DNA of 64,000 bases from Monocercomonoides exilis PA203 (lineage: Eukaryota > Protista > Preaxostyla): the NCBI GenBank assembly GCA_001643675.2, contig LSRY02000021.1:62001-126000 (forward strand). The letters run 5' to 3'. Below are positions 1 through 64,000 of this stretch, one piece after another. Each line of letters begins with the position of its first letter. Position 1 is the first letter of the stretch. The translations under genes and the position numbers were made by a program. Below the pieces are notes generated by a model. It had not been told where the DNA came from. It worked only from the letters and a program-made list of their open reading frames with translations, and did no database searches.

Positions 1-738
1 TTCAAACAAAATAAAAATATAGATTCAAGCGTCTTTCACCAGAATCAAACATTCAAAACCAGGTTTTTGATCAAATTGCAAAACCAACAACGACTGAACA
101 AGCAAAACTTTTATGAAAGAAATTCTCCTTTCATTGCTGAAAATTGAATGATTGATGCTTTGTTTTATGATTGAAAATTTTTATTATTAGAATTTCTTTC
201 AAAAAATTCAAAATTATCATATAAAGGATATGATAAATATTTTGATTAAAAAACATTTTCTTTCATAAATAAATATTAATGCATCGTTTCAACAGAAAAA
301 AATGTCATAAAAAATTGAAAAGAAATATTCAAGTGTTCCAACCTCACATCGTTATTTATTACGAACTTCAATTACCGTGCAATAAAGAGAATATAAATTA
401 TAATGCTTAAAAAGGAAAAAAAAAAGCAAATTGTTAGAATTACATTTTCATAAAAACTTTATTATTTACGAACACAAAGTTTTTTATCTTTTTTGCAACT
501 TTCATTCATCCAGATGAAACGAAATCTTTTTTTGATGAGTTATCAAATGGTCTTTATTTCGCCCTTTATAATTTTCTTTCGATTATTTATTTTCTTTATT
601 TTGTGGTTAAATCTGCAAAAAATCACATATTTTAGAATTCCTAACGTGAAGGCATATTGAATTTATAGCGCGAGTAAGCAATTGTGAGATTTTTTGCATT
701 TCAAAAAAACAGCAAAAATTTTACTTCAAAAAACGAAA

Positions 739-3700
739 ATGAATGAGAACTTTTCAAACAGAACAGCTCGCGATTTGAATTGGAAAAAACTGTTTGGTTT
801 GAAATGGAAAAAAGCCCTCAATTTTGTGGAGCACACAGATACATATGCCGAAGATATTCCTTTTGTGGTTAAAGATCCGAGCATTGAAAAGCAGGATTGT
901 AGTGTTGTGCGGTATGTTTGCGTATCTGACACACATGGAATGCACAACGAGATTCCAGGTGGCATTCCATATGGAGACGTGCTAATACATGCTGGAGATT
1001 TCACCCATTGTTCAACTCGCGAAGAACTGGATTCATTCTACGGATGGTTGATGAGTCAGCCACATCCTCGGAAGATAATTGTAGCAGGAAATCACGACGT
1101 TGTGTTTGATCGATTTTATTACGAAATGTTTTACTCAAAGAGGTTGAAGAGTCAGGCTTTGCATTATGAAGAGGAAGTCTGTCGTCTGAATGGTATTGGA
1201 ACATACCTAGAATCAAGCGGAACTACAATATTTGGGCAGCGTGTATTCGGGATGTTATGGCCAACTCGATATAAGAATTGTGTGAAGAAGTGCCACGAAG
1301 AATCCGAGTTTACTTTGTTGTTTTCTCAGATGGAGCGTGGAATGGATGTGCTAGTAACTCATGGCCCTCCATTCGGTCGGTTGGATGCTGATCCAGTGAA
1401 ACACACAGGATCCATTTCGCTTCTGGAAGGTGTGCGAAGCTATCTTCAGCCGAGAGTGCATGTGTACGGCCACACCCACAGCGGAAGAGGAGTCAGTTTT
1501 GATGGACAGACCCTGTTTGTGAACTGTGCTGTTGTGGATGAGCAGCACAGACCAATCAACCCAGCTGTTGTTATTGATCTTCCCTGTGAACAGAGAGCGT
1601 TTAGTGACGGAGAAATAGAAAAGATGGCGGAACTGCCAGAAAAGGCTGGAATTGGTGAAGAGTATGAGCAAATGAAAAACGAAAGATTTTGTCAAAAGCA
1701 TAATGACACATCACTTCTTAACACAACATCAAAAACTGATAAAGAAGAAGATTTCATAGGAAATCCAAGCAATTCTGTTGATAGGTTTGCTTTATTTGCA
1801 TGTTCTTTTTTTCATCCAATGATGCATCATTTTATTTTTCAATGTTTGCTTCTTAATGTCATTTTCTTTAAACTTTCTTTTCTTTTCTTTTCTTTTTGAA
1901 AATTTTCAGTTTCAGCGAAACTCATTCTGAATGCTCACCATTAAAAGACCCTTCATTGAAAGAAAGCAACATGACTGTTAAAACTATTGATTGTTGTCAA
2001 CCGCAAAAGAAATACGGAATATCACACGAAAATTATGTGTTTGACTGCTGTGCCAGACCATTACAACCAGCGCTTGATTATGAAATACCGAAAAAGACAA
2101 AAGAAGAAAAGGAGAGGAAAAGGTTGAAGAAAGAGAAGAAAAGAAGAAAGAGAGAAAAGAGAGAAAGAAAGAGGAGGAGGAAGATGAGAAGAGCAAATAA
2201 AGAAGAAGAAAACAAAAAAGAAGAAAGAGAAAAAGAAGAGAAGAAAGACGTTGCGACAGACGAATCATCAGATAACACCAAAACAACAGCTCAACCACCA
2301 ACATATTCTGCTTTTTACAATCAACTTCAGAACAAGAAAGAGACAGAAATGGGCATCGACTGCACCAAAATGGAAGAGAAAATGAAAGAAAAGAAGAAAG
2401 AAAAGAAGAAAGAAAAGAGAAGAAAGAAATGCATAGAGCGCATGAATGATGAGGAAGACGAGTTTCGAATAGGAATTGGGATGGATGAATACAACGAGAA
2501 AAGAAAGGAAGAAGAGGAAGAAGAGGAAGAAGAAGGAGTAAGCGATTCTGCTGATGACACTGAAGAGGAAGAGGAAGAGGAAGATGATGATGATGACGAA
2601 AGCGGAGTAACAGTCGATAGACAAAGTTTAACTGCTAAAGTCAAGAAAAAAGAAAAAGAAAAAGAAAAAACTGCAGACAGTACAAAATTAGAACAAGAAC
2701 ACACACCGAAAGACAAGCCACGCAAGCGTCATAAGAAACTTGAACCCATTTCACAAGATTCGCTCAACACTTCGACACTTCATTCTCATTCACTTCCATC
2801 TCTGACAGAACATCTTTCTCAGCTGATATCTGCTCCCATCCAATGCTCTTCATCTTCTCAAGTGGATTCATCTCAAATGCAACAGCCTTTTTGCTCTTTC
2901 TTCTCCGCTTGCTCATTCAACGATCCATCAAAAGTTATCTTTCCCACTCAAATGACTCCATCTGATCCTCTTTCGATTCCTTCTGCTTCTTCCTCTCCTT
3001 TCTCTTCTCCTTCTGTTCATTCGCTTTCTTCACCCAGAGGCGCTCAGCAGTTTGCTGGCAATGTCAACTCATCTCAGCCTTCATTCTTCACTTCGAATGA
3101 CTCACTTTTTGCCCTCACAACACACCCCCATTCTGCTTGCTCATTGGCTGACCCCTCTCTCTCATTTCACACGTTGTCTTCACCCGAACAGAAAGAGATG
3201 TTGCCTTTCAGCCCTTCTTTCTGCTCCTCTTTGGCCTCAACTGCTCAGTCACTCCCGTCCTCTCCCTTTTCTTCTTGCACCACGCTGCCTTCTGTTTCAG
3301 CAGCAGAATTTGAATTTTGTCCGCCTTCTCCGCACATCAACAAGGAAACAAAGCGATATGAGCTGCCTCCTCCGTCTGCTCTTCCATCTTTGAAGGAAAT
3401 ACTGTCAGATTATCCTCCTCCACTTCCATTGTTTGCTATCATTAGAGAACAATCGATTAATGAAGAGAAGGGAGATGAGGAGAAAGAAGGAGACAACGAA
3501 GGAGGCAAAGAAGGAGAAAAAGAAGATGCGAAAGATGAGGAAAAGAAAAATGTTAAAGATGAAGAAAAAGAAGATAACAAATGGGATGAAAGAGAAGTGG
3601 AAGAGCTGAAGAAGAGTTTGGTTGGGTTGCGGTGCATTTCGATGCCTGCATTTGGAACAAGAGAAATTGAGACAATGGAAAAGATGATCAAAAAGAAAGT

Positions 3701-3992
3701 GAAGGAAAAAGATGCAAAGAATAAAATAGATGAAGCAGATGGAGACAGCAAAGAAGAGAAAAAGAAAAGGAAGAAAGAGAAAAAGAAGAAAAAGAGAGAT
3801 TTCTTAGCTGAGGAAAGCAGACAGTGCGTTGAGCAAGAGGCCAAAGTGAAAGAAGAGGAGAAGACTGAAGCAGCTTGTTGTGCAAAAGATCCACTTCAAA
3901 CAGAAATGGAAGTATCGATTCATTCTTATGCAGAACACACTGCAGACACATCACTTCTTTCTGTGTCTCCTTCAGATGCACCGTCGCATTGA
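739..3992 (+). CDS. Calcineurin-like metallophosphoesterase (MPPED/239FB-like) with long low-complexity C-terminal extension; one intron 1785..1909
   Basis: Motifs SDTH, HAGDFT, AGNHD, THGPP, YGHTH in ORF 694..1899; ATG at 739; a GT(1785)..AG(1909) intron joins it in frame (AG|T) to ORF 1896..3992, which is Lys/Glu- and Ser-rich. Confidence 0.85.
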
Positions 3993-5043
3993 ACACGCTC
4001 ATCAACAATGCTGAATGACTGATTCATAGTTCACAACATCCTCATCAGAGATATTCACTCAAGCATTGCTTAATGACATCTTTTTAAAGAGCTACCTCAT
4101 TTTTTTTTGATGAGAAACGCAAATGTTTGTGTTCGCTGATGCAGTTTCTGAGTGTCACAATCACTCTTTTTGAGTGAAGTGCCAATGTGTATGTTAACAT
4201 TTATTTTGCTTAAACAACATCGAAAGCAGAACACTTTTGCTGAGAAAGAGAAAAAGAAATACAAGCTGAATTCAAAAGAAGAAATGCCATGAATGAAATG
4301 ACAGAAAAGGAAGAATTCAAAGCAAGATAATTAGAGGCATTTGGTTGTTGGTACTCACTTGAGCAAAATGACTGATTCGTTTTTTGATTGAAATGACCGC
4401 TCATCAAAAAATACTTTTCATGTCCTTGTAACATTGTATATATAATTTTTTCTGGTTTTGTGATATTTTGTGTTCATTATCATATTTCTTATCATTCTGC
4501 CTTTATTTCAGAAACATTTTTCTGGCATGATTTATTTTTAACAATGAATTTTACTCAATTCAAATCAACATCTCTTGCAATTTTCTTTACGTTATTATCT
4601 TATTTTTTGTTTTATTTTTCTGAGCTTAAACTATTAAATATTTCACTTTGAGTAATTTTTATTAATAATTTTTTTGTGTGTGATAGATAAGCCAATACGT
4701 TGAAAAAACGCGTATTTCCCCTAAATGAAAACGAATAAATAACAGTTATCACCTTTTATTGCTTATTATCATTATGTTATTCATTTTATTACTCCATTAA
4801 TGAAAAAAAAATGTGAACTTACTGTTCCCCGAGAACATTCAAGGATGAAACAACATAATAGAATACTGTGATTCAATGATTTTCGAAAATATTCTCAAAA
4901 ATTTTATAAATCTGTTTTTCTCAATTGATTTTATAAACAAAGAAAATTCTATTCATCAATACGTTTCTGTTTTGCAAAAAACGCCCTTAATAATTACTTG
5001 AAATTGTTCATTTATTTTCCTGGTCATATTTTTTTCCATAAAA

Positions 5044-7390
5044 ATGGTAAGATTAATTTTTACTGTTACAAGCGTTGTATTAGCTTTGGTGCTTGCGTTT
5101 ATCGTGGCGATGACTTTGAAAAGTGATTTATCGCATTTTTTTGTCATGCCATTTATCCTTCTTGTATTTGGAATATTCACACGTATTTGGATGTTTATAA
5201 TTTCGTTGGAAGTATCCATTATTAAATCGAAGCGTCAAAACGAGATAATTGCATTTTTACATCCAAATGTCGACCAATTCGGAGGAGGTGAAAAAGTGTT
5301 TTGGCAACTTCTTGATGTCGCTGCTGGAGAAGCAAAAGCGAAAAAGAATACAGAAATTATTATATTTTGCGCTCCATCTCCAAAATTTAAAGACTTTGAT
5401 TCTCTCTTGAAACATGCTCAGGTTTGCTGTCTTTATTAATCCAAGAAATTTTTATTGAATTTTTTTAAGATAACTTTTGCATATTCTTTTGAAAATCTCA
5501 CTGGATCCGTTCCAATTCGCCTCTATCCCGTGCCATTTCTCCGAACAGTTTATAATTCCCGTTCTTGGCCGTGCACACTTTTGTCAATGGCTTTCACTGC
5601 ATATTTTGGTGGTATCATGTGCAGCCTTGAATGTCCTCCAGATATATTAATTGAGACTTCTGGATATCCTCTTGCATATATTTCACTGAAGTCTTTGACA
5701 AAGTGCAAAATTGGAGCATACATTCATTATCCATTTGCTTATTGCCTAGAGAGGCAAATGAGAAAGCATATAAATCCAAATGAAGTGCCATCGAAGCAAA
5801 AATCTGGGTTAAAGGGATTAATTGCTTCCACTAAAACGAAGTTACGAATTATTTATTACCATCTTGTGCAGAACTTGTATTATTCATCATTGAAAGTCTG
5901 TGATATAATGTGGGTTAATTCTTCATGGACAAAAGCTCGCCATGTTGAAACTATTCACGAAGTTGAAAACAGAAAAGGGTTGACAAACAATGATAGCTTT
6001 GTTTCTCTCTCTGAAAATCTAACTGTTCTATATCCTCCTTGCGACTCTTTACAGTTTATTCAGCAGCTTGTGAAAAAGTGGAATTCAAACAAATATTCAG
6101 TTGCTGCCCTTCCATCATCAGCAAATGTGAAGGAAAAATCATCTTCCTCTTCTTCTTCCTCAGCTTCTGTTGAATCAGATGCACTCGCTTTTGCTCAATC
6201 TCGTTTCATTGCAGAGAACTGGTTTCCACCTCCTTTTGCTGATAATCGCCTTCCCCAAATCGTTTCAGTGGGACAGTTTCGTCCTGAAAAGGAGCATGAA
6301 AAGCAGGTAGCCATTTTCAGTGCGCTGTACAAAAAGCATCCTGAGCTGAAGCCGAAGAAAGCAGGTGAGCAAGGCAGCGAGGAAACTGCAAACGGAGTGA
6401 AGTTGATTATGTGCGGTGGGCTTGTGAAAGGAATGGAGTGGTACGTCGACAATCTGAAAAAGGAAATCGAAAAAGAGGGACTTCAAGTGTGAATTTTGTC
6501 TGTTTTGTCGTTCCAATTAATAAATACTTTTTGTGTTTTTGTTAATTCTTTTCTATGTGATTGAAATTGGAAATTTTAATTAATTTCCGAAACTGAATTG
6601 TCTTTATGATACAATTATTCTTTATAATCATGTTTTTTATTTCAAATATGAATATAACTGATGAATGCAAACAACAAGGATGCGATCGAACTTCGATTTA
6701 ATGTGCCTGGCGAGGAATTGCGAGAAACGCTGATGAATTCGATGGGTGCAATCCACACTATGTTTGAGGAGCACTTTGGAATAGTTATTGTTGAGATGAT
6801 GGTTTGTGGGAATTCCTCGGCTGTTAAAAAAGAGAAATCACATTTGGAATGAGAATTTGAAAGATAACTTTGAGAATTATTCAAATTTTTGATTTGCAAA
6901 AGCATTTTTGTGTTGCAAATTAAACTGTCATTTTGTGAATGTATTTTTCTTTTATGTCATTTTAGGCGTCGGGTGCTGTGCCAATTGTGAATCCGAGCGG
7001 AGGCATGTTTGACGATGTGTTTGATCCTGCAATCAAACACACAATTAAACCTGGCTTCACAGCTGTGACACCCGATGAATATGCAGATAGAATTTATAAC
7101 TTGTACTCATTGTGGAATGACTTTTATCACGGAAGCTGTGTGTTTTTTATGTTATTTGCATTTAAACTGTTCTATTTTAAATTTTTATTTGATGAATTTC
7201 TGCAATCACAAATACTCTTTTGGAATATGAAAAATGTGCAGTGAGCACATATCGCGACTTGCAAATTGCTTGCTATTCGGAATCGCTTCGGTTTTCAATC
7301 GAGTCGTTTAGAGACATTTCCACAAAACAAGTCCGCTCGTTTTTAGCTTCAAAAGAAGAAGGAAAAGCATCCAAGCAAAAAGCGAAATGA
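5044..7390 (+). CDS. ALG11: GDP-Man:Man3GlcNAc2-PP-Dol alpha-1,2-mannosyltransferase (ALG11, GT4 family); 5 exons
   Basis: N-terminal TM segments, FLHPNVDQFGGGEKVFW, AYIHYP, VNSSWT, SVGQFRPEKEH, EEHFGIVIVEMM; GT-AG introns at about 5422-5469, 6487-6678, 6802-6965 and 7138-7241 keep the frame to TGA at 7390. Confidence 0.92.
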
Positions 7391-7744
7391 ATGTGGGATT
7401 AGTTGTTCTCAAAGAAATTGGTAGAATTTTTGTGTGTTTTAATCTCGTTATGATCGATTTTTGTTGCATAGTTTTTAAGTTGATGTTGATTCAATGAATC
7501 TTAATCCTTTTTGAGGGAGAAAGGAAGTGTGATTTGAGGTATTGTGAAAGTCAAACAATTGCGTATAACTCTAATTCTTGTAAAAATTCTTATAATTAAA
7601 TGTATTTTTTTTTAAAAAACAAAAAAGAATATAAACGCTCCAAATGACAAATGGAGAAATTAACATTAATCATAAAAATTCAAAAACAAGGCAAAAAATG
7701 TGAAAACAAACCGAAAAAAAAGACACTTTAAATGTGAAATGAAA

Positions 7745-9140
7745 TCAAATCCACTCAATATCTTCACAAGGAGGAAAATAATAGAACTCTTCTTCAATTG
7801 AACCAATATTTTCACCAGCTTTTATGAAAATTCTTCCATCTTTTCCCCATTTATTTCCCCAACTGATTGTTCGATTCAAACATTTCGGAAATGTTTCATA
7901 TTCATCATACGCATAAGGGGAAAAAAATATTTTAAAAAAATTGAGAGAATTAATTTTGAATGGTCAAAATTCTTTTGGCAAACTTATTTTGAATAATCCA
8001 AAAATCTTCGCCTTGAAGTTTTGTCCAACTTCGATTCAAAGCAAATAGCAACGAAAACATACGAACAAAAACAGTAATAAAGAAAAGAGAACATTAATAA
8101 GATACAAAAAAGCATGTAAAAAATGCAAACCCAACAATTTTGACTGCATGATATCCAACTATTTTGCCTTTCATTGAAGTTATGATATTCATTTCAGGGT
8201 CAAGAAACTGTGCATTCACATTCAATCCAACTAATCAATAAATCATAAAATATATAAAACATAAAACATTAAAAGTTCCTGTATGTGTACTGATATATTA
8301 TTTGAAAGAAACCAAGGAGAGATCCGTATTTGTAGAGGACACGCTTCATCAAATCAACTGTTGGTCTTGGATGAGAAGCAGCACATAATTCACTGTCGTT
8401 AAGGGGAAATATAAATGAAGAAATTGTTTGTAACTAATAAAAACAATCTCATCGTCCATACGAATGAAGATTAAATGGTTGACTTTTATCGTCACATTCA
8501 TATTTGCATTCTTGTTTTTCATTCTTCATTGATATACATTTTTCATCAACAATTCCTTTATTTTCGAGCCCTAGTTAGAAGATTCGAAATTGTCAAAAAA
8601 AACATAATGCATTTTCTCAAACATTTGACTGTTGGCCATAAATAACCTGTTCTGCATCCATCTATCAAAACAATTTATCAATTTTCATAAAAAAAAATTA
8701 TTTATACAAAAAATGATTAATGATACCATTGCACATTGATTCATATGGTTCAAGAGCACATGTGGAATCGCAATTTAACTGGTATACAATCCAAATAAAG
8801 CTTCGTTTATAAAAAACAAAACAATTAATAATTGCTCAAATACCGGGAATTGAATTGATGGTGTAATCGAAATGTTTTTAGTGTAACATAAAGAATCAGA
8901 ATATGCACCTACGGATGCATAAAACCAGCTTGCCGGACATTTTCCTTCTTTAAAGATTGTGTTCAATGTGTAACAATCTCTCGATTCCTTAAATAAAAAA
9001 GAAAGAATAAAATAATTTAGTAATTTCGTGTACGAAATGCATACATCTTTTAAATCAAAGTGAAGTGGAAGTTTTTTTGTTTGTGCCTTTTGAAAATTTA
9101 AGAGATTCCCTTTTATGAAAGATAATGAAAACAACATCAT
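7745..9140 (-). CDS. Cathepsin B/TINAG-like papain-family (C1A) protein, multi-intron, catalytic Cys replaced by Ser
   Basis: LPLHFD mature-domain start, KEGKCPASWFYASVGAYSDSLC (cf. QGxCGSCWAF), GYHAVKIVG (catalytic His), FWIIQNNWGNKWGKDG (catalytic Asn, across an intron); stop at 7745. Internal exon boundaries only partly traced. Confidence 0.8.
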
Positions 9141-9490
9141 CAAACAATATAAATGTATTTATACACTTACATCAAATTTTTAGGAAAAAAAGAATTTCAT
9201 ACAATTAAAAGCTCTCTGAAATATGAAAAGAAACACGAGAAAACGAAAAATCATTATCGGTATTAATAAAAGAAGGAAAAATGGGCTCAACTCCAATGAA
9301 AAAATAGTGCATAATGTTGTAAATAAATTGTAATAATAGCAATTAACTTTTCCCTCTCAAACAAAAAAATTTCAAGATGTTGAAGAAAAAGGGTGAAAAT
9401 AAAGAAAAAATAGAAACACATGTTGTTAATTTGAATAAAAAATTTGAATATTCGCCTAACCTTCGAAATAGAAAAAAACTCAAAGTGAAT

Positions 9491-12400
9491 TCATAATACA
9501 GACGGATAAGGAATATCAAATTTACATATACATGCGACAAGGTTAAGGAAGCGTTTGTCGTACAAAGTGTTCATGTGGCCAACACCCCTCAGTTCGAATC
9601 TGGCAACTGCGCCCAACATGTCATTGGCAGCAGAAAAGCAAGGAACAGTTGCATCACTATCGACATGTGTCCATTTGAACGATGAAGCAAAGAGAGTCGA
9701 CGGAGTGATGGCTGAGAACGGATAAACAGATGGAAACGGAGAAATATTCTGCTCTGCCCCATTTGGCTGTGAAGAAGTAGCAGCATCATTCACATTTGCC
9801 TCTGATTGAATGGAAGAGTTGGCAGAGTTGGCAGAGTTTGAAGAGTTAGCTTCATCGTCCCTCCGAAGGGTCTGTTTGTTCTTCGGCTGCATTCCGAGAT
9901 GTTTCTTCTTCACATCAATGATGCAATGCCACGCTGTCTTCGTGCCAGACGCAAAGATGTTGTACAGTTTAATCCCTGTCTTCTTCAGATCAATGGGAAG
10001 AGAACGAAATGAATGGAAATGCTCCAAAAGAAGCTCCGGAGTAACTTTTCCCCGCCAAAGACCAGGATTCTCCGGGCGATGCATAAACTGGACGAGCTCA
10101 AAGAAGTTCAGCTGCTTTTGAGTGGGGCGCACACTGGATGGATCGACATCACAATCGCTGCTGGGCATCCACGTCAGAAAGCGGAAGGGGGACTCGACTG
10201 TTGCGCCATCATTAGGCAAAATGGATGAAGATGAAGAAGATGTTGTTGTTGTTGTTGAAATAGCAGTGGTGGCATTGGCAATGGATGCTTTGATTGTCAC
10301 ATTGGAAACAGTATCGTCTCCTTCTTCTCCTTCTCCTTCTTTCTCTTTCTCTTTCTCTTTCTCTTTCTCTTCTTTGCCATCTTCCTTCCCATCTCCTCCA
10401 TCTTTCTCCTTTTTGCTCCCTTTCACATTTGATTCATCTTCTATCACATCAAACATCCATGGCAGCAACCTTCCACTTTCGCATCTGCTTGTCATCACAG
10501 ACATCGGCATTGTCATCTGCATTGAACCAGAGGGAGAAGGAGAGAGAGAAGAAGGAGAAGGCGAAGAGGAAGCAGAAGGAGAAGAGGAAAGAGATGCAGA
10601 AGGAGAGGAAGGCAGAGAGTGTTCCTGTGTGTTTCTTTCATTGGGTGATTGAGAAGAGCATCGCAATGCAGTTGAGGAGTCGACAAAGGAAGGCACTTGG
10701 ATGGATGTGTCGGCAGGGGTTGAGAGAGGAAGATGAGGAAGAGAGGAAAGATGGAGACAGCTCGGCTTTTTGGTGACGAGAGGCTCAGCAGACGAGTGGG
10801 CAAGGGAGAATGTTGCCGGCACAGTGGAGCCATTTACAATTGTTGTGGGAATGTCGTCTTCTTCCTTCTGAGAAAGGGAATTTGCAGAAGCGGCGCTTGT
10901 GGCCGGTGGGGGAATATCTTCGAAGGAGCAGATGTCCAATGAACGCACACGGGCCAATGGGACAGAAGAGAACTTGTGGAGTGAAGGAGAGGCATTCAAT
11001 TGAGCAGAAGCACTCACAGATTGAAGGGGAGAAGAGGGAGGAGGCAGAAGAGGAGGTGAAGAATTGCTCTTTTGGGGAGATCGGATGGGATCAGCATTTG
11101 TCAGGACACATTTGGGTGTTGTGCTGGCAGTGCTGTTTGGAACAGGCGGAGGAGGTTTCTTTGGAGGAGTGAGACTTCTTTCACCAGAAAGCAGGATTTG
11201 CTGCTTGGAAGATGCCATCTGGCTGTTTGAGGAGAGAAGAGGAGGAGGAAGAGAATGAGAATGGGAAGAGGAGGAAGAAGAAGAAGAGGAAGAGGAAGGA
11301 GGAGGAGGAGGGGACGTTGGCAGCAGCTGGGCAGATGGGATGGGCGGAGGGGCGACAGAAGGAGGGAGCATGTGAGGCAGCCCCACGGCAAGTGGGAGAG
11401 AAAGAGAAGAGGGCTCAGAAGAAGGCAGAGAGGATTCGATGGAGTGGGGGACGCTGTATGGATGGAGGACAGACAGGGCCAGCTTCTGTTTATTATCAGA
11501 ATTGGATGAAGAGGAAGAGGAAGATGAAGAAGAGGAAGAGGTTGTTGTTGTTGTTGTTGTTGATAATGTTGATGATGATGATGATGATGATGACAGAGAA
11601 GAAGAAGGGAGTGGAGGAGGAGGAGGCGGCGGAGGCGGAGGGGGAGGAGGGGCATAAGGCTGAGTAGAAGCATCAGGAAGAGGGAACCCAGGGAGGAATG
11701 CCATGTGAAGAGGAGACACAGCAAATGTGGGAGACGAAGCATAACTCAGAAAAGAACGAGATGTGATGGCTGAACGGCGCTGTGTGTGAGTGACTCCATC
11801 AGAAGAGGAAGTATTTGACAGAAGAGAAGAAGAAGATGATGATGATGACATTGGCCGTTCAACTGATTCAGCTTCATCTTCAAACAAGTCTTCGAGTGGG
11901 AGTGTGCCTGTTTGTGTGAGTAGATATGGATGCAGATCACTTGGCACATTCGAAGTGGCTGATGAAAATGAAGAAGAAGAAGATGTTGTTGATGATAATG
12001 TTGTTGTTGTATTTGAAGTGGATGACTGGATGCTTTGTTGAGATGGCTTCGTTTGTGCTGCTTGTGAGGCAGAAGGAGGAGAAGAGCACGGAGAAATTGA
12101 CGACGGAGAAATAGAATTCCTAACAGAAGATGGATTAGAATAAGAAATGGTATTAAATTGTGGTGATGTGTTTGGCGATGAAGAAGAGGAGGAAGAAGAA
12201 GATGATGATGATGAAGATGATGAAGATGTTGATAAACAAGGTGAAGGCAGAGCAGAAGAGACAAAAGAGGAGGCTGAATGAGGAGTGGGGTTGGGCGTGT
12301 TATTTGCAGATGATTCGTTCAAAGAGGCTGATTTTGTGTTGGCAAAGACAGAAGATGTTGTGGGTGATGTTGAAGAGGCATTAATTGGAGTGGAAGATGG

Positions 12401-14373
12401 ATTGGATGAAGAAGAATAAGAAAAAGAAGATGGTGAAGGAGTAGGAGATAATCTGATTGATTCAGAAAGAGGAGATGATGAAGGTGAAGTTGTCGGCGTA
12501 TGTGATGGAGAAGGTGAGGAAAAGGAGGAAGTCTGTTGCTGATGCAGTTTTGAGTGCTGGCCGCTGCCAAATGGGCTGAGTGTCTGTGAGCGAAGGAGTG
12601 TGTCCAGAAGATCATCAGTCGACGAATGCGAATGCGAAATAGTCAATTTCTGTCCATCGCAACTGTCGTCGTGTGTTCCCTTTGCAGAATCACCAACAAC
12701 TTCATTGCCTGTGCTGCTTCCACTGCCACATCCATCATCTCCTTCACTTCCATTCAATATGATTTCTCCTTCTTTTTTCGCTCCGCCTGTTTTCTCTTCG
12801 ATTTCCTCTGACCGTTTTGGGGCGAGTGGCGACACACGCTGCCTCATCAATGGCACTTGTGCAATGTTTTCTGTCTCGTCTGGCTGCGAGTCGAAGTCCC
12901 AGCATGTTCCTGTCTTCTTGTCGCAATGGTACCCAAACCAGAGATAGTCTGTCCAGCGCTGTTTGGCGTCTCTTCTTCCGCTGGCTGAGTGCGAAGACGA
13001 AAGAGAAGCAGATTCTGTTTGGCTGGGTGCATTTGGTGCAGCTGAGTGTGAAGCAGCTGAAGATGGCTGGGTGTGTGCTGGGTGTGACAGAAGCTGCGGA
13101 TTCAGCGGATGTACTGGTGTTTGTGACTGTGTGGTGTCTGCAGAGTGCAATTGAGATCGGCTGGGCGACTGGTGCGACAAGGGAGAAGGAGAAGGCGACA
13201 GGGCAATGTTGGATGAAGATGATGAAGATGGATTGTTTGAAAGTGAGCTGAGAGACGCAGAAGACGAGCGAGTGGCAAACGGAAGTACAGAATCAGCAGA
13301 TGCTTTTTCAGATTTTTCTGTCTGTTCGTTGCCAAGCTCCACACGAATTGCAACTTTTGGTGAAAATGGAACGAATTCCGGCTGCAAAAACCAAAACATT
13401 CCGATTGAGGTGGTTGTTACTCCCCACATCGTTGAGCCTTTCAAAACAAACTCAGGAAGGCCAAATGAATAGCCATTCAAAAAAGCTAATACGTGGCGTC
13501 CAGCTCCTTGGAATGGGCATGTAAGAGCTATCCACTTATCGATATGGGAAGCAGCAAATTCTGGATAAAGTTGAATGAACATACGAAGAACGATTCCTCC
13601 CATGGAGTGTGTGATAACAGTAAGCTTTTGCCTTCCACATGACTCAAAAGCATCTTCGATCCTATTTCTAAGATTTTCTTGTATATGAGGAATAGATATG
13701 CACTGTCTCCAATCAAAAGGATATCTATCAAATGTATTTTCAGAAAAAGAAAGATTATGAATTATCATTGTTTTTCAAAACAATCACACCCCCAAAGAGT
13801 TTTCCCTGGCTCATAGCCGTTTTTAATTAGCAATTCAATAAGATCATGAAAATAAGCATGCATGCTATATTTGAAAAAATGAAAAAAAAGTTTAATAGAA
13901 TATTGCTTTTCTCTAATAATTTCAAACTCATGAGGAAGCAAAGAACCGGGAAGTAGAAGATCCATTGCAAATAGTCCATAGTTGTCATCTGGCACGTAAA
14001 CAACATGGTCCTTCAAGATAATTTTTTTAAACAAATAATTAACTTTAATTGAACAGCAAACATCATCTTGGCATTCATAGTACAAAGTTTTTGGGTTGAT
14101 GCGTCCAACCATAAATCTTGATGTGTACGTATCCGCTTTTCTTATACGCGGCCAAAGAGCTCTCGATTCCCAGGTTTTCTTATTACGAACACGAAGTATA
14201 CTCCCTTACAGACCACAAAGTCAAAGAAAACCCTTCGAAAAATCCAAACCTCCACATCCCGGTATAAGAAGAACCCCCGGTTTTAATGATTCTCCATTCT
14301 GTTCAGTTGCAATCTGCATATCTTGAGATGGTGGAATAGTAAAAAAATGCGATGATGGGTATACAACAACCAT
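9491..14373 (-). CDS. LCAT/lysosomal phospholipase A2-family (LCAT3/4-like) acyltransferase/phospholipase with a very large Ser/Pro-rich insertion
   Basis: VLLIPGCGGS, GYEPGKTLWGYPFDWRQ, ITHSMGG nucleophile elbow, PFQGA, distal DSDATVP (Asp) and GVGHM (His); several short 5' introns; start could be 14373 or the next Met at ~14319. Confidence 0.85.
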
Positions 14374-14399
14374 TTTAATTTTTAGATTTCATCTCATTT

Positions 14400-15589
14400 A
14401 TGTCTTCTTCGTCAAATGACAAGTTTCAATTTTGGTTTGGCTTTCCTCATGACACATTAACGGAAGAATCCCAAATGAAGCTTGCAGAATATGAGGTAAG
14501 ATTGATATTAGTTTTATTTTTGAATAATGAAAAATAGACTAATTTACAAAAAAGGACATTACAATGGTCAAAAATAGCAGAAAAAGATCCAACTTTCAGT
14601 AATTTTGTAAATAAATCATCAGCGAAAAACTTATGTAGAGCTGGGTTTGTTGCAATATTTTGTCACTTATGATAACAAAAATATTTAGAATTCCTCCTCA
14701 ATATCGTGCCATAGTGTGGAGAGCGTTTTGTAATAAATTAAAATCCAAGTCACAATATCGTTATGAACAATATATTTCGATGCATGAAACTGAAAATCCT
14801 TCAACTTATCAAGATATAGAAAATGATTTAACTCGAACTTTTCCCGAGCATCCTGTACTTTCTCAGCAGCAGTCGATGGATAAAATGCGAAATATTTTGC
14901 GAGCATATTCATGGAGAAATCCTACTATTGGATATTGTCAATCTATGTCATTTATTGTTGGCTTATCAATGTTAGTGTTTGAGCGAGAAGAAGATTGTTT
15001 CTGGCTTCTTGTACATCTTCTGGAATCTATTCCTTCATATCACTCTAAAAGCATGCGAGATGCCAGGATTGATTTGAAAGTTATGGATGATTTGATGAAG
15101 AAATATGCCAATAAACTCTACACGCATATTCATAGTTTGGGTTATTCGGCAGAATTTATATGTGTAGAATGGTTTCTAACACTGTTCTCCAAGACAATGG
15201 CACCAGAATTTGTATTTAGAGTATGGGATGCGATGATGATTGAAGGAAACAAGATTTTATTCAGGGTATCACTTGGATGCTGTATGTATTTCGAAAAATT
15301 GTTTCTTCTTCCTGAAAACAAAAATCGTTCTCCAATGGCGATTCTTTCCGAGGAAGGAAAGAAATGTGTAGCAGTCGAAAAGATTTTCAAAAAAGGATTT
15401 GGGATCTTGAATTTTTCTCGTACCACTTTGAATCGAATGCGCAAAGAGAATGAAAGGGTTGTTGATAAAGAAAATGAGGAAGTTGAAGCGCTAAGAAAGC
15501 GCGACAAGGAAAGGAAAGAAAAAGCAAAATTAAAAGAAGATGAAAAGAAAATCTCTAAGATGGATGAAAGCGATTCATCGACAAATTAA
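14400..15589 (+). CDS. TBC-domain Rab GTPase-activating protein; 2 short introns
   Basis: GIPPQYRAIVW, IENDLTRTFP (Arg finger), GYCQSMSFI (Gln finger), EWFLTLF, RVWD, EGNKILFRVSL. Confidence 0.92.
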
Positions 15590-15848
15590 ATAATCGCTCA
15601 TCGACTTCCTTATCTTCGTTTCAAAAAACAAATCTTGTCAAATTAATTCTTTTCTGTCATTTGAGTTCTCATTTCCATTTTGTTTGATTCATTTCCTCAG
15701 CTGTTATAAACTTTTTTTTCAAAAACATGTTTTATTTGCTTCCTAATTTTTTCCTGTTTTGGGAATCAAATGAAATGGAAGAAAATATACACATTTAATT
15801 AAAGTAATCTTTCTAAATAAATTGATGACAGTTTTAATATTATATAAT

Positions 15849-16804
15849 TTAACCCCAGAAATCATCTATAAACTGCTGTGGGGTCTTTCCTTTCATTGCA
15901 GCATTGCTTGTCATATCTTCTTCTTCTAAAAACCCTTTATACTCTCTTGCTTCTTTTTCTTTACGCAATTTCTCTCTTCTTTCCTTCTCCGCTAATTCAG
16001 CTTCAGCTTTTCTTTCTCTTTCTCTTCTTATTATTTGCCTGTCTCTATGCTCTCGTTCCTCTGTGTAAATTTATCAAAACAAAAAAATTAGCAGTTCAGC
16101 GGTTTAAGCAAAATATAAAAAATATTTAAAAAGTTATAAATACATGATTCTATTGTATCAGACCTTTTAAATTGATTGGTTTTTCCTCTTTTCGCTTCAT
16201 AACACGGTTGCTAATTGTTTTATCTTTATTTACCATTTTGTGAAAAACCTTTTGAAATGAAATAATAATCAACCAAAATTATTCCATTAAACAATGTTTT
16301 TTTATGATACCCTCTTTTGATTGTGAAATCCAATTTGACCAACATCCATTGAGGCATCTTTTCTCAGATTTGAAAAATGTGTGTAACAGCATGAAACAGA
16401 AGCAAGCTTGCATCCTTTAAAAGCAAGTATGCAAAAAAATCACAAAAATGAAAATGGAATGAAAATGTTTTCCAATGATCATGAAAAAAACCTTCAATGG
16501 AATTTGCTTTAACAAGTTGAAGGCATTCCTCCAAAACATCTTCAGGAATCATTTCAAGTTCGACTTCAACAGGGAAACCTCTTGGATCTGGAAGATGTCG
16601 CAAATATACATGTGCTGATGAATATGAATCAACATGAAACCTTAAAAAATTAAAAAATGCACTGTTTCAATAATGAATGCTTATCAAAGTGAATAACCAT
16701 ATATCTTCTGGAAAGCCATATTTTAATAATTCTTCATTTTCATATTTATCTCTTCCCATGTAATAAACGTAATCATCATTGCACGAAGTGAAAAAAAACA
16801 CCAT
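15849..16804 (-). CDS. CCDC25: Coiled-coil domain-containing protein 25 (NFACT-R/DUF814 domain), multi-exon
   Basis: [65 protein letters not shown]-terminus FIDDFWG*. Confidence 0.92.
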
Positions 16805-17214
16805 TTTTTCAGATTTGTTTCCATACTTTATATTTGTGACATATAATTTTTTCTTTATTTTTTGCTGTGCACCAATTTGTGACGAATTTTTTTGCCTTAT
16901 GAATTTTGTCCCATTCTGCACATTAAATTATATTTCTCAATTTTGGATATTTTATTATGTTTTTTTGACACGTGAATGAAAGATTTATTATGGAAATAGT
17001 GTGGAAAAAGTTTGGTCCAAATTGTTGTTTTTTTCATAAATGAAAGAATTTTGCCCCATTTATAATATAACTCGATTTCTTTGTTCGTAAAATAGATATT
17101 CGTGAAAGTAATTATTTTTATTTTTTTGTTAAATTATGCAAATAATTTCTTAATTTTTTTTTTTTATCTAATAAACTTTTTAAAAAAATAAAAAAAATTT
17201 TTTTGATTCCATTT

Positions 17215-17591
17215 TGGCGATTGAATTAGAAATCATAACTTTTTTGAAGCGTTTATTCTTCAAATGTTTCGTTTCTGAATAGAGAAATCATTTATTGAAA
17301 AGGATAATGCACATTGATTGAATCAAAATAACAATGTGTCTTTTTTTTTTTAATTAACTTTTGTTTTGTTTTCTGGTCAAAATGAAAACTGAATATTTTA
17401 TTATTCACCTTATAATTAATCACAAGGAACTTTTCAAAAATTTTTCAGACATGAAAAAGGAAATAGTCTTGTATAAATATTTTTTGAAAAAATATTTAAA
17501 GAATTTCAGTGATCATTAAACACATTCAAAGAAAATTCTCGAACTGAAATTATTTAATTCACAATAATATGGGTTCAAAAATAATCACCCA
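17215..17591. mobile_element. Degenerate copy of MITE family B
   Basis: GAAATCATAACTTTTTTG at ~17229 and TTCAAAAATAATCACCCAT at ~17574-17592 match the left and right ends of the element at 18667-18922. Confidence 0.5.
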
Positions 17592-17619
17592 TTTCCACAA
17601 TATTTTGTTCACTTCATTA

Positions 17620-18025
17620 TAGTCAGTGTTAATAATGGTGGACACTTTCAATAACTGTGGACAGTCGAATTTTCTCAACAACCATTGATAGTTGCATTCT
17701 GACAATTAACTCAATTATTCCCTCATTGAATGTGAATTAATACGAATCGTTTTTTTCATTCACACATCACAATTAAATTTTGTAATAAACAATTACTATA
17801 TTCGGAGAAACTCGGAGTATCAAATTTCTCCGAGTTTCTCCGAAAATAGAAAATGCTATTTTCTTGATTCTGAAGAGAAAGTTGTTTCATTTCTGTATAT
17901 CTTATAAGTTCATATTTATTGAAGGAATAATTGGATTTTTTGTTAAAATGCAACGATCAACAGTTGTTGAGAAAATTCGACTGTCCACAGTTTTTGAAAG
18001 TGTCCACCATTATTAACACTAACTA
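17620..18025. mobile_element. MITE family A (406 bp foldback), non-autonomous partner of the pogo/Fot1-like element
   Basis: TIRs TAGT(C/T)AGTGTTAATAATGGTGGACACTTTCAA.AACTGTGGACAGTCGAATTTTCTCAACAAC at both ends in inverted orientation, flanked by TA (17618-19, 18026-27); the first ~44 bp match the TIRs at 43334 and 53175. Confidence 0.92.
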
Positions 18026-18184
18026 TATTTAATTATGAAAGTGAAACATCTCAACGCGATATTTTCCACTGGTTGTGAACAACAAGATATAACGAACTGG
18101 ATTTTGATTGGTATTGCATTTGGATACAATTATTTTTTTCACAAATAAAACATCCACCATGTCAGTGAATTATTATTTCTCTGT

Positions 18185-18185
<1 letters not shown>

Positions 18186-18260
<75 letters not shown>
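18186..18260. repeat. Poly(T) tract (~75 nt) followed by T-rich degenerate repeats
   Basis: Directly visible homopolymer. Confidence 0.95.
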
Positions 18261-18262
<2 letters not shown>

Positions 18263-18429
18263 TTTTTTATTTTTTTTATTTTATTTTTTTATTTTTTTAT
18301 TTTATTTTATTTCAGATTTTGAAATTTTATAAGCAATTTTTCCTGAGAGTGAAAACAAGCTGATAAACATTTTCTTCTTTTCTTTCTGTTCAGACATTGT
18401 GTGTTTGAAAATACACAAATCAATTCAAA

Positions 18430-19684
18430 ATGAATTTAAAAAATATAATGACTGTTCGAAATTTTATTTTTTTCTGTCATTGAAGCCAGTTTTAGTTTTT
18501 GATGTTCGCAATAGATCTTTTAACAACGTGAGTGGATATTTCTTTGAAAGTCTTCAAAAATGAAGTGATTAAATGTTCCTCTCCTTTGCACCTGAGAGAA
18601 TTTTTCTTCAGCCTTTTTCTTCAAAAGCAAATGATATTTTTGATCGGAATAATTTCTCGTGAATATGGGTGATTATTTTTGAAATCATAACTTTTTTCGG
18701 AGTGTTTAATTCTGGATTTTTTTATTGAACGTGGATAGAAAATTGTCATTTGCACACTTTTTGAATTGCAATTGTGACAAAATGTGAGATTTGAAATTCA
18801 TTCATGAAAAAATTATTTGTGGACAGTGAGATCACTTTTCGATGTTTACTGATAAAATCGCAAAACAAATTATTTTATCGAAATTTTTTTCTGGAAAAAC
18901 ATGATTTCAAAAATAATCACCCATATGCTTCAATACGTTATGTTTATTATCCAGTTTCTCAAATGATATCATCAACAAGAACATGGTGAATAGATCCATT
19001 TTCCAAAACGACCACGAATGAGCCTTTCTCTATTCCAGTCAGCAGAAACCTTTTCACATAGAATTCAATATTTTCATGTGTGATTGATCTTTGAATTAAC
19101 TCAATGATGCCCATCCCATCTTGAAAAGTTGATGTAATTGCAGATACAGACTGAGTGATGTGAAGGGGTGAAATGAAGGGTTTCTCTCCATTTTTGTTCC
19201 AGTCATATTTTCGAATTCAATTTTTATTTCATAAAGTTTCGTCCATGCAAAATATATTTGCTCCATCCTTTTGATAGTGAAATTACTAATTCACAAAATT
19301 GATTCATAACATTTATTCCTTCCGAATTGGATAAAAAGTGCTTATTGTTATTCTTTTTGAAAAAATCAAAGATAATTCAAAATTATTGAAATGGGATTCC
19401 GATAATATTAGATGAATGAATGTTTTTCCTTTTGAAAATTCAGAAATATATTATTCTTCTCCAATTTGTCTAACTGATGAAATATAATCAGCTTTTATTC
19501 TCTCTTTGACCAATTTTTTTTATTTGTTTCATTGTTGTCCAGTTTTTTCCTTCCTTAATTATCAAGCTGAAAAATTATCTCGATGCCTATGAAAACCTTT
19601 GCTTAATCATTCGATATCAATATTGAGGTTAATAAGAATAGAATTGGATGACAATATTCCGTTTTCTTTGGTCATAATTTCCAT
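18430..19684 (-). pseudogene. Decayed Tc1/IS630-type (DDE) transposase, interrupted by MITE B
   Basis: Minus-strand translation gives NIFCMDET (~19243), FVVVLENGSIH (cf. DNxxxH, ~19000) and, after removing the MITE, AYSREIIPIK (cf. YSPELNPIE); many stops and frameshifts; outer limits approximate. Confidence 0.7.
18667..18922. mobile_element. MITE family B (~256 bp) with GGG...CCC termini
   Basis: Perfect inverted repeat ATATGGGTGATTATTTTTGAAATCAT (18663-18688) / ATGATTTCAAAAATAATCACCCATAT (18901-18926); TSD is ATAT or TA; removal restores the transposase reading frame. Confidence 0.85.
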
Positions 19685-19825
19685 TTAATTCTGATAATTT
19701 TTTTCTATTCGCAAATTCCGCTAAAGTGAATGTTTTTTTCCTTCTCTTTTTCTTTCGTTAATTTTTCATTTCTCAACTTTTTTTTTTTCTTTGTCTTTCT
19801 TCTATTTCTTTTTCCAATATGTGTT

Positions 19826-19827
<2 letters not shown>

Positions 19828-19885
<58 letters not shown>
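19828..19885. repeat. Poly(T) tract (~58 nt)
   Basis: Directly visible homopolymer. Confidence 0.95.
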
Positions 19886-19886
<1 letters not shown>

Positions 19887-20651
19887 ATTGACGAAGTGGA
19901 TATTTCACTGTGTGAATGACTTGAAGATAAATAGGTTTTCCTTGAAATATTTCGATGTGAGGTGTGAATTGCTCTCCCAAATCTCTTTTTTTTTTTGTTC
20001 CATGTCAAAAGCATGTATGTTTTCCATTTTTCCAAGTGCAAAACAAAATAGAACGTTATTTTTGGGTCATTTTGATTTTCAGAAAACAAGGAATGATTTT
20101 TTTTTGAACATTATGATATCAAAAGATAAATAGTGTGTTTCTGAAATATAAAAAAATATTCAAATGACAAACTTGTTTTGCTATCTTTGTTTTATTTTAA
20201 TAATCCGTATTTTTCATAATGATTTCAAGCAAATGATGAATCGAAGTTAAGATAATATTTTTTATTTAATTATTAAAAATTCGTATTTTTTTGCTTTGTA
20301 ATTAAAAAATACTGCTGAGTGGATTTATTCACATAATCATTTTCACAAACATTCAATCAATATTTTTAGTATATTTTCTTTTGCAGAATGATAATATCCA
20401 TCGATTCATAAAAATTTAACCATAATGAATAATAAAATTTTCATATTTTTGTTTTTGGAAGTTAAATAAAAGGATAAACATTTTAACGTGTTTCCTTATT
20501 TGAAGAAATTTAATTGAAAAATACTTGCATAATTTACACAAGGTTTTCTGTTATTTTCTTTCATTTGAATTCATAGTTAATTGTTTATTTTTGATAATTG
20601 TAACAAAATGAACAACAAGAATATTGTTCAAATAATTGCATGCAAAGAGAA

Positions 20652-23600
20652 ATGGTATGTATTTTTCCGTTAACGCTTTTGAAGATTTTTTCACACACAA
20701 CAATGATTATAATTTTTTGTTATTTAATTATGAAAACAGATTAATAACGAAGAATTCTTTGGAGAAGATGAAATATTTGGAAGAGAAGATAAAAATGAAA
20801 AACGTAAAAGAAAAGAAATGATGAAAGATTTGGAGTTTCAAAAAGAAGCAGAGTCTTTATTTCAAAATTCAGACTTATTTATCGAAGATGAATCAGAATC
20901 GAGCACAGAATGGAGCTCTTCTCACGAAGAAGAAAATGATATTAATGAAACTTTAGATAGTACCTCCAATAATGGTGGCTCAAAACGAAAAACTCGAGGA
21001 AAATCAAAGTTGTTATCATCTAGAGAAGGAACTTCTTCAGTTAATATTTCTGATTCATTGACATTACCCCAACACATGCCATTTCCTAAATTTTTCCATG
21101 TTTCAACTCAATCGAAAGCGGATAATATTTTGCGAAGAATGCTTCTTTTCACATACCGGAAGATAATAACAACAACAGATTTTGTAGATATGCTGGCTCA
21201 AAGGTTGGATGATATAGCAAGCTTAATAGAAACCACAGAGGAAAGAAAAAGGGATGAGCAGAAAAAAATGCATGACGAAAAATCAAAACAGATTATTCAT
21301 GAAGCAGATAACGAAGGGAAGAGTTGCGAAGAAGCAGAAAAAGAAGAAAAGGATATTGTACAAAAAGGTGGCCTATTCAAAAAACTGAGTTTAAAAGATA
21401 AAGATAAAGATAAAGATAAAGAAAAAGAGAAGAACACAACAAAACGGAAAGGGAAACAAAGCAAAGAAGAAGAAGAAACAAAAACCGAACTCAGCACGAT
21501 GCAACATTTGGAACTTCAGCTGCAGAAACTTCGAAGTGAAGAGCTTTCACTCGCAGAGCTGTTTGTGAGCTGGACGAAACAATACAACGACCCATTCATC
21601 GAGTTCATAACAGGCAGAGGTGGTCAGAAGAGTTCATCATCATCATCATCATCATCCTCAATAACGTCAACAACATCATCTTCTTCATCCTCTTCTTCCT
21701 CGTCTGCTTCTTCTTCTTCTTCTTCTTCTCAAACTCCATCCACTTCTTCATCTGCTTCATTGTCTTCCACAGCTATCTCTTCCCCTTCCTTCCAACAAAC
21801 AAGCCCAGTCAGTTCGCTTTTTGTGCGTTTCCGTTCAGTTGCCCAGCACTTGCAGCTGAGATGGGGTGTGTCTTCGTTGGGAGAGAAGGCTGTGATGATA
21901 CTCGAACAGAGGAAAGAGGCAGTGCTGGTGAAACTATTAGCACTGGAGAAGGAAGAAGAGGAGAAGAGGAAGGCGAAAGAGGAGGAAAGGAAACTGAAAG
22001 AGAAAGAAGAAGAGAAAGAGAAAGAGGGAGAGAAAAAGAAAGAAGAAGAAAACGAGGAGAAATGCGAAGAAACTTGCAAAGAAGAGAAAGCAACCAAAGA
22101 AAACAATAACGATAATAAAGAAGCAGACCATAAAGAAGAAGAAGAAGAAGATGATGATAATGACGAAGAAGAAAATTCTCATAAGTTAATTGCAATTCAA
22201 CAAACAAACACAACTTCAACATCAACACCATCATCAACATCAACAACTCCAACCACGACTTCTTCTTCTTCCTCATCTGCTTCCTCATCTGCTTCCTCAT
22301 CTGCTTCCTCATCTGCTTCTGACCCAACACCTTCATCTTCTTCAATGTCACCCCTATCAACTGCACTTCCATCTTCTCTGTTGGCTTCTCCTTCTTCATC
22401 AAAAACTGTCACAACAACAACAACACCATCATCATCATCGTCTTCTTCTCCTTCCTCCTCTCCTTCTCCATCATCATCCATTTCATTCTCTTCCTCATTC
22501 GTCCTCCCTCCCTCCTATCTCCATCTCCCTGACCCCTCTCCTCCTCCCCCCCTCTCCTCCTGCACCTTCCTCCTTCCTTCTGTCAACTCCACCTTCTTCC
22601 GCTCAACTGCTGTGGATGTGCCCCACTTCTCGGCCTCTCTCAGCCGAAAGCACAGCGCCCTCTTCCGCTCCCTCACTCTCTCCGAGTTCGTCTCCCAGGC
22701 GTGGATGAAGCCTGCCCTCAAACACTTCCACTCGCCCACCATCGTCGCCATCACTGCTCTCTTCAACACCCTCACCCGCTTCGTCCCGCAGGTCGTCCTC
22801 TCCTGGCAGTCGCCCAAAGAGCGTGCCCACTGTATCGCTGAGTTCTTCGCCCTTGCCCACTCACTCGCTGCAAGAGGAGACTTCCACGGCGCCTTCGAAA
22901 TCTTCATGGGACTGCAGCACCGCTCCATACAGAGGCTGAAGAAGACAACCGTGCTCTGCCCAGACTATCAGCTGAAGCCGTATCATTCTGTTTCTCTGCC
23001 GTTTCTGTCGTTTTCGCTCTCTTCCAATTCCTCTTCCAATTCATCATCGTCATTATCTTCCTCCTCATCTTCTTCTCCTTTCTCCTCCAACACTTCATAT
23101 TCCAGCACAAACAACTCATCGTCCTCGTCTTCCTCACAATCTCTTCCTCCTCTCTTCTCCCTCTTTTCCAGAGCACCTGCCTATCCCATCCTCTCCAAAG
23201 TGCTCTCTCAAACACAAAAGCCTTTCATTCGCCCGCTTCCCCTCTTTTTGCACGACCTCGTCTTTTTCGAAGAGAAAGGTGGATTTTCTGGGGTTATCAA
23301 GAAGAAGAGGTACAAAAGAAGGAAAAGGAGAAAGAAGAGGAACGATGGGAAGGAAGACGAAAAGGGTAATATTTCACAACAAAATGGTTCAAATGAATCA
23401 AAGCCAGAATCAGACTCAAAAAATACCACTCAATCTGCTTCTCGTTCATCTCCACTTTCAACAACGTCATCAACATCTTCATCAAACACACCAAAAAGTG
23501 AAGAGAAGTCCAAAGGGGATGAGAAAGAGGCAGAGATGTGTGTGGTCGAAGTGGAGGAGAAGCTGATGAATGTGGATGCTTGTTGGAAGCTCTTCAAAAT

Positions 23601-25219
23601 GGTTGACTCTTTTCTGAGTGAAAGTGCTGGCTTTGTTGTGAATGAAGACGAATGCCCAACACAGCTGCAATCCTCTCTTATCAATGAAAGTGCAATTGCA
23701 TCAGCCGTTCCCTCTCCTTCTGCCTCGCCTTTCCCTCAGACATCTTCTGGTTCTTCCACACCTCCTTCCTCTTCTCCTTCCTCCTCCTCCTCTTCCTCTT
23801 CTTCTTCCTCCATTCTGTCATCTCAGCCACAGCACCATCGCTCCAACACCCACACGCCCACCACAGCTGCCTTTGCCCCCTTCGACTTCTCTTCTCGCTC
23901 ATCCCACTCGCGTGTGAGGATCATCTCTGAATTGTCTGAGCCATTCATCCGCATCGCCTCTGACGAGCAGCTCGTGGAACGCTCAAAGGAATTGGAGCCT
24001 CCGCCTATTCTGAACACACTCTCTTCTTCTTCTTCTTCCACTTGCTCTTCTTCTTCCTCTTCTTCTTCTGCTTCCTCCTCCTCCTCTTCTTCCTCATCAT
24101 CAGTTTCAACATCTTTTCCTGCAACCCCATCTTCAACAGGATCAGCTGACAACAAACCTTCTTTCGATGAAAACGAATCCGAAAGCTCAAAAGAATCTTT
24201 CCATTCTCCCTCAAAAGCATCATCTGCATCCAACAGACACTCATTGAGATCGCCTTTACAACCAGCACATTCGCATTCTGCTTATGCTTCTTCATCCCCT
24301 TCCTCTTCATCCTCATCATCATCATCATCATCATCATCCTCTTCTTCTTCTCCAACGTCTTCTCGTTCAGCCAGCCAGCACTCACCCATCCCTTCTCCCC
24401 CTCCTTCTCGCTGTAAAGATGACACTCCCCTTTCCCATTCACAATCTTCTGTTCTGTCTGAACAGCCCCTTTCCTCTGCTCCTCTTTCGCTTTCCTCTCA
24501 AAATCGCTCTTTGTCTGACAGCAGCGACAGTTCTGCAGTCGACTCGCCTTCTTTCTCTGAAGCATCGTCTGCCTCACAAACACACTCAACACTCAGAAAC
24601 ACCCAGACACTCACACAAACACCGTCCCCTCCTCCTCCTTTGTATCAGATAGACCAGAAGTTGGATATGCTGTCTTCTTCACCTTCTTCTTCTTCGATTC
24701 CTTCTTCCTCGCCCCCTTCTTCTGCCACCACAGATGCCAACACAAATAAGTCTTCATTCACAAATGCCTCTTCATCAGCGCAGTCGCTTTTCAGCGACGG
24801 ATTCAATCCACTTGTCAACACACACAAACCAAACAGCACTCAAAACAGTTCATTTGCCAAAGGACATTCACTTTCTGATGACTCGTCTGGCAAAGCCAAA
24901 TCTTCTTCGTCTGCTCTTTCTGATGGTTTTCCTCCAAAACACTCGTTTTCTGCTTCTTCTTCTGCTTCTCCTTCAAATTCTCCTCTTAATTCTCCTCTTA
25001 ATTCTCCGTCCAACTCTCCGTCTAATTCTCCGCTTTCACATCGTTCTCTGTTGAGACACTCACACGCACTGTCCAGCTCTTCTTTGAGCACAATGCTCCC
25101 TTCTACACGCAACTCTGCCTCTCTTTCACCTTCTTCTCATTCACATTCACTTTCTGCTTCTTTGTCTCTTCAGCTCCCTTCTTCCTCTTCCCCTTCTTCA
25201 TCTCTTCAATCACAACCAC

Positions 25220-25250
<31 letters not shown>

Positions 25251-25782
25251 TTCATCTTCATCATCTTCTTCTTTTCCTCCTTTTTCCTCGTGCAACACCC
25301 CCACTTCGACTATCGCTCCTCCTCCTTCTTTCTCTTCCTCTTCTTCTCCTCTGCCAACACGCACCCTCTCCTCCCCCTTCTCCAACATCTCTTCTTCTGC
25401 CACTGTCTCAAGCACACAGGCGCCTCAGCCAACAGCCTTTGTCAACTCTCTCACTTCTGTCCTGTCTGAGTTTATGACAGACATTTCATTCGAGTCGGAG
25501 CCTTCTCTTTCTCCTCCGCCGCCAACTCCTCCTCCCATCCAGAACATCACTACAGAGGAGGAGATTACATCTGACTCATCTCTCACTGCTCTTCCTGCTC
25601 CATCTTCATCATCATCATCTTCTTCCTCCTCCTCCTCATCTTCTCCTTCTTCTCCTCCTCCTTCGTCTTTTGAGGGTAATAATTCTAATGCTGTTGCAGA
25701 GACACCATCTGCAACACAGCTAACAGTTCCTCCTTTGCCCCCTCCTTCGCTCACTTCATTCTCTCTTGACAGCAAAAATTAG
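20652..25782 (+). CDS. RasGEF (CDC25-homology) domain protein with extensive poly-Ser inserts
   Basis: REM-like FTYRKIITTTDFVDML; QAWMK..SPTIVAITALFNTLTRFV..ERAHCIAEFFALA..GDFHGAFEIFMGL..SIQRLKKT; PFIRPLPLFLHDLVFFEE. Predicted first coding exon is only ATG (20652-54), intron 20655-20739. Confidence 0.85.
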
Positions 25783-26396
25783 ACATTTCACCCACAGAAA
25801 ATACACACAACAGTCAGTTTGGAAAAGCTTTTGAGAATCTGTACATGTTTATGTATCAAGCATCTCCAATGATTTCCTCCTGTTTAATACAACTTTTCTG
25901 TGAAATTTACATTCACATCATTCGACATACGCAAATATTTCGTTTTACTGTCTTACTATTTGTTTTATTTATGAACTTGTGCTTTTATATTTGGAGGGTC
26001 TTCTTCCTTTCTTTCTTCCTCTTGCTTATTTTGACTGTAAATAACGAGGAGACACAGCGCAAATTATTTTGAGAATTACGTTGCTGCATAGTGTTATTAT
26101 TTTTTTGTATTTGGTGTTTGTTATATCTATTCGACATTTCACAGCAAAAATACAATTTGAGATTCATGAATATATTTTTTAAATAAATAACAACAGAATT
26201 TATGGATGTGTTGATGAATTGCAATGTTGATCGGAGCAAATATATTTTTTGAAACGAATAAAATGAAATGACAAATGAAATGAAAAAACGTTAGTAAACA
26301 ACGTTATTTGCGCGTTTTGCATTTGCTTTAAAAGTTGGTGATGTATGCTGTTTTTTAAAGTGTTTTATTTTCGAATAAAGTGATTATTTAGTTTGA

Positions 26397-27318
26397 ATGG
26401 CAACAACAAAACGATTGATATGCATTTTCGATTGTGAAGATCATGCAGGATTTCCGAATATGATAAAGGATTTTTTAGGTGATGCATATGAGTACGAAGT
26501 ATTTCAGGCTCCAAAACTCCTTCTACCTCCTGTTGATGAGACTTCTCGATACGATTGTTTTATTTTAACTGGTTCACTAACATCCGCGCATGAAACAGAA
26601 AAAGAAATTCCAGGAACATGGGTTCAAAAATTTGGACAATATGTCAAAGATCTTACATCTCTTATTATCGACAGAAACAGAACAGCAACGAAAAAGCAAA
26701 AGCTGATTGGCATTTGCTTTGGGCAGCAGATTATTGCGCATTATTTGGGGGGGAAATGCGAAAAAGCAGAACAACCTCGCCATGGAATTGAAAAACTTAA
26801 ATTCGAGCCACAGTTTGAAAGTACATTCTTTTTAAGTTATTCAATTTATTGAATTGTAAATTATCCGAAGATTTTATGAGGTGAAAGCTGTAAGAACTGC
26901 AGCCAAAGAAGTATTTGGAATGAGTCCTCCATTTGACGAATTGCTATTTCCATCAATTGAGCCAATTGAATTTCGTTCTGATTATTTATCACAAATTCCT
27001 CCATCTGCAACTCTCCTTGCGAAAAGCAAATATTCACCTGCCGAAGCATTTACAATTGGAGACGATATTTTAGGTTTGTTATTTTATTTTTTTCAGAAAT
27101 AATAACAAAAAATTTACATCATAAAAAAAACAATTTTATAAGGGGTTCAATTTCATCCAGAATTTACAAAAGAATTTGTTTTGAGAGACCTTTTACCTTA
27201 CAAAAAAAGTAAGGATCCTTCTTTTGAACTTCATGCTCCCGAGACATCATTTGATGTTACAAAAAGCACACAAATGTTCATGCAATCATTTTTAAGAGCA
27301 TTTATTGAAGATAATTAG
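26397..27318 (+). CDS. Class I glutamine amidotransferase-like protein (gamma-glutamyl peptidase-like); 2 introns
   Basis: ILTGS, LIGICFGQQIIA (nucleophile Cys), ILGVQFHPEF (His-Glu) assembled across an intron; TAG at 27316-18. Confidence 0.88.
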
Positions 27319-27592
27319 AATCTTATGTTCAATGATATTAAATAGATTTTTGATATATCCAGCTTTCGTCATTTTTTTATTATTTTTTCCATCAATATTC
27401 ATAATTTTCTAAAAGAAAAATATTTTTTTTAGAAAATATTGATCAATTTTCCCTTTTTATGATATATTTATATTTCAATTATCAAAAGCAATAAAATACC
27501 CAAAGAGATAAAAGCGTTTCAAAATTATTTCAGCATTTTCATTACTAATTAAAAGCGAATACGCGATTGATACAACTTAAGTTGATAAAATA

Positions 27593-30500
27593 ATGCAAGG
27601 ACAGCAATCCTCTTATGTATCTTCTCATTTTTCAAAAACCTCTACTTCACCAACTCCAAAGCAAAATACAGCGAATGACCCGCAACAAGGAATGCATTTT
27701 ATATCAAGAATGCCTTCTTCTGTAAATAGTGTCCCTCAAATGCCTTCATTTTCAGGTTCAAATCCACAACAAATACCATATCAAGGGGGATTTTTTCCCC
27801 ATTTCGACTCTCAGTTAATTGGAAGGACTCAACAACAATCTTCAACCCAGCAACAAATTCATTTGGATCCGTCTGGTGCAGTTGCTCAAAATCCTTATCA
27901 ACAAATTCCTTCTGCATTTCCTCCCGTTCCTTCGTCAATTCATCCACAATCACAGCAGCAATTTATTCCGTCATCTATGCAAGTTGTCATGTCTCAGGCA
28001 CCCTCGAGGACACATCCTCTTTTGGCTCAATCAACACCTTTCCCTCCACTTCCCGGAGATTCATCCTCATCAGGAAAATCCATGACTGGATCACCAGGAT
28101 CACTAAGTATTATGTCAACTCCTTCTGGCGGTTCATCGTCTGTGTCTTATCTTTTACCACCATCACAAGCTTCATCAAGCACATATTCAATGAAAAGATC
28201 AACTGTGCCAATTATTGGTTCTGCTCCGCAAAAAGGTAAACGCGGAAGGAAACCTTCAAAAGACAAGTCTCTTGATAGTCAGCATTTGAAAAGTTTGCAA
28301 AGAGAAGCAAGGCAGAAGGAGAAATTGGCACAATCAGGAAAAAAGAGCAAAAATATAATTGTTAACACTGCTATTGAATCGGATTTGGTAACAGGCGGAA
28401 GCAGCAGCTATGCTCCTTTCAGTTCAAATTATTATTCTCCACAGGCATCTTCTCTTTCAGGTGCTCCTTTTGCAGCAGCAGCACCACCAGCTGGAGGAGT
28501 GGAAAATACAACAATGGAGAAAGAACCAAGTTTTGGCACAAATCAGATCAAGTTTGAGGACAATTCGATGTTGGACAACTATGTTGGGATGGACATCAGC
28601 TTTGGAGATGCAAAGAAGAAGAAAAAGAAGAAGAAAAGGAAGAAAGACGCAGATGACAGGCTGTTTAGCGGAGATGAGATGGAAACAGAAGATCAATACA
28701 ATGAATACGAAGAGCAGGGGGAAGCAGGGAAGAAGGGAATGGAAGAGCTCAAAGACAATTGGATGGAAGAAGAGGATGAGGACGAGGAAGAGAGCAACAG
28801 AGCTGGAGGAAATGGAGGAGAATTCAACAGCGCTGAAGGAGGAAATAAGCAAAGTGATGGAAAGGAAGGCGATGCTTCATTAAAAGCTGATAATGGAAAC
28901 AGTTATGATTCCGAAAAAGACGACCCGTTTTCTTCATCAGACGACGACGAAGAAGAAAGCAAAGCAGCATTTTCTGAGCAGAATAAAAGTGATGCATTTG
29001 GCATGGGTGAAGTTAAGAATGAGGTCAAAAGCGAAGGAGAAAGAGAGATTTGGGCAGGAGAGAATGGAAATATGCACAAAAGTGACAGAACAATCGAAGG
29101 AGGAGGCAGAGGATACAACGAAGAATACAACAGAAGTGAAGATGGAATTATACACAACGGAATGACTGGGGAAGGAGAAGGAGAAGGAGAAGGGGAAGGG
29201 GAAGAAAGAGAGGATGATGGAGAAGGAGATGGAGAAGGAGATGGAGAAGGAGATGGAGAAGGAGACGGTGAAGGTGAAGGTGATGGAGATGCTTATGCTG
29301 ATGGTGATGGAGAAGCCGATGGCGATGGAGATTATGATGGATTCAACGACGAAAGCTCAGCAACAGGAAGAGCAATTTCGAAGAAGTCTGTTTCGAAGAG
29401 GGAGTTAATGTCGTTGCAGATGGACAACTTGAGACATGGCTCGTTGACGATGAAGATAAAGACAGAGAAGGAGAGAGAGAAGGAGAAGGAGAAGGAAGAG
29501 AAAGAAAGAGAGAGGGAGGTGCTGGAGCTGGAGAGGAGGCAAAGAGAGTGGGGGCTGATTGGAGTGGGAGAAGACGGCGAGTGGGACGAGAACTTGAAGC
29601 AGATTCTGTTCAGCAAAGACGCCGAAGAAGTGGCGAAGAAAAGGCGGGTGCAGATGCGGAGGCTGAAGGAGTATATGTCGCAGCAGCGCAAGAACAGAGG
29701 GAGGAAGGGGGTGAAATCGGCAAAGGCAGACGACACGCCAACAGGAGTGGTGATCAACGACTTGGATGTGACGAAGACGGGGGTGTATCTGCTGGACAGG
29801 AGAATTCGGGTGTCTTTTTCGTCGAAGGCGGCGGCAGGGTTTGTGCCGATGTATCCAAAAGAGGAAGGGAAGAGCGAAAGCACTGGGAGTCATTTGGCAG
29901 CGGATGAGAGAGAAGAAGAAGAGGAGGAAAGAAAAGAGGGTGGAGAAGAAAGCGAGAAAGAAGATAGCATCAACAAGGAAGCAACTGCAACCTCTTCATC
30001 TTCTTCATCCAGCACATCAGACACATCATCATCATCATCATCTTCTTCTTCTTCATCTTCGGTGGATGAGCCATTTTCTCCTCCAATTTCACCCTTTTTG
30101 TTCTCCGCGCCAACAACACCAGACATCCTCCAAAGCGAATCAAAACAGCAAGACGAAGAGTTAGAGATGCTTCTGTCTCCCACTCCATCACCCGGATTTT
30201 CTTCATCTTCTTTTTCAATTACGCCTTCATCCACCACCACCACCTCCTCTTCGTCATCCTCTTCGTCATCCTCTTCTTCGCTCCTCCAAGTTCATCTTCC
30301 CTTTTCTCCCTCAAAAATTCCCTATCGTCTTTCTCCTCCTCCTCTCCCTCTGCGCACAGTTCGCTCTTTCTCTGAGATGCTTACAGGACCCTCTTCATTC
30401 TATTCCTCTTCCTTTGGCCCATCCACTTCTTATTCCTCCTCCTCCTCTTCTTCATCTTCTTCTTCCTCTTCCTCTTCCTCCTCTTCAGATGGCGCCTTGT

Positions 30501-33500
30501 TCCGCAGCAGTGTCCAACAACCCCTGTCACCCACAATTGTTACCAAAGAGACATTTTCCAATGCTGAACGCTCGCTCATCGAACTCGACGACCAAAGAAG
30601 AGATTATGTTGGCCCAGTTGCCGCGTCGTATGTGTGGTCGTCGGAGAATGTGACAGTCAAGAGCGACGGGATGACTGTTGCTGGTGCTGTCGAAGGGTAT
30701 GTCACAGTCAGCGCCACACACGCCGTGAGAGAGGGCACATGGTTCTTTGAGGCGACTCTGCTGTCTGACACAGAGCCCATTTGGAGCACTCCATCGGAAG
30801 AGGAGAGCGATGTGAGGGCACACAGCACATCCAACTTGGTTCCTGCGAGGCCGAAGCTGAAGTCGACGTATCTGCCATACCAGAGACTGGTCTCATCGCT
30901 GCCTCCTCCGCAAATACCTGCATCCTTTGAACACAACACAAGCACTCCTTTGACACAACAGCAGTCTTCTCAATCAAATCAATCAAGTCAATCAAATCAA
31001 ACAAACAAATCATCACAATCATCTCAGCAATTGAATAATCTCACTGTCCCAGCACAGCCGACGCTGTCAACACCAGTCTATGGTCCATTGACAGGAGCAG
31101 TTGGAAACATTCCACATGTGCGAATAGGGTGGGCGATGCATGAGTCATCAAAAGAGACACCGCTGGGGACAGACAGATTTAGCTATGGATTGGATGACCT
31201 GAATGGGATGGTGATGCACTTGGGACAGGCAACGCCTCCGCTGAATGTGACAGGAAGGAAGAAGACGAAGGAGGAGGAAGAGAAGGAGAAGAAAGAGAAG
31301 GAGTTGGACAAACAGAAAAATGAACATAAGGAATTGAGTACCAAAGAAAGTGATCAAAGTTCAAAAGAAACAGATAAATCGACAAACATCAAAGTTGAGG
31401 CAAACGAAGTTGATTCGAGCAACAAGCAGCAGAAGAATGAGCCATTCATAAAAGAAGAAGAGCAGACACACCCAATCAGCCTATCAGCCAACATTTCACA
31501 GGCCATGTCTCCTGTGAAGCCTTTCTCGTTCTCTTCCTTCTTCAACGACACGAAGAAGCCTTCGTGTGAAGGGTTCATCAAAGTCGATGCCAACTCCCCT
31601 CTTTCCTGGGGCGAAGAGCAGTATGGCTTCAGATGGGACGATACCCTGCCAGCCTCTCCCTTTGAGTACCATTACTCGCCCCGCCCACTCGGTGCAGGGG
31701 ATGTCATCGGCTGTCTCATCCACCTTCCGCCTGCCTCGTCGACTGTGTCTGCACGCGAAGTGGAGCTGTCTGAGTCTTTCCTGCTGCTCATCGAGGCACA
31801 CAAGAACCTCGCCCTGTCGATGAAGAGGCCAACTGTACCTCTTCCTGGCAGCTTCATTGCGTATTTTCTGAATGGGAAGCCACTCGGCATCGCTGCTGTG
31901 GACATCGAGCGAGGCGACTATCGGCCTTCCATCTCTCTTTTTGGCAAGGCAAAGGCGATGTTCAACTTCGGCCCGCATTTCAGATATCCTCTTCCACAGC
32001 CCATTCAGATGCACACTCTGTTGGGACTGGAGAAGAACTTGCCTGTTTTTGTGCCTGAGAAGATGCTGAATGCACACAGCACTACTGCTGCTAATTCATC
32101 TGTGTATGCATCAACGCATTCAATTGGCAACACATATGGATCATCAACATCAACAACATCCTCTTCCTCTTCATCATCTTCATCTTCATCATCCTCTCCC
32201 TCTCCTCCTGAAGGATATCGCCAGATCACTCTGCCAGCCAGTGCCTTCTTCCCTCCACAGCTTCTGCCAGAAGAGAGAAGTGAGCCTTTGTTTAGGAAGA
32301 AGCTGCTGCAGATGATTGAGCAGAGGAAGACGATCATTCGGCCGCTACTGACGAAGAAGAAGAAGAAAGAATATCATCCGAGCAATTGCGATGATTATGA
32401 CAGGTTTGACTACACTGCATTTGACATGTCAAACAAAAAATGGCTGAAGAAGGATGACACGAAAGGATGTGGGTGTTGTGGTGGATGCTGTGCGAATGAG
32501 AATGTAATGAAGGAGAATAACAATGGAGTGAATAATTCATGTGGGCACATCTCTTCCTCATCAGATGCTCTTGTCTCAATTCGTCACTTACCATCAAAAT
32601 ACAACTTTAATCAGCCATCTTTTTCATTGTGCCATCCAAAAGCATCAGCGAAGAATGCAAAATGCACAAATTTCTTTTCTCTGTTGCCATCTGCACAGAC
32701 TATGCAGCGTCCATTGAGCGTGCCTCATCTTCTTCCCATCGTCAACTTTGACATGGAACGAGGATGCTTCATCAACAATCCACTTTCTTCAACTTATTCA
32801 TCATCATCATCATCTTCTTCTTCTTCTTCTTCTCTTATTCCCTCCAAACACAGCAACACCCACCCCACTTCGCCCCCTCCACTTCGCTCTCTCCTCTTCC
32901 CCTCAGACAATCCTTATCCTTCTGGTGTTGCCCCGTCTCTCTTGTTTGAGCACCGCCGCAGCTGCTACTGCTGCACCACCACCATCCAGCCAGAGCCCAA
33001 TCCAGCACCCGACTTCCCCTCTTCTCTCTTCATCCATCGGCATCTGAAGAATCTGAAGTGCGAATGCGAAATGTGCCTCGAAATAGAAGACACTGCCTCA
33101 CATGCAGCTGCTGCAGAGTCTGGTGTGATCCGCCCGCCGCTCAGCAGAAAGTTCCCATTTGATGCTGTGATTGGTAGTGGAGACAACAAAAATCATCCAT
33201 CATCATCATCATCATCATCTTCTTCTTCTTCTTATTCATTATCAACCACATCATCTACTTATCCAAATGGATTGTCTCTCTTTCGCTCTTTCGAGTCCTC
33301 CCATCCTGTTGAGTGCACGTTCCCGCCAGACACGAAGGTTCCGATGCCTCCTCACCCACTCCAGTCAGAAGACACCCTCATTTTGCTCTCTCTCCACTAC
33401 CACCGACCTCTGCTTCCTTCTTCATTCGCCTGGAAGTCGTCGCATTTGATGCGAAAAGTGCCTCAAAAGAGAGTGGCAGAGGTTGTCATCACCCGTATCG

Positions 33501-33730
33501 AAGAGGTGCCTGACCAGAAGACAGAAGAATTCCCCATTCAGGGCAAAGACGGGAAGGGGCTGAGGAAGATAGCAACATCTCCTTCGCAAATAAAGTCCAT
33601 TCGGAATTTGGGGAAGCCCTCGCAAGCAGAAGCAGAGCTGTTTGATTCAGACAACGAGGCTGAAAGCGATACAGGAGAAGAAGACGACATGCCCAGCCCG
33701 TTCTGCCCGGTCATCATTTCTCGTGTGTGA
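27593..33730 (+). CDS. ASH2L: ASH2L/Bre2-like SPRY-domain subunit of the COMPASS H3K4 methyltransferase complex, greatly expanded (2045 aa)
   Basis: Split SPRY motifs GYVTVSATHAVREGTWFFE, PHVRIGW, PLGTDRFSYG, GDVIGCLIHLP, GSFIAYFLNG..G.YRPSISLF..FNFGPHFRYP; AT-hook-like KRGRKP. Confidence 0.8.
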   Translation: MQGQQSSYVSSHFSKTSTSPTPKQNTANDPQQGMHFISRMPSSVNSVPQMPSFSGSNPQQIPYQGGFFPHFDSQLIGRTQQQSSTQQQIHLDPSGAVAQNPYQQIPSAFPPVPSSIHPQSQQQFIPSSMQVVMSQAPSRTHPLLAQSTPFPPLPGDSSSSGKSMTGSPGSLSIMSTPSGGSSSVSYLLPPSQASSSTYSMKRSTVPIIGSAPQKGKRGRKPSKDKSLDSQHLKSLQREARQKEKLAQSGKKSKNIIVNTAIESDLVTGGSSSYAPFSSNYYSPQASSLSGAPFAAAAPPAGGVENTTMEKEPSFGTNQIKFEDNSMLDNYVGMDISFGDAKKKKKKKKRKKDADDRLFSGDEMETEDQYNEYEEQGEAGKKGMEELKDNWMEEEDEDEEESNRAGGNGGEFNSAEGGNKQSDGKEGDASLKADNGNSYDSEKDDPFSSSDDDEEESKAAFSEQNKSDAFGMGEVKNEVKSEGEREIWAGENGNMHKSDRTIEGGGRGYNEEYNRSEDGIIHNGMTGEGEGEGEGEGEEREDDGEGDGEGDGEGDGEGDGEGEGDGDAYADGDGEADGDGDYDGFNDESSATGRAISKKSVSKRELMSLQMDNLRHGSLTMKIKTEKEREKEKEKEEKEREREVLELERRQREWGLIGVGEDGEWDENLKQILFSKDAEEVAKKRRVQMRRLKEYMSQQRKNRGRKGVKSAKADDTPTGVVINDLDVTKTGVYLLDRRIRVSFSSKAAAGFVPMYPKEEGKSESTGSHLAADEREEEEEERKEGGEESEKEDSINKEATATSSSSSSSTSDTSSSSSSSSSSSSVDEPFSPPISPFLFSAPTTPDILQSESKQQDEELEMLLSPTPSPGFSSSSFSITPSSTTTTSSSSSSSSSSSSLLQVHLPFSPSKIPYRLSPPPLPLRTVRSFSEMLTGPSSFYSSSFGPSTSYSSSSSSSSSSSSSSSSSSDGALFRSSVQQPLSPTIVTKETFSNAERSLIELDDQRRDYVGPVAASYVWSSENVTVKSDGMTVAGAVEGYVTVSATHAVREGTWFFEATLLSDTEPIWSTPSEEESDVRAHSTSNLVPARPKLKSTYLPYQRLVSSLPPPQIPASFEHNTSTPLTQQQSSQSNQSSQSNQTNKSSQSSQQLNNLTVPAQPTLSTPVYGPLTGAVGNIPHVRIGWAMHESSKETPLGTDRFSYGLDDLNGMVMHLGQATPPLNVTGRKKTKEEEEKEKKEKELDKQKNEHKELSTKESDQSSKETDKSTNIKVEANEVDSSNKQQKNEPFIKEEEQTHPISLSANISQAMSPVKPFSFSSFFNDTKKPSCEGFIKVDANSPLSWGEEQYGFRWDDTLPASPFEYHYSPRPLGAGDVIGCLIHLPPASSTVSAREVELSESFLLLIEAHKNLALSMKRPTVPLPGSFIAYFLNGKPLGIAAVDIERGDYRPSISLFGKAKAMFNFGPHFRYPLPQPIQMHTLLGLEKNLPVFVPEKMLNAHSTTAANSSVYASTHSIGNTYGSSTSTTSSSSSSSSSSSSSPSPPEGYRQITLPASAFFPPQLLPEERSEPLFRKKLLQMIEQRKTIIRPLLTKKKKKEYHPSNCDDYDRFDYTAFDMSNKKWLKKDDTKGCGCCGGCCANENVMKENNNGVNNSCGHISSSSDALVSIRHLPSKYNFNQPSFSLCHPKASAKNAKCTNFFSLLPSAQTMQRPLSVPHLLPIVNFDMERGCFINNPLSSTYSSSSSSSSSSSSLIPSKHSNTHPTSPPPLRSLLFPSDNPYPSGVAPSLLFEHRRSCYCCTTTIQPEPNPAPDFPSSLFIHRHLKNLKCECEMCLEIEDTASHAAAAESGVIRPPLSRKFPFDAVIGSGDNKNHPSSSSSSSSSSSYSLSTTSSTYPNGLSLFRSFESSHPVECTFPPDTKVPMPPHPLQSEDTLILLSLHYHRPLLPSSFAWKSSHLMRKVPQKRVAEVVITRIEEVPDQKTEEFPIQGKDGKGLRKIATSPSQIKSIRNLGKPSQAEAELFDSDNEAESDTGEEDDMPSPFCPVIISRV
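29168..29335 (+). repeat. Coding tandem repeat (GGAGAAGGAGAT-like) encoding (GE/GD)n inside the ASH2L-like ORF
   Basis: GEGEGEGEGE..GEGDGEGDGEGDGEGD in translation. Confidence 0.8.
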
Positions 33731-34079
33731 GAGCGGATTTATGTAATCTCCAAAGCTTTTTATCTCAGCTGAGCTTTCATGCAATTCAATTATTTAATCA
33801 TTTCTTACCACATCACAAACTTTGTTTTTTTTGTAATAATATTCATTAATACGGAATAATCTTTTCAGAATAAGCAATGAATTTCATGCGATGATTTTTT
33901 ATTTTCATAATACTAAGATTCTTTTATTAGTGGGTTGAAAATTTGATTCGTGAATTTTGAATTAAAAACAAAAATTTCAATGCCCATAAATCAAAACATT
34001 ATTTTGATAAATAGTCTTTTGTGCTTGATAAAAAGGACATTTTAACTTTTTGTTTTCCAATTGAACTGTATATATTAAA

Positions 34080-37000
34080 ATGGATCGATATATCAGGCAA
34101 AAAGTTGTTGGTTTGCTTTATATGATTTTTACATTATTATTCATAATAATTTAATTGTCAATAAAGGACGAGGAAGCTTTGGAGCAGCAGTACTCGTTAA
34201 ACACAAAGGAAATGGAAGATTATATATCATGAAAGAGATTAATATTTCACAATTATCAAAGAAAGAGAAAGAAGAATCAATTAATGAAATTCGCATTTTG
34301 TCAAAACTTAGGTAAAACGCAAAAAGTTATTATCTTTATATATAGCTTATTTGTTGTTTGTTTTTTCAGACATCCTAACATTGTTTCATACCGAGAATCT
34401 TTTGTTGAAAAAGGATTGTTATGTATTTTGATGGATTATTGCGATTCTGGAGACTTATATCAACGTTGCCAAAAACAACGTGGAGTCCTAATGAAAGAAG
34501 ATGTATGCAAAGATATTTATGTATTTCAAAAAGCTAATATTTCAAAATGATTATTTATTTTTTAATTTTAGGATATTCTTTTGTATTTCGTTCAAATTTG
34601 CTTAGCATTAAAGCATGTTCATGACCGAAAGATTCTTCACAGAGATCTTAAAACACAAAACATTTTCTTAACTGCTCAAAATGTTGTGAAATTAGGTGAT
34701 TTTGGTATTGCTCGAATGTTAAACTCAACAGGAGAAATGGCAAAAACCGCAATTGGAACACCATATTATCTATCTCCAGAAATCTGTGAAGACCGTCCAT
34801 ATGATGCAAAATCTGATATTTGGTCGCTTGGCTGTGTTTTGTATGAACTTACAACTTTAAAACACGCATTCGATGCAAACAACATGAAGGGGCTTGTGAT
34901 GAAGATTTTGAGAGGTTCTTATCCTCCAATTTCTCCACAGTACAGGCATGATAATTCTTTATCATTTATTTTTTTAAAAATCGATATTGAATTATTTACA
35001 ATCGTTCATTTTTCAAATATAATTTTTAATGTGCATTACACTCATGCAACAGTGCTGATCTTCGTAACCTGATTGCATCAATGCTTAACAAAAACCCTCG
35101 CCAGCGTCCGACAATCAACAACATTCTGAAGCTGCCCATTATGCAGAAGCGTATCAACATGTTCCTGTCAGCTACGCTGGTGTCTGAAGAGTTCTCACAC
35201 ACCATCATGCACGGCATCCGCCTCAAAGACGAAGCTGAACCATTCAACCCAGCTGAAACAGGCGCCCTTCCCGATGCACGTTCTGCCCTCCCCAATTTCG
35301 GCATCCCTGTCAAAAAGGCTTCTCTTCAGCCACCATCCCATCCAACCTCATCTGCCCCCTCTCCTTCAGCCCCTTCCCACACCCCTGCACTCCCTGGCCC
35401 CAAATACATGGTGCCTGCCACACGCCCCACGGCTGCCCCGAGCAGCTCAGCCATTCCAGGCGGCAGAGGCATCGCAGCTGGTGTCAACGGGGCTGCCCCG
35501 TCCTCAGCCATCCAAAGAGGACCTTCGCCTGCTCCCCCACTCAGACCAGCCTCAGCAGCGCACTCACAAAATGAGAGAGCGCCTTCGCCAGCTGCGCAGC
35601 ATCCAGCATATGTTGTTGGGCCAAGTGGAAGAAGATACGCAAACAAAGAGGAAATGGAGAGGTGTGAATAAACAGTAAAATTGGACATAGATAATTTTAT
35701 ATTATTTATTTATTGATTTTTTTATTAATTTGAATAAAAGAATTGAGAAGCTGATTCGAGATAGGGAACTTGCACAGAAAGCTGCCGATGAAGAGCGGGC
35801 GAAGGTGAGACAGGCAGAAAAAGAGGCAGCGCTTGCGAGAGAAAGGCAGAGGGCATCAGAACTTGCGAGAAGGCAACAAGAAGCAGCAGCAGCCGCAGCA
35901 GAAGCGTTGAAGCAGCGGATGGAGCGTCTGAAGCGGCAGGAGGAAGAGAAAGAGAGAGAAAGGCAGAGGTACCTGGCACAGCTGGAGGCAGAGCGAAGAG
36001 AGCGAGCGTCGCGTGCAGCAGAGATGGAGGAGAAGCGGCAGAGGGAGAAGAGAGAGAGAGAAGAGAGAGAGAGGAAGATCAGAGAAGACGCGAGAAGGAA
36101 CTTTCTGGAGATGCAAGCAGCAGCCCAGCGGAACAAGATGCGGGCCATTGCTGATTTGGGAATCGAAAGAGCGCCAACAGATAACAGAGGAAGCGACTCG
36201 GCACGTGATTACAATGCAGCTCCTTCTTCTGTCTACGGTGCCCCAAAGAAAACATCCTCACCGCCTTCTCAGCGCCCTTCTTCTGCACATTCATACCCTG
36301 CACGTCGCTCTTCTCCCTCTTCCTCCTCTTCCTCCTCTTCTTCCTCATCTCGCAGTTCTCCCCCTCGTTCTGCCCCTCAGCGTTCATCCACTCCTCCTGT
36401 CTCTTCGTCCAATGCAGGCGGCGGAGGAGCGCCAATTGTTGGCTTCGGACTCGGTGGCGGGCTTTCGATGCCGTCGCATCCGCATCCGAAGAAGACAGCC
36501 CCAAAAACATCAGCAAAAAGAACAGCGCCGTCGACTGCCTCAAAACCAACCAGCATTTCCCACCGGCCTTCTTCTGCAGGCAGACCATCTGCCCCGCTGA
36601 GACCAAAATCTGCTTCAAAAATAGCAGCAGCTTCGTCGTCGTCTTCTTCTGCCAAGTCAACAAAATCTGTCACTCCACCTGTTCGTCGCCCGCCTGCCAC
36701 TGCTGTCCCTTCATCGTCTTCTTCCTTGTCTCATGCAACGCCTTCCTCTCAGCCGAAACAGAGGCCGAAGACGATGGCGACGGAGAATGCAGCGAAGAAG
36801 GACATTCATGTTGTGCCAGCGCTGCCAGACAACACGATCGGAAGGGAAATAGCAGCAGACAGAAAGCAGAAGAGACAAGAACTGGAAGACAAAATGAACA
36901 AACTGGTGGAGCAGATGAAGCAGCAGCAGCTCGATGCAAACAAGTCTCCCCACAAATCTCCCGCAAAATCACCTGCCCATTCGCCAAAGGCAGTGTCGTC

Positions 37001-39538
37001 TGCTCCAAACGAGCCCAATCTGCCGTGGGAAGAGACATCCAGTGACGCTGCACGTGAAGCAGCCATCGCAGCGAACTTGGCGCGATTGGGACTCGCCCCC
37101 AACCAGCCAGTTGCTTCCAACCCGTCAGCGCCACACGGCGCAGGCCTGGCGACGAAGATTGGGGTGCATGTGGATGAGTCGCAGCGGCAGGAGTGGGAGA
37201 AGGCGTTTGAAGAGGAGGAGAGGAAGGCAGCACAGCTGGAGAAGGAGAAGGCGAAGGAGGCACAGATGGAGGCTATTATGGGACTGGTGGGTAAAGGCGG
37301 GGCAGGAAGAGGAGGAAAAAGCAAAGTTGGAGTGGAAGTGAGTGGAAGAGGCGGCAAAAGAGTTGGACAGAACTACAAACAGGATCATGCGCTGATGAAG
37401 GCAGAGCCAGCGAAGGAGAAGAACGATGTGTCGAAGATCAAAGCGCAACTGCTGGGGAAAGGAGGCAATGGGCAAGATGACTCAGATGAGCTGCATGGAA
37501 TCAAGAGAGTGAGAAGAGGAGGGATGGAGGAGCACATCAAGAGACTGCACGACATGCGGAGGAAGGAGTTTGAGAAGGCAATGGGCGGAGCAGGTGTGCT
37601 GTCGGCAGAGCAGCAGAGAGAGGAAGAGGAGAGGAGGAAGGAAATGGAAGCTGAGAAGCCGTGGAAGAAGAAGAAGAAGAGTGGAGAAGGAGAAGCAAAC
37701 GATGCAAAGGCAGAGTGGAAACAGAAGGAAGCAGAAGAGAAAAAGAAGAAAGACGAAGAAGAAGCAGAGCGGAAGAAAGAAGTGGAAGAGGCCAAGAAAA
37801 GAGCAAAAGAGAAAGCAGAAAAGGAAAGGAAAGAGCTGAGAGAGATGATGGCAAAGCAGAGAAAGGAGCTGATGAAGCAGAAGAAGGAAGAGAACAAAGC
37901 AGACTCAAAAACCGAAGTGAAAACAGAAGGAGGCGGCATTCAGATGGTTGAAGGAGTGTTTGTGCCGGCGTATCGCAGTCTGCTGCCGGCAAAAGGGAAG
38001 ACGCCTCTTCAGCCGCAGCAGCAGGAGGACAGCAACCACACCGATGCTGCTGAGCCAGCTGCTGTCATTCCAACCTCTTCGCCTCCTTCTGCCTCTGCAA
38101 AGAAGACATCGATTGCAATGAAAATGCCACCTCTTCCGCCTTCCCGTTTTGCGCCTATTCCTTCCAATTCAGCTGCTGCCTCGCCGTCTGGCACGCCATT
38201 CACTTCTGTGTTTGATGGTGAGAATGCACACGGCAAGAAGCAGCAGACGTTTGGAACAGGAGTTGAGTGGAAGAAGGCAGATTCAGATGAAAACGAGCAG
38301 ATGAAGGATGAAGACAGCAAGAGAAGCAGAGAAGAAGAAGAAGATGATGATGATGATGATGATGAAGAGAATTCAAACACAGAACACAGTGAAAGTGTAA
38401 AGAAAAGCGATAGAAAAGAAGAAAGAGAAGAAGAAAGCGACGACGATGATGAGAAAGAGGAAGATGAAGATGACTCCTCGTCGGATGAAGATGTGGAGCT
38501 TGTTGTGTTCAAAGACAGCGCCGACGAAGAAGAAGACGAAGATGTTCATGCAGCCAGAGAGTTCAACGATATGCTGGCTGATCTTCAGGATGTGCTGGCT
38601 ACAGAAGACAACAAAGATGCTGATGAGAGCGAAGGAGAAGAGGATTCGGACAAAAGCGAAAGAAGCAGCAGAGGAGAGGACGACGACGAAGACAGCGAAG
38701 AGAACGACGATGAAGTCGTCTCAGTCAAAATGTATGGCACACTCGGAACAGTCTGCGAAGAAGATGAAGATGAGAATGAGAGCAGCGAAGGCAAATCAGC
38801 TGGGGTCAATAGAAACAAAGAGGAGAAAGCATCTAGTTCTTCTTCACCTTCATCATCAAGCACAGCATCTCCTCCTCCTCAGAGAAAAAGGAGAAGTTGG
38901 AACAAAGGCATTAAGAGCAAGTATGACACTGCTTATTAAACAATCTGTTTCATTCATTCATATTTTTTTTCATTCAATTTCTTTTTGTTTTGCACCAATT
39001 TTGTGCTTTTTCTTAGTGCTCCTTTGGACAAGCCATCCACACAGAAGTTTCATGAGTTGGGGCAGACACTTCATCTGCCAGGCGTTTCAGCGGTGGATTC
39101 GCTTTGCTATCGTATTGAAAGCCTTCGAGTGCATTGCGAGCAAATTGTTGATGTTGAAAAGTATGAAATGGAATTGATGAAATTGACTTTGATATGAAAA
39201 ATATTCATTCATGAACATTTTTTATGACCTTTTCCTTTTCATTTTTCTAATTTCTTTCTCTCTCATTGCTTTCTCTTCTTTTTACTTACAATCTTATTCA
39301 TTTGAAAACTCTCAGGTTTGTTCTGCTGTACCGCTCGATGAAAGAGCTTCTGGAAGACGAAGAAGGCGAAGGCGAAATGTCAGTGGAAGAGGCGCGGAGT
39401 GTGATGGGAGTCGATTCATCAGCCGAAGGGCAGCCAAACGAAGAGGACATACTCAGGCTAATCACTTTGATCAACCAGCTTCTTTACTGCGAGGAGAGGC
39501 TGGACGAAATGCACTCGAGAGACGAAGAAGAGCTGTAG
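34080..39538 (+). CDS. NEK1: NIMA-related kinase (NEK1-like), multi-exon, with coiled coil and conserved C-terminal domain
   Basis: [64 protein letters not shown]; C-terminal [31 protein letters not shown]. Confidence 0.88.
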
Positions 39539-40050
39539 AATGTGGATGCCGAAGAAGTTGGATGCTCTTTTATGACTTCTTTTATTTCATCATCATGGCT
39601 TTCTTGACAAGGCTTTCAAAGGACATTTTCTATGTTTTGTATTCAATTATCTTTTATGTTGTACCAATATTCCATAAATCACTTGTGGAATATTTGAAGC
39701 ACTTGTTTTGCTTTCTTGAAAAACTTGTTTTTCTCTTTCGAATTGCTCAAAAATTCATCCTTTCCCTCAACACGTCGCCTTTTATCATCTCATTCCTTTC
39801 ATTTCTCAGCAACATCTTTTTTGCACGTCACCCAAATATTGCAGATTCAACATCTCTTTCTTGTATTTTATGTCATACGCTGCAGAATTCTTGAGACAAA
39901 ACCACAAAAAACAAACACGTGAAAATAAACAAAATTATTTATAACAGAAAAAATCTTGATAAACGTAAAAAAAGAATGAAACGAAAAAAGAATACTAAAT
40001 ATCTATTTAAAACGAAAAGACCAAAAATAAGTGATAAGATGAATTTCTAA

Positions 40051-42969
40051 TTATTCAACATTTTCTATTCCCGCATCATCCTCATCCAACGGAGGAAATG
40101 CCAAGCAATGCTGGTCGGAATCTCTGAGAAGCAAGAAAGGCTTCAAAAATCTTCTTTCCTCTTCATCCCTTGCTTCACTCTCAAGTGATGCATCCTCCAT
40201 TTCCTTCTCGTCTGTGCCATCTTCTGAGTCTGTCTGTCTTTTCCCCTTTGCCTTGTTCCCTGCTTCTTCTGAGTGCACACCCCATCTGAGGCTCCTGATT
40301 GTGAAGTGTGGGTGTGGCGGAGCAACACAGCTGATGCCGTTCTTCGAGTAGAGGTAGAGCACAGACGGTGCAGCAGGCGATGTGGAATAGGAAAACTGTG
40401 CTTGTGAAGGAGGAGAGGCAGTGCAGAAGGCAAGAACAGAGGGATATTCAAACGAGCCTGAAGTGTTTTTATAGCAAGGACACCTAAATAAATATGAATA
40501 AAATGAAAGGGAAAAGAAAATGTATTTTTTATTTTATTTTTTGAAATTTGAGAAAGAAAAACAAAATTGTTTCAAAAGTACATGCAAAAAAAGGATGAGG
40601 AAAATAAAGAAGACAAACCATTGGATGTCTTTGATGTACTTGCTGGTGATGATGAGGGCACACAACGTGAGTGAAGAGACATCCCAAATCCAAATGCAAT
40701 GAGGCGAAGATTCTGATTGATCACAATAAAATGCAATATTTAAATAAAAAAAAGAAAGAAAGAAAGAAAAAGTGGTTTCATAAATGCAAAGAAAATTATG
40801 AATAAACAATTGGGGAAAAAAAATTGAATTTCACAAATAATAAGTGGATAAAATTTGCAAAAAACAAACCAGAAACGGAAGCCAGAAACTGACCCGAAGA
40901 TGACCATTCCAACATCTTCACGCCACTCTTCATCAGTGGAGGCACTGAAGAAGCAGAAGACGATGAAGACGAGAAAGAAAGTGAAGATGCAGATGAGGTG
41001 GAAGAGGTAGAGGAGAATGAAGAAGAAGATGATGATGAAGTGCCTTTTGATGAGGAAGAAGCAAAAGAAGAAGAAGACGGAAGAGAAAGAAGAGAAGACA
41101 AGGCAGATGAGCTGTATGACGAAGAGGCAGAAGGAAACATCTTCGTCAGGCAGAGCACAGCCGACGGAGGATATTGCGACTGCTTCTCCTGAGATGCAGA
41201 AGATGAGGAAAAAGAAGAAGAGACAGAAGAGAAATGGGAAGAAAGGCAGGCTGAAGTGCTTTGTGGGTGAGTGAACACAACATTCTTCATTTGCTCTGCT
41301 TTTGTGCGCGAAAGATCTCCGTCGCTTTTTTTCTTCGCTGCGTTTTCGGCTGTTTTGCTGCCTTCGCTTTTTGCTGCAGAGCTGTCAGCTTTCAAAGAAA
41401 CGAGCGTAAAAGACGACGGAACAGAAGGTGACGGAGGGTTTTCTTTGAAGATGAGTGTGAGTGGCGTCAGTTGTGACAGCAGCGGAGTGGCAGGGCTCTG
41501 AGTGGATGAAGTGAAAGGAAAGGAAGATTGCGAAGGAAGTGTCAGTGGAATCGTCGGGAGATGGACGAAGCCGTCGAAGGGAAGAGAAAACGGAAGCAGT
41601 TGGATGAGACGAACCTGCACGAAACAAGAACAAGTACATTTAAATAAAATAATAATAAAGGATAAAATAAAATAAAAAATAATAATTATTAAATTCAGTT
41701 TAAGTTCAGAATCAACTGTAAAATTGCACAAATTGACTGAAAAATAACTTTAAATAGCTCACGAAAATGAAGCACAAAGCCAAAATACGAAAATGACCAA
41801 AAGGAAGTTTATATAAACTTATTACACATAAAATAACATTCACATCAAATAGAGTTCACTGACAACTGAATAAACACAAAGCATACAACATCATCAAAGC
41901 CACCAATGGCAATCAAAGAGCTTTGCTTATTGTTGGACCTTCGCACAAGCCTTGTGGAGAACGAAGGAGAAATAACCAAAGATGACTGCACAGAAGATTG
42001 TTGTGGCTGAGTTTGAGTGCTGGCTCCAAGTGGAAGTGAAGATGTTGGAGAAACAGAACGTTCATGTGATTGTGACATGCCATGCGAAGAAAATGGAATG
42101 GGAGGAGAAACAACAACGGATTGAAGCGACAAAGGCAACGCTGAAGAGGGAAATTGGCTGTACAGTTTCCCGTCCAAAGTATAGAAGAGCATTTTACCTT
42201 CCAAAACAGAATCTGATACTCCAATCACATATGAAGGTTGAGCAAATGATTGATCACCAGAAGAAAAGTCAGATAACGAATTGGAAATGGTAATTCCAGA
42301 TGCATCAACTGTATCAACTGGAAATGTCTTTAAGTTTTGTTCATCAAATAGAATGAAACACAACATTTATGAAAAAAAATAAAAAAACCAAACACGAATC
42401 AAATTCCAATCACTTGCAGAAATTATATTCACAAAATCTCTGCTTTTCCTTCGCTCAAGAATAAATAGGAATGCTCCATCTTCGCTGAACGCGAAACTTC
42501 CTTTTGAATGTTTGGGGTATTTTATTGAAAATATTGAAGAATCAGTCAGCGAATATATGGTAGCTTTAAGCTGAAGGTGAGAAAAAGAAATTAAATGTCG
42601 AGAATCTGGAGTCCACAGAATTCTCGAGCAACCTAAAGCACCAAAGTCCAATTCACATCTCCATTGAGGTTCAAGAAGAGAAAAAAGTTGCGCCATTCCC
42701 CGTTTTTTATTGCTTTGGAATTGAAAAGCATTATAAAAATACGAATTAATGCGCTTTTAAAAACACAAATCATACCAGCAACAAACTAATGACGAATCAG
42801 GAGACCATTTGATTTGTTCAATTTTGAAACTTACAGTAAACTGACCAACAACAAACAAGGATTTTGCATTTCTCAAAGTTATGCCTTGAGAACTAATAGA
42901 GCATATATAAAGACCATTGGGAGATATTTTTGATGACGAACTATGAGGAAAAGGAAAAGAGAAATCCAT
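40051..42969 (-). CDS. WRAP73: WD-repeat protein WRAP73/WDR8 (centrosome/cilia), multi-exon
   Basis: MDFS..KISPNG, IKWSPDS, PQWRCELDFGALGCSRILWTPDSRHL, IKYPKH..FSEDG..ERRKSRDFV, GVKMLEWSSSGQFLA, CIWIWDV..LYLYS. Confidence 0.85.
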
Positions 42970-45458
42970 ATTTTGAGAATTTAATAATGGGAGAAAACTT
43001 AAGCAAATTCAAATATTTTGGAAAACAAAGCAATTCACTTGCAAATAAATAAAAGATAAAACAGAAATGTTATTTAATTGAAAATCAAAGCAATTTATTG
43101 GTATCAATTTCTTGAACATGAATCAAAAAAATTTTTTTTCATTCCCAAAAAGGTTTGCATTCCTTTGCATATTTGGAAATTTTTTCCTTTACCAAAACTT
43201 TTTTTGAAGATGAATTTGTTGGAACCAAAAATGATTATTCGTCATCTTCCTATCACATGAGTTTGCAGATCAGCGACGTTGCATTTGTGCTATAAACATG
43301 AAAGGATAACACTGTGCATCATATATCCATTTATAGTTAGTGTTAATAATGGTGGACACTTTCAATAACCGTGGACAATGAATATTATTGTGGGTTTGGC
43401 CTTTTTTTTTGGTTTTTGCCGTTTCAAAAATTATCAGTTATTGCAATGAAAAAAGTTATTTTATAACCATTTGATGTGTTAAAATAAAAAGTTAGAATAT
43501 TCAAAAACGTAAACTTTATGGGAACAAACTACAAGAATAAAAGGTTTGATCGATTGAAACTTTTAATGATAGAAAATTCATCGAAAAAAAGAACTTATGA
43601 ATCTTCTGTTGATTTCTCAACAGTTCACGACAAAATAATACAGATTTTCAGTCCAAACACAGCCGATACAGTTTACAACGACATATCTAATGCATCACCT
43701 TCTGATAACTTTGAATTAGTGAAATCTTTGCATTCATCAATTTCAATTCATTCACCAGCCAAAGATTCGTGTCGCACGATAGCGTTTATTACTCCTTTTG
43801 GAAAAACAAGAGTTGATTCAATATTGAATACTCCTCTTGAACAGAAATCAAAGCAAAAAGGCAAACCTTTGTCGATTGATGCTAAAGAAGAAGAAAAACT
43901 TGTCAAGCTTTGTATTCAAAAATATGATGAAGGAGATCCATTTACGCAACGGACATTTCTTGATTATGTGAATCAAACTTATGAAAAAACTTTAACATAC
44001 AACTACAGTCGCTATTTCCTGAAAAGGTATCAGTCTAATCTTGATGAGCAAATTGCAACTCCATTGGAAAGCAAACGGTATGTTGTTACACAAGACAGTG
44101 GATTAGAATACAAAAATAAATTGACACAAAAACTTGATGGAATTAGAGCAGAGCTAATATTCTGTATGGACGAGACAGGCGTCCAAGAGTTTGTTGATTC
44201 GAAAAAAAGAAGAGTGATATGTCCAAAAGAAATTGTTAAGGGAAGTGCAAAATTCAAGGTTAATCGAGACAACAGATTAGTATCTGTTATTGGTTGTATC
44301 CCATTAATTGGATTTTCCGTAAAACCGATGCTGCTGATCAAAAGACAAACAATTGATGAAGATACATACTCAAAACTTATTTTAGGACTCGATTTGGAAA
44401 TTAGATCATCTCCCAAAGGTTACAGTACATCTATAGCATTTGTCCATTGGATCAACGATTGCTTTATACCTCACATAAATAAAATAAAGACAAATATCAA
44501 CGAAAAAACTCTATTACTGGCTGATGGTCATTCATCCCATTCCTCGCAAGAAGCAAATGACTTATTATTGAGCAATAATATTGATTTGTTTTTTATTCCT
44601 CCACATTCTTCACATTTATTATCTCCTTTAGATCTTACCACTTTTTCCATTTTTAAAAGAGAAATTCGAAGATTATCAACAATCGTGCCTTCAACAACTC
44701 AAGCAAAGCTGGTTGACAACATAGTGCGAAGCTATCAAACGGCTACAGTTCCATATTGAAATCGAGCAGGATTTCTTAGAGCAGGAATATCTATAAAACG
44801 AGTTAATTCCACTTTTGCTGGTGAATTGAACAAAGATCATATCGATAAACAAATTAATCAAATGAATTCAGGAGACAAACAAAGGATTTAACAATTGAAA
44901 AGCCTATAATAATGAATTACGAAAATTTGGATTCATGGATATCTGAAAATGCAGAGATGCTTTCCAAAGCATTAAAGAAAAAACGAATCAAAATTGGATC
45001 TGATAAAGATTTGTCATTCACGAGAAAAAGAGAAGATCAATCAAATTCAAAGCATGTTATTATGAAACGAAAGTACAGCAAAAAAAACAAGTCGAAAAAA
45101 GATAACACGGAGAGAATGGGAAAGATTGAAAGCAACAGAAAAAAAATCAAATTCAATGAGCAAAGAGGTTACATTCGCCCTTTCGATGACACTAAGTTGC
45201 TAAGAAAAAAAAGAAAGGCTTACGAATACACATGTGAGAATAGCTGCAGATATAAAAGCCAATGCCTATTTCAGACAAACGATTTCACCGCCATATGTGC
45301 AAACCAAACAGAAACAGAGATTGATGATAACGATTGTGAACACTGCAATGACAACGATATGAACATCAATTTGGAATTGATAGACAATGATGAGACAGAA
45401 AATTGTGAAGGTGATGATGATCTTGATCAGAAGGATAATGAAAAAAGCAATTCTGAGC

Positions 45459-47855
45459 GGCATAGGTCTAAATTGTACCAGTAGTGAATATGATATAATT
45501 TGATGAATATTTGAAATATTATTGATTGTCATAATTAATTAACACTGTACTATCAAAAAAATTTCAAAAATCTTTTATTAAAAAATAAAACAAAAATATA
45601 TGATCAAACCCATAAAAACACTTTTATTTTTTCATTTTTTATTTTAACAAACGTATTGTGACAGTTAAATTGTTAATAACCGAATTAATGTTCACATAAA
45701 ATAAATTTCTTCGTATTTCAATGATTTTATTTCATAAATTTGCTTTTCGTTGGTTGTGATCAAATTATATTAGAAGAATGATGCATGCTTGATAATTAGA
45801 AGTTTTTTACAGAGAACTTAATTATAAATGAAGAAAAATAATTAATTAGGTGAGAATGGGGTGGATCGAAGACAACAGGAGAAAGCGACTCGTGCACTGA
45901 TGGAAAATCGAGTGGCGGGGCTATTTTCATGTACAGCAAGGGAAATGGAGAACTATCTGTTTCACATTGTCTGTTTAATAACTGTTTTTCATTCAGTTGT
46001 GGAGGTGGAATTATGTGCCTATCAATTGATTTTGTGGATATCGAAAATAATGTGTTCAACGCCTGTACAGCACAAAATCAATATGGAGGAGGATTATATG
46101 TGAATTGAATTTCTACGTGTGCTCAGATCAGAGGATGTGAATTCCAGAATTGAAAAGCAAATAGCTATGGAGGTGTTCTTAATCTTAATAATTTTAACGT
46201 TTCAGGAATAGGATGCATTGAAGCAGAAAATGAAGGAGGAGAGAGTGCATGTGTATTCGACTGCATTTTCACTTCATGCTCACTTTCTGGATCAAATGGA
46301 GGAGGCCTGTATTGGGCTACTGTTCCTTATCAATTCAAAATGAGGAGCATTCAGTTTATCTCCTGTACAGCTTCGTCACAAGGTGGGGGAATGAGACTGG
46401 ATCCAAATCAAGCAACAGGGCTAGTTGATAGGTGCTATTGTTATTTCCTTTTCTTTCATGAATGTAAATGCTCTGCTAATATTCCATATGGGCATGATTT
46501 AGAATTTGCAGATTATGACAATGTTTTTTTGAGCACAGGAAATCCGTTCAAATAATGCTCCACCACAAACACAGATGAACAGAGGGCGTGCTGTGCATAC
46601 AATTATACGGGAAGCAACTGGTCTGTTCAGCACACGGAAAAGAAGGATTAGCTGAAGAGAGGGATTCTCAACCGATTTGTCGCAGTGAGCGGATAGCAGC
46701 ACAGACCAGTTGTGCGAAACGGATGAGATTACTGCATTCCATGCCATTGACATTGCAGTCAATTGGAGTAGAACACAGACAAGTTAAGTGGTTTCTCTGT
46801 TGGAAGGGAATCATTGCAATGAAGAGACAGCAACAATTAATTTTGGATTTATGAAGATTTCTGTTTTGGGGAAAGGGAAGGAAGTAAGTGTGATTGGGAC
46901 GAATTCACTTTCTTCATCTTCAAAAACGCTGTTCAGTGTGGCAAGCGGGCAGCAAGCGGTAGGGCATGTGGGAATTGATCACTACGCGACAAGAGATTCT
47001 TCACCGAGCGTATTTGTGGTGCCTGTGGAGAGCGAGGCTCTTTCTCCGGAGGATGTTTTGATCTCGTAGAGTGTTTGTGGAGAATGTGTGACATGTTCAT
47101 CTGTGTTTATGACATTCTTCTCATGGCTAAAGATGGTTGATGTCGAGATAAAAAATATGAAAGCGAATCGACCTCTGTTCACTGAACTATCATCAACAGA
47201 ATCAATATCAGGAGAAAGTCTTCTGGAAATTTGACAATACGAAATGTGAATCGGACAACAGGAGATGAAGTGGTGATGGCAAAGAGGATAAAGAGAGGAG
47301 AGACATTTATGGTGTGGAATACAACAATTGAAGGATGTGAGTGTGCGAATGGGAATGGAGTGGGAATAAAAGCTGAGTTGACTTCTTCAACAAGCCAAGT
47401 TCGCATTGGATATCATTTTCGAAAGACGGAGTGATATTGAATTCTTGTAAGAAAATATTTCTAAATATAAATGAAGACTTTTTCAAATTGTCTTGATATT
47501 TCACATGTTATTCAATGCATTCTTTTCAAACTTTGCAATTTGAATATTTAAAGAAAATATAAAACAATATTCTGATTTGTTCTTTTCTTTAAAAAGAAGA
47601 TGAAATGAAAAAAACAACAAAACAATAAATGCAGTTAATAATCAAAACATAGCTCAAATACATTCATAAAATAAAAAAATGAAAAAATGAAAGAATTTTT
47701 ATGGGTTTGATCAAAAATTTTTGTTTGCTTTTTGAATTAAAAATTTATGAAATTTTTTTGATAGTACAGTGTTAATTAATTATGACAATCAATAATATTT
47801 CAAATATTCATCAAATTATATCATATTCACTACTGGTACAATTTAGACCTATGCC
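45459..47855. mobile_element. 2.4 kb non-autonomous TIR element (Pack-type; Mutator- or Merlin-like ends) with 8-bp TSD
   Basis: Termini GGCATAGGTCTAAATTG... / ...CAATTTAGACCTATGCC; 108 bp perfect inverted repeat extending imperfectly to ~200 bp; TSD TTCTGAGC at 45451-58 and 47856-63. Confidence 0.93.
45850..47434 (+). pseudogene. Captured, decayed internal fragment of a Cys/Gly-rich beta-helix-like (GGAI/GGG repeat) surface-protein gene
   Basis: Translation across stops: SSGGAIFMYS..CLFNNC..GGGIMC..CTAQNQYGGGLYV..SCTASSQGGGMRL..LLEGNH..NVNRTTGD..IEGCECANGNG; multiple nonsense codons and at least one frameshift; no start or end of gene. Confidence 0.75.
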
Positions 47856-48279
47856 TTCTGAGCCTAGTGATGAATGCAAATGCACTGTATATCACACAAG
47901 AAGCATTCGAATTCAAAAATACTCCAATATCTATCAAAATGACCTTGAATCATCTGAGGATGACATTTGATAAATAAAAGTTATGCAAGAAGACTGCAAT
48001 AACAATATATCATCTTCATAAGATATTAGAAATTACCAACAAATAAAATCATTAAACATTGAAGCCATGTTCATTGACAGAAATCAAAATCATTTAGAAT
48101 TCATTAAACAGTTATTTATAGAAATTAATGTTAGTGTGCTCTTCACAGTATAGTTTAATTATGATTATAATTTTACACTTTTTTCTTCAAGAGTTTTCTT
48201 TCCTTTTCTCTAATTTCCCATATAAATATTTTATATACATTGTCACAGATGCTTCTGACAGATAAATAAAGTGCAAAGG

Positions 48280-51200
48280 GAAGGCCAAAAAACAAAATGA
48301 GCAACGACTATAGTTTGATTCATTTTTTGAACTGATTGACTAAAGAAACTTCGAGAAAAGCATTGATTAACACAAACTGAGGAAAACGGATTTAAGTGAA
48401 GCAGGTTTGTCAAGAAATCAAAACAAATTTCGTTAAAGATATAAAAATTTTTAATTATTTGTTTTTCATATTTTTTTGTTTTATTGACGTCAGATATTGA
48501 TTTGTGAGAGTTATATAATAACAGAATAAAGCTGATGACTATTTCATAGTAAAAACAAGCTCGTTAATAACATGCTGATGCAGGAAATTTTGAGTTGTTG
48601 ATGATTTGAAGAATAAAATGACGAAATAGTTGATTTTGTTATGGAATATTATGGAAAAGAAAAATTGAGCTCAATTTACACCAAAGTATTGATTGTCTCT
48701 GAGACGGAAAAATATCATAAGGAAAGTCCTGTTGCTTTGGGAAAAAACCCGAAAAAGATGATGAGGCAATAATTTATAGAGAAGAAATTTCAAATTGCAG
48801 CTCCGGAAAATAATAGTGAACAACTTTTGATTGAAGCTGGACTTCTTTTGAAAGATGGAAATTTTGAATGAAAAAGAGGAAGAATACGTGAAGAAAATGA
48901 GATAGAGGTCGAATAGGAAGAGGATGCAGAAAGAGTGGTTGAAATGATGATAGCACCAGCGGAAGATCGAAAATTCACGTCGAAGAAAATGAAGAAATGA
49001 AAAAACAAATTGTGCATTTTTTTAAAGAATAAAAAATATAAGAAGAAGAAGAATAATTGATTGAGTGTTTGAATGAAAAATGGAATGAAGAAAAAACTTC
49101 ACAGAAGATTAGATACATGTTCCGCATTTTTGACCAATTAAGAAAATTCAGAAGAAGTCTTCCATTCGCATTGCCGCTTCGCAGTTGTCACGAAGTTAAT
49201 TGGAAATGAAAAAGCGTTTGAAGAAGAAAAAAGACGAAGATGAAAGCGAAGGTGTAAAAGAAAATGGAAATATGAAAATAAAAGATGGGAGAATCAAAAC
49301 AAATACAACCTCTTTTTATGATCATTTTGATTCTCTGTTTCCCAAAATTATTTATCAGCTTCACGTTCACATTTTCCAGTCTCACACGCTTCTTCTTCGT
49401 CGTCCTCTTTTTTTCATTCATCTTTATCAGCACTGAACTCTTCACAATCATCACATAATTACTCTCCTCTCAAATCTTCAAACATGCAACTTTCATTTTG
49501 ATGATATGCTTCATATCTCTTCTTTTTTATTATAATCACTTCTTCTATTTCTCTTCATCTTCGTCATTCTTCTTCTTTCCTGTATTCTTTCATATTGTTT
49601 ATCACTCATCATTGATAATTACGAAGTGCAACTTCACTAACTGTTTTCAAAAATCTTCCAAATAGTGCTACCTCTTCCACAAACGAAAGCTTCAGGAAAT
49701 CCACACATTATTTTATGTTTCTTCACACATTCGGTCAATGCGTTTACATTTCAGACTGTTCATTATTGAAATAAATCAATATTCGATGCTTTCTGTTTTG
49801 CATTAAGTGAAAACTTGTAACATTCTATCGAAGTTCAAGTTGAGATTTTCAGCTTCTTCATTTGTTTTGCGCATGTTGGAAAGAACACAAGCCTTTTATA
49901 ATGAAGTGAGGAAGTGAACTCTTCTGTTTTCGATGAAGAGAAGGAAAATCCACTTTTTCAATTGACAAAATCTCACTGACTCTGAACTCTTCAAACGAGT
50001 CAATGAAAAGAAAGACGAAGAGGAAAATGAAGAATTTGAAGATGATGTTTATTTAGAAGGAAAGAAAGATGAAGGCTGGAAAGTGGAACTGTTATTGAAT
50101 GAAACTCAGTAGAAAGACCATTCGGATTTGCGTTCACTTCCGAAGCGATCTTGATTGAATGAAAATGAAAAATGATGTAGACATTGAATTGATAGCTGCA
50201 GAGTGGAAATTGCGTTTGGCTTCAAAGATTTACAATGCGTTGTCACCGGAAGCTAATCGTTCAGTGAATTGTTGAATCTATAAGAAGTTCATTCTCCGAA
50301 GGAAGAAACTGTTTTGGTCAAGTTGCATATAAGATGTTACCGAAATGATTACTCAACAGATATATAGACTGTTGCTAAAGAAGAAGAAAAAGCAACCAAT
50401 GAATATTTATATTGAGTCGAAGACATTTCAAGTTACGGAGCAAGAATTGATGCATTCTGTGTTTATTGGAGCTGATTCATCTCATTCTCTTATTTTTAGT
50501 GGAAAGATTTGACTGAGAATCTGTAGCTTTTGTTATTGAAGTTGTTATATAACTGTGGATAAAGATGATTCTGAGTTGAACAATCAGCTTTTATTATCAC
50601 TTTCTTTCGATGAACTCGATTTCAAAGACTGCTTTGTGATGATATTCCGAAAAGAATAAGCAACGGAGAAATAAAAGGAAGAAATGAGTTGATCTCTGAG
50701 AGTTGCAGATGAAGTTTCCATAAAATAGTGCAATAAATTCTGCCTTCAATTCCTTTTGTGTGTAAATGACTGATTATAAGAGTTGATCTTCAGCAGCATC
50801 CGAAAAGGCAAACATTAATACAGGTCTGGATATTTTTTTATTGAATTGCTTTGTTTCGAATGATATTTCTGAAAGCAAAATGAAGGAACATTCTGTTCAT
50901 CCGCTTTTTATTGACTTTTGATTTGTTTCAACTTTTCAAGATCTCCTTGAAATTCTTTGATCGTTTTGAACTTTTTTCTATCCAATTCAAAAAGAATTCA
51001 AGTTTTTTATTGTGTGATATTCATTCTTTCGATTTATCATGTATGAGTTATCTGAGTAACTTTGGTTCTTTTTATTGATATGCAAAATGTTTTATTAATT
51101 TTCTTTTGTTTTCTTTTTTTGATTATCTTTTCCCATTATATTTTTCATTTTTTATTGTTGATCAATGCTTTGTTTCTTCCACAACTTTAGCTCAACTCCC

Positions 51201-52160
51201 TCTTCCGTCTCGTTCCTCTATCAGTTATTTACCGCAATACGAGTGAATGAAACAACTGTTATTGTTTAGGCGTTAATTCATATGTCATTCCGAAATGGAA
51301 ACTGTAACACTTGCACAACGGATAGAGCTCTCTGTTCAAGCGGAACAAAGAAGGCGCAAGTGAAGTATTTGCAAGGCGGTCCTGTTTTGTCGCTGCAATC
51401 AACAAAATAACCAGTGACAAAAAGTGGGAAAGAGACAAAGTGAAAGATAAACGCTGAGAGATAAATTTTCACAGTGAGCTTTCCTTTCACTTTCTTTTTT
51501 TTGGGCTCTATTGAAGACTAAAACAATGAAGAAGGATCTTGAAATATGGAACGCAAGTGAATGGAAGGAGTTGGCTCAGTTGGGCGTTTGTGGATGTTTA
51601 GTTTTTTATAAAGAGAAAAGCAGACAAAATTGAAGAGACAGAGGAAGAAGAAGAAATTGCGAATGCGGTGGATGGATAGGGAACTGTTTGACACTGCAAC
51701 TGAAAAATTGTCAAATTGATTGAGATTGAAGACGACTGCACATATTTCTCAGATTACATTGAGATCTCTTCAATATTACGTTCTGCCTATTAATATGTTC
51801 GTTGTTGTTATTGATGAGCTGATTTCTACGTGTGCCAGCTGTGATTTAGTGCAAGTGTTTTTTTACGGACGTAATATGGAGGGTGATAAGGAATAAGCTG
51901 GAATACCATCGGAGACAATTGAAAAACATAAAGACAATCCAAATAAGTATATTTGATCCATTTATCAGAGGGAATTTTGCACGCACAATATAAGATCACA
52001 GAGGGAGCAAAAGCAGAAGAAAACTCATTTGAAGGGAAAAGAATAGACAAAGAAGACGAAAAATAAGAATGAGTTGGAAAAGATGTGTGAGAGGAAAGAG
52101 TATGAAGAGAGTGTGATTAAAAAAGACGTGAGAATGAAAATGGGAAATATTTGAAATAAA
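48280..52160. pseudogene. Mosaic of unidentified decayed coding fragments, apparently in mixed orientation
   Basis: Coding-like Glu/Lys-rich composition, an intron-like GT..AG at ~48405-48493 and short interrupted ORFs on both strands; no family recognised. Confidence 0.35.
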
Positions 52161-52453
52161 ATCAGAATTTTGTTTTGATAGCTCATGAAACTGCATTTTT
52201 TAAAAGCAATCATGATTCATCTATGTAATTTTGTCTTTATTTTTTCATATTATAATATTTCCATATCAAACCTTTTTCAATCACTCATTTTTATTGTGCA
52301 TTATTTCTTTGTATTTTGTAATTGCACAATTTTTATATGTTGTATTTTTTTCATATAAAATTTTCACAAATCTGATTAACTATTTCAAAATTGTTTATTT
52401 TCAAATAAATTGATTCGATATATTTTTGGACGAATGAATTTCTATTACGCTTT

Positions 52454-52648
52454 TTTTGTTTTGTTTTGTTTTGTTTTGTTTTGTTTTGTTTTGTTTTGTT
52501 TTGTTTTGTTTTGTTTTGTTTTGTTTTGTTTTGTTTTGTTTTGTTTTGTTTTGTTTTGTTTTGTTTTGTTTTGTTTTGTTTTGTTTTGTTTTGTTTTGTT
52601 TTGTTTTGTTTTGTTTTGTTTTGTTTTGTTTTGTTTTGTTTTGTTTTG

Positions 52649-52678
<30 letters not shown>
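52454..52678. repeat. (TTTTG)n microsatellite, ~44-45 units
   Basis: Directly visible perfect pentamer array. Confidence 0.97.
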
Positions 52679-52679
<1 letters not shown>

Positions 52680-53700
52680 GTTTGGTGTGACAAAAAAAGT
52701 GCTTGTTTGTGATTTTTCAAAATTTTGTTCTTTGTTTCCAGATATTATTGGGGATGCAAAAGATTATTTCCAAAAAAGTTGTTTTATATGTTAATTTGTT
52801 CAAAGTTTTTGCCTTCAAGTTTGCTTATAATTTCAATCTTGTTGTTATCTTCAATCAATAAAGTCTTCCAAAATTATTCAAGTTTATTATTTATTCAAAA
52901 GAAATCTTTTTTTTTTTTTGGATGTATCGCTTTTATCATAAGAAATAACTTTTTACAAATGAATATAACTATTGATATAAAAGTCAAGATTTATAAAAAA
53001 ACTTGTGCATATAAAAACGCTAAAGCGGCTCATATATATTATTATAAAATAATCATTCAAAAAATTTTATTTCTTTTTATATTTTTTTTTCTGAAATATT
53101 TCTGATCTGATTGTCCCACAATAAAAATCATTGTCCACAGTTATTGAAAGTGTCCACAATTATTAACACTGACTATATAGCAGAAATTGAGATTCAAGCT
53201 TTTCTGAAAGCCAAAAATAGTTTTCTGAGCAAGAATTTCTTTTCGTTTAGCAATTTCAAACTGAAGTTTCCATGCTTTATGAAATTGCAAAAAACCTAAA
53301 AATAGTCTTTCAAAAAAATACTTGACTTTGAATTTTTTTTTAAAAAAAATATTTATTCTGAAAAGTTATTCTTGTTTAATTTTTTCTTTGTGATAAGAAT
53401 GATGATAAAAAATATCCAATGCATTGTCTCATGGTTATACTGAATTTTCTTGACATATTCATGTTTCGTCCGTTTGCTTCAATTCGACATGAAATTTTTG
53501 GTCTTATTTTTTATAAAAAGCAACTATTTGTTTCAATTTTTTTGCTTTTAATTCATTATCAATTTTTCGTCACAATGGAAAAAAGATGGAAAAACAAAAA
53601 TAAAGAGAATAACATTTGAAAACGTTGTATGGAACATAATTCACAGAGTTGAAAAATATATTTCATTTGAAGTTGAATATCAAAAAAAAATTCTTGTTCA

Positions 53701-53701
<1 letters not shown>

Positions 53702-53738
<37 letters not shown>
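53702..53738. repeat. Poly(A) tract (~37 nt)
   Basis: Directly visible homopolymer. Confidence 0.95.
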
Positions 53739-53741
<3 letters not shown>

Positions 53742-54898
53742 CAGAAATTCGAAATACTTTTAATTCCGTGATAATGATTCTTGTTTGTTGAAGAAATTTT
53801 ATCTTTTTATGAATGTTTCAGGAAACAAAAAATTTTATACATATTTTCTAGATATTAATTATTTAAGTGCTTCTATAAGAGGAAAAGAAAAAAGATGTAT
53901 TTTATAATTCAAACATATGTTTGCTGAACAATAAAATGTCATTGATTCTTTTCATCACATTCATATTTGTTGCAATTTCAAACAACTTAAGCAATATTTA
54001 TGTTGAATTATTTTGGTCAGATCAATTTAACCTTAATCATTTTTTTCAGAATTCCAACTTTTGAAATCGGTTTGTTTTCCTTCTTTTCTTTTGAAAGCAC
54101 AAATGCTATGAAAAGTCAAGAAGATTCCTAATTCACACAAAAATAATTGAGAAAAAAAGAATAAAGTTATTCGCTTTCAATTATCATAACATAAATTGAA
54201 AGATCAAAGCTAGAGAAAGAAAAGTCCAATATTAAGAAACAGAACAGTACATTCATCGAAACATTGAAATTGATAAAATCATATTAAATATTGAAAGTGC
54301 TGAACTTAAAAAGAATAAAGTCAAAAATAGAATTGTTGACATTGTTCGCTTTTTTAGGTGTGTTCTTTAAAGAAAATAGATACATTTTATGAAAAAATCC
54401 TCATTATTGAAAATGAATGATCATTAGTGAAATACTATCCATTTTTATACAATCGCGAAACTCAATCATGAAAAACAAACTGCGCATTTAATGGTCATTG
54501 CTTTAATCACAAATATCAGTATCACATGAATAAATCAATCCAACTTAACATAGAAACTACGAAATCCATGCTCATTTGAATTATCTTTATTGTCACTTAC
54601 ATTGAACACGATTTAATTCTGCAATTGAAAACGAAAAAGCAGATAATTATATCGACAACAAAAAGAAAAGAGTCATATTGACTCCTTTTTTTATATGGTA
54701 TGTTTTAAAATTTGCTTTAATGCAAGGGAAATTAGAGATGCAAAAGAATAGGAATAAATTCTTCAGGTATTTCAGATATTAAAATTTGCATGATTATTTT
54801 ATTAAAATTTCTTCGCACATTTCCTTTTCTTCTCAACAAAAATTGACCCATTCATTGAAATAAAAAAAATAGGTGTAATGGATGAAAAATAAAAATCA

Positions 54899-57422
54899 AT
54901 GGGCTCTGTTGTAGATTTTTCTGAAGAAGATGGTACTTTGTACAAAATTTTTCAAAAAAAGAGCAAAGGAGTTTCTTCCGTTTGTTCCAGATACAGTCAA
55001 GTCTAGCTGGTCCGAAAAAGATGGAGAAGTCATCGAAGGTTTGTTGATATTTAGATATCATTCATTCATCTTTGTTTGAATTACAACATCAACAAAAGAG
55101 AAAAGCAGAGTAATCACCATTAGTACATCAAATGGCAATGTTAATGATTCTGATCGTAAATGTTTTGATGTTCCAATGATTGTTATCTTGCCTGTATTCT
55201 CTCTATTTTTTATTGCATATATCATATTTTCGGCTGTCACTGGCAACATGAGATTGAATGAATGGGATCCTCTTTCGTATGCATTTTTTATTTGAAACAT
55301 GTTATTTTCAAGATCTTTCATTCTTTGAAGGAAAAACTCTAATCAAACATTTGGATCTTTCGACTTCGATCAATTTGCACATGATATCAAAGATATATCG
55401 AATGGAAGCAACATTCAAAGTTTTCAAATACAGACAGCTTTTGTTGACATCTTTGAAACAAATTCAACCGAAGAGGTTAATAAGCGTTCTCCTTTACCAG
55501 ACATACCAACACAGAGCTCTGACTCAAGATCCAGCAATAACTTTCATGAAAAACTTGTTTCAGATTCAAGAGTCATTCAGGAAGGTGAGATAAAATTATC
55601 TGATAGTGATGTTTATGATGCAATCAAACCTGATATCAATTTTAAAGGAAAAGTTTGGATTATTCCAGTTGGATATGCAATCGCAACTGCTGTGTCATTT
55701 TTATGGATATTGTGCATGAATTGCTGCGCAAAAAATTGTGTTCGTGTGTCTTTATGGTTGGGAGCAGTTATTAATATAGTTGCTTCATTTGGTGTCTTAA
55801 TTATTGGGGGGTATTTGCATGAACAAAAAATGAATGAATCTCATGATGAAGTCTTAGAAAGCACTTTTATGCTATTTTGTGGAGTTATGTCTGTGATTGG
55901 ATCAATTGCTTTGCTTGTTATCGCAATTTTCAATTGCAAAAGCATTCAAGAAACAACAAAATTTTATCAGTATGCATCAAATATACTGAAACAAAGAAAA
56001 ACATTATTTTTTGTAATTCTTATATTTGTCTTTATTGGAGGAGTTGTTGGAAGTGTGACTTCATTCATAAATTCGATTTATTCAGAGTATACTGTTGGGC
56101 GCAAATTTCATATATCAACAGATGCAACATCCATTATTAACTTCGTTTTGCTTGTTTTTGCCATGCTATTTTTATACTGGTTCGAAAGCTTCATTTGTGA
56201 TTTGAGTAATATGATTGTGGCTTTGACAGCAGCTGATTGGTGCCTTTCAAAGAAAAACGAGGAGAATAGAGAATGGCCTGTTTGTCATGCAGTTAAATAT
56301 GCTCTAAGACACAACTTGGGTGTTGTAGCTTTCGGAAGTCTTCTGAAATGTCTTTGCGAATTATTAGAAAAACTTGCGAAATTCATTGCTTATGTGGCAT
56401 TTTTATTTTGGGCTTTTGCCTTTTTCCTTTTCGGTTGTGCCACTTGCTGCAATGATTCTGGCAAAGATTCAGATGGAAAGGAAAAGCCACAGTCATTATG
56501 CAGTTGCATTACGTCCGCGTTCTTTCAAGTGATGGCTTTAATGAGTCTTTTGATAACATTAATGTTTATGGGAATTGCTAAAGTAATTCTATTTATTTCA
56601 AAAAGAATATCTTCAATCATTGAAGCACAGTGTGACAGAATTTATGTGATGTCTTTCTTAGAAGGAAAGCCATTTGTTGAATCAGCAAAAGACACATTTG
56701 GATTGGTCATGCGCAATTTAGGAACAGTAGTGCCATTTGACATTGTAGGATCAACTGTTGAGGTCAGTATAAAATGGTCAATAACATTTTTCACTAATTT
56801 TATATGTCTGTTGATAATTAAGCCTGACTTTTTTACCAGTTCGACAACAAAAGTCACTGACGGATGGTATATTCTTTTTGGAGAAGCATTATTTCTGATT
56901 TTCATGAACGAAACAATTATCGTAAATGCATATAAGTCAATTGTGAATGCCATTCTTATTTGTCTTTTGGTTCACGAGGAAGAAAGAAAGGCAAGAAAAG
57001 GAAATAGGCAAAATCCATATCTTCAAAATACTAATGTTGGATTGAGAAGGATTTTTGATAACTGCAATCTTTGCGATGATGAAATTCGTGACAACATGGA
57101 AGAAATTACAAAATTCGGACTGAAAAAAATATGTGAAAGCGGAGATCAAGTCAGAAGATATAACGAAGATGAAAATGTTGAAACAATGGATAATTATGAC
57201 GAATTCGTGGTTTTTTATTTTGAAGCACATTTTGTTGACGAAAATAATCCCGGAGAAGAACAAGTGGTAATCGGAATACAGCAAATTGATACCAATGGAG
57301 CGCCTGTTATTGAATTACAACAAATAGGAAAAGATGGAATACCTGTAATTGAAGAAGGAGACGGACCCTCTATTGAAATTTCATTTGAAGATGAAGATTC
57401 TCCAAATGATAACAGAAAATAG
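54899..57422 (+). CDS. Choline transporter-like (CTL/SLC44 family) membrane protein; 5' exons uncertain
   Basis: N-terminal DRKCFDVP (cf. RxCTDV) before TM1, multiple TM helices, ALRHNLGVVAFGSLL (cf. RYHxGSxAFGS), GKPFVESAKDTFGLVMRN; an intron at ~55277-55312 links to the frame of ORF 55692..57422. Confidence 0.8.
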
Positions 57423-58492
57423 ACCCTTTTGTATATTTTATTGATTTCAATATCCAAGATTATCTTTCACAACGAAGTTGTGAAATATGGAAACTTGGGA
57501 TTTATTGTTTTCAGAATTGTTTCCATCAAAAAAGGAAATAATATTTTCCCCCCTCTCATTTATCATTCGAATTGGAACGTTTTATTATTTTCTTTTATTT
57601 TCTTTTCTTTTCTTTTTTTTTTTCTTTATTTTTATTTTTATTTTATTATTATTTATTAGTACTCAGATTATTGGTATTTATACAGGAAGATATTTTAAAT
57701 TACCTTTAGTCTTCTCTTTTTCCTTTTAATTTAGTTTTATGAGTACTTTTTTTTTTCTGATTGCAAGCGGATTTTTCTTAGAAAAGAATTTGCACAATCA
57801 GAAAGTGTGTATCGGGCAGTTAATGTAATTCTCCTTTTTTCTTATCTGGAAATCTATCTTGAAAAATATATCATAATATTTTCTTGGTTTTCTTGATAAA
57901 GGTTTAATTGTTTTGATAGAAAATCATATCCGAATTTTTTCAAACATTTTTATTCGAATGAATAATAATAATAATAATAATTGTTATAGCACATTTTTTC
58001 TCTGAATAACATTGATTGTGGCGATTTTTTTGCTGGTTACGCACAGTCTGTTGTTGGTTTCTCGAAAGCGCAATTATCAACCGAAAATTTTCAAATTGCA
58101 AACATTATAAAAGCTCTTTCGTTGCTTCTGTTATCGAGGCAATAATATTTCTTTATTTCTTGAACATCCAATAATATTCAATGAGAGAAATTGGATTGCT
58201 TATTTCGACTCAATAAAGGAATTTGCAAAAAACAACTGAAAAGAGGAAGATCTATGCAACTAAATATTCAATTTTTTTGAATATGTTTTCATGAGAAAAA
58301 TGGAATGATCCAATGTTTCAATTATTTGAATGTTCCCCCAAAACAATAAAATAAATCTCATTGCGCTCACATTTAGTGTGAAGCAGCTGAAAATTCTCTT
58401 TTACTTACAAAATCATTTGTGAATCCATGCATCTTCAGCACTTTCAAAAATTGCAATTCGAAGTCTTGCAAAAATTGTTAATCAACAATTTG

Positions 58493-61156
58493 TTAATCTT
58501 TTGAGTGAAATATCACAGGTTCATCTCTCCATCCGAACCCAGAGTTATTTTTGAATGTGATATTCGAAAGGACAAAGTTCAGAGGCTGCTCAACTGTCGA
58601 GGTGCATTCCAGAAACAGCCACCCGCCTCTTCCTGTGGCAGAGCAGAAGCACTCAGAAATCGTGCAAAATGAGCAGTCAAAGCTCCCTCTTTCATTCAAC
58701 ACACAAAACATTCCTCCCCCCTTTCCACATTTCAACCCTCCACACTTCTTCATCGTTGTGTTTCGAATCACCATTTTCAAAGGTTCATCAATATTCTCAT
58801 TTTTAATGATGGGAACGTCCTCTGTTGTGTTTTGTGTGACTTCTTCAAACAAACTCCACTCAACAACAATATCTTTTTCAACTTCATTTTTTTCTCTTCT
58901 TGAGCTCTTTGAAATCCTCAATCCGCTTGCTCCTTCCAGCTCAATATTCTTCATCGTTAGATTATTAACGATCAAAATCGTTGAAGACAGCACAGAAACA
59001 ACATCTTTTGAAAAGCAAAGTGATTGCAATGAAACAAATTCCAATTGAACTGTCCCTCCATCTGCTTTGATCAGTGCATAATCAGTCAATTCTTCTCTAT
59101 CATCTCCTTTTTTGGTGAATGAACAATCTTTCACTATCAAAAAACCATCGTTTGAGCCAACGAGAATGAAAAAATTGACTCTTCCTGTGAATGAAGATGG
59201 AATCACAAAGTTAATTAATTCAAATTTTGTAATTCCAGAAATCTCCATTGCTGCTTCTTCTGCTCCTTCAAGAGAAGAGAGACATTCCAAAGAACATTCT
59301 TCAGTATTATTCGATTTGATAGAAATATCATTGAGTTTAACCCTTTTCTTTAGAATCGCCTTTCCAATGATGTTTAAATTCCTTTCATTTCCCCCTGGTA
59401 GTCTTTTTAATGAATAATCAATTGATAGGCAAGGACAATCCAAAAACCCACAAGCACGCATATCTTTTCCTTTGTCCTCAATAAATACCTCTGAGCCGAG
59501 TGGAAGCCAAAAATAGACAAGTGGAATAGCATTCGTTGAATCATTTCCATCAAAGCCACTCAAGAAGTTCAATGAAATATCAGCCAAATGATCAGACACA
59601 AATGAAAGAGAAGTGTTTGTGATGCTCTGCGTCAAGTTGAATGATTCGACAAACAGGTCATTTCAGTATTTTGCAACATTTGGCTTTTCTGTATCAAAAA
59701 CAGGAGATGAGATAATAAACGGAAAATCATCATCAATCAACTTCAGTGCCATCCCTCCCCCAAACCCAATCTTCCGTTCTTCTGCTGGTGCTGTGCATCC
59801 TGTGAATGTGCATGAAATAATATCCAAATGCGTATTCCCTTTCAACTGCACATTGATAGCCCCTCCTCTGCTTCCATCACCAGCCACAGAGCATCCATCA
59901 AACACACATTCTTCAATCTTTATTTCTGTTTTTGTATTTTCATCATTGCTGTTGCCAATGCTCACACACCCTCCACTTCCAGCTGCTCTTTCGATTTTTG
60001 TGAAATTGCTGTTCGTCATGTTCAACCACAGAGTGTTCATCAACTCGGTATTTGTGCTGCTTCCACACAAAGAGATCAATGGACTTCCACTCAAAGCGGT
60101 TGATAAAGCCGAAAATGAATCAACAGCCAAGGCTCCAGACTTTACAGACAAGAACAAAAATGATAATTCAGATGAAGGCATTTGAAGAAAAAGAGAACAT
60201 TGAGACAGAGTCAACTGTGAAGAAGATGAAATGAAAATGGAGTGTAAAGAGAAAGAAGGAGGAAGAGAGAAGAAAAGTTTGGACAAAACTGTTTCGACTC
60301 CAACTGTCACCATTTCCGAGTTTAATGATGAAGTTGAATCGGAGACTGTCCAGCCACTTTCATCATCATTTCCTCTGATTTCATGCTTCTGTCCAGCAAA
60401 GGTCAATTCATCACTCATCAAAATCATTCCACTCACAGTCACTTTCTTTGGCCCTGTTTGTCTTGTGAGAGAATGCGTCATCATCAAGCAAGGGAATTGG
60501 ACTATTCCACAGTGTGAATGATTGGATGCATCAGAATTGCTCACATATATTTCTTCTGGTGTGGGAAGGAGATAGATGCACAAAGGAATGACCACACTGT
60601 TGTTTCCATTCTCATATCCTCTCACCTTTTCAAGAGAATCCAATGAACCTGTTACACACGAGATCTTTTGAGGATTGGCAATTGCTTCCAGATTGGGTGA
60701 TAAGACAAAAATGTCTTTTCCCCACTTGGCTGTGTTTGATCCAAATGAAGAGGATATCAGGAAATTTGGATTTTCATTCAATAATTGAAGGAGGATTCCT
60801 CCCCCCAAACCATATGTTGCAGAGCAATAACACTTATCAAAAGATCCGCCTTTCACTTTCACTTCATTTTCACTCCCAACACACAGCATCATCGATCCCC
60901 CATCAGTCGATGTTCTGCATCCACATCTTTCAAAAGTGCAAGAATTCAGATCAATGTTTGCCTTGTCATTCGAAAATGATAACACAGCTGCTCTGCTCGT
61001 TGTTCTCTCAATCCCACTGAAGGCACACTCAGAAAGAGTCAATAAAACTTCATTTGTTGAAGAAAGTGAAAACAATGAAGTTGTGGAGATTGTCTTTGCC
61101 CAGTTCACATGTTCCATTTGCAACACCCCATTCTGGACAATCATCAGTTCCGTCAA
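58493..61156 (-). pseudogene. Truncated fragment of the Cys/Gly-rich beta-helix-like surface-protein family with one in-frame TGA (59663-65)
   Basis: ORFs 59663..61156 and 58493..59635 are in the same frame (AKY*NDLFVES); repeated GGG/GGAI motifs and HCG..FPC / ACGFLDCPC motifs; no signal peptide or C-terminus. Confidence 0.72.
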
Positions 61157-61646
61157 AAATGTTGTTTCTGCTTTGTGTGTGCAAACGGCTCATTATATTT
61201 ACACAGTCAGTTTTCTTGAAATTTAGAAGTTCAAATAAAGAAATTTTATTGAAATTGAAAAGTGAATTTATTAAATATTAAGTGATATTTTTTAGTCCAC
61301 CTATTTTTTTTTTTTTTTTTTTGTAACTGACAATATCAAGCACATCATGAAAATGAACATTGATATGGTTTATATTTCTTTATTATAAATTTTACAAAAT
61401 TTTAAACTTTGATGAGCTGCACTTTTTCTATTTTTACAAAATATTCTGAATACTTATTCATTTTCAAATCATTGATTCAAAAATTTAACTTTCTAAATTA
61501 TTTTTGAAATAAAATAGATTTGGTTTCCTCCTCATTAGAAAACTTCATTTTTTTCGAAATATAGAAAAATTTTGTTGTGATCAGCTTTACCAATTTTTTA
61601 ACTTTAGAAACAACCGTTTTTGATATTTCAAAATTTGTCCCCACCA

Positions 61647-64000
61647 ATGAATGACATTAATTTTGACGAAAGTACTTCTTATTTGAAACAAACAAATGCG
61701 GAAGGAGGTTCAATTTTTGATCATCTTTCTGAGCTTGTTCTACAAATCGTGGAATCAAGACCAAATGACGCTTTCGAACGTTTTGAAGAGTTTTCCGAAA
61801 AGTTAAAAAATAAAAACTTGGATAATGTAACTAGTGAATATACCGAAAATGGAGAACCTGTTTGTTATTTTTAAGCTTTTTTTAAATATCATTATTTTTA
61901 CTATTTCTTTCAGATTCCTTTAAACATATTACAAAAACTTAGGACAAGCTCTCAAGAATCGTGCAAATCACTTTTTCAGGTATAGGAATTTTTTTATACA
62001 ACAAAAAATTTTTGTAGCTTCTTATTTTTCATCAAGAATGAACCACAACAAGAAGAACAACAAGAAAACGAAGTTAAGTCGCCCTCAGCTTTTGATGAAG
62101 CCTTTTACTTTGCAAAATTTGGAGTGGGCATAGGGCAAGAGGAATTAACACAAATTTTGCTCCATATGAAGCGTTTTTTTTCAAAGCTTCCTCTGAAAAC
62201 AATCAGATTATTTGGTAAATTTTATGGACTGAACAAAAACTATTACGTTGTTGAAGGTGAACTTTTATCTGAGCTGGAAGAAGAAGAAGGATCAGGAGAG
62301 GCACCAGAAGAAAACGTTGAAAATGAAGGACAAGCTATTGAAGAGGGAGGAGAACTTCAAGAAGAAGAAGGAGAAGAAGCACCAGGTGAACCAGCCAGTT
62401 TGACATCTCTCTATTTTTTTTGTTTTTTGTTTTTATTTAAATATCATTACAGTCGAGCCCGACATTGACGAACCACAAACTCCGCGCCCAATAGAAAGGA
62501 AATTACCAGAAGAAATACCGAAAGAGGAAAGAAAACCTTTGTCTCCAAACCAATTTGTTTATTGGGCTTGCAACGGACGTATGCTACAATATTTATTAAA
62601 AATTACCTTTTAAACAATTCATAATTGTTTATTACACGTTATTGAAACGCTTTTTTTTTTTTGCAAAATACTTTGTGTATAAACTTATTCATTTTCATTT
62701 ATTTATCATTTGGGGATTGTAACACAAAAGCAACTGACAATTGGAAGCGTCTTCCCGACGTCACTCCGCAGCTCATTCGGTCTTCACGCTTTGTATGCAA
62801 AATGCTGACAGGAGATTTGAATGCTAACGTCTCAACTGGCTACCCTTCATTCCCCGGCAAAGAAAAGCACTATCTCCGATGCCAAATTGCGCGTATTTCT
62901 CATTCGGCCTCTGTTGTTCCCAGGGCGTGGGCGAAGAAAGTGCTGGAATCCGCGCCATCTGCTTCGTCGTCGACGAACCCTTCAGACTTTGGAGGTGCAG
63001 GCGGAATGGGAGGAGAGGAAGCAGAAGAGGCAGAGGAAGGAGGTGAGGAAGGAGAAGAAGGCGCACCGAGAAATTACTTTGGACTCTCATTCGGCGCAAG
63101 CGAAGGGATGGGGCTGCGCAAAAAGGGAGAGATTAGTGTGGATTCTCTGAAGACCACGTCAGCCTGGTGCCATCTTCGTCCTCCGATTCTTGTGCAAGGA
63201 AGAGTGGAGAAATACCCGCCTGTGGGAGAAGGAGGCGAAGAAGGGGAAGAAGAAGAAGAAGGCGGGAACGGAGATGGCAGCGAACAAAAGAAGAAGAAGA
63301 AAGAGATGGAGGAGATTCTGCCTGATCCGTGGGAAGGAGAGCCAGACGATCCAAGAGCAGGAACAAATCTGGAGCTGAAGAGGTGCATCGACGACGACAA
63401 GGGGCTCGGGGCACAGAAGCCGGGCGAAAAGGGCTGCAACGGCAGAGTGGGCTCCTTCAAGCTGCGTGCTGATCCAGCGAGCAAAGGAGCAGCTGGCTGC
63501 GAGGCAGTCCTTTTGGAGTCGAACTACTGGCCAGGCGCATACACCTTGGCATACGGGAAGGAAAGCTGCAAAGTCTCCAGGTGTGGATGATAGTAAAAAA
63601 TTGAAAAAGGAAAAGAGAAAGAAAAAGAAAAGAAAAAGATATTTGGTCAATCAATTCATTTATAATCAATATATATTTGTGTTTTATTCTCTTTTGTTCC
63701 ATGTTCATTACATTCATTTTTTCCTCTTCGTTTTTTATAAATGCACAGTATTTATATTGGATGGGGAAAGAAGCACACGATCGATACTTACACAATGCCA
63801 CCTCCGCCAAGCATCCCAGATGAATATCCCGATGTTGAAGAAATGGTATCTTTACCTCAGTCTTTTTCTTTTTGATTCAAATTATTTGTTGTTTTGCATT
63901 CTGTTCTGATAAAATTTGTTGTGATGAAACTTACAGAACGACCCAACACCAGAAGAAGAGGCCGAAGTGGCCAAGCCAAAGGAGGAGGCAATCGGTGAAG
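61647..64000 (+). CDS. RSPH4A: Radial spoke head protein 4/6 homolog, multi-exon, 3'-truncated by the window
   Basis: SIFDHLSELVLQIVESRP, IRLFGKFYGLNKNYYVVE, WKRLPDVTPQLI..LTGDLNA..YPSFPGKEKHYLRCQIARISH, SNYWPGAY, IYIGWG. Confidence 0.9.

Follow-up and report, generated by a model that had tools for sequence, protein, structure and literature searches.

Does a transposon that carries a piece of a host surface-protein gene testify to ongoing gene capture, or does it hand down an old acquisition? The question is raised by a 2,397-bp element in the window (the whole stretch of DNA analysed here, 64,000 nucleotides of Monocercomonoides exilis PA203), which a first-pass annotation had read as a Pack-type transposon nested in a pogo element. 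Our findings make it very probable that this is a non-autonomous Merlin element with long terminal inverted repeats (TIRs) that took up one receptor-gene fragment long ago, and that this cargo was later replaced block by block.

Structure of the element and its insertion site

The element lies at 45459–47855 and ends in GG...CC. An inverted-repeat search gave a left TIR of 199 nt (45459–45657, forward strand), which starts with GGCATAGG and is 91% complementary to the right TIR, also of 199 nt (47657–47855, reverse strand). The outermost 108 nt of the two arms are perfectly complementary. Identical 8-bp target-site duplications (TSDs), TTCTGAGC, are located at 45451–45458 and 47856–47863. Length, termini, perfect repeats and TSD were thus as the annotation had described them. 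The terminal 25-mer, with up to three mismatches allowed, had 104 matches in the genome compared with 0 for the reversed control, and 2 matches in the window compared with 0.01 expected.

Between the TIRs, on the forward strand, lie an AT-rich 5′ spacer (45658–45856, delimited by family alignment of the junction), the cargo (45857–47425) and an AT-rich 3′ spacer (47426–47656). The 3′ spacer is ~72% conserved among family copies, and protein homology was absent from it. The host-gene homology may start within the 5′ spacer, near 45803; tblastn alignments begin at host residue 158–175. No conserved start codon was present at the 5′ junction of the cargo in the family alignment. The GC content is 41% in the cargo versus 19% in the TIR. 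Using a Merlin transposase as tblastn query, we obtained no match in the 64-kb window (E<1e-4), in agreement with the view that the element is transposase-less.

A pogo-type transposase frame of 413 aa lies alongside (43518–44756, forward strand; Pfam DDE_1, E 1.1e-20, 74 bits against a cutoff of 22 bits) and is terminated inside a conserved motif by an in-frame TGA at 44757. When the element and one TSD copy are removed, 44912–45458, an entry of the ORF list, fuses across the TSD with 47864–47970 (both forward strand; stop at 47968–47970), and a single open frame of 217 codons results. The claim that excision restores a host frame therefore stands, but the restored frame had been labelled the transposase C-terminus, which is not borne out: it is downstream of the DDE_1 frame and in a different frame. 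A comparison of the interrupted frame with a second pogo transposase (L051) gave no similarity, which speaks neither for nor against this label. Both insertion flanks recur together at six other places (81–94% identity). Six paralogous pogo copies have an uninterrupted site, at which the left flank runs to the end of the TSD and continues directly into the right flank, so that TTCTGAGC occurs there once. The DDE_1 frame and these six empty sites support the nesting in a pogo element. The element probably inserted into the 3′ part of a pogo copy that was already degenerate.

Merlin identity and recent movement

The Merlin superfamily, reportedly treated by Feschotte in 2004, comprises DNA transposons related to IS1016/IS1595. 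Its hallmarks are a TSD of 8 or 9 bp, TIRs of 24–462 bp starting with 5′-GG (the published length range; PMC8101967) and a DDE_Tnp_IS1595 transposase in the autonomous partner. The first two are present in the window element, and an 8-bp TSD was also found in 12 of the 15 family copies examined and in most of the elements examined from related subfamilies. The third is provided by a 6.9-kb element (L053) with a perfect 8-bp TSD, whose outer 25 nt are identical to those of the window element at 22 positions. Its intact frame of 518 aa gave a match to DDE_Tnp_IS1595 (PF12762; E 4e-15, 56.5 bits with a cutoff of 27 bits), and the element is the kind of transposase-bearing partner that the annotation had proposed to look for. 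The most similar TIRs (72–82% over 100–190 nt) belong to three elements of 7.8–8.5 kb (L046–L048); the transposase copies of this subfamily are degraded versions of the IS1595-type transposase, and none of them is intact.

We conclude that the element is a non-autonomous Merlin and not a Mutator, because it has an 8-bp TSD and GG ends and because relatives with the same termini encode DDE_Tnp_IS1595. The annotation had left the choice between the two superfamilies open; its Merlin half is retained, and its Mutator half, for which a TSD of 9–11 bp and a MURA-type transposase would be expected, is not. Membership of hAT was also considered; an 8-bp TSD fits, but hAT TIRs are short, compared with ~200 nt here, and the transposase found between the termini is IS1595-type. 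As suggested by the shared termini and the TSD length, the element would depend on a Merlin transposase encoded at another site, which would bind the ~22-bp termini common to the lineage, excise and paste the element, and generate the 8-bp target duplication.

A genome-wide search for the TIR, the check that the annotation had named, yielded at least 23 paired copies of 2.3–2.6 kb. The perfect 8-bp TSDs of the 12 copies mentioned above are all different. Two copies (C6:318422-320818 and C25:23220-25617) are 99.1–99.6% identical to the window copy (about 99.3%), and each has its own TSD and contains all stops of the window copy. Since the stops are shared and the TSDs differ, these copies moved after the cargo had decayed, as the annotation had supposed from perfect ends around a decayed interior. 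We conclude that the element is a genuine cut-and-paste transposon that has moved recently.

Two other origins have to be weighed here. A Pack-MULE, that is, a Mutator-type non-autonomous element moved by a MULE transposase, would likewise combine long TIRs that have an initial G with a piece of a captured gene, but none of our searches favoured it. The TSD is 8 bp in 12 of the 15 copies and in most of the related elements examined, the sole transposase found between these termini is of the IS1595/Merlin type, and the other long frames of the scanned related elements had no Pfam match except for one nested pogo; we consider a Pack-MULE highly improbable. The near-identical copies might instead be segmental duplications of an immobile sequence in which the inverted repeats are incidental, a thought encouraged by the very high repeat content of the genome (46%; PMC8767320). 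Yet the three young copies lie in unrelated flanks with an 8-bp duplication of their own, their identity stops precisely at the termini, and the empty site in the six sister pogo copies is precise. Duplication of an immobile sequence has practically no chance of being correct, and we continue with a mobile Merlin element.

Origin, probable capture and rewriting of the cargo

The cargo at 45857–47425 aligns in three pieces with residues 175–712 of MONOS_9600, a protein of 2,892 aa (tblastn to P0009; residues ~175–712); with the uncertain 5′ border included, it covers residues ~158–712 and is thus internal to the protein. Six in-frame stops (46106, 46151, 46553, 46649, 46785 and 47067) and two frameshifts (near 46693/46710 and 47204/47228) interrupt it, which bears out the description of a ~1.6-kb internal, stop-riddled surface-protein fragment. 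An alternative genetic code was rejected as an explanation of the stops, because each of the three stop codons is represented and frameshifts accompany them, while host genes and the sister copy L039 have long frames under the standard code. The frame of L039 is intact and maps to residues ~260–350 through ~750–845 of many giant proteins. It matches over 2,000 candidate sites genome-wide, many of them inside open frames of 2,000–4,500 codons. The giant proteins matched by the cargo are from M. exilis, and the cargo was compared with their intact genes at the protein level; in one example a membrane-spanning helix is apparent from the sequence, and a kinase domain was matched. In 14 of the 16 family copies examined, the longest open frame does not exceed about 400 of ~520 codons. 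We conclude that the cargo is dead and derives from an internal part of the ectodomain encoded by a family of giant beta-helix receptor-kinase-like genes, of which MONOS_9600 is one example.

A Pfam search with the cargo pieces and the intact sister frame gave no match. The language-model neighbours carry DUF1565, Chlam_PMP or Beta_helix (scores 0.91–0.96). An AlphaFold model was all-beta, with block-mean pLDDT mostly 67–85 at residues 21–220 and 50.7 overall; Foldseek returned no match for it at E≤0.001, and nearly all of the weak rows were beta-solenoids. These predictions lend weak support to a right-handed beta-helix fold. The gene at 58.5–61.2 kb, which had been assigned to the same type of family, proved to be a distant relative of the cargo (direct E 0.004; 21–28% identity to later modules of the receptor family) and not a close one.

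The annotation had proposed an active gene-fragment-capturing Pack system. The element does combine TIRs and TSDs with a host coding interior and no transposase, as Pack-TYPE elements do. However, different captured genes between the same ends were not found: the cargo fragment and both of its breakpoints are the same in all 15 aligned 2.4-kb copies, which are homologous end to end save where one copy has a large indel, and one gene family is the source of every cargo observed across the Merlin lineage, related subfamilies included. In two other TIR subfamilies the cargo starts at the same host residue. Because the breakpoints are the same in every family copy examined and the start recurs in these two subfamilies, we favour a single old capture followed by inheritance, and the proposal of an active capturing system is not upheld. 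The receptor-gene piece would have been captured once, long ago; in this subfamily it was already defunct when the latest transpositions took place. Other subfamilies contain receptor-gene segments that correspond to residues 60–550, 297–541, 571–2240 and 719–2182; such segments can be explained by nested deletion or by separate captures.

Within this fixed frame the cargo is variable. Its identity was lower than that of the flanking parts in 86 of 91 pairs, and where two copies agree at 98% outside the cargo, identity within cargo blocks falls to 57–79%. Between the copies L035 and L037, divergence is 33.8% in block 401–800 versus 4.5% elsewhere; for L044 and L063 the corresponding values are 40.5% and 8.9%. 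The nearest neighbour of the cargo shifts along its length. The first 692 nt of the window cargo are 83% identical to C53:197781-198472 and 80% to C71:90234-90925. We found no near-identical donor for the replaced blocks; the best genome matches were 79–86% identical among the best ~40 of ~450–640 candidates. The dN/dS of the cargo was 0.36, compared with 0.97–1.0 in two wrong-frame controls. Our data point to repeated block replacement of the cargo from related sequences, either host genes or other mobile copies. Over the history of the family, block after block of the cargo, but not of the ends and spacers, would have been exchanged for stretches of related copies or genes, most likely by template switching during repair of the excision gap, as we infer from the pattern. 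Such replacement would explain a mosaic cargo that retains the appearance of a constrained protein even where single copies are broken. It is conceivable, though unlikely, that ectodomain blocks pass from giant receptor-kinase genes to Merlin elements and also back; rewriting was seen only in transposon cargo, and the annotation's idea that the element helps to disperse or recombine the receptor family stays a conjecture.

Two further explanations of the cargo deserve consideration. If capture were ongoing, Merlin elements would repeatedly acquire host pieces and this cargo would be an independent acquisition. Different TIR subfamilies do carry different, overlapping receptor-gene segments, the first 692 nt of the cargo are nearer to the two places given above, both outside the family, than to sister copies (~71%), and the cargo intermingles with giant host proteins in a quick tree (225 columns, poorly resolved, with 38 of 62 inner branches left open). 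Against this, both breakpoints and the spacers are common to all 15 aligned copies, the 5′ breakpoint recurs across subfamilies, random capture would not draw every cargo from a single gene family, the flank tree and the cargo tree broadly agree, and the closer outside matches are explained by block replacement. Ongoing capture is therefore doubtful in our judgement, with perhaps a slim chance of being right. Alternatively, the beta-helix frame might be a selected accessory gene of the Merlin lineage itself, to which the genomic receptors are related or from which they derive. Such a gene would account for the homologous sequence in nearly all related Merlin elements examined, transposase-bearing ones included, for the dN/dS of 0.36, and for the copy in L053, whose 1,536 codons are interrupted by just two in-frame stops and end in a membrane helix. 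The piece in the 2.4-kb family, however, is truncated mid-protein at both ends, lacks a conserved start codon and, as counted above, is mostly broken. The genomic family is also far larger and has N-terminal regions that are absent from the elements, as is the kinase domain of the one giant protein checked. Among the giant-gene matches listed, none adjoins a Merlin terminus, and imported blocks account for the low dN/dS, the divergence between L035 and L037 being mostly in one 400-nt block. We judge an accessory gene to be very unlikely and retain a single old capture with later block replacement.

Significance and comparison with known systems

About 35% of the M. exilis assembly has been reported as ‘unclassified repeat’ that overlaps a giant kinase-related gene family (PMC8767320). 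Part of this fraction is, on our reading, a mobile Merlin lineage that permanently carries receptor-gene pieces. Genome annotation is affected, as the current gene calls include fragments that lie in elements, for example MONOS_7833. DNA transposons that carry gene fragments are best known from plants and now extend to Merlin and to a metamonad. The blockwise rewriting of cargo between near-identical ends provides a natural record of excision-gap repair in an organism without genetic tools, and a concrete route to testing the role of transposons in diversifying a surface-receptor family. If exchange did run both ways, the mobile copies would be a dispersed reservoir shuffling variable cassettes among the largest surface-receptor family.

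For Monocercomonoides sp. PA203, the published Merlin set comprises over 100 copies from at least 7 families, all with 8-bp TSDs and with TIRs of 23–29 bp; the elements in the alignment consulted are about 1.4–1.5 kb, and the text of that paper mentions neither non-autonomous copies nor captured genes (PMC8101967). The window element agrees with Merlin in its 8-bp TSD, GG termini and TIR length and in the DDE_Tnp_IS1595 transposase of relatives with the same termini. It differs from the published Monocercomonoides elements in its ~200-nt TIRs, the absence of a transposase and the 1.6-kb receptor-gene fragment, and its transposase-bearing relatives differ in carrying about 5 kb of the receptor family.

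The plant Pack-TYPE elements Pack-MULE and Pack-CACTA (PMC8903248, PMC6379663) are likewise mobile non-autonomous TIR elements with TSDs and a host-gene interior. Here, however, the superfamily is Merlin and the host a protist. Whereas Pack-TYPE families contain many different captures, one fragment of one gene family is present here in at least 23 copies, and the distinctive behaviour is the rewriting of a fixed cargo slot and not new capture.

Transduplication is also known from other non-plant transposons, for example Turmoil-1 of C. elegans (PMC2572040), a DNA transposon into which host coding sequence was incorporated once and then inherited by copies. In Turmoil-1 the captured sequence is inside the inverted repeats, whereas in the window element it is between them; moreover, the cargo family here is the largest gene family of the genome, and the cargo is mosaic.

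In P elements, Ac/Ds and Mu, interrupted gap repair yields internally deleted or chimeric derivatives. These resemble the window element in being transposase-less with both ends kept, and template switching would give mosaics such as those described here. The difference is that gap repair is our deduction in this case and that the switching partners appear to include non-family sequences, an option opened by the hundreds of genomic relatives of the cargo.

Structure and mobility of the element

The element (45459-47855; 2,397 bp) is bounded by terminal inverted repeats (TIRs) of 199 nt each (45459-45657 and 47657-47855), which were 91% complementary in an inverted-repeat search and perfectly complementary over the outer 108 nt. 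It has GG...CC ends and is flanked on both sides by the 8-bp target-site duplication TTCTGAGC (45451-45458 and 47856-47863). When 44912-45458 and 47864-47970 were read across one copy of the duplication, a single 217-codon open frame resulted. The structural description in the first-pass annotation (TIRs, ends, duplication and restored open frame) was thus reproduced in the sequence. The terminal 22-mer pattern occurred twice in the window (0.01 expected), and the terminal 25-mer had 104 genome matches with up to three mismatches, compared with none for the reversed control. No transposase similarity was detected in the window copy.

We searched the genome (82.3 Mb, 101 contigs) with the left flank, ending in the duplication, and separately with the right flank. 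Both queries identified the same six other places (contigs C49, C17, C20, C47 and, twice, C91; 81-94% identity), and the flanks adjoined exactly at all six. On C49, for example, the left flank runs to 42412 and the right-flank alignment, from the third base of the query, begins at 42415. The six uninterrupted sites indicate that the host is a seven-copy repeat, interrupted only in the window copy. An in-frame TGA at 44757 interrupts the transposase frame of this host, a pogo element, within the motif after the DDE_1 domain, and the insertion struck a frame (from 44912) of another phase, with 44757-44911 lying between the two. The host copy had therefore degenerated before the insertion.

Pairing of terminal 25-mers in the genome yielded at least 23 copies of 2.3-2.6 kb. 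We fetched 14 other paired copies, most of which align over their full length to the window copy (64-99% identity). Perfect 8-bp duplications, all different, flank 12 of the 15 copies (window copy included). Two copies (C6:318422-320818 and C25:23220-25617) are ~99.3% identical to the window copy, with 16 differing positions among the three. None of these differences touches the six cargo stop codons, and the cargo was therefore dead before the three copies were made. We conclude that the window element is an insertion and is mobile.

At C9:703045-708649, two 2.3-kb family copies (termini C9:702423-704733 and C9:706961-709270) lie inverted and 2.2 kb apart, in a composite or palindromic arrangement. 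The sister copy L037:1500-3899 (C20:278130-280529) ends in AG...CT instead of GG...CC and has no target-site duplication; inverted repeats of 11 nt or more form its immediate flanks, which would fit a position inside another palindromic element or longer ends.

Relationship to Merlin transposons

Pairs of related termini likewise occur with spacings of 3.3-4.2 kb, 5.9-6.9 kb and 7.8-9.1 kb, and perfect 8-bp duplications flank most of these elements. L053, an element of another TIR subfamily (C40:833747-840620; 6,874 bp; duplication CACAAGAA), contains an intact 518-aa frame, whose match to Pfam DDE_Tnp_IS1595 (E 4e-15) exceeds the curated cutoff. This transposase type has more than 80 matching genome places, many of them without stop codons. 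The TIRs nearest to those of the window copy belong to three elements of 7.8-8.5 kb (L046-L048; 72-82% over 100-190 nt), whose transposases are degraded copies of the L053 type.

By its published definition, Merlin has an 8-bp duplication, GG termini, long TIRs and an IS1595-type transposase. Since the window element combines the first three with IS1595-type relatives and itself lacks a transposase, it is a non-autonomous Merlin. The first-pass annotation had left the choice between Mutator and Merlin to the autonomous partner; the IS1595-type transposase found between related termini and the 8-bp duplication uphold Merlin, and Mutator membership was rejected. For Monocercomonoides sp. PA203, more than 100 Merlin copies in at least seven families have been described, all with 8-bp duplications and with TIRs of 23-29 bp (PMC8101967); the text of that paper makes no mention of non-autonomous copies or captured genes.

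A Merlin transposase gene remnant (L040:3902-4225) adjoins one copy of the 2.4-kb family. Nesting also occurs in directions other than Merlin in pogo, as a 513-aa pogo DDE_1 frame (L051:1871-3409) lies within a Merlin element of another subfamily.

Origin and remodelling of the cargo

In the sister copy L039 (C12:496366-498763), a 502-codon open frame spans the cargo. Its 497 residues had more than 2,000 candidate genome places; the best 86 were scored (56-68% identity), and many of these sit in stop-free frames of 2,000-4,500 codons. Such giant-protein frames bear out the earlier proposal of a host surface-protein fragment. In an exhaustive protein search, residues 2-496 mapped to ~260-350 through ~750-845 of 1,000-3,000-aa proteins; the cargo is therefore an internal piece, truncated on both sides. 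The window cargo corresponds, in three pieces, to residues 175-712 of MONOS_9600, an annotated M. exilis protein of 2,892 aa whose sequence shows a hydrophobic, membrane-spanning segment and which matches a kinase domain at its C terminus. Both features are consistent with the published M. exilis genome, in which the unclassified repeats overlap a large 'protein tyrosine kinase' family (PMC8767320).

A Pfam search of the cargo gave no match. The proteins nearest to it in a language-model comparison have DUF1565, Chlam_PMP or Beta_helix domains, and the structure model is all-beta, with moderate confidence only, over the first ~260 residues. Fold matches were weak, none of them significant, and nearly all were beta-solenoids. 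A beta-helix is a plausible prediction.

Two adjacent open frames of 380 and 497 aa at 58493-61156 (minus strand) encode a Cys/Gly-rich repeat protein without a Pfam match, with a stop or frameshift near 59635-59663 separating the two. They had been placed in the same type of family as the cargo; a relationship exists, but only a distant one, to later modules of the giant receptors (21-28% identity). MONOS_7833 (P0005), a cargo-like protein of 536 aa publicly annotated as hypothetical, groups with the L039 cargo, and its contig, C24 (1,213,020 bp), also bears two family copies. Such element-borne fragments may inflate the gene count.

Aligned copies of the 2.4-kb family share a cargo start near host residue 158-176 and a cargo end near 697-712, except for a few in which an indel or the limit of the fetched locus interrupts the alignment. 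No conserved start codon was present at the cargo junction in these copies, and the ATG of L039 is private to it. In two other TIR subfamilies (L062 and L049/L050), the cargo begins at residue 166-168, at nearly equal distance from the terminus, and similarity of their TIRs to those of the 2.4-kb family is not recognisable beyond the outer 22 nt. Other subfamilies carry overlapping stretches of the receptor gene (residues 60-550, 297-541, 571-2240 and 719-2182), the last two beside the transposase and reading inward from the opposite end. Where the 3' end of the 2.4-kb family cargo overlaps the 5' start of the cargo in L046-type elements, copies L044 and L063 show 77-81% nucleotide identity to it. 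The simplest reading of the cargoes is a single old acquisition followed by differing deletions, although some may be separate captures. No cargo from a gene outside the receptor family was found among the related elements examined; all cargoes seen represent one gene family, contrary to the Pack system with diverse captures envisaged earlier.

The receptor-gene fragment of L053 (L053:2031-6638, minus strand) has two in-frame stops in 1,536 codons and a terminal hydrophobic helix with basic residues after it, and thus resembles a nearly intact membrane-anchored ectodomain.

Conservation among family copies was highest in the TIRs (80%) and lowest in the cargo (67%), and in 86 of 91 pairs the cargo was less identical than the non-cargo parts. 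Most of this divergence falls into blocks. L035 and L037 differ at 33.8% of sites within positions 401-800 and at 4.5% outside, and over this block the identity between L037 and L040 is 97-99%. For L044 and L063, the differences amount to 40.5% within positions 901-1300 and 8.9% outside. The block limits were picked post hoc from the data, but we judge the contrasts far too large to be an effect of this choice. The closest relative of a given copy switches between windows along the cargo. In the window subfamily, the first 692 nt of the cargo are 83% identical to C53:197781-198472, compared with ~71% to sister elements. The replaced blocks of L035, L044 and L063 have their best genome matches (79-86%) outside the family, and no near-identical donor was found among the matches scored. 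The median pairwise dN/dS was 0.36 in the cargo frame and 0.97 and 1.00 in the two wrong frames; divergence peaks at third codon positions, yet these are not the most GC-rich. We interpret this pattern as repeated replacement of cargo blocks by related sequences with a history of protein-level selection.

On C53, C71 and C80, cargo-like DNA forms numerous inverted pairs with spacings of 4-20 kb, most of which read inward, for example C53:301161(+)/305401(-), C80:1277293(+)/1282525(-) and C80:1696478(-)/1702121(+). Among the matches scored, they are the nearest to several replaced cargo blocks, and no match to the Merlin terminal 25-mer (up to three mismatches) was listed in their vicinity.

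Probable mechanism and comparison with known systems

A Merlin transposase supplied in trans would recognise the common ~22-bp termini. As the transposase genes of the closest subfamily are all broken, this enzyme is probably encoded by another Merlin subfamily. The receptor-gene fragment would have been captured once, and the mosaicism would most likely have arisen when repair of the gaps left by excision switched templates, a process known to generate chimeric elements.

In the literature searched, we found no long-TIR, cargo-bearing Merlin lineage, no non-autonomous derivatives of it and no fixed-slot rewriting of cargo. The window element is functionally Pack-type, but differs from Pack-TYPE transposons in lacking diverse captures. 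By membership it is a Merlin, a superfamily already published from Monocercomonoides.
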